Shown piece by piece: positions 1 to 64,000 of a stretch of 64,000 nt of DNA. The translations under genes and the position numbers were made by a program. The DNA is from Balneolales bacterium. Lineage in GTDB: Bacteria; Bacteroidota; Rhodothermia; Balneolales; HLUCCA01. The stretch covers positions 278,104 through 342,103 of the forward strand of contig JBGTBY010000035.1 of the NCBI GenBank assembly GCA_041749075.1, in the 5' to 3' direction. Positions within the stretch are counted from its first letter, which is position 1, and each line of letters opens with the position of its first letter. The notes below the pieces were generated by a model. It did no database searches and was not told the origin of the DNA. It saw nothing but the letters and a program-made list of their open reading frames with translations.

Positions 1-1
1 T

Positions 2-979
2 ATGGAGAACAAAACCGACATCTGGATCAAGGGAGCCGGCCTTGCCGGACTCACCGCCGCTTGGTATTGTGCCCAAGCCGGACTCAAGGTTGTCGTCACC
101 GATACGTCGTCTGTCGGCTCCGGCGCTTCTGGAACCTGGTGGGGCTTGTTGAACCCCGCAACAGGGATCAAAGCACTACCCTCAAAAGGATTTCAAGCCG
201 CAGTCGAATCCTTCGAAAAAATGATGACAGACTTGAAAGTGGACTCCGCGTCATGGATCCGAAAAGGGATTGTGCGTCCGGCCATAGATAAGATGTTGGA
301 AACGAACTTCAAATCATCCTCCAAATTAAGCGAATGGCCCGCCGGATGGGTGAAATGGTCCGATTCCATACACGGACTTGCCGGTGAAGGCGCCCTGCAT
401 GTCAATTGTGGTTATGCGATCGATACCCGCTTATGGATGACGACCATCGCCGACCATCTACGCAGTAAAGGTGTCGATATTCGTGAGGATGTGCCTCCTC
501 ATCATACTGTAGCGTCACGATTCGTCTTGCATGCGACAGGTGCCGATATTCTGACCGACCCGATGTGGGCTCATCTGCGCATCCATCCCATCAAAGGGCA
601 GCTACGCGAGATAGATGTGGATGGGATCCGAAACGACCACCCTCCATTGAGTGCTCGTGGTTATGCGGTTCAAGTGGATGCACGGCATTGGGTCATTGGA
701 AGTACCTATGAGCATGAATTCAAGGATATCGATCCGGATCCGCTCTTTGATTCGTATCTCATCGACCGGTTCAAAGCGATGTTTCCGCAGCCACTGGATA
801 TAAAAGTCATCGCGAGATGGAGTGGTATCAGAGTAGGCAGTTACAACAGAGCTCCGGTATTCGAAACACATCCTACCGAAAAACAACACTTGGTATTGAC
901 CGCATTGGGGAGCAAGGGATTGCTCTACAGCCAAGTGTTGGGGAAACAGGTCGCAGAACACGTCCTGAATTCCAACTGA
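2..979 (+). CDS. FAD-dependent oxidoreductase (DAO-like family)
   Basis: 325-aa ORF. N-terminal dinucleotide-binding fold IWIKGAGLAGLTAAWYCAQAGLKVVVTD (GxGxxG). Stop TGA at 977-979, just before tRNA-Ser. Confidence 0.75.
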   Translation: MENKTDIWIKGAGLAGLTAAWYCAQAGLKVVVTDTSSVGSGASGTWWGLLNPATGIKALPSKGFQAAVESFEKMMTDLKVDSASWIRKGIVRPAIDKMLETNFKSSSKLSEWPAGWVKWSDSIHGLAGEGALHVNCGYAIDTRLWMTTIADHLRSKGVDIREDVPPHHTVASRFVLHATGADILTDPMWAHLRIHPIKGQLREIDVDGIRNDHPPLSARGYAVQVDARHWVIGSTYEHEFKDIDPDPLFDSYLIDRFKAMFPQPLDIKVIARWSGIRVGSYNRAPVFETHPTEKQHLVLTALGSKGLLYSQVLGKQVAEHVLNSN

Positions 980-985
980 CCACTG

Positions 986-1073
986 CGGAGAGAGAGGGAT
1001 TCGAACCCTCGGAACCCTTTTGGGGTTCACACGCTTTCCAGGCGAGCCCATTCGACCACTCTGGCATCTCTCC
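986..1073 (-). tRNA. tRNA-Ser (anticodon GGA), long variable arm
   Basis: The reverse complement reads GGAGAGA..CU-GGA-AA..GGTTCGAATCCCTCTCTCTCCG. The 7-bp acceptor stem GGAGAGA/TCTCTCC pairs perfectly, a T-arm GGTTCGAATCC is present, and the long extra arm is typical of a class II tRNA. No encoded CCA. Confidence 0.9.
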
Positions 1074-1091
1074 AAGCCTTAAATATACGAT

Positions 1092-1838
1092 TTATTTCAG
1101 CTCGTTTACAGACGCGAGGCGATCAAATTCTGATTTCATCTGCATAAATACGGTTTCCCGGAAGGCATCGAGCGTCTCGAACTCATTGGGATGGACCGAA
1201 TGCAAAATGGAAACACGAATGGATCCTTTTGAGTGGAATTTCCATGTGCCAGGCGGGAGCATCTGATGGGTTCCGTGGATGACGATGGGTTGGATGGCGG
1301 CTTGCGAATCCCGACTCAGCAAAAACGCGCCGTTCTTGAAGGCGGTCATCTGCCCGGTCACGGAACGTGTTCCTTCGGGAAAGATCATGACCGGAACCGC
1401 ATCCTTTATGTAAGGTTTGAGGCGATCCAAAGCGAGAGCTGCACCTGTGGTTCCACGCTTGATGCCGACATGTCCGCCAAGTGTCATCATAATTCCGACA
1501 CCTGGAATCTTGAACATCCCGTCTTTGGAGAGCCATTTCATGTTCCAGGGCATACCGGCCAAAACCGTCATATCCATGAAACTCTGATGATTGGCGACAT
1601 AGATTCGAGGTTGCTTCAAATCCACATGCTCCAATCCTTCAATGGTCATTTTCAGAAACGGATGGTATTTCGGAAGCAACATCCCTCCCAACATGAAAAA
1701 CCAATTCATGGTTTTCCGATGCTTATCGAACGGGAGCAGTGGAATGGAGACGACCAGCCCAATCAAGAAAATCACGACAAATACCGCCGTGTAGGTGACC
1801 CACATATAGACACTCAATATGGGGGCTGGTTTGATCAT
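1092..1838 (-). CDS. plsC: 1-acyl-sn-glycerol-3-phosphate acyltransferase
   Basis: 248 aa. N-terminal TM segment, HX4D acyltransferase motif NHQSFMDM and the FPEGTRS block. 4-nt overlap with murQ upstream. Confidence 0.85.
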   Translation of the reverse strand: MIKPAPILSVYMWVTYTAVFVVIFLIGLVVSIPLLPFDKHRKTMNWFFMLGGMLLPKYHPFLKMTIEGLEHVDLKQPRIYVANHQSFMDMTVLAGMPWNMKWLSKDGMFKIPGVGIMMTLGGHVGIKRGTTGAALALDRLKPYIKDAVPVMIFPEGTRSVTGQMTAFKNGAFLLSRDSQAAIQPIVIHGTHQMLPPGTWKFHSKGSIRVSILHSVHPNEFETLDAFRETVFMQMKSEFDRLASVNELK

Positions 1839-2770
1839 GCTTTTCCGATGGATTTCAGTGCGGCGCGGATAAAGCCGTTATGTTCATTCAACAAAGACTG
1901 GGAACCGGCTTTATCCAATCCGGATAATCCCATGACAATCGCCGTTTTCACATGGCCATTTGCCTCGTCAAGCAGTAACGCGCAGCGCTCATACTCGAAA
2001 TGGGTGAACATCATGATGATGCGTCGTGCCCGTTCCACCAATTTGAGGTTGGTCAATTTCAGATCCACCATCACATTCTCATAAATCTTGCCAGACCGAA
2101 TCATCGCCCCGGTCGTGATCATATTGCAGACCATTTTCTGTGCGGTGGCCGATTTCATGCGGGTGGAGCCCATGATCACTTCCTGTCCGACGGGCACATC
2201 AATCATGATATCGATGCTTCCTTCGTGCTTCACACGCTGTTCTGTGACACAACAAACCATGACCGTGCCCGCTCTGACGGATTTCGCATAACGCAGGGCA
2301 CCAAGCACATAAGGGGTTCGTCCGGATGCAGCGAGGCCGCAAACGACATCTTTCGCGGAGACATGGACAGCTTTCATGTCCGCCATCCCACCTTCCACAC
2401 TGTCTTCCGCGCCTTCCTGTGCCACGAACATGGCCGCTTCACCACCAGCCATCAATCCTTGAACTTGCCAAGGTTCGGTTCCGAACGTCGGCGGACATTC
2501 GGCGGCATCGATCACACCCAAGCGTCCGGAAGTTCCAGCACCGACATACAATAATCGTCCACCATCCGCCAAAGCGGCCTGAACCCGATCTATGGCTTGA
2601 GCGATTTGAACAGACCGTTTCGCGACATAACCGGCCACTTGCTGATCTGCTTCATTGATCATCCGCACGATTTCAAGAGAATCGGCCAAATCGATGGCCA
2701 TCGTATCCGGATTGCGTTGCTCGGTTTCCAGCTTATTGAGTTCGTTGAACAGAGATTCGTTTCGATTCAT
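1835..2770 (-). CDS. murQ: N-acetylmuramic acid 6-phosphate etherase
   Basis: 311 aa. N-terminus LETEQRNPDT and SIS-domain block LLYVGAGTSGRLGVIDAAECPPTFG are typical of MurQ. 4-nt overlap with accC upstream. Confidence 0.9.
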   Translation of the reverse strand: MNRNESLFNELNKLETEQRNPDTMAIDLADSLEIVRMINEADQQVAGYVAKRSVQIAQAIDRVQAALADGGRLLYVGAGTSGRLGVIDAAECPPTFGTEPWQVQGLMAGGEAAMFVAQEGAEDSVEGGMADMKAVHVSAKDVVCGLAASGRTPYVLGALRYAKSVRAGTVMVCCVTEQRVKHEGSIDIMIDVPVGQEVIMGSTRMKSATAQKMVCNMITTGAMIRSGKIYENVMVDLKLTNLKLVERARRIIMMFTHFEYERCALLLDEANGHVKTAIVMGLSGLDKAGSQSLLNEHNGFIRAALKSIGKA

Positions 2771-4260
2771 GACATGCGGCGTTTAGTCCACCAACCGTTC
2801 TCCGTCGCAATGGACGCGACAGATGGCGTGTGTTTATGGGATGTGGACTGAGAAGATAAAGCCAAGGCTGCGGCTAGATGCACAGGTAGATCGCTTTTAT
2901 GTGTGATTTCCTTGGGATGCCAATACTGTTTGATGAAACCGGTATCGAACATGGCGGACCGAAACGCATGATGTGACATCACAAAGCGGCAGAACGGAAT
3001 CGTCGTATCGACCCCATGGACCATGTATTCGGACAAGGCGCGATCCATACGGTCGATCGCTTCGTCACGTGTCTTCGCCCAAACGACAAGCTTGGCCAAC
3101 AATGGGTCGTAGTAGACCGAGACTTCCTGACCTTGCTCCACTCCGTCGTCCACTCGAACCCCTGGTCCGGTTGGAACACGATAATGATGCAGGAAACCCG
3201 TGCTAGGTAAGAAATCCGATTCCGGGTCTTCGGCACAGATGCGGCACTCGACGGCATGACCATTGATATGCACATCTTCTTGCTTGATGGGAAGTTCTTT
3301 GCCCATGGCCACATCCAGCTGCAAACGCACAAGATCAAGCCCGGTGATGAGTTCGGTGACGGGATGTTCCACTTGGAGGCGGGTGTTCATCTCGAGGAAA
3401 TAGAAGTTCCGATGCTTGTCGACCAAAAATTCAATGGTGCCAGCGCCAACGTATCCGCACCCTTTTGCGGCCAAAATTGCGGCTTGGGCCATCTCAGAAC
3501 GCATGCTGTCGTCCAATATGGCACATGGCGCTTCTTCCACGACTTTTTGGTGCCGCCGTTGGATCGAACATTCGCGATCGAAGAGATGGATCACATTCCC
3601 ATGGGAATCGGCCATGATCTGAAATTCCACATGGCGCGGTTCTTCCAAAAATTTTTCCACATACACACGTCCGTCTCCAAATGCGCTTTTGGCTTCGGAT
3701 TGCGCGGAACGCACAGACTCATCAAAGGAGGATGGATCAAATACGAGGCGCATCCCCTTTCCGCCACCACCGGCAGCGGCTTTGATCAACACCGGATAAC
3801 CGATTTCTTTGGCCACTTCACGGGCCTCATCGATGGATTCAAGTGCGGATGTTGTTCCAGGCGGCAATGGCACTCCTGCCGCCGACATCAGCTCGCGCGC
3901 TTTTGTCTTATCTCCCATCTGGGTGATGGCACTTGCGGGCGGACCAATGAAAATGATGCCCTCATCCGCACATCGTTGCGCGAAAACGGCGTTTTCGCTG
4001 AGGAATCCATATCCTGGATGGATGGCGTCCGCACCTGTCGTACGGGCTGCGTCAAAAATCGCATCCATCACAAGATAACTTTTCGAGGATGGGGACTCTC
4101 CGATTCTGACAGATTCATCCGCATAAAGCGCATGCGGAGATGTGGCATCGGCATCAGAAAATACTGCAACTGTGGAAATGCCCATCTCCTTGCAGGTCCG
4201 CATCACACGGAGGGCGATTTCGCCTCTGTTGGCAACCAGTACTTTTGTGATCTTCCGCAT
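2767..4260 (-). CDS. accC: Biotin carboxylase (acetyl/acyl-CoA carboxylase subunit)
   Basis: 497 aa. KVLVANRGEIALRVMRTCKEMGI N-terminus, ATP-grasp glycine loop AAAGGGGKGMR, and the EMNTRLQVEHPVTE block. Confidence 0.9.
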   Translation of the reverse strand: MRKITKVLVANRGEIALRVMRTCKEMGISTVAVFSDADATSPHALYADESVRIGESPSSKSYLVMDAIFDAARTTGADAIHPGYGFLSENAVFAQRCADEGIIFIGPPASAITQMGDKTKARELMSAAGVPLPPGTTSALESIDEAREVAKEIGYPVLIKAAAGGGGKGMRLVFDPSSFDESVRSAQSEAKSAFGDGRVYVEKFLEEPRHVEFQIMADSHGNVIHLFDRECSIQRRHQKVVEEAPCAILDDSMRSEMAQAAILAAKGCGYVGAGTIEFLVDKHRNFYFLEMNTRLQVEHPVTELITGLDLVRLQLDVAMGKELPIKQEDVHINGHAVECRICAEDPESDFLPSTGFLHHYRVPTGPGVRVDDGVEQGQEVSVYYDPLLAKLVVWAKTRDEAIDRMDRALSEYMVHGVDTTIPFCRFVMSHHAFRSAMFDTGFIKQYWHPKEITHKSDLPVHLAAALALSSQSTSHKHTPSVASIATENGWWTKRRMS

Positions 4261-4284
4261 ATCGGAAGATAAGACAAACTGCGT

Positions 4285-5286
4285 TTATCGCATGGTCATC
4301 CGCCACCAGGCTTTCGGCAGAATTTTCAGCTTTTGCGTGGTGGTCAGATACGCCCGATGTTCGTACACCTGATAGGTGTTCGATTCGATCACATCCAAAA
4401 TGCGGCTGTAATTTTCACGGGCGAGAATCACTGGAAGTCTGGAATCGGCTTTCAACATGGAAATTCCCTCGTCCGCCGACTCGTAATAGCGACGTGCTCT
4501 TGCGATTTGGAATTCCATCAACGCCTTGAAACGATCGTCGTTCACATGTTGGAACAGGTCGAGCTCGGTCAGTCCGAATCGATCCAGATCTTCTTGTGGA
4601 ATGTAGATGCGATTGCGGTTGAGATCCTCCCCGATATCGCGCAGGATGTTGGTCAATTGCATCGCAATACCCAAATCGATGGCATGGGTGATGGCACGGC
4701 GATCATCGTATCCGAAGACCTCGGATGTCATGAGTCCCACGACAGATGCCACTTTATAGGCATAGTCATACAATTCATCAAAGGTCTGATATCGATTCTT
4801 GACCAAATCCATGCACACGCCTTCCATCAATTCCATTGGATGACGGATGGGGATGTGAAACGTCTTCAGCGTATCGGAAAATGCCAAAAGAATGAGATTG
4901 TCGGAATGCTTCGTTTCATAAGCTTCTTCCAGTTTCATCTTGAAATCGGTGATTACCGCATCCAGATTGTGTCGTTCCACGCGGGAATTGGTGATGAGAT
5001 CTTCGGCTTCATCGATCAGATCGTCTACATATCGGCATAGGCCGTAAATCGCGAAAATACTCCGTTGTTTCTCCGTTGGCAGGAATCGTGTGGCCAAATA
5101 GAAGGTTTTCGCATGCTCACGCGTGATATGGCGACAATGGGCATAGGCGTTACGCAAATCGATATCGTCCAATTCGTCAATCACACGGGTGTGGATGGAC
5201 GTTTTCTCATACACCGGACGCAGCATTTGATAAGGCAAACGCAGCAGACTCGAAGAAGAGGAAGGTTGGGTGATCGGTTGGCTCAT
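4285..5286 (-). CDS. Phytoene/squalene synthase family protein
   Basis: HCRHITREHAKTFYLATRFLP, Asp-rich YVDDLIDE and a second block DIGEDLNRNRIYIPQEDL. The ORF track begins at a TTG (5319); I prefer the ATG at 5284-5286 (MSQPITQ...). Confidence 0.8.
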   Translation of the reverse strand: MSQPITQPSSSSSLLRLPYQMLRPVYEKTSIHTRVIDELDDIDLRNAYAHCRHITREHAKTFYLATRFLPTEKQRSIFAIYGLCRYVDDLIDEAEDLITNSRVERHNLDAVITDFKMKLEEAYETKHSDNLILLAFSDTLKTFHIPIRHPMELMEGVCMDLVKNRYQTFDELYDYAYKVASVVGLMTSEVFGYDDRRAITHAIDLGIAMQLTNILRDIGEDLNRNRIYIPQEDLDRFGLTELDLFQHVNDDRFKALMEFQIARARRYYESADEGISMLKADSRLPVILARENYSRILDVIESNTYQVYEHRAYLTTTQKLKILPKAWWRMTMR

Positions 5287-5308
5287 AAAAAATAGGCTTT
5301 TAGCACAT

Positions 5309-5327
5309 AATGCATTCAAAATGCATT
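5309..5327. promoter_or_regulatory. Twin palindromic octamers AATGCATT (5309-5316 and 5320-5327); candidate operator in a divergent promoter region
   Basis: Two identical self-complementary 8-mers spaced 11 bp start to start, lying between the phytoene-synthase-like gene (minus) and the LacI-type regulator (plus). Confidence 0.3.
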
Positions 5328-5404
5328 TCGTTCCGGCGTATATTGCGCCCTATTGTGCTATTCTGCCGCCTCAGATGAAAAGTACACAGAAAGAACCCCA
5401 TCCT

Positions 5405-6415
5405 ATGCCAAAAAAAATCACGATTTACGATGTAGCCAAACGAGCAGGTGTGGCCATTTCAACGGTTTCGCGGGTGCTGAACCAATCGCCATATGTGTCG
5501 GATGAGACCAAGGCGCGCGTCGATTCCGCTATCCGGGATTTGGAATTTTATCCGCAAGCGAACGCTAGGAAATTAGCTAAACGGGAGCCTCAGATCATTT
5601 CTGTGGCTGTACCCACGTTTACGACTCCGTTCTTCAATGAAGTGCTTAAAGGCGTCAAAGATGAAATCAAATCGATGGATTTGGATTTCATCATCTACAA
5701 TACCGGTTCAGACAACCCGGAAAAGCATTTCGAACAGTTTCTGGAGAAAGGCATTCCGGATGCGTTGATCATTTTTTCGATCGAAATCACGGATTTCATC
5801 CATCGCCGCATCAAAGATCTTCCGATTCCGGTGGTATTGGTCGGTGCCGACCACCCCGATTACGATTACATCCACTGGGATAACTACCGCGGCGGTTTTC
5901 TCGCGGCCGAACACCTGATAAAGCAAGGGTTTAAGAAAATCGGGATGATTCGTCCGCATACCATTTCCAAAATCTCCGATCTGCGTGAACGTGGATTCCG
6001 CGACGCCTTGCGCGAATATGGCATTCCGATGGATGAAGACTGCCTCGTGAGCGGCATCACCCGCAAGCACGCAGGATTCAGCGAAGAAGCCGGTCACGAA
6101 GCCATTCAAATCCTCAAACACCGCAACAAAATTCCCGAAGCGCTATTCTGCTCGAACGACGCCCAAGCCCTAGGAGCGATGTACGCTTTGAAAGAACTCG
6201 GATTACGTGTTCCTGAGGATGTGGCCATCATGGGTTACGACAATATCAAAATCGCCCGTTATCTGGAACTGACCACTATCGATCAGAAAATGTACCAAGT
6301 GGGCCGGCAAGCCATTCAGCGCATCGCCACGCTGTTTCAAAATCCAGAAGCCGAGCCGTTGAAAGACAAAGTGACCCCAGAACTCCTTATCCGCAAATCG
6401 ACGTCCCGTGGCTAA
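5405..6415 (+). CDS. LacI-family transcriptional regulator
   Basis: N-terminal HTH ITIYDVAKRAGVAISTVSRVLN followed by a periplasmic-binding-protein-like sugar-binding fold. ATG at 5405 preferred (an in-frame ATG at 5375 is also possible). The 3' end overlaps the purC start by 8 nt. Confidence 0.85.
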   Translation: MPKKITIYDVAKRAGVAISTVSRVLNQSPYVSDETKARVDSAIRDLEFYPQANARKLAKREPQIISVAVPTFTTPFFNEVLKGVKDEIKSMDLDFIIYNTGSDNPEKHFEQFLEKGIPDALIIFSIEITDFIHRRIKDLPIPVVLVGADHPDYDYIHWDNYRGGFLAAEHLIKQGFKKIGMIRPHTISKISDLRERGFRDALREYGIPMDEDCLVSGITRKHAGFSEEAGHEAIQILKHRNKIPEALFCSNDAQALGAMYALKELGLRVPEDVAIMGYDNIKIARYLELTTIDQKMYQVGRQAIQRIATLFQNPEAEPLKDKVTPELLIRKSTSRG

Positions 6416-7355
6416 CCCAATCGGCCGGACCGACGTGTCCGGTTTCGGAACCCCATACCGCGGGAAAGTCCGCGATGTTTATTTCCTCTCCGACGATCTT
6501 TTGGGAATCGTATCATCCGACCGGATTTCCGCGTTCGACCACATCCTTCCAGAGCTTATTCCTTATAAAGGACAGGTTCTTAATTCATTGGCGGCGTTCT
6601 ACTTCTCAAAGGTAGACGACATCATTGAAACACATGTGGTGGATGTCCCCCATCCGAACATCACGATCGCCAAACGTTGTGAAGGCGTTCCAATTGAAGT
6701 GGTGGTACGCGGGTACTTGACCGGACATGCCTGGAGAACCTACTCCTCCGGTAAACGGACATTATGCGGCATCACCATGCCAGATGGCTTGAAAGAAAAC
6801 CAAGCGTTTCCCCATCCGATCATCACGCCTTCAACCAAGGCCACAGAGGGACACGATGAAGACATCAGCGAATCCGAGATTTTGGAACGTGGCCTGGTAT
6901 CAAAAGAGTTTTGGGATGACATCAAGCAAAAAGCATTGGCCTTGTTTCAGCGCGGAACGGATATCGCTGCGGAGCGTGGATTGATCTTGGTCGACACCAA
7001 GTACGAATTCGGGCTCTATAAAGGCCGGTTGGTGCTGATGGATGAAGTTCATACCCCGGATTCATCCCGCTATTTCTTACTGGATGGATATGCGGATCGC
7101 CTTTCACGCAATGAAAAGCAGGCTCAACTATCCAAAGAATTCGTCCGCGAATGGCTGATGCAGAACGGATTCATGGGCAAAGAGGGACAAACAATCCCGC
7201 ATATGTCACCTGAGGTGGTCGATATGGTCTCGAATCGTTACATCGGGTTGTACGATCAACTCACCGGCACCTCCTTCCAACCCCTGTCAACCGACGGATT
7301 CGACGCGACGTGTGGCGACATTTTTCGCCAAGCGCTTATACATCGCCCTTCATAG
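6408..7355 (+). CDS. purC: Phosphoribosylaminoimidazole-succinocarboxamide (SAICAR) synthase
   Basis: 315 aa with a GTG start. Motifs YRGKVRDVY, SDRISAFD and LVDTKYEFG. Confidence 0.9.
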   Translation: MANPIGRTDVSGFGTPYRGKVRDVYFLSDDLLGIVSSDRISAFDHILPELIPYKGQVLNSLAAFYFSKVDDIIETHVVDVPHPNITIAKRCEGVPIEVVVRGYLTGHAWRTYSSGKRTLCGITMPDGLKENQAFPHPIITPSTKATEGHDEDISESEILERGLVSKEFWDDIKQKALALFQRGTDIAAERGLILVDTKYEFGLYKGRLVLMDEVHTPDSSRYFLLDGYADRLSRNEKQAQLSKEFVREWLMQNGFMGKEGQTIPHMSPEVVDMVSNRYIGLYDQLTGTSFQPLSTDGFDATCGDIFRQALIHRPS

Positions 7356-8031
7356 GCATCATCAAAATCTCTTCTGCGACGCTCTGAGGCGATAAGCGAA
7401 GCAAGGATTCCATCAGAATGGCCACATCGTCGGGATCGATGATCCGAGCTGGATCCATGTGCGACCCTTCCCACGAACTCGACCACGTGGGTCCGATGTT
7501 GACCAGCGACACGGCGATCCCCTCATGGCGAAGCTCCTTCCTTAAGCTGGCAGACCAGCCCCGCAGCGCATGTTTCGACGCCGCGTAAGCGCCTCCGCGC
7601 TCCAATCCTTCCACCGAGGCAATTGATCCGACCGACAGTATCTTTCCATTGCCATGATTACGAATATGAGCGATCAATGAATTCGTTAGGTTAAAGGCTG
7701 TGAACAGATTTTGATTCATCTGGTGAACCAATTCTTCCGCAGTTGTTTCCGTGAGATTCTTTCCAAGGTAACCGCCGGCATTGTTGATGAGCGCGATCGG
7801 GATCGGTTTGGAAAACGGCCAGACAATGGACGAAAGTGCAGCTGGATCGCTCAAATCCGCAGCGATGGCATGGGTTTCGCATCCGAGAGCGCGACACTCG
7901 TTGGCAGTTTCATCCAAAGACGATGCCGTTCTTGAAACCAATACGAGCTCATATCGACCGGTTTGGGCTAGATGAAGGGCGATGATGCGTCCGATCCCCT
8001 TTCCGGCACCGCTGATAACGACGTAGGTCAT
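7336..8031 (-). CDS. Short-chain dehydrogenase/reductase, possibly sepiapterin-reductase-like
   Basis: VVISGAGKGIGR cofactor loop, NNAG, and catalytic YAASKHALRG (YxxxK). Start ATG at 8029-8031 forms an ATGA overlap with the queE stop. The ORF-track N-terminal extension (to 8190) lies inside queE and is rejected. Confidence 0.8.
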   Translation of the reverse strand: MTYVVISGAGKGIGRIIALHLAQTGRYELVLVSRTASSLDETANECRALGCETHAIAADLSDPAALSSIVWPFSKPIPIALINNAGGYLGKNLTETTAEELVHQMNQNLFTAFNLTNSLIAHIRNHGNGKILSVGSIASVEGLERGGAYAASKHALRGWSASLRKELRHEGIAVSLVNIGPTWSSSWEGSHMDPARIIDPDDVAILMESLLRLSPQSVAEEILMMPMKGDV

Positions 8032-8642
8032 GGCACGTTCAGGTATTTGTGGGTTTGCAAGCTGATCGCCCATTGCGGATGGGATTTCACGTATTCCACG
8101 ATCAACGGCATGGCTCGGGGCGTGTCCCATTCCGGCTGCAACAGCAGCTTGGTGCCCTTGGGGCATTTCGCGGCATGCAATTCCGCCCACTGAAAATCTT
8201 TTGGCGTCAAAACCACCACTTTCAGCTCGTGAACGGAGCCATAAATACTCTCCACAGGCGGTTTAAAGCGTTTCGGTGACAACGTGACCCAATCGATCGA
8301 TCCACTCAAAGGTGAACTGCCTGACGTTTCCAAATGGACTTGCAAGCCATGAGACTTCAAATTTGACGTCAGAAGCTCCAAGTCATGCAAGAGTGGCTCT
8401 CCGCCCGTTATCACGACGATAGGCGATCCTGAGGCCAATACGAACGCGACAAGCGCATCCACACTCATTCTAGGATGCTTGGTTTCATCCCAACTGTCTT
8501 TCACGTCGCACCAGTGGCATCCCACATCACATCCGGCCAAGCGAATGAAATAGGCCGCGTGACCTGTATGCACACCTTCCCCTTGGATGGTGTAAAAATG
8601 CTCCATCACCGGATAATCAGACATCTTGGTCCGTGTATTCAA
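8028..8642 (-). CDS. queE: 7-carboxy-7-deazaguanine synthase (radical SAM)
   Basis: FYTIQGEGVHTGHAAYFIRLAGCDVGCHWCD (Cx3Cx2C cluster motif). An alternative ATG at 8624 (MSDYP...) is equally plausible. Overlaps the queD 3' end. Confidence 0.88.
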   Translation of the reverse strand: MNTRTKMSDYPVMEHFYTIQGEGVHTGHAAYFIRLAGCDVGCHWCDVKDSWDETKHPRMSVDALVAFVLASGSPIVVITGGEPLLHDLELLTSNLKSHGLQVHLETSGSSPLSGSIDWVTLSPKRFKPPVESIYGSVHELKVVVLTPKDFQWAELHAAKCPKGTKLLLQPEWDTPRAMPLIVEYVKSHPQWAISLQTHKYLNVP

Positions 8643-9006
8643 CCCAGGAATCCGGTGTTTCCCAGATGGTGACCGTAAGCTCGATACCTTCGGGGAGACG
8701 TTTTTTGGTCTCTTGATGGATGTATTCGGCGATTCGCTCCGCGGTGGTAGAAACCGGAACGATGTCGTTCAGATAGGCATGGTCCAATCCGCCTTTGGTG
8801 CTGTCATGGGAAGGCCATTTCAGCTCGCGGAAATCACAAACCATGTCGGGTGTCGGTAAGTACTTGGACGGATTTAGTTTATGGGATTTTGCCGACATGC
8901 GGACACGGTAGGTGTGCCCGTGTAGGCGGGCGCATTTTCCGTCGTAACCTTCAATGAGATGGGCAGAATCGAAACGAAATTCGGTATGCAGGGTCCAGGT
9001 TGGCAT
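8617..9006 (-). CDS. queD: 6-carboxy-5,6,7,8-tetrahydropterin synthase (PTPS fold)
   Basis: 129 aa. FRFDSAH and CARLHGHTYRV (CxxxHGH) motifs. Confidence 0.9.
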   Translation of the reverse strand: MPTWTLHTEFRFDSAHLIEGYDGKCARLHGHTYRVRMSAKSHKLNPSKYLPTPDMVCDFRELKWPSHDSTKGGLDHAYLNDIVPVSTTAERIAEYIHQETKKRLPEGIELTVTIWETPDSWVEYTDQDV

Positions 9007-9011
9007 GACAA

Positions 9012-9049
9012 ATAAAAAAAGGCCTCCCGGATGTGTTCCGGAAGGCCTT
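9012..9049 (-). terminator. Rho-independent terminator downstream of the thioredoxin-fold gene
   Basis: Minus-strand RNA reads AAGGCCUUCCGG-AACACAU-CCGGGAGGCCUU followed by a run of 7 U (A-run 9014-9020 on the plus strand). The U tract ends only about 7 nt before the queD ATG. Confidence 0.6.
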
Positions 9050-9072
9050 GAAAATACGAAGAATTCAGAGCA

Positions 9073-9666
9073 TTACAGGCGCTTAATCGTGCAACCGAGG
9101 GCGCGAGAGGTCGCCGTTGTGATGGCTTCACCTTTCGACAACTGACTCAATGCGTCTTTGATGAAGTATTTCTCAACCGCAGCGCGGTCGCGGCTGTTAT
9201 CGTCAATAGCCCCTACGAACACCAATTTGTTGCTTTTGTCGAGCAAGTAGACATGTGGCGTGCGAGTCGCGCCGTATGCATCCGCCAAACGATGGTCCTT
9301 GTCGAGCGCGTAGGTGAAGGCATAACCGAGGTCGGCATGACGTTTTTTCATGTCCGCCATCGACTCCCCATCCTTGCGGGTGGCTTCGTTCGGATTCACA
9401 TAAACAACTCCAACTCCATTGGCCGCAGCCAATTGAGCTACTTCGTTATAACGATTTTCCCAGGCATGCACCCAAGGACACGTATTGCTTGTGAAAATGA
9501 GCAGCGTTCCGTTTTCCTTTTTGATGTCGGCCAAAGAAACCTGCTTTCCATCGGTCGTTTCCATCTTGTAGTCCAACATCGGACCCGTTTTTCCGATCTC
9601 GAGTTCTTTCACATCCACCGAAGTGGTGGCAAGCAATGCGATTGCGGCAAGTATGATAAGTTTCAT
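9073..9666 (-). CDS. Secreted thioredoxin-fold protein (PRX-like/AhpC-TSA-like, single-Cys CPWV motif)
   Basis: Signal peptide MKLIILAAIALLATTS. FTSNTCPWVHAW sits in the position of a CxxC motif but has only the first Cys. Confidence 0.65.
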   Translation of the reverse strand: MKLIILAAIALLATTSVDVKELEIGKTGPMLDYKMETTDGKQVSLADIKKENGTLLIFTSNTCPWVHAWENRYNEVAQLAAANGVGVVYVNPNEATRKDGESMADMKKRHADLGYAFTYALDKDHRLADAYGATRTPHVYLLDKSNKLVFVGAIDDNSRDRAAVEKYFIKDALSQLSKGEAITTATSRALGCTIKRL

Positions 9667-10163
9667 GGTGTGATCGCGTTTTGGATATGGGTTTTGAATG
9701 TGTCGTAATCTGCCGGTAACTCAAAGAACGTTACAAGTCGTCCGTTCTTGTCATAGACCACTGTGGCGGGCATAGCACCCGTCCAATCAGGATGAATCGC
9801 AAGAATAAACGGTTCATCTTTGCCGTCGTTGATGTACGTCTGCCAATCGACCTTCTGTTCCTGAAGAAAGGTTTCGACTCGTGGCAGTTGATCTGGAAAG
9901 TCAGCAGAAATGAACACCACTTCCACTTGGTCTTTGAATTCCTCTCTCAATCTCACGAGATAGGGAAATTCTTCGACGCAGGGCACACACCACGTGGCCC
10001 ATACATTCACCAGAACGGCTTTCTCACCCACGAATGAGGTGAGTAAAGCAGGTATCGCCTCAGGCTGCAATGGCAGCACCGGTTTGATTGCTGTGTTCGC
10101 TTTGGGCGCGCAGGTTGCGACCAATAGCAAAACAATCGCCGATAGGAACAGATGATATCTCAT
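9663..10163 (-). CDS. TlpA/ResA-family thiol:disulfide oxidoreductase
   Basis: Signal/lipoprotein-like N-terminus and the WATWCVPCVEEFP (WCxxC) motif. 4-nt overlap with the downstream gene. Confidence 0.8.
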   Translation of the reverse strand: MRYHLFLSAIVLLLVATCAPKANTAIKPVLPLQPEAIPALLTSFVGEKAVLVNVWATWCVPCVEEFPYLVRLREEFKDQVEVVFISADFPDQLPRVETFLQEQKVDWQTYINDGKDEPFILAIHPDWTGAMPATVVYDKNGRLVTFFELPADYDTFKTHIQNAITP

Positions 10164-10167
10164 GATT

Positions 10168-10890
10168 TCAAGAAACCGTTTTTCCGGATTCTTCGCTGTA
10201 AAATCTTGTTTGGGATGTCTTCAACACCTCAGACAAAGCTCGATAAGCGGCTTTCAGAGACGGGTGTCCGTCGAGCATCGACAGATGCTTCGCTATCGTC
10301 TCCATATCGCCACGTGATGCGGGACCTGTCCGCGCGTCCATCGCCCCTGCGGTTTGGATGTTTAGTAACGTTTGCTGCATCAATCGTTCGAATAAGACAG
10401 AGGATGTTTGATCGATGCCGGCTTCATGCAGAATCTCATCCGCTCCCATATGAAGCGCTACAGTGAAGTTGGAAACCATCACAGCGGCCAAATGGATGAC
10501 TCTTTTTTGGTCAATGGTGACACGTAATGGGTTACCGCCGATCTCTGTCGCCAGCGTTTCTAGGGTGTTTAACAGTGATTCATCCCCTTCCAAAGATATT
10601 CCGCAGCCATGAAACACATCCGCACCGGCTCCGGATCGAATCGCTTGAATGGGATGCATCGAGGCTTTCGGGCCATTTCCAGCGAGTATGGACGATGGAT
10701 TTGTGCCGGATGTGTGCACCATCGGCAGTCCAGCATAAGTCGAGGACACCTGTGCGATCACATCATCCGGAACGCAAAGAAACAGGAGTTCTGGTGTGAG
10801 ATGAACATCCACTACATCATGTCCGGCAATGGTTAAGGCCTTTTCAAGCGCGGTCCCAACCTTCCCTTTGCCGATGATGGCGATGCGCAT
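10168..10890 (-). CDS. Rossmann-like plus DUF2520-type oxidoreductase (PanG-like family)
   Basis: MRIAIIGKGKVGTAL dinucleotide fold. C-terminal blocks HLAAVMVSNF and RTGPASRGD are typical of DUF2520 proteins. Confidence 0.6.
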   Translation of the reverse strand: MRIAIIGKGKVGTALEKALTIAGHDVVDVHLTPELLFLCVPDDVIAQVSSTYAGLPMVHTSGTNPSSILAGNGPKASMHPIQAIRSGAGADVFHGCGISLEGDESLLNTLETLATEIGGNPLRVTIDQKRVIHLAAVMVSNFTVALHMGADEILHEAGIDQTSSVLFERLMQQTLLNIQTAGAMDARTGPASRGDMETIAKHLSMLDGHPSLKAAYRALSEVLKTSQTRFYSEESGKTVS

Positions 10891-11567
10891 TAGAGTCCGC
10901 TGGCGAATGCGACGCCGGTGTTCAATGACTCACCCGCTTGGGATGCCGGCAAGAATTCGATATCCAGATCCCAAGCGTTCGCGACGAGCATGCCCCCGAT
11001 GAAGACTTCGGATCCGGTCATCTCCACCGCGCCGCTGTTCACCAGGTTGAACAGATTGGAGATGTTTTTCGCATCGATTTGCTCCTTCAACAATGCCCAC
11101 GATTCCTTATGGCTCGATTCCAATTCCGAAGCGACGACCAACAGCGCGTTGCGTCCGCCCATGATTTCACTCATCACATAGGAGAATTCACGTACGATGG
11201 CAGGATCGGCATCGCAGATCGGCACACTCACCACGCTGAAATCGCTCATCACATCTTGCAGCAAAGGTAGATGCTGATAGATGGCCATGTCGGAACCAAG
11301 GGCTACATCATCGATGTAAAAGTCGTCATCCTCATCACAGAAGTCGTTTCTAAGCAGATCGTTTACCGGAATAGCGCCTTTTGGCGTCACAAATTCGTCA
11401 ATCGCCGGCATCGGAATCTTCTTGCTCGACTGTTCTGCCCGACTTTCGGCGAACACGACGGTATCGTAATTCGCACCAGACAACTTCGAATACAGGCGGA
11501 TCACCTGCTCCCGATTGCGATCGGTGATGGAATTCGGGACAAACAGAATGCGGATGGCGGATTTCAT
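10890..11567 (-). CDS. Hypothetical protein, possible MEMO/AmmeMemoRadiSam-B-like fold with substituted ligand positions
   Basis: 225 aa from the ATG at 11565-11567 (ATGA overlap with the PPTase stop). The block order resembles MEMO-family proteins, but the usual His/Cys positions read VPNSI, AESR, ASELES and TG. Fold assignment is by eye only. Confidence 0.35.
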   Translation of the reverse strand: MKSAIRILFVPNSITDRNREQVIRLYSKLSGANYDTVVFAESRAEQSSKKIPMPAIDEFVTPKGAIPVNDLLRNDFCDEDDDFYIDDVALGSDMAIYQHLPLLQDVMSDFSVVSVPICDADPAIVREFSYVMSEIMGGRNALLVVASELESSHKESWALLKEQIDAKNISNLFNLVNSGAVEMTGSEVFIGGMLVANAWDLDIEFLPASQAGESLNTGVAFASGL

Positions 11568-12085
11568 AAAGTAGAAGTTGTGTAGGCCAGGCTGAGCCAG
11601 ACGTCGGGTCGCTCGATCAAAATACCATGAAATACATGTCCGTTCCACTCGCACACAAATCGGCTTTCATCTACCTGCTGTAGATGGATGCGGTTCATCC
11701 CTACTCTCAATCCCCTACCGGTGCATTTCAGGATGCTTTCTTTCAAGGTCCATACGTTCAAAGGCTCCGCATAAAGCTCAATCGGTTCATCGGGGTGTCG
11801 CATCCGGTCTTTCAGTTTCGGATGCACGATGCGGTCGCGACGTTCCGCATCCAATCCCACTTGCCCATTCATGGCCACGCAAATCGCTTGAAAACCGCTC
11901 GTATGCGTAATGCTGCACGGACGCGTTTGTCCATTATCGTGCGACAGATAAGGCCTCCCTGCTGCTTCTTTGCCCAATCGGAAGCCTGGAGCCACATGTT
12001 GAAGCAACGAATCCACCGGATCGGCATCGGATGTGATCAATCGGATCGGATGATCCTGAACAAGGGTGATGTCGTCTATCTTCAC
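11564..12085 (-). CDS. 4'-phosphopantetheinyl transferase (Sfp/EntD-type)
   Basis: 173 aa. GRPY, SITHT, VGLDAE and WTLKESILKCTG motifs. Confidence 0.75.
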   Translation of the reverse strand: MKIDDITLVQDHPIRLITSDADPVDSLLQHVAPGFRLGKEAAGRPYLSHDNGQTRPCSITHTSGFQAICVAMNGQVGLDAERRDRIVHPKLKDRMRHPDEPIELYAEPLNVWTLKESILKCTGRGLRVGMNRIHLQQVDESRFVCEWNGHVFHGILIERPDVWLSLAYTTSTL

Positions 12086-12153
12086 AAGAATCGTGTTAAA
12101 AAGCCGTATTTTCGGGCAAAATACCGCATAAAAACCACATAAGACACGACGAC

Positions 12154-13656
12154 ATGCTGCCTCAAGAACCCAGCCAAAACGACCTGGAAGCGCAACGCCG
12201 CTACAAATTGGCTGAAATCCGCGAAAAAGGGGTTCAACCTTTCGCTTATGAATTTGATGTGACCCACCACAGCACCGGAATCAAGGCCGAATACCAGGAA
12301 GGCTTGGTGGTTTCAATAGCCGGACGGATGATGACACGCCGCGTGATGGGAAAAGCCGCGTTTTTCAACCTTCAGGACTCCGAAGGCACCATCCAGGTGT
12401 ACATCCGACGCGATGACATCGGAGAATCCCTCTACAATGAGATTTTCAAGCACTTGGTGGATCTGGGTGATATCGTGGGCATCAAAGGTCATGTGTTTCT
12501 GACGCAAACCGGCGAAATCACGGTCCATGCCACTCATTTCGAGTTATTGACCAAAGCCATCCGCCCCATCCCCATCGCCAAAGAAATCGAGAATGAGAAC
12601 GGCGAGAAAGTGGTGTTCGATGCCTTCGCCGACAAAGAACTTCGTTATCGGATGCGGTATGTGGATTTGATCGTGAATCCACACGTGCGCGAAACCTTTA
12701 AGAAGCGCTCGAAAATCGTGAATGTGATGCGGAATTTCATGCAGGATGCGGGCTATCTCGAAGTGGAGACTCCCATCCTTCAGCCCATGTATGGTGGCGC
12801 TTCAGCACGGCCATTTGTCACCCATCACAATGCGCTGGACATGAAACTGTACCTGCGCATCGCCAATGAGCTCTATCTTAAACGCCTTATCGTGGGCGGA
12901 TTCGACGGGGTGTTTGAATTTTCAAAGGATTTCCGCAATGAAGGGATGTCCCGATTCCACAATCCGGAATTCACACAGGTCGAGCTCTATGTGGCGTACA
13001 AAGATTACAATTGGATGATGGATTTCGTTGAAGCGATGGTCGAAGCCGTCGCATTGGCGCTACATGGCACCACAGAAATGCCTGTTGGAGACCATCAGAT
13101 CAATTTCCAGCGTCCATGGCCCCGCATCACGATGTATGATGCCATCAAACAAGAGACAGGTGTCGATATCTGCACGATGGATGACGCCCAATTGCGTGAT
13201 GCGGCCCGTTCATTGAAGGTCCATGTGGACGATACCATGGGTAAAGGCAAGATCATCGACGAACTGTTCGGCACCTTTGTGGAGCATAAGCTCATCCAAC
13301 CGACATTCATCACGGATTATCCGATTGAAATGAGTCCGTTGGCTAAGAAACATCGCACAAAAGACGGTCTTGTCGAGCGTTTCGAAGCCATTTGCAATGG
13401 GAAAGAGATCGCGAACGCCTTTTCCGAATTAAATGACCCCATCGACCAGCGCGAGCGATTCAACGACCAAGTGGCGTTGCGAGAAGCCGGCGACGAAGAA
13501 GCGATGGGCTTGGATGAGGACTTTCTCCGCGCATTGGAATTCGGAATGCCACCAACGGCCGGACTAGGTATCGGCATCGACCGACTCAGTATGATCATGA
13601 CGAATTCGGAATCCATCCGAGACGTGCTTTTCTTCCCGCATATGCGTCCGGAATAA
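12154..13656 (+). CDS. lysS: Lysine--tRNA ligase (class II)
   Basis: 500 aa. OB-fold N-domain, motif 2 [20 protein letters not shown] and motif 3 GLGIGIDRL. Confidence 0.95.
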
Positions 13657-13657
13657 C

Positions 13658-14884
13658 ATGGATGTCATTGGATTCATCGCACTGAGGTATTTCACGGGAA
13701 AACGGAAAGGAGCCTCCTTCCTCTCCTTCGCCAAGATCATATCGGTGACAGGAGTTGCGGTCGGCAGCGCGGGTTTGTTGATCGCGCTATCCGTGGTGCA
13801 TGGATTCAAATCGACGATTCAAGACAAGATCCTCGGCTTCGGAACGCATATATCGATCACATCCATCGCCGATACGCCCTTGTATCGTGCCGATAGTCTG
13901 ATCGCCCACATCCAGAATTGGCCCGAGATCGAATCCATCCAGCCGGTGATTTACGGACAAGTGATGATCCAGCATAAGGACAACGTGGAAGGCACCTTCA
14001 TGAAAGGCGTGTCTGAAGCCGGGGATGTGACCGACCTCAAATCGTACATCCGAAGTGGGGCCTACGACCTGACCACAAACGAGGACGGTATCAGCGGGAT
14101 GGTGATCGGATCCAAGCTTGCAGGGAATCTCGGCGCGGAGCCCGGAAGCCTCATCACGCTCTACGCGGTTCGTGGGATGCCTTCGGCACGCAACCTTCCC
14201 GAATTGCGACGTTTTCGGATCACCGGCATCTACGAAACCGGAATCGACCGATTCGATGATGTCTTCGTACTCGTGTCGGAATTCCATGCGCGCCAATTGC
14301 TTGACATGCCATATCCCACCGCGCATCAAGTAGACATTCGCCTTCGATCGATTTCAGAGATTCCGGCTGTCGAAGAAAAATTAGATCGAATTGTGATGTT
14401 CCCTTACATGGCGGAAACCGTGTACATCCGGTATTCAAACATCTTCGCTTGGGTCAATCTCCAAGAACAAACCGTACCCTTGGTGATCGGAGTGATGATC
14501 ATCATCGCCGCGTTCAATTTAATCGGAACGGTTCTGATGATGGTGTTGGAGCGAGTCAGGGATATCGGCATCCTGAAAACCATGGGCGCGACGACGCAGC
14601 AAATCCGCAAGATATTTCTGATGGAAGGACTGATCGTGGGAATCGTCGGGATCACGATCGGTATCGGCATCGCGGTGCTTTTCAGTTGGTTGCAGGGCAC
14701 CTACGGCATCATTCCACTCGACCAAGAGAACTATTACATGAGCACCGCACCGGTGGAGCCACAGATGCTAGATTATGTGTGGGTCAGCGTGGTATCGATT
14801 CTGCTGTGCGGATTGGCCTCTTGGCTGCCAGCGAACGTGGCATCAAAGATTGACCCGCTGAATGTGATCCACTTCGGGCGGTGA
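13658..14884 (+). CDS. LolC/LolE-type ABC transporter permease (FtsX-like)
   Basis: 408 aa. N-terminal TM, large periplasmic domain and a C-terminal FtsX-type 3-TM bundle (ILKTMGATTQQIRKIF). Confidence 0.85.
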   Translation: MDVIGFIALRYFTGKRKGASFLSFAKIISVTGVAVGSAGLLIALSVVHGFKSTIQDKILGFGTHISITSIADTPLYRADSLIAHIQNWPEIESIQPVIYGQVMIQHKDNVEGTFMKGVSEAGDVTDLKSYIRSGAYDLTTNEDGISGMVIGSKLAGNLGAEPGSLITLYAVRGMPSARNLPELRRFRITGIYETGIDRFDDVFVLVSEFHARQLLDMPYPTAHQVDIRLRSISEIPAVEEKLDRIVMFPYMAETVYIRYSNIFAWVNLQEQTVPLVIGVMIIIAAFNLIGTVLMMVLERVRDIGILKTMGATTQQIRKIFLMEGLIVGIVGITIGIGIAVLFSWLQGTYGIIPLDQENYYMSTAPVEPQMLDYVWVSVVSILLCGLASWLPANVASKIDPLNVIHFGR

Positions 14885-14892
14885 GAGAATTT

Positions 14893-14981
14893 ACAGGAGG
14901 ACAGGAGTACGGGAGGTCATTACAGCGGACACCAATTAAAGCATCGCTTAATAATTACCTCCCATCCCCCCATCCTCCTGT
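14893..14981. repeat. Long inverted repeat (25-nt arms of three tandem octamers) between convergent lolC/E-like and ald genes
   Basis: Left arm ACAGGAGG-ACAGGAGT-ACGGGAGG-T (14893-14917) and right arm ACCTCCCA-TCCCCCCA-TCCTCCTGT (14957-14981). 20 Watson-Crick pairs; 4 of the 5 mismatches become G-U pairs only in the minus-strand (ald-sense) RNA. Confidence 0.8.
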
Positions 14982-14990
14982 GACATATTC

Positions 14991-16106
14991 TTAATTCAGC
15001 ACGCTGGAGGCTGGTTTGGAATCAAACCCGAAGGCTTCGGCCACGTCTTTGTAGACAATCGTGCCGAACGCGATGTTCAAGCCCAGTTCGAGCTCTTTGT
15101 TCTGACGGCACGCCTCTTTCCAACCTTTGTTCGCGATTTGGACCGCGTATGGCAAGGTCACATTCGTCAATCCTTTTGTGGATGTGTTCGGTACCGCACC
15201 TGGCATGTTGGCCACGCAGTAGTGAACCACCTCATCCACCACATAAATCGGATCGTCGTGGGTGGTTGGTTTTGCGGTTTCAATACATCCACCTTGGTCA
15301 ATCGCCACATCCACAATCACGGAACCCGGCATCATGGATGAAAGCATGTCGCGAGTGATGAGGTGCGGCGCTTTGGCACCAGGGATCAGAACAGCACCGA
15401 TCACGAGATCCATCGTTTTGATGTATTCGCGGATGTTGCCTGCGGACGAGAACACCGTGGTCACGTTTTTCGGCATGATATCATCCAAATAACGCAAGCG
15501 GTTCAGGTTCACATCCATAATGAACACGTTTGCGCCCATACCGGCTGCGATTTTCGCGGCATTCACACCCACAATTCCACCACCAAGCACCAACACATTC
15601 GCTGGAGGAACACCTGGGATGCCCCCGAGCAACACGCCACGTCCGCCTTGCGCCTTCTCGAGGTACTTCGCTCCTTCTTGCACCGACATCCGTCCGGCTA
15701 CTTCCGACATCGGGATGAGCAATGGCAACGAACGATCGGCTTTTTCAACGGTCTCGTAGGCGATCGCTATACATTTCGAAGCCATCACAGCTTCGGTCAA
15801 GTTCTTCTCAGCGGCGAAATGGAAATAGGTGAATAGGATTTGTCCTTCGCGCATCATCGGATACTCACGGGCGATCGGCTCCTTCACTTTCATGATCATA
15901 TCGGATTTGGCCCAGATATCGCGCACATCGTCGACAATCGTCGCACCAGCTTCGACATAATCAGAGTCAGGAAAGCTACTACCGAGTCCAGCACCTTTTT
16001 CAACAAGGACGGTATGGCCGTGGCGTTTGATTTCAACTACACCGGCAGGAACGAGCGCTACCCGGTTTTCGTGGGTCTTGATTTCTTTAGGTACACCGAT
16101 AATCAT
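14991..16106 (-). CDS. ald: Alanine dehydrogenase
   Basis: 371 aa. MIIGVPKEIKTHENRVAL N-terminus and NAD fold VLVLGGGIVGVNAAKIA. Confidence 0.95.
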   Translation of the reverse strand: MIIGVPKEIKTHENRVALVPAGVVEIKRHGHTVLVEKGAGLGSSFPDSDYVEAGATIVDDVRDIWAKSDMIMKVKEPIAREYPMMREGQILFTYFHFAAEKNLTEAVMASKCIAIAYETVEKADRSLPLLIPMSEVAGRMSVQEGAKYLEKAQGGRGVLLGGIPGVPPANVLVLGGGIVGVNAAKIAAGMGANVFIMDVNLNRLRYLDDIMPKNVTTVFSSAGNIREYIKTMDLVIGAVLIPGAKAPHLITRDMLSSMMPGSVIVDVAIDQGGCIETAKPTTHDDPIYVVDEVVHYCVANMPGAVPNTSTKGLTNVTLPYAVQIANKGWKEACRQNKELELGLNIAFGTIVYKDVAEAFGFDSKPASSVLN

Positions 16107-16148
16107 ATGTAAGGAGGCTGAAGGTTATTTTGTCGCAATTGGATGCCC

Positions 16149-16175
16149 AAAATTACCACAAAATCAGGTAATTTT
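16149..16175. promoter_or_regulatory. Perfect 9-bp inverted repeat AAAATTACC-N9-GGTAATTTT in the ald / DUF58 divergent region
   Basis: Read directly from the sequence. Sits 43-69 nt upstream of the ald ATG and 14-40 nt upstream of the DUF58 ATG. Confidence 0.3.
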
Positions 16176-16188
16176 AGCGCCTTAGAGT

Positions 16189-17064
16189 ATGATATCCAAA
16201 GACGTCCTAGCACAAGTCCGAAAGCTCGAAATTCGCACAAAGGGACTGGTAAACAACCTGTTCGGGGGAGAATACCATTCCGCTTTCAAGGGGCGTGGTA
16301 TGATTTTTTCCGAAGTCCGCCCCTATCAATATGGCGATGACATCCGCCAAATCGACTGGAACGTGACGGCCCGAACCGGCGACCCACACATCAAAGTATT
16401 TGAAGAAGAACGCGAGCAAACGCTGATGTTGCTCGTCGACATCTCCCCCAGTGGCTTGTTCGGCAGCGGTGGACGACGCAAAGTGGATCTCATCACCGAA
16501 TTATGTGCTGTTTTGGCATTCAGCGCCATCAAGAACAATGACAAAGTGGGATTGTTGCTGTTCACCGACCGAATCGAAAAAGTGGTCCTACCTCGTAAAG
16601 GGCGCACCCATGTGCTTCGCTTGATCCGGGATCTGTACGCGACCAAGCCGGTCGGACAAGGAACCGACATCGGAGAAGCCCTCAGTTTCACGAACAAAGT
16701 GTTGAATCGTCGCTCGATTGTGATTCTGGCCAGTGATTTCATCACGGATGGGTATGAATCCGCTATCCGAGTCACCAATCGAAAACACGACCTCGTGAAC
16801 ATCCATATCAGTGATCCTCTGGAGATCGCATTGCCTGATTTGGGCCTCCTTCCCATAAAAGATGCCGAAACCGGCGCGATTCGCTTGATTCCAACCTTTC
16901 GTCGTTCCGCGCGCGACACCTTTCGTCGTGAACACGAAGCCCGTTTGGAGCGGATCGAGCAGCGGTTCAAACAGCTTCAACTGGATCATATCCGCATCGA
17001 ATCGGGTGAATCGTACATCGAACCCCTTCGCAATTACTTTCAACGCCGCGCCCAACGCCATTGA
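16189..17064 (+). CDS. DUF58 domain protein (MoxR/Bat-locus associated)
   Basis: 291 aa with the signature VRPYQYGDDIRQIDWNVTAR. Confidence 0.85.
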   Translation: MISKDVLAQVRKLEIRTKGLVNNLFGGEYHSAFKGRGMIFSEVRPYQYGDDIRQIDWNVTARTGDPHIKVFEEEREQTLMLLVDISPSGLFGSGGRRKVDLITELCAVLAFSAIKNNDKVGLLLFTDRIEKVVLPRKGRTHVLRLIRDLYATKPVGQGTDIGEALSFTNKVLNRRSIVILASDFITDGYESAIRVTNRKHDLVNIHISDPLEIALPDLGLLPIKDAETGAIRLIPTFRRSARDTFRREHEARLERIEQRFKQLQLDHIRIESGESYIEPLRNYFQRRAQRH

Positions 17065-18008
17065 TGAAACGACTGATCGCTTTATTCTTTTTCGTTTGGA
17101 TGTGCTCGAGTGCGGATGCCCAGCAGATCCGCGTCTATCTCTCCAATGATTCCTTGGCCGCTGGCGAGCGCTTCGAATATCGTGTGAGGATCGATTTCGG
17201 CTCGACGTATGACCACGTGCTTCCGCCAGACAGCGCCGCATGGGGTGACCTCGTCGAGTTCAAATCCATGAAACGGGTCGAAACTCCTTCCGGTCGGGAC
17301 AGCATCGTCATCACATTGCAGTTCTTCGGCACGAAAGACACCCTCATCACACCGAAGACATTCAAACTGATTGGTCCGGATACGCTATCCATCTCCTCAC
17401 CTACGATTCCGGTCTTCTTCAAAAGCCGGGTTCCGGCAACCGAAACCGAACTTCAGCCGCTCAAACCGATTTATGCCTTCGCTAGAAATTGGCTCCCATG
17501 GATTCTTCTGTTCTTTGTGGTGATGGGTATCGCCTACTATGTCTATTCTCGCATCAGAAAACGTCCGGAAATTCCTGTTTATACGCCGATTGTCGTTCCG
17601 ATGACGCCGTTTGTAAGTCCGCTTGATAGTCTGAATACCGAGTTAGAGTCATTGAAGCGCAAGGACTTGGTGAAAGCTGGCGATTATAAATCCTTCTATA
17701 CCGAGCTGGGAGATATCCTCCGCCGATACATCGAAGACGCACATGAAATCGCTGCTCTGGAAAGCACGACCGGTGAATTGCGTCGCTCTTTCAAGCATCG
17801 TGGATTGCACAGCGAATTGGCCCATCCACTCTTATATATACTGGATGAAGCCGACATGGTGAAGTTCGCGAAGTTCGCTCCGACCGAGTCTGCCGCCAAC
17901 GCCTGCTTCAAACATGCAAGAGCGTTCAGCGAAGCAGCACAGAAACTGGATCATTTCCGCATCCAAGCACTGCGCGATACCTACGAGAGGCAACATGGTC
18001 CTGCTTGA
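17061..18008 (+). CDS. Bat-locus membrane protein (signal peptide, one TM, DUF4381-like C-terminal region)
   Basis: 315 aa. Signal peptide MMKRLIALFFFVWMCSSADA, TM WLPWILLFFVVMGIAYYVY, 4-nt overlap with DUF58. Family assignment is tentative. Confidence 0.45.
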   Translation: MMKRLIALFFFVWMCSSADAQQIRVYLSNDSLAAGERFEYRVRIDFGSTYDHVLPPDSAAWGDLVEFKSMKRVETPSGRDSIVITLQFFGTKDTLITPKTFKLIGPDTLSISSPTIPVFFKSRVPATETELQPLKPIYAFARNWLPWILLFFVVMGIAYYVYSRIRKRPEIPVYTPIVVPMTPFVSPLDSLNTELESLKRKDLVKAGDYKSFYTELGDILRRYIEDAHEIAALESTTGELRRSFKHRGLHSELAHPLLYILDEADMVKFAKFAPTESAANACFKHARAFSEAAQKLDHFRIQALRDTYERQHGPA

Positions 18009-18969
18009 ACCAATTTGGCTGGGGTTGCTGATTCTGCTGCCGATCATCGCGGCATTGCAGTGGTTCTTGTTCCGTAAAAAAGCGATCGGAACCATCTTGT
18101 ATTCCAGTACTCCCGATGCGGATGCATCCGTACTGCGAATCGGTTTGATGTCCGTGCCCTATCTGGTTATCGCCTTGGTGATTGTGGCTCTGTCCCGACC
18201 TGTCGCACTGAATCAGGTCGTGGAACGAAGCACCGAAGGAATCGACATCGTGATCACGTTGGACTTGTCCGGATCCATGAAAGCGGAGGATTTGCGTCCG
18301 AACCGCTTCGAAGCCGCGAAAATGGTGGCAGGTGAATTCATCGGGAATAGGGAATCAGACAGAATCGGTCTGGTTGTCTTCGCACGGCAAAGCTTCACGC
18401 TTGTCCCTCCTACTCTCGATTACAAATTGTTGAGGCAGGCTCTGCAAGAACTCAAGCTGGATCAGATCACCGATGGAACCGCCATCGGGATGGGAATCGC
18501 AACATCTGTCAATCGCCTGAAGACATCCAAGGCGCTCAGCAAAGTCATCATCTTGTTGACGGATGGGGAAAATAACTCGGGCGAGATCGATCCGCTGACC
18601 GCCGCCGACCTTGCCAAGCAATTCGGAATCCGTGTGTATACGATCGGAGCCAGCACCGAAGGCACGGCTCCGTATCCGATTGATGATCCCGTGTTCGGCC
18701 GACGCTATCATCCCATCAAAGTGGACATCGACGAGCCGATGCTCACCGAAATCGCAACAAAAACCGGAGGCAAGTATTTCCGCGCCCGCGACACGAACGC
18801 CCTCCGCGCCATTTATGACGAAATCAACACGCTCGAACGCTCCGATGTTGAAGAACAAGTGTACGTGGACCGCGTCGATCTGTATTGGTACTTCCTCGGT
18901 CCGGCCATCTTCCTGTTCGTATTGCATGTGTTTGTGGAACGGTATCTCTATCGCTTCTTATGGCTTTAG
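17995..18969 (+). CDS. VWA-domain membrane protein (BatA-like)
   Basis: Start ATG 17995 (MVLLEPIWLGLLILLP, two N-terminal TMs). MIDAS motif DLSGSM and TDGENN; C-terminal TM. Confidence 0.85.
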   Translation: MVLLEPIWLGLLILLPIIAALQWFLFRKKAIGTILYSSTPDADASVLRIGLMSVPYLVIALVIVALSRPVALNQVVERSTEGIDIVITLDLSGSMKAEDLRPNRFEAAKMVAGEFIGNRESDRIGLVVFARQSFTLVPPTLDYKLLRQALQELKLDQITDGTAIGMGIATSVNRLKTSKALSKVIILLTDGENNSGEIDPLTAADLAKQFGIRVYTIGASTEGTAPYPIDDPVFGRRYHPIKVDIDEPMLTEIATKTGGKYFRARDTNALRAIYDEINTLERSDVEEQVYVDRVDLYWYFLGPAIFLFVLHVFVERYLYRFLWL

Positions 18970-21900
18970 ATTCTCTCATCCGGATTGTTCAGAAGCGTGT
19001 TCCTTATGAAAAGCTGACGGATGTCCTTTCCCAAAAGAAGCTTGTCCGCTTTGAACAAGCCGTGGGTTCTGTACTATCTATTTCCTTATTGCCACTCGCA
19101 TCCACCAAGACGCCTTTCTTGATTGTGACGGCGGATGAGGAAGAAGCCCTCGCTATCCGTGCCGACCTGGAAGAATTGGGTTTGAAGGATGTGGGATTTT
19201 TTCCGGCAACCGGACGCAAACCGAACGACCAGCAACATGTCGAGGATCCGTCCATCCTCGTGCAGCGCTCTGAAATTCTTGACGCCTTAAGTCGGACATC
19301 TGTCGAAGCCTTCGTTGCTCCCATCCACGCCATTATCGAAAAAATGGCCTCGCCCGAGGCCTATGCGACGGCCTCCATCCAACTGAAAAAGGATCAGGAC
19401 ATCGATCCCGAAATATTATGGGAGCAGTTACTCGATCAAGGTTATCAGGTGGCGCATTTCATCGATGAGCCCGGCGAAATGGCCAAGCGTGGCGGCATCA
19501 TGGATGTGTTTCCATTTACGGGCGGATACCCGGTGCGAATCGAGTTTTTCGGCAACACGATCGATTCCATAAGAGAATTCGATCCCGATTCCCAGCGATC
19601 CATATCATTTTTAGACAGTTGCCGACTCATACCCGACATCCGCGGGAAAGCAGGCAGCGAACGAGCCTCCATCCTATCGTATTTGCCGGCATCCACGATT
19701 GTGGTGCTTCAGAACGAACCGCTCATCCGCGCGAAGTATGAAGACACCTGGAAATTGGTTGAAGCCGCCGAGGCTGAGGCCGGATTCGTGGCTCCATCCG
19801 ACTTCTGGTCTGGAATGTCGGAATTCGGACGGATTGAGAGTGGCGCGTTTGTGTCGCAATCGAAACCGCATTTGTCGGTGGCTTTGAATGCGCGTCCACA
19901 ACCCGATTTCAATGGCGCGGTGAAACTACTGCGCAGCTATCTGGATGATGCGGCCACAAAAGAACACACGACATGGATTTTATGCGACAGCGAATCGCAG
20001 CGCGACCGCTTCGAAGAGCTTCTCGACTTGCAAGGATCGACACAGCAGATCCGGCTTCTCATTCATTCCTTGCATCAGGGATTCATCTTAGAGGATGAGA
20101 ACCTGTCGGTGTTCACGGACCATCAGATTTTCAATCGCTACCATCGTCCAAAGCAGAAAAAGAAAGTCTATCGCGGTGGATTTTCCCTGAAGGAAATCAA
20201 AGATCTGACCATCGGCGATTATGTGGTGCATGTGGATTACGGTATCGGGAAGTTCGCGGGCTTCACCAACATCACGGTTCGGAATGTTCCGCAGGAAGCG
20301 GTGATCGTGAAGTATGCCGAAGACTCCATCTTATATGTGAACGTCTCGAGTCTTCACAAACTTCAGAAGTATTCGGGTAAAGACGGCGCGGTTCCGGGCA
20401 TCACGAAACTGGGCTCGGGCGAGTGGCAGCGCAAGAAAGCGAAGACGAAGAGTCGGGTGAAGGATATCGCACGCGAACTCATCCGCCTGTATGCGAAACG
20501 AAAAGCTCAGAAAGCCCATGCGTTCGGACCCGATAGCGGGATGCAGCTCGAGCTGGAAGCCTCGTTCGAATTTGAAGAGACGCCCGATCAATGGACCGCC
20601 ATCGAGGATGTGAAACGTGACATGGAATCTCCACTTCCGATGGACCGATTGGTTTGCGGGGATGTCGGATTCGGAAAGACAGAAGTCGCCGTCCGCGCCG
20701 CCTTCAAAGCCGTGAATGATGGGAAGCAGGTCGCGATCCTTGTGCCGACGACAATTTTGGCCGATCAGCATTGGAAGACGTTCACCAAGCGGATGCGGGA
20801 TCTGCCCGTGACCATCGAGCGCGTGAGCCGCTTCCGCACCGCCGCCGAAATCACTCAGATTTTGAAGAAAACCGAGCGCGGCGAAATTGATATTCTGATC
20901 GGCACACACCGACTCGTTTCCAATGATGTGAAATTCAAAGACCTCGGTTTGCTGGTGATTGATGAAGAGCAACGCTTCGGTGTGACCGTCAAAGAAAAAT
21001 TGAAGAATTTCCGAGCGACAGTGGATGTCCTGACTCTCACCGCAACCCCCATCCCCCGCACCTTGCAATTCTCCTTGATGGGAGCGCGCGATCTGAGCGT
21101 GATCACCACGCCGCCTCCGAACCGCCAACCCGTTCAGACCGAGATCCATAGTTTCGATTCGGCCCTTATCAGAGATGCGATCTTGTTGGAGATGTCGCGA
21201 AACGGACAGGTGTTCTTTATTCACAACCGCGTCGCGAACATCGAAGAAGTTGGCGGAATGATCCGTGATCTGGTACCGAATGTAAAAGTGAGGCATGCGC
21301 ACGGACAAATGTCGGGTCCGGAATTGGAGAAAATCATCCTCGATTTCTATGACCATAAGTTTGATGTATTGGTGTCGACGAACATCGTCGAGAACGGAAT
21401 CGACATCGCAAATGCGAACACCATCATCATCAATCGGGCGGATCATTTCGGATTATCCGAGCTGCACCAGTTGCGTGGTCGCGTGGGTCGATCCAACCGC
21501 AAAGCCTTTTGCTATCTCATCACACCACCGCTCGAAGACCTGAGTGTTGAATCCAGAAAACGGTTGTTGGCTTTGGCTGAATTTTCGGACCTCGGATCCG
21601 GATTCAATATCGCGATGCGGGATCTCGACATCCGTGGTGCCGGCGATATTCTCGGAGGCGAACAGAGCGGGTTCATCAGCGACATCGGATTCGAGTTGTA
21701 CACCAAAATCCTGAACGATGCGGTGAAGGAATTGAAGGAAACCGAATTCCGAGATCTGTTCACCGACGCCCTTCACGAAATCGAAAAACCGGAAACCGTG
21801 GTCGAGTTCGATGTCTCTGCCTTGCTCGAAAAACGCTATGTGCAGAATGATGTGGAGCGGCTGAATTTGTATCGTGCCTTGTCGAAAGTCACGCGTCTGG

Positions 21901-22274
21901 AAGACATAGACACCTGGCGCGACGAAGTGGTGGATCGCTTTGGTCCGATGCCGCCATCCGGAAATTATCTCATCGCCGCGACCCGAGTGAAAGTTCTTGC
22001 ATCCAGATTGTACTTGCCGAAGGTTGTGATCCGCGCGAATCGGATGTGGCTCGAACTTCCGGATTCGAACACGGAAGCCGGCATCGCTTATTTCGAGAAA
22101 GGAACATTTCAGGAATTGTTGAAGCGTGTGGAAGGATGGAATCCGAACGGATACAAAGTGGCAAGCAAAGACGACAAAGTGAGATTGGTGCTCGAACCGA
22201 TCGCCGACCTGACCGCCGCCGCCGAGTGTCTGCTTACCTTGCAAGAACCCGAAACCGCATTGCAACATGCTTGA
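18960..22274 (+). CDS. mfd: Transcription-repair coupling factor
   Basis: Start ATG 18960 preferred (overlaps the VWA stop). Motifs DYVVHVDYGIGKF, helicase Walker A GDVGFGKTEVA, and DEEQRFG, with a C-terminal TRCF domain. Confidence 0.95.
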   Translation: MALDSLIRIVQKRVPYEKLTDVLSQKKLVRFEQAVGSVLSISLLPLASTKTPFLIVTADEEEALAIRADLEELGLKDVGFFPATGRKPNDQQHVEDPSILVQRSEILDALSRTSVEAFVAPIHAIIEKMASPEAYATASIQLKKDQDIDPEILWEQLLDQGYQVAHFIDEPGEMAKRGGIMDVFPFTGGYPVRIEFFGNTIDSIREFDPDSQRSISFLDSCRLIPDIRGKAGSERASILSYLPASTIVVLQNEPLIRAKYEDTWKLVEAAEAEAGFVAPSDFWSGMSEFGRIESGAFVSQSKPHLSVALNARPQPDFNGAVKLLRSYLDDAATKEHTTWILCDSESQRDRFEELLDLQGSTQQIRLLIHSLHQGFILEDENLSVFTDHQIFNRYHRPKQKKKVYRGGFSLKEIKDLTIGDYVVHVDYGIGKFAGFTNITVRNVPQEAVIVKYAEDSILYVNVSSLHKLQKYSGKDGAVPGITKLGSGEWQRKKAKTKSRVKDIARELIRLYAKRKAQKAHAFGPDSGMQLELEASFEFEETPDQWTAIEDVKRDMESPLPMDRLVCGDVGFGKTEVAVRAAFKAVNDGKQVAILVPTTILADQHWKTFTKRMRDLPVTIERVSRFRTAAEITQILKKTERGEIDILIGTHRLVSNDVKFKDLGLLVIDEEQRFGVTVKEKLKNFRATVDVLTLTATPIPRTLQFSLMGARDLSVITTPPPNRQPVQTEIHSFDSALIRDAILLEMSRNGQVFFIHNRVANIEEVGGMIRDLVPNVKVRHAHGQMSGPELEKIILDFYDHKFDVLVSTNIVENGIDIANANTIIINRADHFGLSELHQLRGRVGRSNRKAFCYLITPPLEDLSVESRKRLLALAEFSDLGSGFNIAMRDLDIRGAGDILGGEQSGFISDIGFELYTKILNDAVKELKETEFRDLFTDALHEIEKPETVVEFDVSALLEKRYVQNDVERLNLYRALSKVTRLEDIDTWRDEVVDRFGPMPPSGNYLIAATRVKVLASRLYLPKVVIRANRMWLELPDSNTEAGIAYFEKGTFQELLKRVEGWNPNGYKVASKDDKVRLVLEPIADLTAAAECLLTLQEPETALQHA

Positions 22275-23154
22275 ACCGTTCGCCGAGTTATTGAAGAATG
22301 GAGGCGTCGTGGCCTTCCCTACCGAAACCGTTTACGGACTCGGTGCATCGGCATGGAATGAAACGGCCATCAAACAGGTGTTCGAGTTGAAAGGTCGTCC
22401 GTCCGATAACCCGCTCATCGTGCACGTGAGTTCCTACCCGCAAGTGAAGCAATTGGCTGTGGATATTTCGCCCGAGGCGCGGACGCTTATGCAGAAGTTC
22501 TGGCCCGGACCTTTGACGCTGGTCTTCCGAAAAACGTCGCGCGTGCCGGTAATGGTTTCCGCAGGCTTGGACACGGTCGCTGTTCGGATGCCGAACCACG
22601 CGCTGGCTCTGGATTTGATCCGCCAAGCGGGCCCCTTGGTTGGGCCATCGGCGAACAAGAGTGGAGGGCCGAGTCCGACAAACGCCGCACATGTCCGGAC
22701 AGATTTCGGGACGAGCGTTCCCGTTGTGGATGGTGGCCCATGCGTGGTCGGGTTGGAAAGCACCGTGCTGGATGTGACCTCGAAACCATTTCGGATTTTG
22801 CGTCCGGGTGTGATCACGGCGGATATCATTAAAGAGGTTTGCGGAATTTCTGTTGATGAAGCGATGAAGGGGGATGAAGCGATGAAGGCCTCGCCCGGGA
22901 CGAGGTATAACCACTATGCGCCGAAGGCGAGCGTGAAGTGGGAAGAAGATGTAACAGGAGGATCGGAGGATGGGAGGAACATCTATTCCATTAAACACGA
23001 CGGGGATCTTGAATCTCTGGCGACCCGCTTGTATGCCGAATTCCGAAAGGCAGATGAAGCGGGATGTGATGAGATTCGGATCGAGGCGATTAATCCGAAT
23101 CATCCGTTAGCAAACGTTCTGTTGAACCGGATTGAGAAGGCGATGGGTGGGTGA
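22267..23154 (+). CDS. tsaC: L-threonylcarbamoyladenylate synthase (YrdC plus Sua5 domains)
   Basis: 295 aa. FPTETVYGLGA and KGRPSDNPLIVHV motifs plus a C-terminal Sua5-type domain. 8-nt overlap with the mfd stop. Confidence 0.9.
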   Translation: MLEPFAELLKNGGVVAFPTETVYGLGASAWNETAIKQVFELKGRPSDNPLIVHVSSYPQVKQLAVDISPEARTLMQKFWPGPLTLVFRKTSRVPVMVSAGLDTVAVRMPNHALALDLIRQAGPLVGPSANKSGGPSPTNAAHVRTDFGTSVPVVDGGPCVVGLESTVLDVTSKPFRILRPGVITADIIKEVCGISVDEAMKGDEAMKASPGTRYNHYAPKASVKWEEDVTGGSEDGRNIYSIKHDGDLESLATRLYAEFRKADEAGCDEIRIEAINPNHPLANVLLNRIEKAMGG

Positions 23155-24312
23155 TCAGGGCGTTCCTTGCACCACCGAATACTCCTGTCTATTGGTTTCT
23201 AGCAGCATCCATACCTTGCCAGAGGCACCTCGATGCATGCGAATGGTCGAGCCCCAAAGCTGTCCATAAGGCCATGTTGGACTTGGTTCGATTTTGCGGT
23301 AGTCCATTCCGTTCCAATGCCAAATCTGATAACGTGCCGCTCGGATCCAAATATCATTCGGTGAGAATACGCTGATCTGCCAAGCCGATTGTCTCATGGC
23401 CCATAACGGTAAATCATCATTCTTAAGGTTGTGTTTTTCAAAAGAGAGAGTTTGTCCTAGCGACTCAAAACGGAACGACTCCCATCCGGTCAAATACAGG
23501 TTAAGCGAATCCGTGCGATTGCAGCGGAATGCGGCGAGGTCGGTGATGTTTCCCTCCGCTTCTGGTACGTGGATGGGTAGTCCTGATGGTATTAGAGAAT
23601 CCATTAGTTTGATCCACTCACCATTGTGCAATTTCCATAGTTGATTTAGCGGTTCGCTCAACTGTGTGTATTTGAACGCATGGATATAGATCTCATTCTT
23701 TGTTATTCCACTTATCTTAGCTAATTGGTAATCGGTTGGAGCTAATGCGTAAACCCAATCAGCAGTATAACCGTCTTTTGTATAGGTCATGCCGTTATCG
23801 CCGGTTGCCATGAAAAAGCCTTTACCATCCGTCCAAACAGACCTCAACCCACCAATTGTCTGATATTGAAAACCCATCCATTTCTTGGTTCGGTTATCAA
23901 ATTCTGCCAACCCTGCTTTCGGATTATTTAGGTCGTAGAGTCCAACAGATACCATAAAGCTTTTGTCCCCAGTAAGATCATTGGAATAGTGCCGGATGTC
24001 GTTTTCAATTGAGCCATGGATATCCCCCGACCATTCACTTCCGTTCCAGTGTAACCCTGCAAAAAAGCGACGCTCGCCATCTTCAACTTTCCACAATCGT
24101 CCCATCACATACGCATCATCATCGGCGAATGCCCAAATACCTCCGAGAGTGGATGAAAAAACGGCCACCGAATCCGTCCTCCATGTGAAATCTCGATTGC
24201 CCGATGAGTAATTGCAATCGGGGAAAGGGATAGGTCCGGTGATGTCGGGTTTGCAGGAGGCGATAGTTATAACAATCCCGAGAGCGAAAATGATTGGATG
24301 TCTCTTTCCCAT
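23155..24312 (-). CDS. Hypothetical lipoprotein, probable beta-propeller-like repeat protein
   Basis: Lipobox VITIASC. Recurrent W/G-rich blades (IWAFADDDAYVMG, VWTDGKGFFMATGDNG, IWIRAARYQIWHWNG, VWMLLE). Its stop codon directly abuts the tsaC stop. Confidence 0.5.
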   Translation of the reverse strand: MGKRHPIIFALGIVITIASCKPDITGPIPFPDCNYSSGNRDFTWRTDSVAVFSSTLGGIWAFADDDAYVMGRLWKVEDGERRFFAGLHWNGSEWSGDIHGSIENDIRHYSNDLTGDKSFMVSVGLYDLNNPKAGLAEFDNRTKKWMGFQYQTIGGLRSVWTDGKGFFMATGDNGMTYTKDGYTADWVYALAPTDYQLAKISGITKNEIYIHAFKYTQLSEPLNQLWKLHNGEWIKLMDSLIPSGLPIHVPEAEGNITDLAAFRCNRTDSLNLYLTGWESFRFESLGQTLSFEKHNLKNDDLPLWAMRQSAWQISVFSPNDIWIRAARYQIWHWNGMDYRKIEPSPTWPYGQLWGSTIRMHRGASGKVWMLLETNRQEYSVVQGTP

Positions 24313-24903
24313 TTACCTACTCCCCGGCGGTGGGAGATAATACCGCACTCCTAAGGTGAGTCTCATTCCACTGAAATCATCAAAGTACTCCGGATACTCT
24401 TCATGCCTCATATTTCGGATGGCATGTGTTGTGAAAACAACCGGGAAGTTGGGCAGTTTCTTTTCTAATCCAATTCCACCGAAACCACCAAAGAGAAAGT
24501 TTCCAATTGCCTTTCCTGGTGGATTCCCACTATTCGGATAGGTCATATTCCCGTCGAGCCGTGCTATACCCCCAAGAAGATCAACGGTCATCTCATATGG
24601 TATCGGAATACCATATTTGAATCCAACCTGAAGCATTTTCATATCGACCAAACGCCCTTGATCTTTGAAGAAATAGGAAACGATACCAAACATATAGAGA
24701 CGTCTGGAGAGTGGAAATCCAACACTTGCGCCTAGGATGGACCCATAAGGAGTTCCATAGGTGTCTTCAAAAAAGTCAGCTGGCACCACATAAATCCCAC
24801 CATCCACAGAAAAAAAAGCAGATGCGGGTGGAGCCTTTTGGGCGTGTAATGGACTCGCAAAAATGAGTGCGAGGAAGAGTAGAATGGTGCGGTTCAGGGG
24901 CAT
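24313..24903 (-). CDS. Hypothetical small outer-membrane beta-barrel protein
   Basis: Signal peptide ending LHAQ, alternating hydrophobic/aromatic beta-strand pattern, Gly-rich turns, near-C-terminal LTLGVRYY. Its stop TAA is immediately followed by the lipoprotein ATG. Confidence 0.5.
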   Translation of the reverse strand: MPLNRTILLFLALIFASPLHAQKAPPASAFFSVDGGIYVVPADFFEDTYGTPYGSILGASVGFPLSRRLYMFGIVSYFFKDQGRLVDMKMLQVGFKYGIPIPYEMTVDLLGGIARLDGNMTYPNSGNPPGKAIGNFLFGGFGGIGLEKKLPNFPVVFTTHAIRNMRHEEYPEYFDDFSGMRLTLGVRYYLPPPGSR

Positions 24904-24966
24904 GGAGATGATATCATGTCTCCGACTAAGTAAACCCTTTACTAGTTGAAAGTCAAGTGAGATCGC

Positions 24967-26049
24967 TTACGGATTCATCACCAGCACATCCACTATTTCC
25001 CCGGGAATGAGATCCAAATGACCCAATCCATCCAGACTGATTCTCACCGGAATCCCACTTTCGATGAAGCCCGATCCGCGTTGCAAGTTCGCATCATAGA
25101 TCATGATCTGCGCTCCTGTCCGATCGATCACGGCTTCGGCGATCTGCTTCGGATATGTCCGAGTTCGGATTTGCACGATCATCCCGATGTGCGGTTTGAT
25201 GGATATCGGTTGGCGGATGTAGCCGATAATGTGGGTCGGTGTCGGTGATGCGATCAACACCAGCGGGACTCCCCCATTCAGGTATGCGCCGTTCTGGACA
25301 AACACTTTTACTACGGTTCCGCTGATGGGGGCGATCAGCACTGTCGGCTTGAATTCCTGATACGCTTCTTCCATCTCTGCTTCTAGGGCAGAAATGCCTA
25401 AAGTAACGGGATCACTAGCGGATGAACTACCCGACTCGTACTTGACCAAGCGCTGCATCTCGCGTTCCATATCGGCGATGAGTGATTTCTTCGCTTCATA
25501 TGCACTGGTTACCAGCGATAATTCCAAGGTCGAATCTTCCAATTCCTGCGCGGAAATCAGATTCTTCTCGAACAATTCCGTCATTCGCTCGGTCGTGCGA
25601 AGCAATTGGATGCGACGGATATTCAACGATTCGAACTCGATCGTTTCATTGATCACATCCAATTGAAGCGAAATGAGGTCGATGCGATTCCGTTGCAAGT
25701 CCGAGATTGGTTCTTGCGTGGCTTTCATCAACTCGATCTGTGTGCGAAACACATCCAGCTTGGCCTGCAGCATGGCGCTGTCGGCCACGGCAACGGTGGC
25801 GATCACATCCCCCGCTTGCACCACGTCAAATTCTTGAAGTGTAAATCCCTGAACTTGACCGGTCAGGGGTGCGCTCACGTACGCGGTGTCGGCCACGACT
25901 TTTCCGACGAAAGAGGATTGCTGCGTCTTGTTTCCCCATAGTGATATGACGATCACCAATACCACGACAAAGGTGATGACCGGAACGAACCGGGTTCTGA
26001 ATTCCCGCAGTTTTTGGCGGAAGGGGATTTGAATGGGTTGCATGCTCAT
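24967..26049 (-). CDS. HlyD-family periplasmic adaptor (membrane fusion protein)
   Basis: 360 aa. N-terminal TM FVPVITFVVVLVIVISLW, a lipoyl-like half (VSAPLTGQV...AGDVIA), a long coiled-coil segment, a second lipoyl half (IAPISGTVVKV) and a beta-barrel. ATGA overlap with the upstream DUF4956 gene. Confidence 0.8.
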   Translation of the reverse strand: MSMQPIQIPFRQKLREFRTRFVPVITFVVVLVIVISLWGNKTQQSSFVGKVVADTAYVSAPLTGQVQGFTLQEFDVVQAGDVIATVAVADSAMLQAKLDVFRTQIELMKATQEPISDLQRNRIDLISLQLDVINETIEFESLNIRRIQLLRTTERMTELFEKNLISAQELEDSTLELSLVTSAYEAKKSLIADMEREMQRLVKYESGSSSASDPVTLGISALEAEMEEAYQEFKPTVLIAPISGTVVKVFVQNGAYLNGGVPLVLIASPTPTHIIGYIRQPISIKPHIGMIVQIRTRTYPKQIAEAVIDRTGAQIMIYDANLQRGSGFIESGIPVRISLDGLGHLDLIPGEIVDVLVMNP

Positions 26050-26732
26050 ACTTCGGACTCGTCTTCGGTGAGCATCGAACTGACGGAATGCACGCCACGA
26101 ATGGACTTCATTTCATTGACGAGGATGTCGATTTTGGATGGATCCCGCAACCGCAAGCGGTACGATAGAAAGACCCCATCCGTCCCCTCACGCACGCGTT
26201 CGGTCACTTTCACCCATTTGATGCTGTGCCGATGCAGCAACGGAACGAGCGTCCAGTCTTGGTCGGCCGGCTCATCATATTGAAGATTCAGAATGAGGTC
26301 AAAGCGTTGGCGCGATCCGAAGTTCGTGAACCATATATATAAGAAGGCGGTGGACATCGTGAGTGTCCCCACGATCGCCGTTGTGAATTTTTGTGTTCCG
26401 GATGCGAGCCCGATCACAATCAATGTGAGGATGTAGACCGTGTCCAAGGTGTCGCGCAGGATGTTCCGGAAGCGGACGATCGCGAAAACCGCAAGCAAGC
26501 TGAACGCGGTGACGATGTTGTTATCGAGCACCATCATCACCATCGAAACGGTAATGGGAATGATGATGAGCGAACTCACGAAGGATCGTGAATAGGACAA
26601 ACCCGAATGGGTGTACATGTAGATCCAAGCGAGGATCTGCCCGCAAAGAAATGCGAGCAGCAGGGCCATGACCAGCGTGGGCAGGTCTGTTGGAATCGGT
26701 GCCGTATCACCGAAGCGAAACCAATCATTCAT
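26046..26732 (-). CDS. DUF4956-domain membrane protein
   Basis: Start ATG 26730-26732 (MNDWFRF..., ATGA overlap with the VTC gene). About 4 TMs, the conserved FAIVRFRNILRDTLD block, and a C-terminal soluble domain. Confidence 0.8.
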   Translation of the reverse strand: MNDWFRFGDTAPIPTDLPTLVMALLLAFLCGQILAWIYMYTHSGLSYSRSFVSSLIIIPITVSMVMMVLDNNIVTAFSLLAVFAIVRFRNILRDTLDTVYILTLIVIGLASGTQKFTTAIVGTLTMSTAFLYIWFTNFGSRQRFDLILNLQYDEPADQDWTLVPLLHRHSIKWVKVTERVREGTDGVFLSYRLRLRDPSKIDILVNEMKSIRGVHSVSSMLTEDESEV

Positions 26733-27490
26733 CCGTAATTCCCGATAGCGACATTTTGTGGATAGTGCAACATCACCAATCCGGCGGCATATTTCGCGGC
26801 CGATTCGGGATGCAAGTGAAACGTCTGCACGATGTCTTGAAACCAATTCGGATACCGATCTGTGAACTTCAGTTCCAAAATCACCAAGTTTCCGAAAACA
26901 GAAACAGGTTCGAGGGTTTTAACCGAGTATCGGATGTCGTGTTGGATGGCGGATGTCACGTGACGGTCGAAGGTGACCCGGATGCTGTTTCCTACGTCAC
27001 TCTGGTACGCCTCTCTCATATAAGAGACATGAGTGCGGGGCGTCGCATCGAGCTCGTTGCGAAGGTGGCAAAAATATTGAAGTGCGGAAAGCTGCTCCGG
27101 GGTCTGCATCAACAAATGTGACAAAACGGGCGTCTGACCTGCGACCAATTCTTCGACTGATTCGCGATGAACGATGGCACGTCGCTTCGTGATGACTTTG
27201 TCGTGGCGACGTTTCACTTCCAAGTAAACCGGCTTCCCTTCCCCGTTGTCATAGTATCGGATGCGGAGTTTGTATCGGTTGCGGTTGCCATTGATGGTGT
27301 CGCGGTAGGTGTCGAGGTCGGGCGAGTCGAGATAGATGCTATGAACAGCGTAAGACAAGTTGTGCTGAGTGGCGCCGAAGCGGTCTACATCCAGATAGGA
27401 TTCCACGAATTGGCGGATCTGTAATGCCGTATGCTCCGATGTCAGATACTTGTATTCGAATCGTTGGCGTTGGAGCGAGGTGTCTGACAT
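26729..27490 (-). CDS. VTC-domain protein (polyphosphate-polymerase-type triphosphate tunnel fold)
   Basis: Start ATG 27488-27490 (MSDTSLQRQRFEYKYL). Tunnel-strand motifs RFEYKY, LRIRYY, LEVKRR, IRVTFD and ILELKF. Confidence 0.85.
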   Translation of the reverse strand: MSDTSLQRQRFEYKYLTSEHTALQIRQFVESYLDVDRFGATQHNLSYAVHSIYLDSPDLDTYRDTINGNRNRYKLRIRYYDNGEGKPVYLEVKRRHDKVITKRRAIVHRESVEELVAGQTPVLSHLLMQTPEQLSALQYFCHLRNELDATPRTHVSYMREAYQSDVGNSIRVTFDRHVTSAIQHDIRYSVKTLEPVSVFGNLVILELKFTDRYPNWFQDIVQTFHLHPESAAKYAAGLVMLHYPQNVAIGNYG

Positions 27491-27607
27491 GGATGAGTGA
27501 TGGTGCCGTTTATGGGTCTGAAGACGTGTGGAAAAGATAACAATTCCGTAACGTGGCGACAAAGTTCAAAGGATTTGAGTTTTCATATCAAAAATGCGGA
27601 TTCTGGT

Positions 27608-27637
27608 TTGACTGATGTGGCTCTGAAACCGTATATT
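27608..27637 (+). promoter_or_regulatory. Sigma-70-like promoter for tRNA-Asn
   Basis: TTGACT (27608-27613), 17-18-nt spacer, GTATAT/TATATT (27631-27637). About 12 nt upstream of the mature tRNA 5' end. Confidence 0.5.
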
Positions 27638-27648
27638 TGTGGCTCTAT

Positions 27649-27720
27649 TCCTCGGTAGCTCAATGGCAGAGCATGCGGCTGTTAACCGCAGGGTTGCTGG
27701 TTCGAGTCCAGCCCGGGGAG
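27649..27720 (+). tRNA. tRNA-Asn (anticodon GTT)
   Basis: TCCTCGG acceptor pairs with CCGGGGA. D-arm GCTCAATGGCAGAGC, anticodon loop CT-GTT-AA, T-arm GCTGGTTCGAGTCCAGC, discriminator G. Confidence 0.92.
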
Positions 27721-27727
27721 CAGATTC

Positions 27728-27761
27728 AGGGACTGATGTGAAAGCGTCGGTCCCTTTTTTT
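27728..27761 (+). terminator. Rho-independent terminator after tRNA-Asn
   Basis: GGGACUGAUG-UGAAAG-CGUCGGUCCC stem followed by 7 T (27755-27761). Confidence 0.8.
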
Positions 27762-27784
27762 ATGTACAGAGAGGAGGAATATTA

Positions 27785-27810
27785 ACAGGGAGGATGGGAG
27801 TATGGGAGGT
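27785..27810. repeat. Solo copy of the GGAGG-rich octamer repeat also seen at 14893-14981
   Basis: ACAGGGAGG-ATGGGAGT-ATGGGAGG-T. It closely matches the reverse complement of 14957-14981 (ACAGGAGG-ATGGGGGG-ATGGGAGG-T), and the flanks (GAAT-TTA-ACAGG upstream, CC-TTAA downstream) are also similar. Confidence 0.7.
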
Positions 27811-27856
27811 TTGTTATAGGGGGCCTTAATTCGTGCCCGCCGAGAGCGGAGAACAT

Positions 27857-27939
27857 CCCCCAGCTGAAGCTGGGGGTAAATGTTAAGATTCGTATGCTGA
27901 ATGATCATCTTAACGATGACCCCCAGCTTCAGCTGGGGG
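27857..27939. repeat. 83-nt near-perfect palindrome with nested hairpins, downstream of truA
   Basis: CCCCCAGCTGAAGCTGGGGG (27857-27876) and its exact reverse complement CCCCCAGCTTCAGCTGGGGG (27920-27939). Each is self-complementary (8-bp stem). An inner pair GTTAAGAT / ATCTTAAC sits at 27882-27889 / 27907-27914. Confidence 0.85.
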
Positions 27940-27956
27940 ATCCGGTCAACGGTCTA

Positions 27957-28697
27957 CTACCTACGGTCCACGTAACCAACCCTCTCCAGCACCAACCCAT
28001 GCGCCGGTGCGACCGATGGCACCTTATGCGGCGGATGTCCTTCCAACGTCTTCCTGATCGATCCTTCTTCGATCTCTTCTGCTGCGATGGCCACCATCAT
28101 CCCCACCAACCGCCTCACCATATTCCGCAAAAATCGGTTTCCGGTGATGATGTAAACATATCCGCCCCTGGTTTCTTCGAATCGACTCTCCGTAATCGTG
28201 CAAACACAGTTCTCCAGCACAGGATCCATCAACGCGAACGGACGAAAATCATGCGTCCCGATGCAATCATCGGCTGATGAGAGTAGTTTTTTCGGATCGA
28301 TGTTCTTCATCAAATTCCATCGTAAGGGCTGAAGCGGATCCGGGACTATGGCGATGGAATAATGATAGGTTCGGCTGACCGCGTTGAACCGCGCATGAAA
28401 ATCATCATTCACCTTTTCAATTCGGTTGATGCGGATCGATTTCGGAAGCACGGAATTCAACCGCTTCTTCAATCTGTCCGGGGATTCGGATAAGTCGATA
28501 TCCAAATGCGCCACCTGGGCTCGGGCATGAACGCCGCTATCTGTGCGACCCGAAGCGACGAGATCGATGTCGCTGATTTGTGTCACCATCCGGATCTTAT
28601 CTTCGATCTCCTCTTGTATGGTCGGAGTATCGATTTGCTTCTGCCATCCGAAATAATCGCTTCCATCGTACGATATCTCGAATCGAAAGCGTGGCAT
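27957..28697 (-). CDS. truA: tRNA pseudouridine(38-40) synthase
   Basis: Start ATG 28695-28697 (MPRFRFEISYDGSDYFGWQKQ) and catalytic block SGRTDSGVHA. The ORF-track extension to 28910 overlaps the upstream gene and is rejected. Confidence 0.9.
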   Translation of the reverse strand: MPRFRFEISYDGSDYFGWQKQIDTPTIQEEIEDKIRMVTQISDIDLVASGRTDSGVHARAQVAHLDIDLSESPDRLKKRLNSVLPKSIRINRIEKVNDDFHARFNAVSRTYHYSIAIVPDPLQPLRWNLMKNIDPKKLLSSADDCIGTHDFRPFALMDPVLENCVCTITESRFEETRGGYVYIITGNRFLRNMVRRLVGMMVAIAAEEIEEGSIRKTLEGHPPHKVPSVAPAHGLVLERVGYVDRR

Positions 28698-29305
28698 CAG
28701 AACGACAAGCGCAGGTTGAGCATCGGCGCGCCATTGGTATAGCTCATGTACGCCGCCGAATTTCTTGCTTGACGGTATGCCCCCACTCCTGCCAACACGC
28801 GGTTTACGACCATGAGCGATGCGATGGCCGGAAGCTGGTTCCGAGCCGCATCCTCGCGGTTGATCAGATCCACATAGCGATTTCTCGACGCTACATCCTG
28901 CCACTGCCATTGGTTCGCGGGTACATCAGGCAAAATCCTATCCCAATTCCGCGAGCGCAACATCTGATCGTTGTATTCATCGAGGTTGTCGTACCGCGCC
29001 AACGCGAATTTGAACGAAAGCGGTCGCCCGGCGATATCCGCCCCGGCATAATGCCTCGATTGGGTGAGCAGATTGTCATGAAGACGATCCGCATGAATTG
29101 AAAATCCGAAATACCCGCTGATGAGGGCGATGTCGGCGGCCAGATGCACCTTCCCAACAGTCCAGTTATCGGGCTGATTATAGTACTGTCCCCATCCGGG
29201 CACGATGAGTGAGCGCAACAAAGCCTTTCCCTCATTGGATTGCGCCGAGGCCGTGTGCATTCCCATCACGCCCATCAGAAAAATGATGCTAAGCAGTCGC
29301 TTCAT
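28697..29305 (-). CDS. DUF5683-like secreted/membrane protein
   Basis: Signal peptide MKRLLSIIFLMGVMGMHTASA and the PGWGQYYN motif characteristic of that family (by recollection). Confidence 0.5.
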   Translation of the reverse strand: MKRLLSIIFLMGVMGMHTASAQSNEGKALLRSLIVPGWGQYYNQPDNWTVGKVHLAADIALISGYFGFSIHADRLHDNLLTQSRHYAGADIAGRPLSFKFALARYDNLDEYNDQMLRSRNWDRILPDVPANQWQWQDVASRNRYVDLINREDAARNQLPAIASLMVVNRVLAGVGAYRQARNSAAYMSYTNGAPMLNLRLSF

Positions 29306-31775
29306 CCCGAACAGCTCCTTTTGTTTCGTTCCACCGACGCAAGATGGCGATACTGAATCCGATCATCAACAAAAATGTTCCAAGCCAGACCACAGCCACC
29401 ATCGGTTTGCGTTCGATGGTGAGCAGCACCCAATCGGGCTCCACAATATGGTTCACGCCAGCCAGACGAAGTTCGATTTCACCAGTGGATGGATTCACAT
29501 TCGTGAACTGCACTTGGATGTCGCCATTTCCGATCTCAATGACGTCCGATGAGGTCATGGATTGTCCGTTCTCGCGAATGATGGAAAACAAAGGCGATAC
29601 GGTGGAGATGGAATCCGAACCGAACCGTTTCACATCCAATAAGGCTCTGACGGCGATTGAGGTATTTTCGGGCATCGTGGCGAGGTCCACCAAATCAAAA
29701 TCCCGGAAGGTGATCTCATACCCATCCGCTTCGGCGGACTGGTCTTTTTTCAGCTTCAGTATTTTGAAGGATGTGCTGTCGGATGTCGTCACTTCCTGAA
29801 CTCCGCTCATCCGCTCTCGCTCGCGTTCCACCATAGAAGATCCGGCAACATATAAATAGATGTCGGATGTGAGACCGGTACGAACTTCGGGATCTACCGT
29901 CCAGTTGATGTTGCCGGCATTCGCGTTTGCGATCATCGGATATACGGTCGGTATCATGAAAAATGGCGCGCGACCCGATTTCATGTCCTCCACTTTAATG
30001 GTGTATTCCTGCTCTCCCGGACGATTGCGATTCGTTGTGGCTGCTTCCATAAAGGTGACCATATACCTCTCACCGAGCAGTTTCGGCTCATTTTTACGAA
30101 GCTCCACCATTTCGATGGGCTGCATCACTGCAAATCCATCATTTCCGACCACACTTCCAGCCATAACGGCTTTGTTGTATTCGACGGTTTGTTCATCCAA
30201 TAGAGGTCGGTCGAACGCGGCACCAAGAAATCCGATCATCAGGAAGGCGAAGCCGATATGGGAAATCGAGCCACCAATGAGTTTCGGATTACGGCGCAAC
30301 AAGCTGAGCAAGATTCCACCATTGCCGAACAGTCCGATGAACGCCGCCAAGAGCAGCACCATGAACGCGATGTCGCGGATTTCAGCCAAGATGATGATGC
30401 CGATTGTCGCGGCCGAAGCCAGCACCAAAGGAATAAGGATGCGAGTTGCAAGGTCTTCCATCGTTTCGGTGCGCTTCCACCAGACCAATTGTCCGATGAC
30501 CGTCATGATGGCGATGGCGACTCCAAACGGAAGCGACCAATTCGTGTAAAATTGGATGTCGGGTGGCGTCGGATTGTCCACAAACAAACGACCCAGAATC
30601 GGAGAACTCGTTCCGACGATGATCACGATCCCTAACAGAAACAAGGTCATCGCCGCGGCAAAGGCCATGAAATCACGCGATAAAATCGGCGCGTCTTTCG
30701 TGACGGATGGCATGTCTTTGATCCTCCATAGGATGAACCCGGCACCTAAGGCCACCATCGCCAACATGAACGTCAACAACTGATTGTATAGTCCCAGATC
30801 TACGAAACTGTGTACAGAGGCTTCTCCCAAGATGCCGGAGCGCGTCAGGAATGTGGAATAAACAATCAAAACGAAGGCCAGAACCGCAAACACGATCGAC
30901 GAAATGACTCCGGTATCACGCTTGCGCTGAATCAGCATCGTATGGATGCCGGCTGTGCCCACCAACCATGGCACTAAGGATGCATTCTCCACCGGATCCC
31001 ACGCCCAATATCCACCAAAGGACAACGTCACATACGCCCAATATCCACCCAAGAAAATGGCGGTGAGCAAACACACATTCGCAGCCAAAGCCCAAGGCAA
31101 GGCTGGTCGGACCCATTCACGGAACTGCTTTTTCCACACCGCGGCAAGAGCGAACGCGAATGGAACGGTCATCATCGCGAATCCTAAGAAGAGTACCGGC
31201 GGATGGATGACGATCCACGGACTTCTGAGTAAATCATTCAACCCACTTCCATCCGCTGGAATGAAATCCGGATTGTTCATGAAAATCGGCGCATTCGGCA
31301 TCTGTTCGCGAAGCAAACGGAACGGCGATGCTCCGAACTGTGTGCCGAGAAATTCCACGCCCAATACCATCGATATCAGAAAGACCTGTGTCAGACTCAT
31401 AAAGGTCATGACGGGTGCTTTGTAGGTGGTTTCGGTCCAGCGAATCAGTCCCCATCCCACAAGGGCAGTGAACAGAATCCACAGGAGCAACGACCCTTCC
31501 TGGCCACTGTAGAAAGAGGCCCATATATAAATGTCTTGCAGGTCCTTGCTCGTGTAATTGAACACGTAGTAGTATTGGAACTGATGCTGGAACAGCAAAT
31601 ACAGTAACGCGCCGCTGGCGATCAGGACGAACCATCCTTTCGCATAAAACATCCATTTCGCGAGGGGTTCCAGGCGGGAATTGATGCCGTTGGAGATTCG
31701 GATGTAGATGAGAGTGGAAAAGACAGCCGAGAGGAACGCGAGGACGATAGCAATGTGCCCGATCGTTGCAATCAT
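29289..31775 (-). CDS. ccmF: Cytochrome c-type biogenesis protein CcmF-like (heme lyase, System I)
   Basis: Start ATG 31773-31775 (ATGA overlap with the ccmE stop). Multi-TM protein with the W-rich heme-handling motif GGYWAWDPVENASLVPWL. The long C-terminal periplasmic extension makes it larger than E. coli CcmF. Confidence 0.8.
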   Translation of the reverse strand: MIATIGHIAIVLAFLSAVFSTLIYIRISNGINSRLEPLAKWMFYAKGWFVLIASGALLYLLFQHQFQYYYVFNYTSKDLQDIYIWASFYSGQEGSLLLWILFTALVGWGLIRWTETTYKAPVMTFMSLTQVFLISMVLGVEFLGTQFGASPFRLLREQMPNAPIFMNNPDFIPADGSGLNDLLRSPWIVIHPPVLFLGFAMMTVPFAFALAAVWKKQFREWVRPALPWALAANVCLLTAIFLGGYWAYVTLSFGGYWAWDPVENASLVPWLVGTAGIHTMLIQRKRDTGVISSIVFAVLAFVLIVYSTFLTRSGILGEASVHSFVDLGLYNQLLTFMLAMVALGAGFILWRIKDMPSVTKDAPILSRDFMAFAAAMTLFLLGIVIIVGTSSPILGRLFVDNPTPPDIQFYTNWSLPFGVAIAIMTVIGQLVWWKRTETMEDLATRILIPLVLASAATIGIIILAEIRDIAFMVLLLAAFIGLFGNGGILLSLLRRNPKLIGGSISHIGFAFLMIGFLGAAFDRPLLDEQTVEYNKAVMAGSVVGNDGFAVMQPIEMVELRKNEPKLLGERYMVTFMEAATTNRNRPGEQEYTIKVEDMKSGRAPFFMIPTVYPMIANANAGNINWTVDPEVRTGLTSDIYLYVAGSSMVERERERMSGVQEVTTSDSTSFKILKLKKDQSAEADGYEITFRDFDLVDLATMPENTSIAVRALLDVKRFGSDSISTVSPLFSIIRENGQSMTSSDVIEIGNGDIQVQFTNVNPSTGEIELRLAGVNHIVEPDWVLLTIERKPMVAVVWLGTFLLMIGFSIAILRRWNETKGAVRDEATA

Positions 31776-32149
31776 GAAATCACCTTCGGATCGTTGTACT
31801 TCGACGGACATTTAACGAGCATGTCGTCGGAGAGGAAGACGCCGTTGCTCATCTTCCCTTTCACCACCAATTGGTCGGCATCTTCGAAATTGGCGGGCTT
31901 GGCTTTGTTGTACATCACTTTGCGGATGTTGCCGGCTTCATCTTTCATATGAAAAACATAGGATTTCGAAGCCATATCGAACCCATGAGGAAGCTCCGAT
32001 TCCCAGGTTCCGATCACATAGCGGCGTCCACCTGAGTCTTCTGCTTGTTCAAAATTGACATAAGCGTCAATACTGGAACTGAAATTGAGCATCAGCAGGG
32101 AGGTGAAGCCTACCAATAGCACGAGACCGATGATTAAACGGGGTTTCAT
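31772..32149 (-). CDS. ccmE: Cytochrome c maturation heme chaperone CcmE, CxxxY variant
   Basis: 125 aa. N-terminal TM anchor and OB-fold. The C-terminal VKCPSKY has Cys where the canonical HxxxY has the heme-binding His. Confidence 0.8.
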   Translation of the reverse strand: MKPRLIIGLVLLVGFTSLLMLNFSSSIDAYVNFEQAEDSGGRRYVIGTWESELPHGFDMASKSYVFHMKDEAGNIRKVMYNKAKPANFEDADQLVVKGKMSNGVFLSDDMLVKCPSKYNDPKVIS

Positions 32150-32349
32150 TTTTTGTCGATGGTTTCGAGACGATTCAATTTAGAATCTATCGAATACAGA
32201 TACCCCAGCAGGACGAACCAGATGATCAAGCTCACACCCAGAACCACGAACGATAAGTCGTTGCTGTTCATGAATTGGATGAACCAATTCGTGCTTTCAG
32301 TGGCGCCATCCCATTTTTCGGCGTAGGCGGTGGTCAGAGTGTCGGTCAT
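32146..32349 (-). CDS. Small single-TM protein in the CcmD position
   Basis: 67 aa from ATG 32347-32349, TM FVVLGVSLIIWFVLLGYLY. ATGA overlaps on both sides. The rest of the 185-aa ORF-track entry overlaps ccmC and is rejected. Confidence 0.5.
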   Translation of the reverse strand: MTDTLTTAYAEKWDGATESTNWFIQFMNSNDLSFVVLGVSLIIWFVLLGYLYSIDSKLNRLETIDKK

Positions 32350-33023
32350 GACTGTTGGTTCTTCAAGGTTCGATATCTGTAAGACAGATTGGTGAGTACC
32401 ACGGCCAGACCGATAAATCCGATCACGGCCGGGTAGAAGATGAGTCTGAGTTCCGGTGCGGTCACTTCGCTGAACGCTGGGTTTCCGTCGGCGCCGGGAT
32501 GCAGACTCGGCAATTGGCGGGGGATCACATACAACAGAAAGGGAACCGTTGTCACAGCGAATACATTGTAAACCGCTGCGAGTTTGGCCCGTTTCCGTGG
32601 ATCGTCCACCGCGCTGCGTAAGATGAAGTACGATACAAAAAGCAACAGCGTGAGAGCGGATAGATTCATTTTGGGCTCGGCGAAGGTCCACCAAGTTCCC
32701 CAAGTGAAGCGGGCCCAGAGGGCGCCCGTCAACAATCCGCAGATGCCAAACACGATTCCGACCTGGGTCAGAGACGCTGCTTTCGTATCGTGATCAAGCT
32801 TCCCATCGTTCAAAAAGCGGATGCTATACACCAATCCGGCGAGGAACATCGCGTACATCGCCATCCACATGGGAACATGCAGAAACAAGTTACGAGCCGA
32901 TTGTTCCAGAATCGGAATGTCCGGGATGGGTATGAGAAATCCGGCGATGATGACCAAGGTCATCCAAACCGCGACGATGTGCTTCAAAACACGCATTGCA
33001 TCAATATACGCTGTATTTTGCAC
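32346..33023 (-). CDS. ccmC: Heme exporter/cytochrome c assembly protein CcmC
   Basis: Six-TM protein with the W-rich loop LWARFTWGTWWTF. GTG at 33023 or ATG at 32996 (MRVLKHIV...) could be the start. Confidence 0.85.
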   Translation of the reverse strand: MQNTAYIDAMRVLKHIVAVWMTLVIIAGFLIPIPDIPILEQSARNLFLHVPMWMAMYAMFLAGLVYSIRFLNDGKLDHDTKAASLTQVGIVFGICGLLTGALWARFTWGTWWTFAEPKMNLSALTLLLFVSYFILRSAVDDPRKRAKLAAVYNVFAVTTVPFLLYVIPRQLPSLHPGADGNPAFSEVTAPELRLIFYPAVIGFIGLAVVLTNLSYRYRTLKNQQS

Positions 33024-33027
33024 AACT

Positions 33028-33525
33028 ATGAACGAAACCGAACGCGTTATTGTCCTAAAACCGCATCCCCTTGGCTGGCTGTACTATTGGGTGATTTGCG
33101 TGCTCACCATCCCCCTATTCGGCATCGGTTTGGTGGCCGGATTTTTCCTTTGGAAACACATCCGAAGCATTTCTTATCGATTAAGTGATGCGGCTGTGAG
33201 CATCGTTTCCGGCCAGGAAACGATCACGCTTTCTTGGAATGATGTGAGCGAGGTGTTTGCTGAATCCCGAGCCGGACGACTCGGGCACATCGTGATCGTC
33301 AGCAAAAAGACTCGCTACCGATTGACCTTTCTTGAAGACGCCTTTTCCTTGGCGGATACCATCAATCTGATGCTCACATCCAATAATAGGTCGGATGGGG
33401 TTCAATCATCCATCCTCCCACAGGTGGAAATGTCCGTCGACCGTCTGAACGATCTTACCGCGTTATGGCAGCAAGGGCTGATTTCTGAAGAAGATTATCA
33501 GAAGGAGCGCCGGCATTTCATTTGA
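33028..33525 (+). CDS. Membrane bPH (YdbS/YdbT-like) domain protein with a C-terminal SHOCT-like motif
   Basis: Start ATG 33028. Two TMs (WLYYWVICVLTIPLFGIGLVAGFFLW), a PH-like segment, and the C-terminal LTALWQQGLISEEDYQKERRHF. Confidence 0.5.
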   Translation: MNETERVIVLKPHPLGWLYYWVICVLTIPLFGIGLVAGFFLWKHIRSISYRLSDAAVSIVSGQETITLSWNDVSEVFAESRAGRLGHIVIVSKKTRYRLTFLEDAFSLADTINLMLTSNNRSDGVQSSILPQVEMSVDRLNDLTALWQQGLISEEDYQKERRHFI

Positions 33526-33967
33526 CGCCGGTGGATCCGAAACCGCCCTCGCCCCTGTCGGTCGTGGATAATTCATCCACTTGCACTACGCGAACTTGCG
33601 ATACCGGAGCCACAACCAATTGCGCGATCCGATCGCCGTGATTGAACATCATCGGCTCTGTGGAATGATTGATGGCGATCACCATCACTTCGCCGCGATA
33701 ATCGGCATCGATCGTTCCTGGTGAATTTAGCATCGTGATGCCGTGTTTAATGGCCATACCGCTACGAGGGCGAACTTGTGCTTCGAATCCGACAGGAACG
33801 GCGATTTGGAGTCCGGTTGGGATGAGTTTGCGCTCACCGGGCTTCAAAACAACGGTATCGGTCAATGCCGCACGAAGATCCATTCCTGCAGAATGAATCG
33901 TTTCATATGCAGGCAAAGGTAGATCGGACGCATGAGGCATTTGTTTGATTTGGAGATCGGGCATCAC
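33518..33967 (-). CDS. dut: dUTP diphosphatase
   Basis: 149 aa. Motifs AGMDLRA, RPRSGMAIKHGI, NSPGTIDADYRGE and RGEGGFGSTG. Confidence 0.95.
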   Translation of the reverse strand: MMPDLQIKQMPHASDLPLPAYETIHSAGMDLRAALTDTVVLKPGERKLIPTGLQIAVPVGFEAQVRPRSGMAIKHGITMLNSPGTIDADYRGEVMVIAINHSTEPMMFNHGDRIAQLVVAPVSQVRVVQVDELSTTDRGEGGFGSTGVK

Positions 33968-34737
33968 TTTGTTCGTTTATAGGATTTGAGTTTAACCACC
34001 ACGTTGCCAATCCAGACTTTCACATGGGCTTCATAAGGCAGGCGCATGGAATCGGTGCTGTACCAGGTTTTGAACGCACCTGAAAAGCCGAAAGGTCCTT
34101 TCAGATCCGCTTGACCATGCATATGATAGGCCGGCATCGGATTCGGAAACGCGGGTAACGAGCGATAGTCGATTTTGGAAGTGAACCACATCCGCGACAC
34201 CCCTTTTTCGAATTCCGTGACAATGGGATAATTCACGAGGGTATCGACCCCGGCATACAAACGCGACACATAGAACAATCCCGGACCTGAATCGGTGGGC
34301 CCATCAATCGGAAACACACCCTTCAACTTTTCATATTCATAGCCCAGAACGCGCATTTTCTCATAATCGTAGGTATAGCGCGTATCCATGTATTCGTTAT
34401 CGTGGATGCTGTTGGAATGGAAATTGTAACAGAAAAAGGTGTCGTCGTCATATCCTGTGACCGAGTAGAAGTGTCGTTCTTTATCACCGATCAAGAACAA
34501 AGCCGGATTGGATTTGATCTTGCTTAAGAGAATGAAGGCTGGTTTCCCATTCCACGTCGTGTCTTTGACCACTTCAATGGTGACCGTTCCCAATGTGAAA
34601 AATCCGTATTCCACCTGATAGACGAAGATTTCATCTGCATTGACCAGAGATTGTACGGATGGCGGCGGCACCGGTGCCATGGCCGCTCTCAAAAAGAGGA
34701 AGGAAGCGAGAGAGCCGAAAAGCAGTAGGGATTTCAT
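33964..34737 (-). CDS. Secreted hypothetical protein (DUF3108-like)
   Basis: Signal peptide. The EIFVYQVEYGFFTLGTVTIEV pattern resembles DUF3108 proteins. 4-nt overlap with dut. Confidence 0.4.
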   Translation of the reverse strand: MKSLLLFGSLASFLFLRAAMAPVPPPSVQSLVNADEIFVYQVEYGFFTLGTVTIEVVKDTTWNGKPAFILLSKIKSNPALFLIGDKERHFYSVTGYDDDTFFCYNFHSNSIHDNEYMDTRYTYDYEKMRVLGYEYEKLKGVFPIDGPTDSGPGLFYVSRLYAGVDTLVNYPIVTEFEKGVSRMWFTSKIDYRSLPAFPNPMPAYHMHGQADLKGPFGFSGAFKTWYSTDSMRLPYEAHVKVWIGNVVVKLKSYKRTK

Positions 34738-34778
34738 AAACAGATGGAAAGATAAAAAGAGGTGGTAACTTATAGGCT

Positions 34779-35276
34779 ATGCGCACGAGAACATTGTTTT
34801 GGATTCCGTTTGTTTTGATTCTGGCGGCTTGCTCGCGCAATTCGGCACAGGATAAATTCGAGTCCGATGCACGAAAAGCGCCGACAGGCATCACTCGAAC
34901 AGACGCGTCGGGCCGCATCCTCTCTAATGATCCCGACGATTGGCGCATCGGTCCGATGTTTCAAGGCTTTGTGGATATCAGTGTGCCGGCATATCCAAAT
35001 CCATCGCAGAACCAGCGCATCACAATCGATCTGATTATATCGGGTTTGGAATCGGTCAATGGAATTGAAGTTTATACAAGAACGGCTTTGGGTGAGCCCT
35101 TATTCTTATATGAGATTCCGGACAGACCCATCCCCATCGGTGTCAGCCAGATTTTCTTCGATCCTATTTCCTTATCCCCTTTTCGGACCTACGACAACGC
35201 CATCGGCATCCATCGTATCTATATATATGATCGCAATGGGAATCTCATCAGTTATGGGGATGTCGAGATCGAGTAA
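34779..35276 (+). CDS. Small lipoprotein with an Ig-like/T9SS-CTD-like beta-sandwich signature
   Basis: Lipobox LILAACS. AYPNPSQNQRITIDL ... IYIYDRNGNLISYGDV resembles FlgD-Ig/T9SS sorting-domain folds (by eye). Confidence 0.4.
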   Translation: MRTRTLFWIPFVLILAACSRNSAQDKFESDARKAPTGITRTDASGRILSNDPDDWRIGPMFQGFVDISVPAYPNPSQNQRITIDLIISGLESVNGIEVYTRTALGEPLFLYEIPDRPIPIGVSQIFFDPISLSPFRTYDNAIGIHRIYIYDRNGNLISYGDVEIE

Positions 35277-35532
35277 TGGCACGGTTAACCGATTCCCAAC
35301 GCACGATTCTGGCTCAACTCATCTTCCACGAATCGTTTGAAAACCTCATGAGCGAAACCGGATTCCAGTACGGAGTGATCCGCGATGATTTGATGCAGCT
35401 CATGCACGCTGGAATGATTGAGATTTTTTCGAATGCCGACCAGCCCGCGCGATTAATGGCCTATGACAGCGACCGGCTTCAGGCGTATCTTTTCAGAGTG
35501 AGCCGCAAAGGCCTGAACGAGATCCAACATCT

Positions 35533-35536
<4 letters not shown>
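35276..35536 (+). CDS. Hypothetical 86-aa protein
   Basis: Intact ORF tightly packed between neighbours (its ATG follows the upstream stop directly; 4-nt overlap downstream). No motif recognised. Confidence 0.4.
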
Positions 35537-36004
<468 letters not shown>

Positions 36005-36012
<8 letters not shown>

Positions 36013-37276
36013 ATTTGTAGTCGAAGGTCCCACACCGTTAAACGGGACAATAGAAGTAAGCGGATCGAAAAACGCGGCCCTGCCCCTTATGGCGGCGACG
36101 CTGCTCACCGACAAGCCGTCTGTGATTCACAACATTCCGTTGTTGAACGACATTTATACGTTGAACAATGTTCTGCGTGTGACCGGAACCGGTGTCACAT
36201 TCGATGAAAAAGCCCATAAGCTGCACATTGACGCCTCTACCCTCACCGAAGCGATCGCTCCATATGAGCAGGTCCGCAAAATGAGGGCATCCTTTTATAT
36301 GTTGGGCGCGTTGCTCGGCCGATGCGGCGAAGCGCGAGTTTCGTTGCCTGGCGGATGCGCCTGGGGCCCCCGCCCGGTGAATCTGCATATGGAAGGACTC
36401 AAAGCGCTAGGCGCCGTTGTGGAAATGGACAAAGGCTATGTGGTGGCCCATGCGCCGGGTGGCCGACTCAAAGGTGGCCATTTCCGCATGGAACCAAGCT
36501 CCGTGGGCGCCACTGTGAACATCATCTTGGGCGCGGTGAAAGCCGACGGCACCAGTGTGATCGAAAATGCGGCGATGGAACCCGATGTGGTCTCCTTCTG
36601 CAATGCGCTCATCGGAATGGGTGCACGTATTTCGGGTCATGGCACACCTGTCATCACCATCCAAGGTGTGGACGAGTTGGACGGGATGGATTTTCATAAT
36701 TCACCCGACCGCATCGAAACCGGCACCTTCATGATCGCCGCGGCGATGCATCCCGATTCGGATGTCACCATCACCAACACCGATCCAAGCGATCTCGGCA
36801 CCTTCACAGACACCTTCCGTGACGTCGGTGCTATAGTGGATGTGGATGGAAGCACCATTCGGGTGAAAGCACCGAAACACATCCGACCGGTGTCGATCAA
36901 AACCGACATCTACCCCGGATTTCCGACCGACCTCCAGGCACAATGGGCAACCATGATGACCGGAGCGTATGGTCCAAGCACGGTCACAGACACCATTTAT
37001 TTTGACCGGTTCAGCTACGTGCCCGAACTGGTGAGATTGGGTGCCGACATCCATCTGATCGAGAACACCGTCTCGATCGGAGGAACATCCACCTTGCAAG
37101 GCGCCGCCGTGATGAGCACGGATCTGCGCGCCAGTGTGAGTCTGGTGATGGCCGGAATGATAGCCAAAGGCACAACCGACGTACTGAGAGTTTACCATCT
37201 CGACCGCGGTTATGAAACCCTCGAAACCAAGTTGAACGCAATCGGTGCCCGCATCCGTCGCGTTCGGCAAGAATGA
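36005..37276 (+). CDS. murA: UDP-N-acetylglucosamine 1-carboxyvinyltransferase
   Basis: 423 aa with a TTG start. LNGTIEVSGSKNAALP and the catalytic-loop region LPGGCAWGPRPVNLH. Confidence 0.95.
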
Positions 37277-37490
37277 TCCGTATATTGCCGGATCGAAATT
37301 TTTTCTGATATGATCGCCGTTTTCCTCGTCCTGCTCCTACTGTATACTCTCCAGCTTCTGCTGGACAGGGCCGGTGTATCCAACCCTTTCCCTCCTTACC
37401 CGGCTTCTGCCGGCCTTAGCGCCGATCCAATCGTACCGTTTCGCTCCCATCCTTGGGACGCCGGCATTGGCCAGAGAACCCTATTTTTAC

Positions 37491-39779
37491 ATGAAAAATC
37501 AAATCATCATTCATGCCGCGGGCCAGCAAACCCGAATCGCACTTATTGAAAATGGCGAATTAGCCCAATTCTTTATTGAATCCCCCGAAAACCAACGCAC
37601 CGTCGGGGACATCTACATCGCGGAAGTCCGCAAAGTGATGGCCGGCATCCGCGCCGCCTTCATCGATCTCAACACACCGAAAGACGCCTTCCTCCATTTC
37701 TCCGACCTCGGCGAGCATCTGGAAGATTACATCGTGATGTTGAATGGCAAAGACGCCTTCAAGAAAGACGACCTTAAACGCCTCACCGATTACCGCAAAC
37801 AACGCGAAGGCAAAGGCGATCAGAACGGAGGCAATCCCAAAACCGGCATGACCGGCGACGAGCAGAACCTCATGGGCAATCTGATGCAAGTCGGACAAAA
37901 ACTCTTGGTTCAGATCGTCAAAGAACCGATCGGCTCGAAAGGTCCGCGTGTGTCGACCAACATCTCCCTCGCTGGCCGTTTCCTCGTACTCATGCCGATG
38001 GGCGATTATATCGCCGTATCGAAACGCATCAAAAGCTATAAAGAGCGCCGCAACCTGCGTCAATTGGTAGCCAATATCGTTCCGGAAGGATTCGGAGTGA
38101 TTGTCCGCACTGTTGCCGAAGGTGTGGATGAGAAGCTGATTGAAGCGGATCTGCGCGATCTTCTCGAAAAATGGAACAACCTCGTCGCACAATTGGAGAC
38201 GGCCAAGCCGCCATCCTTGGTGCATCGGGATCTTGAAATGACTGAGAGCCTCATCCGCGATCTGTTCGCGAAAGATTACGAGCGCATCTTGGTCGACGAC
38301 AAGAAAATGTATCAGTCGCTGCGCACGTATGTCACGAAAATCGCGCCGAGCATGGTGCCGAATATCGAGCTGTATCAGAAATCCGAGCACATCTTTGATC
38401 ATATGAAGATCCATTCGGATGTGGAGTCGATCTTCTCCCCTCGTGTGAAAATGCCAAGCGGTGGCTATCTGATTTTCGAGCAGACCGAAGCCATGTATGT
38501 GGTGGATGTGAACTCGGGTCGCTACGCAGCCAAGAAAGCGCAAGAGGAGAATTCGCTGAAAACGAACCTCGAAGCGGCTCGCGAAATCGGTAAACAATTG
38601 CGCTTGCGCGATATAGGTGGCATCATTGTGGTCGATTTCATCGACTTGAAAGACGATGTGAACCGCAAGAAAGTCTATGATGAACTGAAGAAGGAATTCC
38701 GAAAGGACCGTGCGAAAACGAACATCCTACCGATGTCGGATTTCGGACTCATCCAAATCACTCGGCAGCGGATTCGTCCGAGTGTGGTGAATTCGGTATC
38801 CCGCGTGTGCCCGATGTGCGGCGGCGGTGGCAACATCGTATCACACAATACGATATTGTCGGACTTGGAGGGATGGCTCAATAAATTCCGTCATACAACC
38901 AAACTGTGGACGGTCGATCTTCACCTGAACCCTTACATGAAAGGGATGTTGACCAAAGGCCTGCTCAGTCAGCAGATGAAATGGATGGTGAAATACCGTC
39001 TGAAATTGAACATCACGGACGACCAGACCTTGAGCATGAACGATTACCGCTTCACGTTGACGGGATCGGATGTGGACATCACCGAAACCATCATGTTGAA
39101 CCAATCCATTGACGACGCCATCAAGGTGGCCGAGCAACGTATCGCGGACATGGAGCCTGAAGATCAACGTGATATCTCCAAACTCGATATTTACAAGCGC
39201 GATGACGACGAAGCGCCTGCTACGCAAGCCAAACCGGCACCTCGTGTGATCCAAATGCCGACTCCGGCACCCAAGAAGCAGGTTGTGATCCCAACACCTC
39301 AGCCGAAGCCACAACCGCATCCTCAAGCACAACCTCAGCCTAAGCCACAGCCGGCTCCCGCCCCGAAAGCGGAACCGGTAGCTGAAAAACCTGCTGAGCC
39401 GAAAGTGGAGAAGCAGCCGGATCCGGCATTGGCGAATCTTCCACAGGCCTTGGATGTAGCCAAGGCGTACAGCGAAGCCAAAGCCAGCGGCAAACCGATG
39501 GTGAGACCGGTCGTTAAGGAAGTCACTTCCGAGCCTGTTGCCACCTCTCCATCCGAAGAAACAAAAGCTGTGGTAGCGGACATGATCACGAAAGTGGTTG
39601 CCGCCAAGAAAAAGCCAGCTCCTAAGAAGGCGAAAGCCGAGACGGAGTCCGCTGAACCGAAAGCCGAAGAGCCAGCAAAGCCTAAAGTATCACGCAAACC
39701 TGCGGCCAAGCCGAAAGCCAAGCCAAAGAAACGCGGATCGGATGACGACACGCCAGTAGATCCCGAGGAGTTGGCATGA
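37491..39779 (+). CDS. Ribonuclease E/G family endoribonuclease with a long Pro/Lys/Ala/Glu-rich C-terminal tail
   Basis: Start ATG 37491 ([24 protein letters not shown]). S1 domain, [17 protein letters not shown], Zn-link CPMCGGGG. The tail from about 39200 reads [24 protein letters not shown]...KPKAKPKKR. Confidence 0.9.
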
Positions 39780-40318
39780 GTTTCGACCTCCACGCCACCA
39801 CGGTCATCGGCATCCGACATAACGGCTCTGTCGCCATCGGTGGCGATGGGCAGGCCACGCTCGACAAGACCGTGATCAAATCGACGGTCAAGAAAGTCCG
39901 CACGCTTCACAACGGAAAAATATTGGCCGGTTTCGCCGGGTCCACCGCCGATGCCTATACGCTCTTCGAGATGTTCGAAGAGAAACTCAGCTCGACCAAT
40001 GGAAACCTATCACGTGCCGCTGTCGATATGGCCCGGTCTTGGCGTACTGATCGTTATTTGCGCCGTTTGGAAGCCCTTTTGGTTGTGATGGATGCAGACA
40101 CGATTCTTCTATTATCCGGCCAAGGCGATGTGATCGAGCCGGATGACGGCATCGTGGCCATCGGAAGCGGTGGCTTCTATGCGTTATCCGCCGCTCGTGC
40201 GTTAAAGAAGCATGCACCCCATTTGTCCGCCCGCGACATGGTGACCGAGTCGCTGACCGTCGCGGCCGATGTGTGCATCTACACCAATCATAATCTCACA
40301 GTTCTCGAACTTGACTGA
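39776..40318 (+). CDS. hslV: ATP-dependent protease subunit HslV
   Basis: 180 aa with the N-terminal nucleophile context [27 protein letters not shown] overlap with the RNase E/G stop. Confidence 0.95.
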
Positions 40319-41720
40319 TTCCTCCTCCCCGATCCAACTGACCCCTCAACAGATCGTCGCCGAACTCGACCGTTACATCATCGGTCAGACCAATGCCAAA
40401 AAAGCGGTCGCCATCGCGCTCCGGAATCGCTGGCGCCGCATGCATGCCGATGAAGCCCTTCGCGACGACATCATGCCGAACAACATCATCCTGATCGGTC
40501 CGACCGGCGTTGGGAAAACCGAAATCGCCCGCCGATTGGCCAAACTGGCACGTGCTCCGTTCATCAAAGTGGAAGCGACCAAATACACCGAAGTGGGTTA
40601 TGTGGGACGTGATGTGGAATCGATGATCCGCGACCTGACCGAGATTTCCGTGACACTCGTGAAATCTGAAATGAAAGAGCGAGTGCAGGAGAAAGCTCAA
40701 GAGCAAGCCGAAGAGCGCTTGTTGGATTTGCTCATCCCTCCGATGCGTAAACCTGCCGGATTCACACCATCGCTTCCATCGGATTCAGGATTTGATCCCG
40801 GAAAAGCATCCGACGAAGAATTGAATGAACGCACACGCGACAAATTCCGCGTGAAGCTCCGCAATGGGGAGTTGGACGACCGATCAGTTGAAGTGGATGT
40901 GAAAGCGGGCGGCTCACCTGCCATGCAGATTTTTGGTCCTGCAGGGATGGAAGACATCAGCATGAACCTGCAAGACATGCTCGGAAATATGGGCGGCAAG
41001 AAAACCAAGAAGCGCACGATGAAGATTCGCGATGCGCGTCCGCTCTTGCTCGCAGAAGAAGCCGAGAAGCTGATCGATCACGATACCGCGATCAGTGAAG
41101 CCGTCGACCGGGTTCAAACGTCCGGAATTGTGTTCATTGATGAAATCGATAAGATCGCTGGGGGTACCAGCGGTGACGGACGTTCCGGCGGACCGGATGT
41201 GAGTCGGTCCGGTGTCCAGCGTGATTTGCTTCCGATTGTGGAAGGATCCACCGTCTCAACCAAGTACGGCATGGTGAAAACGGATCATATTTTATTTGTC
41301 GCATCGGGAGCGTTTCATGTGGCGAAGCCATCAGATCTGATTCCCGAATTGCAAGGACGCTTTCCGATTCGCGTGGAAATGGAGCGCCTGACAGAATCCA
41401 ATTTTTATGACATCCTCACCAAGCCGCAAAACGCTTTATTGAAACAGTATCAGGCGATATTGGCATCCGAGAGCGTCACATTGACCTTTCAGGATGATGC
41501 GATCCGCGAGATTGCCCGTGTCGCTGCTGAAATCAATGAGGAAATCGAAAATATCGGTGCTCGGCGCCTTCACACCATCCTGACGACGGTTTTGGAAGAG
41601 CTGCTTTACCTCATCCCAGAGGATATTTCGAAGCAGGATGTCGAGATCGATAAAGCCTACGTGGATGCCCGGTTGGCCGGTATCATGAAAAACCGGGACC
41701 TGAAACGATATATCCTATAA
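40311..41720 (+). CDS. hslU: ATP-dependent protease ATPase subunit HslU
   Basis: [17 protein letters not shown], Walker [16 protein letters not shown] and Walker [11 protein letters not shown]. The ORF track starts at ATG 40269 (50 nt inside hslV); the in-frame TTG at 40311 gives an N-terminus of the usual length. The start is uncertain. Confidence 0.9.
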
Positions 41721-41768
41721 TGTTGTAGATTCCTATAACGTTACCATCGGAACTTCTTCTCAATTCTT

Positions 41769-43652
41769 ATGACTATGACACGATTTTTCGCCGCGCCGAT
41801 TCTGACCACTCTTGTTCTTGGCTCCCTTTGGGTTTTCGGAATCGATTCCGTCGTTCTGACCGAAAAGCGGACCTACGAAGAGAACATCCGCAAATACAAT
41901 CAGGTGCAGCGACTGATTTTGGACCATCACGTGGATACCCAATCCATTGAGCTGATGTACCAATCGAGCATGAAAGCCTTTGTGTCAAATTTGTCTGACA
42001 CCCTGTTTACCGTGTCTGGCACGCCGATCGATACGATGTTCACTGACAATTCCATCCTGACCATACGCGATGCGGTGTTGGGATTCGAGAGAGCGTATCG
42101 TTACCTCGAATCTGTGAATCCGGATGAAGATATGGATGCTCGCACGGATGATGCCATTCAAGGCATTTTCACCTCCCTTGATCCGCATTCCATTTATTTG
42201 GAGCCGGAAGTGACCTCCGCTGAAGCGGAGCAGTTCGCCGGCAAGTTTGAAGGAATCGGGGTTCAGTTCGACATCATCCGCGATTCGATCACCGTCGTAT
42301 CGGCCATCTCGGGCGGACCGAGTGAGCGTTTGGGCATCGTATCGGGCGACCGGATTGTGAGCATCAATGAGAAAAGCTCTGTCGGATTCACGAATCAGCA
42401 AGTGTTGCAAAATCTTCGTGGACCCAAAGGCACGATCGTGAAAGTTCAGATCGTGCGTCCGGGCATTCGCGAACCGATGACCTTCAACATCGAACGTGAT
42501 GAGATTCCGGTGTATTCGGTTGATGCCAGCTACATGCTCGACAACGATACCGGCTACATCAAAATCGGCAACTTCGCCGCTACCACATACGATGAGTTCA
42601 TGCAAGCGATGAACAAATTGGATGGGAACGGTATGAAAAAACTGGTACTTGATCTGCGTGGAAATCCAGGTGGATACCTGATCCAAGCCACACGCATCGT
42701 AGGTGAGTTTTTCCCAGGCAACACGCCCTTGGTAAGCACCAAAAGCCGGCATGCGAGATATACCGGAGATTATGCGACACCTCGGAATGGCATTTTCCGC
42801 GGCATGCCACTGATCGTGTTGGTGAATGAGGGTTCGGCGTCGGGAAGTGAAATCGTTGCCGGTGCCATCCAAGACCACGACCGTGGCATTATCGCCGGTT
42901 CACGTACCTATGGCAAAGGATTGGTTCAGAACCAGTTCGATCTGATCGACAAATCCAGCGTGCGAATCACCATCAGTAAATATTATACGCCATCTGGTCG
43001 GCTGATTCAGAAACCGTATGTCGACGGACGTGAAGCATATGCGTTCGAAACCTATCGCCGAAATAACAGTGCGGTGTCTGATGTGGAGAATTTTGTCACC
43101 AATATCCCCGACTCTCTTGTCTTCAAAACGAATGCAGGGCGTTCGGTCTATGGTGGCGGAGGCGTGATTCCGGATCACATCCTCGAAAGCGATACCACAC
43201 GCAGTTTCGTCTATGGATTCATGCGCCAGAAGAACCTGAATTTCACATTCATCCGCAATTACCTCGACAAGAACTCGGATGCGTTCCGTGCCAAATGGGG
43301 ATCGGATTTCGACTCGTTTTTGACCAATTTTGTGATGGATGATGCCACCATGAACGAGTTCAAAACCGATATGCTGAAGGCAGGAATGGTGTTAAGCGAT
43401 ACCGTCGCAGTAGACAAAGCCGTTCTGAAAGACGAAATCTTGTATGTCCACCCCGATCAGTACAAGAAAGACCAATGGATCGTGTCCGGCATGCTAAAAG
43501 TGGAGCTGGCACGTCAGGTGTGGGATACCCAGCATTTTTATCAGGCCTATAATCTCATTTTCGACTCCACCCTTCGCGAAGCTGTGACCTTGTGGCCTGA
43601 AGTGCTAGAGTTGAAAACCGTTGCCGAACGAACATCGCTGAGGCGCAACTGA
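41769..43652 (+). CDS. S41-family carboxy-terminal processing peptidase
   Basis: 627 aa. Signal/TM, a PDZ region (GIGVQF...GPSERLGIVSGDRIVSIN), catalytic Ser block NEGSASGSEIVAGA and Lys block TYGKGLVQ. Confidence 0.9.
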   Translation: MTMTRFFAAPILTTLVLGSLWVFGIDSVVLTEKRTYEENIRKYNQVQRLILDHHVDTQSIELMYQSSMKAFVSNLSDTLFTVSGTPIDTMFTDNSILTIRDAVLGFERAYRYLESVNPDEDMDARTDDAIQGIFTSLDPHSIYLEPEVTSAEAEQFAGKFEGIGVQFDIIRDSITVVSAISGGPSERLGIVSGDRIVSINEKSSVGFTNQQVLQNLRGPKGTIVKVQIVRPGIREPMTFNIERDEIPVYSVDASYMLDNDTGYIKIGNFAATTYDEFMQAMNKLDGNGMKKLVLDLRGNPGGYLIQATRIVGEFFPGNTPLVSTKSRHARYTGDYATPRNGIFRGMPLIVLVNEGSASGSEIVAGAIQDHDRGIIAGSRTYGKGLVQNQFDLIDKSSVRITISKYYTPSGRLIQKPYVDGREAYAFETYRRNNSAVSDVENFVTNIPDSLVFKTNAGRSVYGGGGVIPDHILESDTTRSFVYGFMRQKNLNFTFIRNYLDKNSDAFRAKWGSDFDSFLTNFVMDDATMNEFKTDMLKAGMVLSDTVAVDKAVLKDEILYVHPDQYKKDQWIVSGMLKVELARQVWDTQHFYQAYNLIFDSTLREAVTLWPEVLELKTVAERTSLRRN

Positions 43653-43655
43653 CCC

Positions 43656-44249
43656 ATGGACTTGTTGAACCTGCGGGATCTGATGGATCCCGCTTTGTTT
43701 GATTGGGTGGTGCTTCCGGGCATCATCTTTCTCGCGCGTCTGACCGACGTCACCCTCGGAACTCTGCGCATTCTTTTCATATCCCGAAGTCTGCGCTACA
43801 CCGCTCCTATCGTCGGATTCTTCGAATCGCTCATCTGGCTGTTCGCCATCAGCCAGATCGTTCAAAATCTGAACAACGCGGCTTGTTACCTCGCGTTCGC
43901 CTCCGGATTCGCATCCGGCAGTTACGTGGGCATCTATCTGGAAAGCAAACTCGCCATGGGCATGGTCTGTGTTCGGGCCGTCACTCCCGACGACGCCACC
44001 GAACTCATTCAATATTTGCGCGAGCAACAATTTGGTGTCACCAGTGTGTCGGCCATGGGTGTTTCTGGTCAGGTTCGACTCATCTGGAGCGTGATCAAAC
44101 GCAAAGAAATGCCGCAATTCATGGAGATCGTGAAAACATACAATCCGAAAGCCTTCATATCGGTTGAGGATGTTCGCTCCGCACACGAAGGTTTCTTCCC
44201 TCAAAAAGATGAATCCTCCTGGCGTCATTTCGGCCTGCAACGAAAATGA
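43656..44249 (+). CDS. UPF0316/DUF2179-family membrane protein
   Basis: 197 aa. ARLTDVTLGTLRILFISRS, a GFFESLIWL TM core and a C-terminal DUF2179-like domain (AFISVEDV). Confidence 0.75.
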   Translation: MDLLNLRDLMDPALFDWVVLPGIIFLARLTDVTLGTLRILFISRSLRYTAPIVGFFESLIWLFAISQIVQNLNNAACYLAFASGFASGSYVGIYLESKLAMGMVCVRAVTPDDATELIQYLREQQFGVTSVSAMGVSGQVRLIWSVIKRKEMPQFMEIVKTYNPKAFISVEDVRSAHEGFFPQKDESSWRHFGLQRK

Positions 44250-44270
44250 TCGCTTTGTTTATCTTGCCCG

Positions 44271-46247
44271 ATGCCATTTCTAATCGGGCTCATCTTCGTC
44301 GTACTCACATCACCGGCTTTCGCACAATATGAAGAACTCAGTGCGGACTCCATCGCGATACTTCGTTCCCAAGAGTTTGTAGACGCGTTCAATTATCCGC
44401 AAGCAGCATCTGTTTTGTTGAATCGGATTTCGACGTACGGCTTGGATCCGGCTCCATCCTATCTGCTTTCTCTATTGTATTTCGAGTTGGGAAATGTCTA
44501 TTCCAATTCCGGTGATCTGTTCAAAGCCAAAAATGCCTATGAACATGGGTTGCGGATCGATACCGACCTGGCAGATGAGAAGGGTATCGCTGTGCTGAAA
44601 CAGCGATTGGGGCTCATATACATGGATATGGGTCATTACAAACAGGCATTCAATCATTTTCTGGAATCAAACAATCTCGCTGAGCGACAGCAAGACAGTC
44701 TGCTGATTTCATACAATTATCACAACATCGGTGTGATTTATGAACACCTTGAGAACTATGATCGAGCCGAGTTCTACTATCTGGAATCCTTACGCCTCGA
44801 TTCGCTAAGACAGGATTGGGAAGGGGTCGCGATCGGTATTATGAATCTGGGCAATATCATCTCGTTTAAAGGGAATGAAGATGAAGCGATGCGGTACTAT
44901 GTACTGGCGAAAGAATCCGCTATCCGATTGGACATGCCATCGCTTCATGTGTCCGCATTGGAAAATATCGCTACCGTGTATGACAATCGCGGCGATGTTG
45001 AACTGGCATTGGATGCGTATCAAATCGCGTTGAATCTGAGTCGTGTTCAGAAGAATTTGGAAAGCCAAGCCACGATTTTGAATAATATGGCAGCGTTGTA
45101 CAACACCTTGTCACGGTATGGTGATGCGTATCGTGCGGCGGACCAAGCCCGTCGGATCAGCGTCAGCATGGGTACACGTCCCGATTTGATGACATCCTTG
45201 GAGCATCTTTCGGATGCGGAAGCCGGCCTTGGCCGCATCCAATATGCCTACAACTTCTTGCTCCAATCCAAGCAATTGAGAGATTCCATTTATAGGGCGG
45301 TCGACATTCAGGATTTCATCCAAGCCGAACTCACAAATTCGTTTGATCGGAAGCAAGAATTGCAAACGGCGCTGATCGAAGCTGAACGCAGCCGCAATCA
45401 ACTCATTTTAGGCCTATCCATATTGTTTATCCTTGCTTTGGTCGTGGTATTGGTGCTACTTGGCCTGGAGTTCAAAAAAAGTCGTGAGATTTTAGCGTCC
45501 TTGAAACGCTCCGAGCAATCACGAAGCGCCTTGTTCTCGATCATGGCGCACGACATCAAAAATCCGTTGGCAGGAATCATCGGATTGTCATCCATCATCC
45601 AAGACGATTTCCGGGAGTTGTCGCGAGAAGAGATTCATGCCTTGGCGGCGCGCCTGAACACCAGCGCTCAAAACCTGAATCGGTTACTGGACAGTTTGTT
45701 GGAATGGTCGCATGTGGAATTAAACATGAAGCGGTTTTACGCCTCAGAAATCCATCCCTATGAATCCGTCCATCGGGTATGCAATTTGTTGGATGAAGTG
45801 GCCAAACCGAAAAACATCACCTTTTCGAACCGCATCGATCCGAATCTCACACTGAATTGGGATCCGTATTTGTTAGACAGCATATTGCGGAATCTGATAT
45901 CGAATGCCATCAAATTCTCCTATCGGGATGGAATGATTCTCATCTCACATAGCCAAGATGAAAGCGAGCATATCATTTCAGTGAGGGATTTCGGTCCTGG
46001 TATGGATCTGGATGTGCTTCGCAAGATCATTTACGACAACGAAATGGTGTCCACGCCAGGAACCGAATATGAACTTGGTTCAGGGTTGGGACTGCTTTTA
46101 TCTCGTCAGATCGCCAAGAAAAATGGTGCGCGTCTCACCTTCGGCGGCCCGTTCGAGCACGGAACTGAAGTTCATCTCCGCATCAGATTGAATGAAACCG
46201 AGCTCGGATCAGCAGTGCAAGAGACGCCGTTTCAGTCCGCAGTCTGA
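44271..46247 (+). CDS. TPR-repeat sensor histidine kinase
   Basis: 658 aa. Signal peptide, multiple TPR-like repeats, a TM (LILGLSILFILALVVVLVLLGL), H-box FSIMAHDIKNPL, N-box NLISNAIKFS, and G-boxes DFGPGMD and GSGLGL. Confidence 0.85.
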   Translation: MPFLIGLIFVVLTSPAFAQYEELSADSIAILRSQEFVDAFNYPQAASVLLNRISTYGLDPAPSYLLSLLYFELGNVYSNSGDLFKAKNAYEHGLRIDTDLADEKGIAVLKQRLGLIYMDMGHYKQAFNHFLESNNLAERQQDSLLISYNYHNIGVIYEHLENYDRAEFYYLESLRLDSLRQDWEGVAIGIMNLGNIISFKGNEDEAMRYYVLAKESAIRLDMPSLHVSALENIATVYDNRGDVELALDAYQIALNLSRVQKNLESQATILNNMAALYNTLSRYGDAYRAADQARRISVSMGTRPDLMTSLEHLSDAEAGLGRIQYAYNFLLQSKQLRDSIYRAVDIQDFIQAELTNSFDRKQELQTALIEAERSRNQLILGLSILFILALVVVLVLLGLEFKKSREILASLKRSEQSRSALFSIMAHDIKNPLAGIIGLSSIIQDDFRELSREEIHALAARLNTSAQNLNRLLDSLLEWSHVELNMKRFYASEIHPYESVHRVCNLLDEVAKPKNITFSNRIDPNLTLNWDPYLLDSILRNLISNAIKFSYRDGMILISHSQDESEHIISVRDFGPGMDLDVLRKIIYDNEMVSTPGTEYELGSGLGLLLSRQIAKKNGARLTFGGPFEHGTEVHLRIRLNETELGSAVQETPFQSAV

Positions 46248-46887
46248 ACGCGCCCAAGGTCACCCTTTCCGCACCTTTGGATGTCGCCAATTCGACTTCC
46301 CTATCTGAGAATCCGCCTTCCGGACCCACAAGCAACAATCCGGGTCCGATCACAGCGGTCAGAATCTGATCCCGATCCGCTCTTTCATGCGCGAAAACGA
46401 TGCGTCGACCGGATGCCTCGCCTAGAACCGCATCCAAACTTGAAAAAAGCTTGAGTTTGGGCACATACGCGCGTTGAGATTGCTTTGCGGCACCGATCAA
46501 ATAGGCAATGAGTTTGTCTTCGCGGACCTTCGTCTTTTCGGAATGATCCGCAACAAACAACCAAATCGCGCCGACCCCGATTTCCGTGGCTTTTTCCAGG
46601 ATGAATTCGAGCCGGTCGTGCGTTTTGATGAGCCCTACTGCTAAGACCAGATCATATCCCGGTTCCGGAGGCATCGAAACCGATTTCGTGATGACGCAAT
46701 GTGTCCGTTTCGGATGCGGATCTTGGATGATGGCGGTGAGCTGATGTCCGTTGCCATCAAAACACTCAATCGTATCGCCGGATGTGAGTCGCAACACACG
46801 AATCGCATGATGTGATTCCGATTCTGGTAATGTGACCTGCGATGCGCCAGGATGAATCGGATCGATATGGAAGCGATGCATGCTCAT
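46183..46887 (-). CDS. rsmE: 16S rRNA (uracil1498-N3)-methyltransferase
   Basis: HRFHIDP N-terminus, PUA-like N-domain and C-terminal GPEGGFSDRE. Start ATG 46885-46887 forms an ATGA overlap with the upstream Bfd-like stop. The 3' end overlaps the convergent kinase gene by 65 nt. Confidence 0.85.
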   Translation of the reverse strand: MSMHRFHIDPIHPGASQVTLPESESHHAIRVLRLTSGDTIECFDGNGHQLTAIIQDPHPKRTHCVITKSVSMPPEPGYDLVLAVGLIKTHDRLEFILEKATEIGVGAIWLFVADHSEKTKVREDKLIAYLIGAAKQSQRAYVPKLKLFSSLDAVLGEASGRRIVFAHERADRDQILTAVIGPGLLLVGPEGGFSDREVELATSKGAERVTLGAFRLRTETASLALLIRARFHSI

Positions 46888-47081
46888 CCTTCTTTGATGT
46901 ACCACTCGCCGGGTGCGAACTCGGTTTCGCCGGTGACCAGCATTTTATGCACGTAGGGATGACACATCGTGCACCCGCCTCCGCACCAATTTCCGTCGAT
47001 CAATTCCTGCAATGTGGTGAGATTCTCGTCCATGGCGATGGTCTGCAGTTCCTTGAAGGTCCTGCGATGGCACACGCACAT
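46884..47081 (-). CDS. Bfd-like [2Fe-2S]-binding domain protein
   Basis: About 65 aa from ATG 47079-47081. Four-Cys pattern MCVCHRRT ... CGGGCTMC. Confidence 0.65.
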   Translation of the reverse strand: MCVCHRRTFKELQTIAMDENLTTLQELIDGNWCGGGCTMCHPYVHKMLVTGETEFAPGEWYIKEG

Positions 47082-47091
47082 CACAACCGTT

Positions 47092-48306
47092 TTAGCTCTC
47101 ACGGAAATGCTTGCTGAGTTTGAGCTCCTGACCTTGGTAATGGCTCCGGATTTCGCGTCCGTACACCATGTCCGGGACTTCCGTGTTCGGCTCGAACACC
47201 ATCCGGAAAAAGGTCTGTCCGTCTTCAATTAAAAAAGGAACGTCGTGACTTCTAACTTCCAGCACCGCTCGTGCTCCACCTTGCTCTCGGGAACCGCCAA
47301 ATCCGCTATCAAAAAAGCCGGCATAATGGGTTCTGAGTTCGCCGGAACCGGTGTCATACGGCACCATTTCAGCAGCCAAGTGGGATGGAATTCGCACACG
47401 TTCTTTCGATGCGAAAATATAGAAGGCCTCGGGCTCGAGAATGAGCATGTCGTCGCTCTGAGCGTAAATCGGCTCCCAGAATTGGGAAATACGATAATGG
47501 TTGATGAGGTCCAGATCGATCAAATCACGATTGTTCTTGGCTTTATAGCCCACGATCTCCCCTTTCTCGCCTTGAAGGGTCACGCTCATGTACAATCCGT
47601 TACCCACTTTGAGCTGATCGATGGGAATCGGACTTCCATCTTCCCTCAAAAGAATCGGATCGGAGGCATGGGTTCTTAAAATGTCTTCATCACTGATCCA
47701 GGCATTTCCATGACGGATGCGGAGCTGATTGAGGCGTTGACCTGTTCTAACCCTCACCGGAAAGCTTTTCGGGACCACTTCCAGATACAATCCGCCACTA
47801 TAGCCGGCACTGATTTCCTCGAAACGGTGGGAGTAATCCGTCACCACTCGTGTGAAAATATCCAGTCGACCGGTAGAACTTTTTGGATTGGTTCTGGCGG
47901 AAAGATGCTCTTCCGACACGATGTACATCGGTGTGGAATCGGATTGAGTTGTGAACAACTTCTGCTGAAATCCGGCCAAAGATTGAGGAAGATCCAAGCG
48001 TTCCAACAATGGAATCAGATAGGTGCAATTGGGCTCAAGTACAGCTCCATCCACAATGGAAAACGAATGCTGTGTAAGCTTGGCAAGCTTTCCTTCGACC
48101 GATTCATTTTCGGGAAGGAAACTGCATCTCACTCGATACGCGATTTCGCCGAGGCGCAAATCCATCGAATTGGGCTGGAATTGATCCTCCTGAATCGGCC
48201 ATTTCTCGGACGAATAGATCACTCCCGCATCCGCCAGGCGTTTGAGGTGCTGAACGGGCAACACGCCTCGGGTTCGGATGGATAGTCGGTCTCCTTTTTT
48301 GGTCAT
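47092..48306 (-). CDS. 2'-deoxycytidine 5'-triphosphate deaminase family (long DCD-type) protein
   Basis: Start ATG 48304-48306 (MTKKGDRLSIRTRGVLP). QPNSMDLRLGE, NPKSSTGRLDIFTR and a duplicated dUTPase-like fold. The ORF-track extension to 48495 lies inside the EVE gene. Confidence 0.75.
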   Translation of the reverse strand: MTKKGDRLSIRTRGVLPVQHLKRLADAGVIYSSEKWPIQEDQFQPNSMDLRLGEIAYRVRCSFLPENESVEGKLAKLTQHSFSIVDGAVLEPNCTYLIPLLERLDLPQSLAGFQQKLFTTQSDSTPMYIVSEEHLSARTNPKSSTGRLDIFTRVVTDYSHRFEEISAGYSGGLYLEVVPKSFPVRVRTGQRLNQLRIRHGNAWISDEDILRTHASDPILLREDGSPIPIDQLKVGNGLYMSVTLQGEKGEIVGYKAKNNRDLIDLDLINHYRISQFWEPIYAQSDDMLILEPEAFYIFASKERVRIPSHLAAEMVPYDTGSGELRTHYAGFFDSGFGGSREQGGARAVLEVRSHDVPFLIEDGQTFFRMVFEPNTEVPDMVYGREIRSHYQGQELKLSKHFRES

Positions 48307-48308
48307 AT

Positions 48309-48791
48309 TCAGATCGGCTCGACACCGGCTAATTGATGGATGATGCGCCATTCGCTGGCGGTGACGGGATGGATCGACAACCGGGTTCCTCGTTGAAGGA
48401 GGATCATGGACTCGAGTCCGGATGTCTGTTGTAAGGTTTCGCGCAAGACAGGTGCTGGGAAGATCTGAGCCAGTTTCACATCCACCAACATCCAACGCGG
48501 ATTATCAGCAGGTGTGGTGGCGTCATAATAGTCGGAATCGGGATCGAATTGAGTCGGATCTGGATAGGATTCGGAAGCCACGACCGCCGTTCCGACGACA
48601 CATAACGGCTTCGCATTGCTATGATAAAACAGGATGCCGTCGCCGGGTTTCATGCTGTCGCGCATGTAGTTGCGGGCTTGGTAATTGCGCACACCTTCCC
48701 ACTTTGTGGTCTGATTGGGTGATGCGGCAAGATGATCGATACCAAATACGTCGGGCTCGGATTTCATGAGCCAATAGTTGCGTTCTGACAT
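48309..48791 (-). CDS. EVE (PUA-like) domain protein
   Basis: 160 aa. YWLMKSEPDVFGIDHL, WEGVRNYQARNYMRD and GDGILFYHSN. Confidence 0.8.
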   Translation of the reverse strand: MSERNYWLMKSEPDVFGIDHLAASPNQTTKWEGVRNYQARNYMRDSMKPGDGILFYHSNAKPLCVVGTAVVASESYPDPTQFDPDSDYYDATTPADNPRWMLVDVKLAQIFPAPVLRETLQQTSGLESMILLQRGTRLSIHPVTASEWRIIHQLAGVEPI

Positions 48792-48816
48792 GGCCTGAAG
48801 TTAGTATTTTTCTGAC

Positions 48817-50412
48817 ATGAAATATCCTTTGATCTTGCTGCTGGGCCTGCTTGCACTCGCCTCGTGCTCCTCCAAAAAAACGGGAACCATCACGGTTCTC
48901 ACCACCACCGACCTTCATGGCTGGGTCCTCTCATGGGATTACGCCCGTGACCAAGCCGAGCCACGAAACGGCCTCGAGCGCGTGGCCACACTCGTCGATT
49001 CCATACGTCGCTCCTCCCCTAACGCTTTACTTATCGACGCCGGCGACTGGCTTCAAGGCAACAGTTTTGCCGCTTACTTCGCCGAACAGGGTCCCGAGTC
49101 CAAAGATTATCCATTGCTCCGGGTCGCCGACATGCTCCAATATGACGCCTTCGTTCTTGGGAACCATGAATTCAACTATGGACTCGATTACCTGAACACC
49201 CGCATCCGCCAGAGCAAAACGCCGGTCATCGGCGCGAATATTTATACGCATGGCACGGATTCCACAGCGTACACGCCCTACCTCATGAAAACCGTGGACG
49301 GATTCAATGTCGCGATTCTCGGCATCACCACTCCCGGAACCATGGTCTGGGATCGTCAACACGTGCAGGGTAAAATCGAGGTCCGCGACGCCCTCATCGA
49401 CACACGCAAATGGGTGGCATCGCTGCGTGAGCTTGGCGCAGAGGTGATCGTGGTTCTGGCTCATACCGGCTACGAAGGCGCTTCTTCCTATCATGACGCG
49501 GAAATCGGGCGCGAAAACGTGGGCAAAGCCATTCTCGATTCGATTCCGGATGTGGATTTGCTGGTGTTCGGACATTCGCATCGGGTGACGCAAGGACCCG
49601 ATCACATTCAAGCCGGACGTTGGGCCTCGCATTTGGGCGAAGCCAAATTGTTTGTGCGTCGCACGGATGATGGGGATGTCGTGGTGGATTCCATCCAGAC
49701 CCAAGCCCATGCCGTTGTGAATGCGGCGCCTTCGGTTCGGGTGCGGGAATTGGTGAAGGAAGAACATGAGTTGGTAAGAAGTCATGTGAACGCGCACATC
49801 ACCACGATTACTGAAGAATGGTCGTCGGAAGATGCCAGATTGGTTGATACACCGATTCTGGACCTCATCCATCATGTGCAGTTCAAGGTGACGAATGCGG
49901 ATTTGTCCGCTGCGTCCGCCTTCACCACCAATGCGACCTTCACCCCGCCTTCGCTCACCCGACGCGACCTGGCGGCGATCTACCCCTATGAAAACAAATT
50001 GTATGTGATCGAGATCAACGGCAAGCAACTGCGCGACTATTTGGAGTACACCAGCAACTACTATCTGGTGAACACCGAAGCCGGAACGCCATTGGTCAAC
50101 CGCTCCTGGCCGGGATATAATTTCGATACAGTGAACGGCGTGGAGTACGAACTGGATCTCCGCAAAGAACCGGGCTCGCGCTTGGTGTATCTGCGTCGCA
50201 ACGGACGTGCGGTTCGAAACACAGACACCTTCACGATGGCGGTGAACTCCTATCGCGCCGAAGGCGGAGGCGGGTTCACGATGCTCGCCGGTTCACCTGT
50301 GACCTGGCGCTCGGATGTGTCCGTCAAACAGATGCTCGAAACCGAGCTCAGTGGTGTGGATACCCTTCGTGTTGAGGATGTCCATACTGTGAATTGGAAA
50401 CTGCGGTTTTAA
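48817..50412 (+). CDS. Bifunctional metallophosphatase / 5'-nucleotidase (lipoprotein)
   Basis: Lipobox LALASCS. Calcineurin-like motifs TTDLHG, GDWLQGN and GNHEFN, with a C-terminal 5'-nucleotidase domain. Confidence 0.85.
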   Translation: MKYPLILLLGLLALASCSSKKTGTITVLTTTDLHGWVLSWDYARDQAEPRNGLERVATLVDSIRRSSPNALLIDAGDWLQGNSFAAYFAEQGPESKDYPLLRVADMLQYDAFVLGNHEFNYGLDYLNTRIRQSKTPVIGANIYTHGTDSTAYTPYLMKTVDGFNVAILGITTPGTMVWDRQHVQGKIEVRDALIDTRKWVASLRELGAEVIVVLAHTGYEGASSYHDAEIGRENVGKAILDSIPDVDLLVFGHSHRVTQGPDHIQAGRWASHLGEAKLFVRRTDDGDVVVDSIQTQAHAVVNAAPSVRVRELVKEEHELVRSHVNAHITTITEEWSSEDARLVDTPILDLIHHVQFKVTNADLSAASAFTTNATFTPPSLTRRDLAAIYPYENKLYVIEINGKQLRDYLEYTSNYYLVNTEAGTPLVNRSWPGYNFDTVNGVEYELDLRKEPGSRLVYLRRNGRAVRNTDTFTMAVNSYRAEGGGGFTMLAGSPVTWRSDVSVKQMLETELSGVDTLRVEDVHTVNWKLRF

Positions 50413-50540
50413 GATGCGGGATGCGAGAAGCTTGATGCGGGATGCTAGATGCAAAAAGCGGGAGGCAGGACTATCATGCTTCTAGCATCTGGCTTCCTGC
50501 TTCCAGCTTCCAGCATCCCGCATCCCGCATCCCGCTTCTA
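50412..50540. repeat. Long imperfect hairpin built from GATGCNN / CATCCCG heptamers; fills the whole convergent intergenic gap
   Basis: Left: GATGCGG, GATGCGA (50413-50426) and GATGCGG, GATGCTA, GATGCAA (50434-50454). Right: CATCCCG x3 (50514-50534). Arm pairings are 50412-50423 with 50528-50539 (11/12), 50424-50446 with 50505-50527 (17/23), and 50461-50470 with 50495-50504 (9/10). Confidence 0.75.
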
Positions 50541-52454
50541 TCACCTCTCCCAGACATTATTCGCGCGATCTTTATCTGGAAAATGGACCTCCGGATCGAT
50601 TTCGACTTTCACGATTCCGCGATAAGAAACGGTAAGGTCAAGATTTCCGCCGGATGACATGACGCGATCGATCGGGATGGTCACATCGTGTGAGACTCCC
50701 GATGCCTCGGTGATGCGAAGCAAATAGGGCATCGGATTTTGTCCGAGGTCGGCGAGTTTGATGATGGAATTACGACCACGCTCGGTCACCGACACCACAC
50801 TCTGATCCAGCACGCCAGTTTCGTAATACCACGGACGCCAGAACCAGGTCAGATCCTGCCCCGATTTCGCATTGAAGAAGGCAAACATGTCGTATGGAGA
50901 CATATGTTTGTACTTCCAGGTCTGCAAGAGATCTAAATAGATTTCACGGAAGGTTTCTTCACCCAATACGCCACGAAGCGCCATCAACACCGTCGCCGGT
51001 TTGTTATAGGATGCGATTCCGAACGCCGGACCCGGATAGTGATAATCCGAGCGACGCATCATTTCGCCTTCCATTTCGGTGCCGGCGATGCGCAGATAAC
51101 CTGCAGCCGTTCCCACATGCGCGCGCTCGACATCACGGAAGTCCGCATTGGCAAAATTGGTATGGAATGAGGTGAATCCTTCATCAATCCAACTGTAGCG
51201 GCGTTCGTCGGTGCTCACGATCATCGGAATCCACATGTGGGCCAGTTCGTGGGCGGTCACGCTTTGCAAGCCGGCGGCGCTGGACCGATTGTAATCGCCG
51301 ATGAGGGTCATCATCGGATATTCCATCCCTCCGCCGATGATGTTCCCTGCTTCCACGGCGGTCATATGTGGCCATGGATACGGAATTCCAGTATACTCAG
51401 ACAAAAAAGTGATGGCGTGTTGCGAATAACGAACAGCCGATTTCCACAATGGCGCGGTATCGCGATACAATGCACTGATGCGGGCATATCCGTCACCGGT
51501 TGGCGTGCGGGCGCTATCCCAATACGAGGCGCGGGTGATGGAAACGGCCACATCCCTCACCTTCGTCGATTTGAATTTCCAGACCAGTGATTCGGCTTTG
51601 GTTGCGGTCGTGGCCACATCCCCGAAATCCTGCGCAGTGATCACATTCACGACATCGTCGCTGTTCATGGCGCGGTTGTACCGCTCCAGAATGTGCGGTG
51701 CGAAGTTCTGATCCGCATTCAACAGATCGCCTGTCGCCAGAACGATCCAATCGCCCGGCATATGAATTTCGAGATCGTAATCGGCGAATCCATGATAGAA
51801 TTCGGCATTCAGTTTGAACGGATCGGGATGCCAGCCAAGCATGTCGTCATACACAGCCATTTGCGGATACCAATAAGCCAAAAAAAACAGATCATCGGTA
51901 TCGTACCCCATCCGACCCCCACTTCCGGCTTGCGGGATTTCGAAGCTCCACGACAGACTGATGTTGGTAGTGGTGCCAGGTAGAATAGGCCGTGAAGGGA
52001 CCACAACCATGCGGGTGTCGTAAATCACGTATCTGGGTCCGCGGAAGGTTCCGGTTTCCAAGGTTTCGCCATTGACGGTCACACCCGAAACACTGACTCC
52101 ATCCGTGATTTCAGCGGCTTCATTGCGCATCGCGCCGGGAGCATGAGCGTTCTGATACAGATCCAGATGCAAATTATTGAGCGTATCCGGGGAATGGTTG
52201 GTATATCGGATGGAGATATCCCCTTTCAGCGTTTTATTGACTTCATCGACGGTCGCACGGATGGTGTACTGCGAATATTGTTGCCAGTACGCCGCACCTG
52301 GTTTTCCATCCGCCGTGCGTGTGCCTTTTTCTATGGCACGTTGTATCGATACAGGTGGTGTGATGGGATTCACCTGATAGCGCACCGGTTGAGCCACCCC
52401 GGATGAAACGATGATGAGAGAGAATAATGTTGAGAAGATAGATTTCATATGCAT
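50541..52454 (-). CDS. M1-family zinc metallopeptidase
   Basis: 637 aa. Signal peptide, HELAHMW (HExxH) and the downstream WIDEGFTS glutamate. Confidence 0.9.
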   Translation of the reverse strand: MHMKSIFSTLFSLIIVSSGVAQPVRYQVNPITPPVSIQRAIEKGTRTADGKPGAAYWQQYSQYTIRATVDEVNKTLKGDISIRYTNHSPDTLNNLHLDLYQNAHAPGAMRNEAAEITDGVSVSGVTVNGETLETGTFRGPRYVIYDTRMVVVPSRPILPGTTTNISLSWSFEIPQAGSGGRMGYDTDDLFFLAYWYPQMAVYDDMLGWHPDPFKLNAEFYHGFADYDLEIHMPGDWIVLATGDLLNADQNFAPHILERYNRAMNSDDVVNVITAQDFGDVATTATKAESLVWKFKSTKVRDVAVSITRASYWDSARTPTGDGYARISALYRDTAPLWKSAVRYSQHAITFLSEYTGIPYPWPHMTAVEAGNIIGGGMEYPMMTLIGDYNRSSAAGLQSVTAHELAHMWIPMIVSTDERRYSWIDEGFTSFHTNFANADFRDVERAHVGTAAGYLRIAGTEMEGEMMRRSDYHYPGPAFGIASYNKPATVLMALRGVLGEETFREIYLDLLQTWKYKHMSPYDMFAFFNAKSGQDLTWFWRPWYYETGVLDQSVVSVTERGRNSIIKLADLGQNPMPYLLRITEASGVSHDVTIPIDRVMSSGGNLDLTVSYRGIVKVEIDPEVHFPDKDRANNVWER

Positions 52455-52514
52455 TCTGTGTGCCTGTGAGTTCGTTCGCTGAATATAAGGCTACCAATCA
52501 CACATCAAATAAGC

Positions 52515-53015
52515 ATGAAAATCGCCATTTTCCTTTTTTTACTATCCGGATGTTCCAACGCTGAACTGGAACAACCGCCCATGATGTTCAGCTATGACAT
52601 ACTAATGGATACCGTTATGACCGACAAAGTCGTTAAAACAGACGCCGAATGGCGCGCACAACTCACTCCTGAAGAATACAAGATTCTGCGTGACAAAGGC
52701 ACGGAATTCCCCTTCCGTGGCAAGTACAACAAAGCCACAACGGAAGGAATCTATGTCTGCGCCGGATGCGGAACACCCCTGTTCCACTCCGATACCAAGT
52801 ACGACTCCGGTTCAGGCTGGCCGAGTTTCTGGGCGCCCCTTCAAGAAGAGCATGTGGCACTGAAAGCTGACAACAGTCTATTCATGAAACGCACGGAAGT
52901 GGTGTGCGCCCGATGCGACGGACACCTGGGACATGTGTTCGACGACGGACCCAAACCTACCGGTTTGCGCTATTGCTTGAACTCCCCCGCCCTGAAATTA
53001 GTGGAGAAACCATAA
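52515..53015 (+). CDS. msrB: Peptide-methionine (R)-S-oxide reductase (lipoprotein form)
   Basis: Lipobox LLSGCS. Zn Cys pairs CAGCGTPLF and CARCDGHLGHVF, catalytic RYCLNS. Confidence 0.9.
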   Translation: MKIAIFLFLLSGCSNAELEQPPMMFSYDILMDTVMTDKVVKTDAEWRAQLTPEEYKILRDKGTEFPFRGKYNKATTEGIYVCAGCGTPLFHSDTKYDSGSGWPSFWAPLQEEHVALKADNSLFMKRTEVVCARCDGHLGHVFDDGPKPTGLRYCLNSPALKLVEKP

Positions 53016-53021
53016 TCAGCT

Positions 53022-53038
53022 TTGGCACGGGATTTGTA
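53022..53038 (+). promoter_or_regulatory. Candidate sigma-54 (-24/-12) promoter
   Basis: TTGGCACGGGATTTGTA matches YTGGCACGrNNNTTGCW at every specified position except the C of the -12 GC (GT here). GG at 53024-53025 and GT at 53036-53037 have correct spacing. Confidence 0.45.
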
Positions 53039-53048
53039 ATAAAATCCT

Positions 53049-53106
53049 TGATTATGTATAGCCCAATCACAATGGAAGAAAAAGCTCGTTGATTCGGGCT
53101 TTTTTT
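53049..53106 (+). ncRNA. Hypothetical short transcript (sRNA or leader) from the sigma-54-like promoter to the intrinsic terminator
   Basis: Predicted TSS about 53047-53050. 5' hairpin TGATT-N11-AATCA (53049-53069), an A/G-rich single strand, then the terminator hairpin. Purely a structural inference. Confidence 0.25.
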
Positions 53107-53110
53107 GTTT
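53079..53110 (+). terminator. Rho-independent terminator (for msrB and/or the candidate short transcript)
   Basis: AAAAAGCUCG-UUGAUU-CGGGCUUUUU with a T7 run (53100-53106) then GTTTT. The GC core is only 5 bp including one G-U. Confidence 0.55.
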
Positions 53111-53158
53111 TCACACTATCTTTGTGTTGGCATAACCCGATACTTTTTTAAGAAAACC

Positions 53159-54550
53159 ATGGCGTCGTTGTTGATCGTTGATGATGAGAAAGCGATAAGA
53201 AAGCAGTTGATGTGGCAATTAACCGACATGTTTTCGGTGTATGAAGCTGAGAATGTCGACCAAGCCAAACAAATCTGCTCCAAAACGAGCATCGACATCA
53301 TCCTGATCGACTTGCATCTCCCTCCCGACCTATCGTCGCCGCGCTCGGGAAAGGACATGCTTTCCTACATCCGCATCCAGCATCCCGGCATCATTCCGAT
53401 CATCATGACCGGCCTTGCGGATCCCGCGCTATCCTTGAATGTGATCGACATGGGTGCTTGGGATGTGTTCACGAAACCCATCAATCCCGACGAACTCACC
53501 ATCGTCATGAAACGCGCGCTTCGCCTGCGCGACCTATCCAATGAGCTCGAGAGCTTCAAGACCACGCGAATGGCGTCTACCAGCGATTCCATCATCGGTC
53601 AGAGTGAGGAAATCAATCAGCTTCGCGATATGATTTCGCAGGTGGCTCCCACCGACGCGTCGGTCCTCATCACGGGCGAAAGCGGTACCGGAAAAGAGTT
53701 GGTGGCGGAAGCGATCCATCGCCAATCCCTTCGTTCCAAAAAACCGTTCATCGCGGTCAATTGCGCGGCATTGAGCGATTCCTTGATCGAAGATGAATTG
53801 TTCGGGCACGAATCGGGAGCGTATACCGGTTCGAAAGGTCCGCGCAAAGGTAAATTCGAACTGGCCGACAATGGCACCATTTTTCTCGACGAAGTGGCCG
53901 AACTGTCCCCTGCCGCCCAAGCCAAATTGTTACGAGTTCTGCAAGAAGGAACCTTGGAACGCCTCGGCAGTGAGCGCTCGATCAAAGTGGATGTGCGCGT
54001 GATCGCGGCGACGCACCAGAATCTGCCCGATCGCGTAGCCAAAGGCCACTTCCGTGAAGATCTCTACTACCGCTTGAGTGTGATTCCGATTGAAGTGCCT
54101 CGCTTGGCCGATCGTGGCGGCGATATCGAACTGTTATCCCAACATTTTCTGACCCACTTCCAAAAACGGCTGAATCGCGACGCCTTGCGGTTTCATGACG
54201 ATGCGATTCGGCTGATGCGGGCGTATGCCTGGCCCGGCAATGTGCGCGAACTGAAGAACATGGTGGAACGCATATCCATTTTAGCAAAATCGAAAGTCAT
54301 TGAAAGCCAGGACCTGCCCAAAGAATTGCGGGGGGGAGAAGCGATGCCTGCCAAATCCCATCCACCTAAAAATTCGGTACTGCTGCAAGAGGGCATCTCC
54401 TATGAAACGGCTGTGAACGAGTACCGGAAAGCATTGCTGATTCAGGCTCTCGACGCTCATAAGTCCAAATCGAAAGCCGCACAAGCTCTTGGCATCAACC
54501 GCTCCTATCTGTACGAATTACTCGAGAAGCTGGACATTTCGTTCACATAA
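53159..54550 (+). CDS. Sigma-54-dependent response regulator (NtrC/AtoC-type bEBP)
   Basis: Start ATG 53159. REC domain (LLIVDDE..., ILIDLHLPPD), AAA+ Walker A GESGTGKE, sigma-54 contact loop ESGAYTGS (GAFTGA variant), Walker B IFLDEV, and a C-terminal Fis-type HTH KSKAAQALGINRSYLYELL. Confidence 0.9.
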   Translation: MASLLIVDDEKAIRKQLMWQLTDMFSVYEAENVDQAKQICSKTSIDIILIDLHLPPDLSSPRSGKDMLSYIRIQHPGIIPIIMTGLADPALSLNVIDMGAWDVFTKPINPDELTIVMKRALRLRDLSNELESFKTTRMASTSDSIIGQSEEINQLRDMISQVAPTDASVLITGESGTGKELVAEAIHRQSLRSKKPFIAVNCAALSDSLIEDELFGHESGAYTGSKGPRKGKFELADNGTIFLDEVAELSPAAQAKLLRVLQEGTLERLGSERSIKVDVRVIAATHQNLPDRVAKGHFREDLYYRLSVIPIEVPRLADRGGDIELLSQHFLTHFQKRLNRDALRFHDDAIRLMRAYAWPGNVRELKNMVERISILAKSKVIESQDLPKELRGGEAMPAKSHPPKNSVLLQEGISYETAVNEYRKALLIQALDAHKSKSKAAQALGINRSYLYELLEKLDISFT

Positions 54551-54647
54551 AACGACAGATTGTAGGCTATAAACGACGATTGTCGACCGCCAATCTAAGC
54601 CTATCGCCTTTATTCCGAGTTGGCATGCTTTATGTTATGGATGGGTT

Positions 54648-55016
54648 ATGAATCCGACCATCCTGATTGTTGACGACGACATCCAAGTTGTAAAACAACT
54701 GATGTGGGCATTTCATGACCAATTCAATGTGGTGCATGCCATGACTCCTCAAGAGATCGACCTTTGTGTGACGCATCAGCATCCCATTGCGGCTCTGATC
54801 GACATGCACCTTCAACCTACATTGCAATCCGCCGCAACCGGTTTGAACCATGTGCGGCATCTGCACTCCATGCATCCGGAGTTGCTGATCATCGCGATAT
54901 CCGTGAGTCAGAATCCGAATCTACCTACGTTGGCGTTGGATGTCGGAGCGGCGATGTTCCTGCACAAGCCGTTCACAAGCGATCAGTTACGCGACGCTCT
55001 TTCTCGACTCGCCTGA
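54648..55016 (+). CDS. Stand-alone response-regulator receiver domain protein
   Basis: 122 aa. ILIVDDD, phospho-acceptor context ALIDMHL, IAIS and FLHKPF. Visibly paralogous to the receiver of the upstream bEBP (shared KQLMW and IDxHLxP). Confidence 0.75.
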   Translation: MNPTILIVDDDIQVVKQLMWAFHDQFNVVHAMTPQEIDLCVTHQHPIAALIDMHLQPTLQSAATGLNHVRHLHSMHPELLIIAISVSQNPNLPTLALDVGAAMFLHKPFTSDQLRDALSRLA

Positions 55017-56126
55017 TAGATCGGCGCGGTTGTATTCGAAGACGTAATCTTTACGCCCGAATTTCTTCAAGGTGCGGTAGTGTGAGCGGATCGCCTGAAA
55101 CAGCGTTTCGTGATTGTTATACACGATTCCGTGCTTCTTGGCCACGTCTTCCACAATCGGACTGATGTTTTCATAATGGATGCTGCACACCCGCGGAAAC
55201 AGGTGATGCTCGATCTGATAATTCAGCCCGCCGATGTACCAGTTTAGAAATTTGTTGCTCCGCGCGAAATTGTTCGTCGTTTCCATCTGATGCACGAACC
55301 ATGCGTTTTCGATGAATCCTTTCTCATTCTGAGTGGGGTGATCGGTTTCTTCCACCACATGCGCGAGTTGGAAGATGACTCCGAGAATGAGGCCGGCCGT
55401 CATATGCACGGTCAGAAAGCCGATCACGAATTGCAAGACCGTTATATCCAAAAACAACAAGGGCAAAACAATCTGATAGGAATAGGTGATGACTTTCGAC
55501 ACAAACAAAAATGCCCATTCTTTTGCGGGATGTTGCTTGTTCTCATACGGACCCAGTTCGCGAGAGAAGAAATACTTGTAATCTTTGATGAACAACCAAA
55601 ACAGCGTTGCGAAGCTATATGCGAAAAAGGCCAATACGTGCTGGAAGCGGTGCGCCCAGTGATAGGGCATGCTTGGACTCAAGCGGATGAATTCGGCCAC
55701 TTCCAAATCCTCATCCTGACCATGGATGTTCGTGTACGTGTGATGGATGATGTTATGCGTGATTTTCCAGATATACCCGTTCGCGCCCAACACATCAAAA
55801 CTATACCCAAGCCATTGGTTGACTCTCGGATTCTCTGAATAGGCACCATGTAGCGCATCGTGAGCGATGGAAAAGCCGATACCCGCCATGGCGACACCCA
55901 TCAGCACGCACAATCCCCACATCGCCCATAATGGAAGCAGACCGGTCAGAATGATGAGATACGAGCCGAAGTAGACTCCGAAAATGACAAAGGTTTTCAT
56001 AATCATGCTGGTGTTGGCATGTTGGGAAATCCCATGTTGTATGAAATACTCTTTGACCCGGGATTTGACTTCTTTTGCGAAATCCGGATTCAACTGATTC
56101 TGAAACGTGACTGCACGATTTGCCAT
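54987..56126 (-). CDS. Membrane fatty-acid desaturase, front-end (Delta6-like) type
   Basis: 379 aa. His boxes HDALHG, HNIIHH and QIEHHLFP (the Q in box 3 is typical of front-end desaturases). No fused cytochrome b5. Confidence 0.85.
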   Translation of the reverse strand: MANRAVTFQNQLNPDFAKEVKSRVKEYFIQHGISQHANTSMIMKTFVIFGVYFGSYLIILTGLLPLWAMWGLCVLMGVAMAGIGFSIAHDALHGAYSENPRVNQWLGYSFDVLGANGYIWKITHNIIHHTYTNIHGQDEDLEVAEFIRLSPSMPYHWAHRFQHVLAFFAYSFATLFWLFIKDYKYFFSRELGPYENKQHPAKEWAFLFVSKVITYSYQIVLPLLFLDITVLQFVIGFLTVHMTAGLILGVIFQLAHVVEETDHPTQNEKGFIENAWFVHQMETTNNFARSNKFLNWYIGGLNYQIEHHLFPRVCSIHYENISPIVEDVAKKHGIVYNNHETLFQAIRSHYRTLKKFGRKDYVFEYNRADLSGESRKSVA

Positions 56127-56177
56127 ACGACGAGTGATCCTCTACCTTATTTCTAACTACATAAAAATAAGCATGTT

Positions 56178-57290
56178 TTAAACCGAAAGGGCACGCGGAA
56201 TCGTAAAATAAAAGACCGATCCCTTCCCTACTTCCGATTCGGCCCAGATGGATCCTTGATGGCTCTGCACATATGTTCGACACAAATTCACTCCAACACC
56301 CGATCCACGTTCACCGGCGGTACCGGGCTCCGATTCAAAGGCCGTCACCCAAAGACGATCGAGCTTTTCTTGAGTCATCCCGATTCCCTCATCTTTCACA
56401 CCGAAACGCACATGATCGCCTTCATACACGACGCTCACATGGATGGTTCCACCTGAATTGGAAAATTTGATGGCGTTGTTGATCAGATTCCGAAGAATGG
56501 TTTCAATCATGTTTTTGTCCGCCACGAATGAAAGTTCATTCGGGCAATCCAAACTCAGGGTCAACGATTTCTGCTTCGCCGGATTGGCGAACATGTTGCA
56601 CACACCTTCCACAATCGGGAATGCCATCATGGGCAGCAACACCATTCGAACATCTTTGGACTGGCTTTTCAGCCAAGCCAAGAGGTCTTCCATCAGATTG
56701 TAGGTCTGCGTTGTGCTGGTCGAAATCATGCTGATGAACTCTCTCAATTCTTCTGGGGTGATCAGATCGAAATCCGATTCCATGATCTGCAACAAACCCA
56801 TGTTCCCTCCGATCATGTTTCGAAGATCGTGCGACAAGACCGAAAGTAGTTTCGTCTTCTCGTTGTTCAGATAATCGAGTTGTTCATTCTTGTCTGCAAT
56901 CATCCGGCGTTGGATGTCCAATTTCACATGGGTGCTGATGCGTTGCAACAATTCCTGCCGCACGAACGGCTTCAACACATAATCGACCCCACCCGCTTCA
57001 AAACCTTGAACCACATCTTTCGTTTCGTTTTTTGCAGTGAGAAAAATGATGGGGATGTCGGCCATGGCCGGATCCGCCTTCAGAATGGCGGCCGCTTCGA
57101 AACCCGACATTTCCGGCATCATCACATCCATCAAAATCAGATTGGGTCGGTTCGCTTTCGCGGCTTTGATGGCTTTTGCGCCGCTATCTGCGATCACCAG
57201 CTTGTATTCTCCTTTGAGAACCGCCGCGACCAACTGTAAATTTTTGGGTTGGTCATCTACGACCAATACGAGAGGTTTATCTGAGCTCAT
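56178..57290 (-). CDS. Receiver-histidine kinase hybrid (REC-HisKA-HATPase)
   Basis: 370 aa. REC domain (VLVVDDQP, LILMDVMMPEMSG, KPF), H-box LSVLSHDLRNMIGG, N-box NLINNAIKFS, G-box GSGVGV. Confidence 0.85.
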   Translation of the reverse strand: MSSDKPLVLVVDDQPKNLQLVAAVLKGEYKLVIADSGAKAIKAAKANRPNLILMDVMMPEMSGFEAAAILKADPAMADIPIIFLTAKNETKDVVQGFEAGGVDYVLKPFVRQELLQRISTHVKLDIQRRMIADKNEQLDYLNNEKTKLLSVLSHDLRNMIGGNMGLLQIMESDFDLITPEELREFISMISTSTTQTYNLMEDLLAWLKSQSKDVRMVLLPMMAFPIVEGVCNMFANPAKQKSLTLSLDCPNELSFVADKNMIETILRNLINNAIKFSNSGGTIHVSVVYEGDHVRFGVKDEGIGMTQEKLDRLWVTAFESEPGTAGERGSGVGVNLCRTYVQSHQGSIWAESEVGKGSVFYFTIPRALSV

Positions 57291-60200
57291 GATCCCAATT
57301 GGCTGAAGGAACGAAGCAAGGATGGAAGCGCATCGAAATCGAACGCCTCATTTGCAGCATTCAGTTTTTTCAAATAGTCATGCAATTCGGGAATATCATG
57401 ACCCCGTGTGGCCAAATCCAATTCGGTGATGATCAAATCGATTTCATCCATCACCGGAATTTCAGATAATAGACGCATTCTAGGACCATAAACCGACTTT
57501 AGTTCCTCTAGAAAGGCATGGTGAGCCGGATCGGTTTTCGCTTTTCCCTTAACCGATTCGGATTTGCTGCTCGTTCCACCTACAATGGGAAGAATCTTCG
57601 CCAAGGTCTCGAATAGGAAGGATTTCCGAAGCGGCTTGAGCAGAAACCCGTCGAACAGATGTTCGGTGGCTTCCATCTCATGATTGAGCATCGAAGCAGT
57701 GAACGCCAAAACAGGAATCTTGCTCACTTCCGGATCCTCACGCAGCATCCTTGTGGCTTCGGTGCCATTGAGACGTGGCATACGGATATCCATCAGAACC
57801 ACATCCGGCTTCTTCTCTTTAACGATGCGGATCGCCTCATCGCCATCATCGGCTTTCAGAATGTTGATCGGTTGTCCTTTTAGATAAGATACGATCAGTT
57901 GGATGTTGATTTCGATGTCGTCGGCAACCAGGATCGTAGCAGGTTCGAACTCGATGGCATTGAAATTCAAATGACGGGCATCGTCATCCACTTCCAATTC
58001 ACGCACCGGAACCTGCTTGAGTTCGATGGAAAACGTGCTCCCTTTGCCTAGCTCACTCGTAATCGAGATTTGACCGTTCATCAAGTGCGCCAATTTTTGG
58101 GAGATCGACAACCCGAGTCCGGTTCCACCGAATTTCCGGTTTTCCCCATTGCTGGCTTGGCTGAACGAATCGAATATCGTGCCTTGGTCGAATTTGGAGA
58201 CACCGATTCCGGTATCGATCACCTTGATGGTAAGGTCGAACAACTGCTCTTCCTGGTCGCTGAGAATACCTGAAACCTCGATCGCGATTCGTCCGCGTTG
58301 GGTGAATTTGACCGCATTGCCGACCAAATTCAGCACGATTTGGCGAAACCGTAGCTCATCCAATAAGAACGTGGTCGGAAATTGGGCTGGGATGACAACC
58401 TCAAAACCCAATTCCTTCTTTTCCAACTCGTGTTTGAACAGGGATCCGATCGCTTCAATAATATTGCGAAGTCGGACCGGAGTCGGTTCCAGACTCAATC
58501 GACCTGCTTCAATCTTTGAAAGATCCAGCAGATCGTTGATCAGATGCAATAATGAGCGACCGCTATGGAGAATCGTTTCGAGATGGTTTTTCGACGTATC
58601 GTCCATATCCGATTCCAACAGAATTTCACTGAAACCCAAAATGGCATTCATTGGTGTGCGGATCTCGTGACTCATATTTGCCAGAAACTCACTCTTAGCC
58701 CGGTTCGCCTCCTCGGCGCGCTGACGTGCATCCATCAGCTCATAGGCATAGGAACGACGTTTTAGGCTACCAGCGATGATGTCGGCAGTCACTTTGAGCA
58801 AGGAGATGACCTGCGGTTCCCAGACTTTCGTGCTACTTACCGAATCGAATCCTAGGAAGCCAACCAGCTCGGTGCCGAACCGCATCGGAACGGCAACCAA
58901 CGATTGAATACTCTGATTTTCAAGCAATTCGCGCTCGCTAGCATACTCATCCGGAATCGCACTCACGAGTGGAATATGGACCGGTTCGTTGAACCTGAAC
59001 GCCTCCTTCCATCGACTGATGATCGAGAACGGAATGTTTTTGAGATTATCGATCTCTGGATTTATGCTCTGCTCACACCATTCATGCGTGTTCGTGATTT
59101 CATCCTTGAGTGGATCGATCTCAAAAATATAGACCCGGTCTACCAACATAGACGTTCCAAGCTTCTCCAGAGCTTCCGACACACGTTCTTCCACATCTTC
59201 CACACGGCAGCCGATCAATCGTCCCGAAATATCGACCACCAGATTGTACATGGAGTTCAGATAATTCGTCTGTTTGATGAGGCGGGTGCGCTCGGTGACG
59301 TCACGGCCTTCGGCCACAATGAACTCAACCTCATTCTGATCATTCAACACCGGATTCAGAGTGAAATCGATATTGATTTCGCGTCCATTACCCGAAATCA
59401 TGGTTTCCAGCCTCACAAAATTGCCGGATTGCGCTTTCTTGACGGCATCTTTAATCTGCCGACGAACAGACATATTGGTGCCCCAGTAACCTGCTTTCCA
59501 TATCGGACGCCCCAAGAATTCATTCTTTTCCAGATTGCCAAATCGCAACGCCGTATTGTTGATATCCATCATATTACCGTCCAGGTCGAGTATCGCTGCC
59601 ATCTGGAACGAGGAATTGAATGTGGCTCGGAATTTTCGCTCACGTTCGCCCAAGACTTTCTCGTTGAGAATCCTCTCGTTCACATTTCTGAGGATTCCTT
59701 CAATTCCGTTCATCTTTCCGTCCTCGTCGAAGATGATGGACGCATTTACGGAGGTGTAGACTTCTTTTCCGTCTTCGGTTTTCAGTCGAATTTCGAAATC
59801 ATTCACGCGTCCTTCTTTCAGCAATTGACGGTTCAGCTTGCGGTAATCCTGATCATGGTAGTAGAAATTGGAGACCGGTTTACCGATGATCACCTCCCTC
59901 GGATACCCCGAATGGGCATATATGGATGGAGTGATCTCCTTTACAATTCCGTGTACATCCGACAGGAAATACACATCCTGAATGTTGTCGAAAATGGACC
60001 GATATCGTGATTCGCTCTCGATCAGGGCGATTTCGGTATTCTTACGGGCATTGATATCCTGAAACGACCCATACATGTATTCGGTTCGACCTTTCTTGAA
60101 TACCGAACGGCCAGAAGCAGCCACCCAAACCGGTTCGGAATTGCCACGCAGAATTTGGAGATCGAAATCATAGGGTACACCTGTTTTGAGACATCGTAAA

Positions 60201-60793
60201 AAGGCGTCTCTCAACATCTCGCGTTGATCCGGATGGATGTGATCCAGGTTCTGATATGGATCGGGCTTGACGGATTTATCCACTCCGAAAATCTCATAGG
60301 TCACACTGGTCCAAGTCAACCGATCCGTAGCCGGATCATAAATCCATCCACCCACATGGTTGATAAATCCGATCTCCTCCAACAGGTAGAGCGCTCGGTC
60401 GTGATCCAGGTTGAGCAAGTGCAAGGTCGTGACATCCACACCGACGCACTGAATGGCTTCCGGTTTCCCATCTGAATCGACGAGTGCGAAAAAATCCCAA
60501 TCCGTCCACTGGTATCCATTGGGTCCATCGGGTTTGCGAAGCAAGACACGGTACACTCGACCTGGATTCTCCAGACACTTGGTCACCGTTTCGATGCAAG
60601 CGGCATGGTCTTCCTCCACGATGGTATCTAGCCCACTCCGACCGATTTTGGCTTTGTCATCGTATCCGAACCTCTTCGTAAAGTGTTCATTGGTGAAGGT
60701 GACCCTACCTTCGAGATCGGTTCGACACAGGTATTTCGACTCTAATTGAAGGAGTGCCGGGTACTTTTCATCAGCATTAAAGGGAGTCGTCAT
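57287..60793 (-). CDS. Multi-PAS/GAF hybrid sensor histidine kinase with a C-terminal receiver and helical tail
   Basis: 1168 aa. Several PAS-like modules, a GAF-like segment, H-box MSHEIRTPMNAILG, G-box GTGLGLSIS, REC domain (ILVADDIE, VVLMDIRMPRLNG, LLKPL), and about 110 aa of helical C-terminus. Confidence 0.85.
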   Translation of the reverse strand: MTTPFNADEKYPALLQLESKYLCRTDLEGRVTFTNEHFTKRFGYDDKAKIGRSGLDTIVEEDHAACIETVTKCLENPGRVYRVLLRKPDGPNGYQWTDWDFFALVDSDGKPEAIQCVGVDVTTLHLLNLDHDRALYLLEEIGFINHVGGWIYDPATDRLTWTSVTYEIFGVDKSVKPDPYQNLDHIHPDQREMLRDAFLRCLKTGVPYDFDLQILRGNSEPVWVAASGRSVFKKGRTEYMYGSFQDINARKNTEIALIESESRYRSIFDNIQDVYFLSDVHGIVKEITPSIYAHSGYPREVIIGKPVSNFYYHDQDYRKLNRQLLKEGRVNDFEIRLKTEDGKEVYTSVNASIIFDEDGKMNGIEGILRNVNERILNEKVLGERERKFRATFNSSFQMAAILDLDGNMMDINNTALRFGNLEKNEFLGRPIWKAGYWGTNMSVRRQIKDAVKKAQSGNFVRLETMISGNGREINIDFTLNPVLNDQNEVEFIVAEGRDVTERTRLIKQTNYLNSMYNLVVDISGRLIGCRVEDVEERVSEALEKLGTSMLVDRVYIFEIDPLKDEITNTHEWCEQSINPEIDNLKNIPFSIISRWKEAFRFNEPVHIPLVSAIPDEYASERELLENQSIQSLVAVPMRFGTELVGFLGFDSVSSTKVWEPQVISLLKVTADIIAGSLKRRSYAYELMDARQRAEEANRAKSEFLANMSHEIRTPMNAILGFSEILLESDMDDTSKNHLETILHSGRSLLHLINDLLDLSKIEAGRLSLEPTPVRLRNIIEAIGSLFKHELEKKELGFEVVIPAQFPTTFLLDELRFRQIVLNLVGNAVKFTQRGRIAIEVSGILSDQEEQLFDLTIKVIDTGIGVSKFDQGTIFDSFSQASNGENRKFGGTGLGLSISQKLAHLMNGQISITSELGKGSTFSIELKQVPVRELEVDDDARHLNFNAIEFEPATILVADDIEINIQLIVSYLKGQPINILKADDGDEAIRIVKEKKPDVVLMDIRMPRLNGTEATRMLREDPEVSKIPVLAFTASMLNHEMEATEHLFDGFLLKPLRKSFLFETLAKILPIVGGTSSKSESVKGKAKTDPAHHAFLEELKSVYGPRMRLLSEIPVMDEIDLIITELDLATRGHDIPELHDYLKKLNAANEAFDFDALPSLLRSFSQLGS

Positions 60794-60799
60794 AGGTAA

Positions 60800-62143
60800 T
60801 TAATATTGAAAAATCGTGCCGCCTGCCATCACATTCTGTGAGACCGGATCAAACACCACGCGTTCTTGTGTGCGAAGTGCCGCTGTGACCATGATGTTGG
60901 CGATGGAATGCGTGTATCCGGCTCTCACTGGCGCGTTAGGGGTGTTTCTCGTCCGCACGCAATCCATCCAATTGAGCATATGCAGGGATGTGGCCTCATC
61001 CACTCCCGCGATGGCGGCCGTATCGACTTGCATAGATTCGGTTAATGTGGTCTCGGCAAGCAAATTCGGCCGCATGCCCATTTCATTTGCGGCCCATTCG
61101 GACAATCCGCCATTGGGTGTCACTTTGTTGGTATCCAGATTCAATTCGCCACCATTTGAAAAGTAGATTTCTTTGATGCCGCCTGCTTCGTTGTGCATGC
61201 GTGAGGTGTAAACCACCTGAAATCCGGATGTGAGATCATCCGAAGGTCCGTAATCAAAAACGGCGGTCATGGTATCAAAATTGGTTCGACCATCCTTCCA
61301 CATGTAAATACCTCCATTGGCCGTCACACTGCGAGGGTAATCCAAGCCGGAGAACCAATGCACCGTGTCGATCTGATGGGACATCCATTGACCAGGAATT
61401 CCCGACGAATAGGGCCAAAACAAGCGATATTCCACATATTTGCGCGGGTCCCAGTCCACCATCGGGCGATTCATCAGGTAGCGCGTCCAATCCACATCCG
61501 TTTGTTTGATGGAATCGACCAATGCCGGACGCCGCCATCTACCCGGTTGATTCACGTTCCAACTCATTTCCACCATCGTGATATCGCCGAATTTGCCCGA
61601 TTGGATGAACTCATGCGCGGCATGGTAATTGCGTCCGCTGCGGCGTTGCGAGCCGATCTGCACGATGATGCCCGATTTATCCACTTCGTCCATTGCGAAG
61701 CGGGCATCCTCCATCGTCTCTGCAAATGGTTTTTCCACATACGCGTCTTTCCCGGCTTGTGCGGCTTCAACGGTATGTAGCGCATGTTGGAAGTCAGCCG
61801 TGGAAATGATCACCGCATCCACATCTTTGTTGGCATAGAGAGCCTCGTTGTTGAGCCAGGTCTGTGTGTCCATACCAAATTTGTCTTTCATGAAGGCCTT
61901 GCCTTCGTCTCGTCGGCGGTTCCAGATATCGGATATACCGATGATATCGAAGTTTTTCGTCTTGGAATGATGCATCAACGCCGGAATGAGCGCATACTTC
62001 GCCCGATCCGAGAATCCGACGATGCCCACATTCACGCGGTCGTTCGCACCAAGAATACGGCCATAACTGCGCGCGCTGAATGTGGCCAGTCCGGCTGCGG
62101 CTATCGAGGATTTGATGATGAAATCGCGACGGGATGTGCTCAT
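60800..62143 (-). CDS. Gfo/Idh/MocA-family oxidoreductase with a twin-arginine signal
   Basis: 447 aa. Tat motif SRRDFIIKSSIAAAGLA and Rossmann segment VNVGIVGFSDRAK. Confidence 0.85.
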   Translation of the reverse strand: MSTSRRDFIIKSSIAAAGLATFSARSYGRILGANDRVNVGIVGFSDRAKYALIPALMHHSKTKNFDIIGISDIWNRRRDEGKAFMKDKFGMDTQTWLNNEALYANKDVDAVIISTADFQHALHTVEAAQAGKDAYVEKPFAETMEDARFAMDEVDKSGIIVQIGSQRRSGRNYHAAHEFIQSGKFGDITMVEMSWNVNQPGRWRRPALVDSIKQTDVDWTRYLMNRPMVDWDPRKYVEYRLFWPYSSGIPGQWMSHQIDTVHWFSGLDYPRSVTANGGIYMWKDGRTNFDTMTAVFDYGPSDDLTSGFQVVYTSRMHNEAGGIKEIYFSNGGELNLDTNKVTPNGGLSEWAANEMGMRPNLLAETTLTESMQVDTAAIAGVDEATSLHMLNWMDCVRTRNTPNAPVRAGYTHSIANIMVTAALRTQERVVFDPVSQNVMAGGTIFQY

Positions 62144-63489
62144 AATTCCTTGATTTTGATGGATCTGAAATCGACCCGGTCGCCGTGGTCTTGCAACAGA
62201 ATATGACCGGATTCGGAGCCGCAGAATCCGGGGTATATGCTGAATTTACTGTAATCCACAAGCGCATCCCACATCTGTGTTCCCCGCTCGAATTCCAGCA
62301 CCTTCATGCCGTTGAGCGAATGTTCGATGTGCGCGCCACGCACCACCACTCTGGCCCGATTCCATTGACCCACGCCGCTGAAGCGTTTGTTTCGCGCCGG
62401 TATCAAATCATACAACGATGCGACCGTCCGGTTCCCGTTCACGCCGAGTTTCGCATCAGGGTGACGCTGATCATCCAATATCTGAAACTCGCAACCGATC
62501 GACGACCCTTGTCCCTGGTTCAACGTCGGATCCACCACATACTTGATGCCGCTGTTCGCTCCTTCTGTGATCCGAAAATCCACGATTAACACATAATTGG
62601 AGTATTTCTTTGTGGTGATGATGTCCCCACCATGAGCCGATTCGCCTCCACCGGATGGCAGCACACTCAAAATTCCGTTTTCAATGTTCCAACCACGTTC
62701 TGGGAAACCAGAAAGTCGTGCGCCCCTCCATCCATCCGTGGTTTTTCCATCCCATAAGAGCTTCCATCCATCTTTTATTTCTTGCTCACTGAGAACATTC
62801 GGAAGAAAATTCGCTTGTTTTAGGTCGGATAGGGACGTGACATTTCCCTTCACATTTTCGGTTTGGATGCGGACCGACCGAAACGCGACCTGAATTCCGC
62901 GTTTGCTCTCATCCTGACCGATATCATGTACCTGAAGCGCGATAAATCCTCTTGGAGTTGTCGAATCCAGGATGGATGTGGCTTCCACTCCATTCACGAA
63001 TGTGCGGATGGATGTTCCGATCGCTTCCACCCTCATCACATTCCAATCGTTGTTTCGGAACGCTCGACGCGCCGCTTCGTTCTCTGCCAGCGGAACCAAC
63101 CACCCCCGCCGCGCCTCATCGTAAATGCCACCGCTCCAGGCCCGCGACGATGGATCAATTTCCATCTGATACCCGAACACCTGCCCCCCACCGCTCACCT
63201 CACTTCGGAACTGAACGCCCGAATTGAGCGCATCATGCACCTTCACCTCCACTTCCAAAATGAAATCGGAGTACGTTTCCGTGGTCGTGAGAAAACTGTT
63301 GGGCGTGTTCGGCACCGTTTCGCCGTACAACACCCCATCACGCACGAAATAGAGCGCGGTTCCTCCCTTCTGCTCCCATCCGGTGAGGTCTTTCCCATTG
63401 AACAGATCCCGCCATTGGGCGTTGGCAGGATTGGACGAAATGGCGATTATGCACGAAATCAGTACAATGATTGACGTAACCTTTAGCAT
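62140..63489 (-). CDS. Secreted tandem DUF1080 (3-keto-disaccharide hydrolase-like) protein
   Basis: 449 aa. Signal peptide and two copies of the DUF1080 pattern (WRDLFNGKDLTGWEQ... and WKLLWDGKTTDGWRG...). 4-nt overlap with the downstream oxidoreductase. Confidence 0.8.
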   Translation of the reverse strand: MLKVTSIIVLISCIIAISSNPANAQWRDLFNGKDLTGWEQKGGTALYFVRDGVLYGETVPNTPNSFLTTTETYSDFILEVEVKVHDALNSGVQFRSEVSGGGQVFGYQMEIDPSSRAWSGGIYDEARRGWLVPLAENEAARRAFRNNDWNVMRVEAIGTSIRTFVNGVEATSILDSTTPRGFIALQVHDIGQDESKRGIQVAFRSVRIQTENVKGNVTSLSDLKQANFLPNVLSEQEIKDGWKLLWDGKTTDGWRGARLSGFPERGWNIENGILSVLPSGGGESAHGGDIITTKKYSNYVLIVDFRITEGANSGIKYVVDPTLNQGQGSSIGCEFQILDDQRHPDAKLGVNGNRTVASLYDLIPARNKRFSGVGQWNRARVVVRGAHIEHSLNGMKVLEFERGTQMWDALVDYSKFSIYPGFCGSESGHILLQDHGDRVDFRSIKIKEL

Positions 63490-63513
63490 TTTCTTAATTC
63501 TATTTTGTTTGTT

Positions 63514-63688
63514 GTTAGTGGTTTGTTGTTAGTTGTGCCGGGTTCGAGGTTTCATGTTCGATGAAAGTTGGCGTTAGATATTAATCTAGTTGCCAACAAC
63601 CAACAACCAACAACCAACAACCAACAACCAACAACCAACAACCAACAACCAACAACCAACAACAAACAACAAACCACAAACCACTAAC
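63514..63688. repeat. GT-rich / CA-rich inverted repeat enclosing the heptamer array
   Basis: GTTAGTGGTTTG (63514-63525) is the exact reverse complement of CAAACCACTAAC (63677-63688). Pairing extends inward to about 63536 / 63666 (9 of the next 12). Confidence 0.7.
63593..63662. repeat. Perfect tandem heptanucleotide repeat (CCAACAA)x10
   Basis: Ten uninterrupted units counted base by base. Degenerate CA-rich units continue to 63688 and run into the stop codon (63684-63686) of the SMP-30-like gene. Confidence 0.95.
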
Positions 63689-64000
63689 GAAGTCGATAGA
63701 CTTTATCTCTGGACGTCACGAACAAATCGGTCCCAGCCGTTCCGCCCCAGGTCAGGTTCGTGATCTGCTGGTCGAAGGTCTTGCGATAGAACTCGGTTCC
63801 ATCGGCATTGAAGACGATCAGTCCGTTCGGACCCGTGGTGTACAAACGTCCGTGTTGATCCGTTTTCATGCCATCGGCTCCACCATTGCTGGTCATTTCG
63901 CCGATGACCGCGAACAAAGCCGGATTGCTCAGGTTTCCATCCGCATCCACATCAAATGTCATGATTTTTCCGGTTGCGGAATCGCACACATATAGAATGG
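63684..64000 (-). CDS. SMP-30/gluconolactonase/LRE-family protein (5'-truncated by the window edge)
   Basis: C-terminal beta-propeller blades (DGMKTDQHGRLYTTG, LFVTS). The frame stays open to position 64000, so the GTG at 63989 in the ORF track is not the real start. Confidence 0.7.
   Translation of the reverse strand, partial: ILYVCDSATGKIMTFDVDADGNLSNPALFAVIGEMTSNGGADGMKTDQHGRLYTTGPNGLIVFNADGTEFYRKTFDQQITNLTWGGTAGTDLFVTSRDKVYRLR

Follow-up and report, generated by a model that had tools for sequence, protein, structure and literature searches.

A conserved gene trio of a VTC-domain protein, a DUF4956 membrane protein and an EmrA-type adaptor in Balneolales and related loci: a candidate envelope module for polyphosphate synthesis and export

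Three adjoining genes on the minus strand of a Balneolales genome, which encode a VTC-domain protein, a DUF4956 membrane protein and a periplasmic adaptor of the EmrA type, form a real conserved module that recurs in the same order in several phyla. The genes were read in a stretch of 64 kb, the whole of which was analysed and is called the window here, and were compared with related loci. Based on sequence and structural models, we propose that the three proteins may act as one envelope machine coupling polyphosphate synthesis to export, a reading to which we give slightly less than an even chance. The original prediction, which had interpreted these genes in terms of synthesis and export of such a polymer, is partly supported: none of the three outcomes that it had named as refuting was observed, and its computationally checkable predictions all held.

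Gene layout and conservation of the trio

The gene of the VTC-domain protein (26729..27490, minus strand, 253 aa from its ATG) is followed by the DUF4956 gene (26046..26732, minus strand, 228 aa) and by the gene of the HlyD-like, EmrA-type adaptor (24967..26049, minus strand, 360 aa). The original prediction had described a minus-strand triad joined by two ATGA overlaps, and these were confirmed by the open reading frames, the translations and direct reading of the minus strand: the VTC stop (TGA) overlaps the DUF4956 start (ATG) at 26729..26732, and the DUF4956 stop overlaps the adaptor start at 26046..26049. The ATG starts, not the longer open reading frames that begin with TTG, agree with the lengths of the homologues (247-254 aa for VTC and 228 aa for DUF4956). 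The overlaps, together with the tight spacing in relatives, suggest that the three proteins are produced together. The intergenic region between the VTC start and a divergent tRNA-Asn gene (27649-27721, plus strand) is presumed, from its position only, to hold the promoter of the trio (27491..27648, minus strand); the sigma-70 consensus scan for promoters, and that for terminators, performed no better than with shuffled sequences.

Two further genes lie on the same strand downstream of the adaptor gene, and encode a secreted protein of 196 aa and a lipoprotein-like protein of 385 aa. Both were considered as an outer-membrane exit or as members of the module and were rejected, because neither was matched in Pfam or NCBIfam and none of the related loci encodes a homologue. 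In a 75%-identical relative (L001), the adaptor gene is directly followed by sua5/mfd. None of the five proteins matched any of the PADLOC models of anti-phage defence, and a defence-system reading was rejected.

Conservation was assessed in 79 related loci with varying flanks, which were sampled from Balneolales, Rhodothermaceae, Verrucomicrobiota and Kiritimatiellae. The VTC gene stood ahead of the DUF4956 gene in 74 of 74 loci, the adaptor gene came directly after DUF4956 in 67 of 73, and the full trio was present in 61 of the 67 loci with room on both sides. Between VTC and DUF4956, the median gap was 18 nt, with 69 of 79 cases no wider than 40 nt; between DUF4956 and the adaptor it was 2 nt, with 57 of 71 cases no wider than 5 nt. 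All four contexts that were found from the adaptor contained the trio (75, 45, 37 and 28% identity), and an HlyD-like gene came next in four of six more distant DUF4956 contexts. Such an order in several phyla, with differing flanks, is more than chance, and the neighbourhood conservation on which the original prediction had been made to depend was thus found. Among cultured bacteria, the trio is carried by Gracilimonas mengyeensis DSM 21985 (L045), Rhodohalobacter sulfatireducens WB101 (L012) and Aliifodinibius sp. S!AR15-10.

These data also bear on the idea that the adaptor serves a conventional pump for drug efflux or type I secretion, the genes of which lie elsewhere, and is a chance neighbour of VTC and DUF4956. 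The source annotations name the adaptor 'multidrug resistance efflux pump', its fold is that of EmrA, and an RND operon lies divergently beside the trio in four loci (L003, L015, L017 and L029). However, these operons have their own adaptor gene, all adaptor homologues with a context read lie in the trio, and no adaptor homologue examined has a conventional pump as its partner; no ABC, MFS or RND transporter was a constant neighbour of the trio in the 79 loci. The window itself has no such pump adjacent to the trio or within about 9 kb of it, as had been noticed at first, and the nearest transporter-like gene encodes a LolC/E-type FtsX/MacB_PCD permease on the opposite strand (13658-14884). 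With the adaptor gene placed directly after DUF4956 across phyla at so short a median gap, the idea is effectively refuted by the conservation data, and we leave it almost no probability.

The tunnel enzyme and the DUF4956 membrane protein

The VTC protein matched PF09359 (Pfam) at E=7.6e-42 with 143.9 bits (cut-off 23) over profile positions 2-235 of 235, and it is composed of the VTC domain alone (residues 10-242), with no SPX regulatory domain. Judged from its sequence, it is a Vtc4-type enzyme with a triphosphate tunnel, which has no signal peptide and is cytoplasmic, and the five strand motifs by which it was first recognised (RFEYKY, LRIRYY, LEVKRR, IRVTFD and ILELKF) are all present in the translation. 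Searches of the PDB with the single VTC and DUF4956 sequences gave noise, and family profiles were required. The VTC family profile matched yeast Vtc4 (3G3Q) at E=1.1e-10, hhalign of the family against Vtc4 gave a probability of 94.9%, and only Vtc4, Vtc2 and Vtc3 were found below E 0.05 in the PDB profile search, the one other match being an FMN-dependent azoreductase at E=0.45.

The equivalents of the catalytic set of Vtc4 in the VTC protein are K14, R76, R78, K93, K102, Y157, R159, R171, E206 and K233, among which K14, R76, R78, K93, Y157, R159, E206 and K233 correspond to K200, R264, R266, K281, Y359, R361, E426 and K458 of Vtc4. The listed catalytic residues of Vtc4 coordinate triphosphate and Mn2+, with E426 as a Mn2+ ligand, and are required for polyphosphate synthesis; the inactive Vtc2/3 have lost K458, the residue that sets the active Vtc4 apart from them (bioRxiv 10.1101/2023.01.27.525886). 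In the alignment to Vtc4 that the original prediction had called for, the basic tunnel residues are retained, and all equivalents of the catalytic residues are invariant in 76 of 76 VTC proteins with the sole exception of S457. Ser457 contributes to polyphosphate synthesis by Vtc4, and its mutation lowers synthesis in yeast (bioRxiv 10.1101/2023.01.27.525886). Its position is occupied by Ala232 in the window protein, and by Ala in 72, Ser in two and Pro in two of the 76 proteins.

Strand beta-1 reads R10-x-E12-x-K14 and recalls the ExExK motif of hydrolytic CYTH enzymes; E12, which is invariant, stands in the place of Thr198 of Vtc4. The chemistry of CYTH/TTM enzymes is diverse, and the literature search yielded no assay of a VTC protein from a bacterium. 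Together with the exchange of S457 for Ala and with the unlikeness of DUF4956 to Vtc1 described below, these features would suit a tunnel metalloenzyme other than a polymerase, such as a tripolyphosphatase, a polyphosphatase or an NTPase; in that case the trio would act as a tripartite transporter or signalling unit of a new kind, in which DUF4956 moves an unrelated substrate and the VTC protein energises or regulates it. We consider this unlikely, since the VTC family match covers the whole protein, the PDB profile matches below E 0.05 are confined to Vtc4 and its two paralogous subunits named above, and every basic triphosphate ligand is kept, the K458 equivalent included. Moreover, the DUF4956 gene of one locus (L091) is followed by the gene of an inorganic pyrophosphatase whose N-terminus is hydrophobic and resembles a signal peptide; this arrangement fits phosphoanhydride chemistry outside the cytoplasm. 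A Vtc4-type polymerase is the activity that we tentatively prefer for the VTC protein.

The DUF4956 protein matched PF16316 (E=7.2e-12, 45.8 bits, gathering score 30.6) and no other Pfam family. A low-confidence model predicts five transmembrane helices within residues 17-137 (nt 26322-26684), where the original prediction had counted four. They are followed by a predicted cytoplasmic ACT-like domain of the order beta-alpha-beta-beta-alpha-beta (residues 146-221, nt 26070-26297) and by an acidic tail, EDESEV, of which E225, S226 and E227 are invariant. The AF2 monomer model is poor (pLDDT 64.5, pTM 0.40), and the fold search gave only weak matches to ACT/NikR-C (E about 4e-3). The protein is conserved to an unusual degree, with a mean column identity of 77% over 38 homologues and with the invariant motifs DNN, VRFRN, RDT and GTQKF, and the invariant polar and basic residues are placed at the membrane interfaces. 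The family is composed of 4482 clusters at 50% identity, nearly all of about 225-235 aa. Its profile had zero sequence matches in the PDB, no entry containing Vtc1 was among the 50 Foldseek matches listed for the model, and neither the Vtc1/DUF202 channel nor any transporter resembled DUF4956 detectably in sequence or in fold, the model being poor. MgtC also has five helices and an ACT-like domain and is equal in size to the DUF4956 protein, and a match to MgtC was absent in Pfam at E up to 10 and in the PDB.

The 150 best representatives of the DUF4956 family included no true fusion protein linking the partners; an apparent fusion of DUF4956 and the adaptor in L044 was a run of N, and the 595-aa protein P0346 was a frameshift read-through. 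The VTC enzyme is tied genetically to a dedicated membrane protein, which suggests that synthesis is coupled to membrane transit, as has been shown for the eukaryotic VTC complex.

The adaptor and its possible outer-membrane exit

The adaptor is EmrA-like in sequence and in model. It matched HlyD_3 (Pfam) at 2e-8 with 35.4 bits, over the cut-off of 22.2 bits, so that all three families proposed at first for the trio were recovered by profile searches, and it matched HlyD_D23 (Pfam) at 4.7e-7 with 29.7 bits, marginally under the cut-off of 30 bits. In NCBIfam, the EmrA/EmrK type (TIGR00998) was the best match at 6e-18, with 64.9 bits as compared to a curated cut-off of 390.8. The AF2 model (pLDDT 82) shows a conserved cytoplasmic N-tail, a transmembrane helix (model helix 10-42), a lipoyl domain, an alpha-hairpin and a beta-barrel, and has no membrane-proximal (MP) domain. 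The hairpin arms span about 91-161 and 167-233, with ~70 residues in each, and bear out the inner-membrane-anchored HlyD-type adaptor with a long coiled coil that had been predicted. The best solved structures in Foldseek were EmrA in EmrAB-TolC (8ZAL, E=4.9e-19) and EmrA in 4TKO, and MacA, AcrA and MexA were matched too. Conservation across 69 sequences is 97% or higher at P9, R18, P23, F27 and W38 of the N-tail and transmembrane helix. No other part of the adaptor is conserved as well as this stretch, which agrees with a fixed partner in the inner membrane.

At the tip of the hairpin, conservation and model position define an RLS-type motif, R155-x3-L159-x6-S166 (25552..25587, minus strand), which the model places in the loop that joins helices 117-161 and 167-205. 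R155 is present in all 69 full-length adaptors; all of them have L, M or I at position 159, and 64 have S, A or T at position 166. An R-x3-L-x6-S/T motif at the hairpin tip binds the aperture tip of TolC in MacA, AcrA, MexA and HlyD (PMC3391258), and the motif of the trio adaptor thus makes it a putative TolC-docking protein. The adaptors of EmrAB-TolC and HlyBD-TolC are alike in their transmembrane anchor, lipoyl domain, long alpha-hairpin and beta-barrel, in the missing MP domain and in an RLS/RLT-type tip motif. The trio differs from these systems in that it has no MFS, ABC or RND transporter and its conserved partners are DUF4956 and the VTC enzyme, in that its adaptor scores far below the EmrA cut-off, and in that some relatives have a hairpin-less form of 240 aa.

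A gene for an outer-membrane factor (TolC/OEP) was absent from the window and from the flanks of most loci. Linkage was limited to one subclade, in which such a gene is part of the adjacent RND operon, and to one locus (L088), in which the gene of a TolC-family OEP adjoins the trio itself and is convergent with the adaptor gene. In E. coli, tolC-type genes are commonly unlinked from the pumps, as for emrAB, acrAB and macAB. The adaptor gene is not downstream of DUF4956 in six of 73 loci (some Verrucomicrobiota), of which four have no adaptor in their flanks and two have the hairpin-less form on the other strand, and these loci indicate that VTC and DUF4956 can do without the adaptor, or without its docking to TolC. 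It is also the fast-evolving part of the trio, with about 30-35% identity where DUF4956 keeps 60-75%. Taken with the unbroken pairing of VTC and DUF4956, such observations would agree with a unit of these two proteins alone, by which polyphosphate is stored in the periplasm or at the outer face of the inner membrane without secretion, while the adaptor merely scaffolds, gates or stabilises the DUF4956 oligomer. We hold this to be improbable. The hairpin is long, its conserved tip motif is hard to account for without an outer-membrane partner, the missing OEP gene is of the kind commonly encoded apart from pumps, and L088 does have one adjacent; secretion through an outer-membrane channel is the reading that we tentatively follow.

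A possible export pathway and its relation to known systems

In the proposed machine, the VTC protein would be an active Vtc4-type polymerase and add the gamma-phosphate of ATP to a chain in its basic tunnel. An oligomer of DUF4956 would take up this chain at the cytoplasmic face, by its invariant Arg-rich loops and ACT-like domain, and pass it across the inner membrane. The EmrA-type adaptor would be anchored beside DUF4956 by its N-tail and transmembrane helix and form a periplasmic tube, and its RLS-tipped hairpins would dock on a TolC-family channel encoded elsewhere, through which the polymer could leave for the cell surface or the medium. A CotH kinase, encoded beside the trio in many relatives and secreted by the type IX secretion system (T9SS), would probably act on or with the exported product.

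Genes of secreted CotH kinases adjoin the trio in about 23 of 82 loci, and CotH is also adjacent in L085, L089 and L090. The CotH proteins of related loci carry a lamin-tail domain and a T9SS sorting domain. L085 is the single sampled context with CotH in the third position, and the adaptor is absent there; the 64-kb window contains no CotH gene. This recurrent partner was overlooked in the original prediction and may be central to the biology of the trio.

The secretion of exopolymers by synthases, such as those of cellulose, alginate, Pel and PNAG, couples polymerisation at the inner membrane to translocation and uses dedicated periplasmic parts to reach an outer-membrane exit. The proposed trio would follow this coupling logic by analogy, but its polymer would be inorganic, its enzyme is a tunnel-fold phosphotransferase instead of a glycosyltransferase, and its periplasmic part is an efflux-type adaptor instead of a TPR/porin protein. 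The eukaryotic VTC complex (Vtc4/Vtc3 or Vtc2/Vtc1), which polymerises and translocates polyphosphate in yeast vacuoles and acidocalcisomes, shares the PF09359 catalytic domain and the triphosphate- and Mn2+-binding residues, including the K458 equivalent. Unlike that complex, the trio has no SPX domain, and its catalytic domain is a free protein of 253 aa which is not fused to a membrane part. The membrane part of the eukaryotic complex is the three-helix Vtc1/DUF202, whereas here it is DUF4956 with five predicted helices and an ACT-like domain; S457 is replaced by Ala and Thr198 in beta-1 by Glu, and a periplasmic adaptor is added.

Whitfield et al. described an accessory set of cotH, polyphosphate polymerase (VTC), DUF4956 and DUF4832 genes next to Gram-positive pel loci, the function of which is uncharacterised (bioRxiv 10.1101/768473). 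The same VTC-DUF4956 pair is found in the trio, and the CotH genes beside it tie the two sets together. On the other hand, the HlyD-type adaptor is not in the published set, while in the diderms studied here it is the regular third gene, with CotH as an optional neighbour. Reviews up to 2026 give VTC4 as eukaryotic, and recent papers ascribe bacterial polyphosphate to PPK1/PPK2. No description of the VTC/DUF4956/adaptor architecture and no route for the export of bacterial polyphosphate was found in the searchable literature, in line with the original prediction, whose author was aware of no experimentally defined bacterial system of these three parts.

If the proposal is true, the trio would be a third bacterial route to polyphosphate, and it would extend the tripartite systems that span the envelope to another class of substrate and to an inner-membrane partner of a new kind. 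It would also give a testable function to DUF4956, with more than 4000 clusters at 50% identity, and to the non-sporulating CotH kinases, which are two large families. In a bolder form, which we regard as somewhat unlikely, the trio would be the first example in bacteria of a machine by which an inorganic polymer is secreted during its synthesis. Polyphosphate from a Vtc4-like polymerase would run through DUF4956, as an inner-membrane conduit of a new type, and through a duct of efflux-type adaptor and TolC to the cell surface, and would serve there as a substrate or phosphoryl donor for secreted CotH kinases in a compartment free of ATP. Such a machine would also account for the widespread CotH-VTC-DUF4956 gene set and for the origin of the surface and extracellular polyphosphate of bacteria.

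Gene arrangement and conservation of the trio

Three consecutive minus-strand genes (the trio) encode a VTC-domain protein (27490..26729, 253 aa), a DUF4956 protein (26732..26046, 228 aa) and an HlyD-type adaptor (26049..24967, 360 aa), and are joined by two ATGA start/stop overlaps (26732-26729 and 26049-26046), an arrangement described in the original prediction and seen again both in the ORF listing and by direct reading of the strand. Longer TTG-initiated ORFs are also present for the VTC and DUF4956 genes, but proteins begun at the ATG match homologues numbering in the hundreds, in which VTC measures 247-254 aa and DUF4956, with very little variation, 228 aa. The family assignments were borne out by Pfam, in which the VTC protein matched the full PF09359 profile (E=7.6e-42), the DUF4956 protein matched PF16316 (E=7.2e-12), and the adaptor scored above the cut-off of HlyD_3 and slightly under that of HlyD_D23; in NCBIfam the adaptor was nearest to the EmrA/EmrK adaptors, though far under the family cut-off. 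Every VTC strand motif named in that prediction was found in the translation.

The surroundings of the trio are ordinary chromosome, with mfd, sua5 and VWA/DUF58 genes on one side and tRNA-Asn, truA, a DUF5683 gene and ccmFEC on the other. As had been noted, no conventional pump (ABC, MFS or RND) is adjacent to the trio in the window; a LolC/E-type permease is encoded 10 kb away on the opposite strand. The tRNA-Asn (GTT; 27649-27721, plus strand) is divergent from the trio, and a strong terminator-like hairpin (27728-27755, 12 pairs and a T-run) comes after it. The interval separating the adaptor gene from sua5 contains two minus-strand genes (23155-24903), the first encoding 196 aa with a signal-peptide-like N-terminus and the second a lipoprotein-like protein of 385 aa whose start abuts the stop of the first; neither protein had a Pfam, NCBIfam or PADLOC match. 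They were ruled out as fourth and fifth components and look like a local, lineage-specific insertion relative to the syntenic, 75%-identical relative L001, since they are missing from L001 and have no homologue in any of ~85 related loci.

The word-indexed search with the adaptor recovered only 16 homologues because this protein diverges fast. All four of the contexts opened (75, 45, 37 and 28% identity) carried VTC-DUF4956-adaptor in the same order within unrelated flanks, and none of the four paired the adaptor with a conventional transporter. A DUF4956-based scan of one genome collection gave 79 loci from Balneolales, Rhodothermaceae, Verrucomicrobiota (Opitutales, Pedosphaera, Limisphaerales) and Kiritimatiellae, whose ORFs were searched with HMMs made from the homologues gathered in this analysis. 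Counting only loci with sequence room on the relevant side(s), VTC was upstream of DUF4956 in 74/74, the adaptor directly downstream in 67/73, and the trio complete in 61/67, with median gaps of 18 nt (VTC-DUF4956) and 2 nt (DUF4956-adaptor); no other constant neighbour was found in this sample. The neighbourhood is thus conserved in related genomes of several phyla, and these data effectively exclude a drug-efflux adaptor adjacent by chance. Record labels are doubtful for L006, L007, L044 and L048 ('Chitinophagales') and for L069 and L080 ('Akkermansia muciniphila'), and phylum counts were therefore based on better-labelled records; the titles of those MAGs conflict with Balneolales-type or environmental Verrucomicrobiota-type locus content.

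The VTC enzyme and the DUF4956 membrane protein

The VTC family profile, built from 48 homologues, matched yeast Vtc4 in the PDB (3G3Q, E=1.1e-10) and, more weakly, its inactive paralogues Vtc2/3; the only further match was an azoreductase (E=0.45). Profile-sequence comparison with the Vtc4 catalytic core by hhalign gave a probability of 94.9% over 194 columns, the C-terminal strands included. The triphosphate ligands of Vtc4 required for polyP synthesis are K200, R264, R266, K281, R361, K458, S457 and Y359, the Mn2+ ligand is E426, and K458 is the single residue replaced in inactive Vtc2/Vtc3, according to the VTC cryo-EM study (bioRxiv 10.1101/2023.01.27.525886). Residues K14, R76, R78, K93, R159, K233, Y157 and E206 of the window protein are equivalent to Vtc4 K200, R264, R266, K281, R361, K458, Y359 and E426, and K102 and R171 to K294 and R373. 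All ten are invariant in the 76 distinct VTC proteins from the loci (76/76), so the basic tunnel residues of Vtc4, including K458, are kept. Two positions differ from Vtc4: S457 is replaced by Ala in 72/76 bacterial proteins, and Thr198 by Glu12 (invariant, 76/76) in strand beta-1 (R10-F-E12-Y-K14, window 27449-27463). An ExExK motif is typical of hydrolytic CYTH enzymes, and the R-x-E-x-K of this strand, which retains half of it, is reminiscent of that motif. Both changes would suit another tunnel-enzyme chemistry, or a VTC protein that energises the handling of an unrelated cargo, which we consider unlikely given that the full set of basic ligands, with the K458 equivalent, is retained. Since the VTC protein has no signal peptide, it should be cytoplasmic and so have access to ATP.

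DUF4956 is the best conserved member of the trio (mean column identity 77%), with invariant polar/basic clusters at D70-N71-N72, V86-R87-F88-R89-N90, R93-D94-T95, G112-T113-Q114-K115 and R141/R143. The protein ends in an acidic tail, EDESEV (window 26046-26066); among 38 homologues E225, S226 and E227 do not vary and E223 hardly does. Possible contacts of this tail are the VTC tunnel and the N-tail of the adaptor, both of them basic. The low-confidence AF2 monomer model (pLDDT 64.5) contained a C-terminal beta-alpha-beta-beta-alpha-beta domain, in line with the predicted soluble tail, and five TM helices instead of the predicted four. Foldseek returned only weak ACT/NikR-C-type matches for the C-terminal domain and none for the membrane part, and the family profile had no match in the PDB. 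By the positive-inside rule, we infer a periplasmic N-terminus and, for the Arg-rich loops and the ACT-like domain, a position on the cytoplasmic side, where the VTC enzyme is. The family comprises 4482 clusters at 50% identity, whose members are nearly always stand-alone and of ~228 aa, and no genuine fusions were seen in the clusters surveyed. Given the poor model, the lack of a PDB or membrane-fold match and the lack of fusions, the conduit role is unproven, and any likeness of DUF4956 to Vtc1, the channel subunit of the yeast complex, is functional at most.

The adaptor and optional partners

The AF2 model of the adaptor (pLDDT 82) has helix 10-42 at its N-terminus, together with a lipoyl domain, a beta-barrel and a hairpin of ~70 residues per arm, but no membrane-proximal domain; the helix and the hairpin agree with the inner-membrane-anchored HlyD-type protein with a long coiled coil that had been proposed. 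The best solved-structure match was EmrA of the EmrAB-TolC pump (E=4.9e-19), free EmrA was matched as well, and MacA, ZneB, AcrA and MexA came next. The modelled hairpin tip carries R155-x3-L159-x6-S166, spaced like the RLS/RLT motif by which MacA, AcrA and HlyD bind the TolC aperture (PMC3391258). All 69 adaptors from the loci have R155 and one of L, M or I at position 159; 64 of them have S, A or T at position 166. Of the 30 adaptor positions that are at least 90% conserved, 5 fall in the short cytoplasmic tail and the TM helix, which suggests that these bind a fixed partner in the inner membrane or the cytoplasm.

All six loci that break the adaptor-downstream rule come from MAGs labelled Verrucomicrobiota-type. 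In four of them the flanks contain no adaptor gene, and a glycosyltransferase gene takes its place in L070, L072 and L078. L079 (5328-6050, minus) and L080 (5337-6059, minus) encode 240-aa adaptors that retain only the TM helix, lipoyl domain and beta-barrel, without the alpha-hairpin, and their genes are divergent and upstream of VTC rather than downstream of DUF4956. Such adaptor-less or hairpin-less loci speak for a periplasmic polyP deposit only, with the adaptor as a scaffold; the conserved hairpin-tip motif argues against this explanation, which appears improbable.

Six more distant DUF4956 clusters were sampled, and four (L087-L090) had an HlyD-like gene directly after DUF4956 (81-142 bits with the adaptor HMM, and Pfam HlyD_3). 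DUF4956 is followed in L085 by CotH, with the adaptor absent, and in the AT-rich relative L091 by an inorganic pyrophosphatase (L091:843-1424; PF00719, 4e-31) whose N-terminus is hydrophobic and resembles a signal peptide; a gene for a 400-aa multi-pass membrane protein comes after it, and the L091 contig ends too soon to reveal whether VTC is upstream. In L088 the adaptor gene has a convergent neighbour that overlaps its end, a TolC-family OEP gene (L088:4720-6324, minus; PF02321, 2.4e-14); this is the sole such case among the loci viewed. A 400-aa ATP-grasp-like protein is encoded immediately beside the trio in L003 (9104-10327), with homologues in L004, L015, L017, L029 and L054 (68-72% identity among the six); these loci belong to one subclade, and the window has no such gene.

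In ~23/82 loci, all Balneolales-type (for example L030:4501-7554 and L009:2753-6028, also L011, L012 and L022), the trio has a CotH-type gene as an immediate same-strand neighbour, and in L022 a single one stands between two complete trio copies. The encoded proteins of ~1000 aa combine lamin-tail and CotH kinase domains with a C-terminal T9SS sorting domain. CotH was also found in the distant loci L089 and L090, and no CotH gene lies within the 64-kb window. The only literature link found between CotH and VTC-DUF4956 was the remark that an accessory set beside Gram-positive pel loci comprises cotH, DUF4956, DUF4832 and a gene for a 'poly-phosphate polymerase' (bioRxiv 10.1101/768473), a set in which, unlike the trio, no adaptor is listed.

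A candidate polyphosphate export system

The best-supported reading of the trio is synthesis-coupled polyphosphate export, which we hold tentatively, as quite possible, because we infer activity, pore formation, contacts and export alike. A cytoplasmic Vtc4-like polymerase would feed an oligomer of DUF4956, the EmrA-type adaptor would join this oligomer to an unlinked TolC-family channel, and, outside the cell, CotH enzymes may modify the product or work together with it. Our full-text search, with most subscription journals outside its reach, found no published description of a VTC-DUF4956-adaptor system, in keeping with the earlier remark that no experimentally defined bacterial system of this three-part architecture was known, and in the literature of 2023-2026 VTC4 is still given as a eukaryotic enzyme. 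All three parts are members of catalogued families and the novelty lies in their combination, so the trio is not categorically new and is related to VTC-type polymerase-translocase and tripartite adaptor systems. What is new is the conserved combination of VTC, DUF4956 and adaptor, and the function that it implies.
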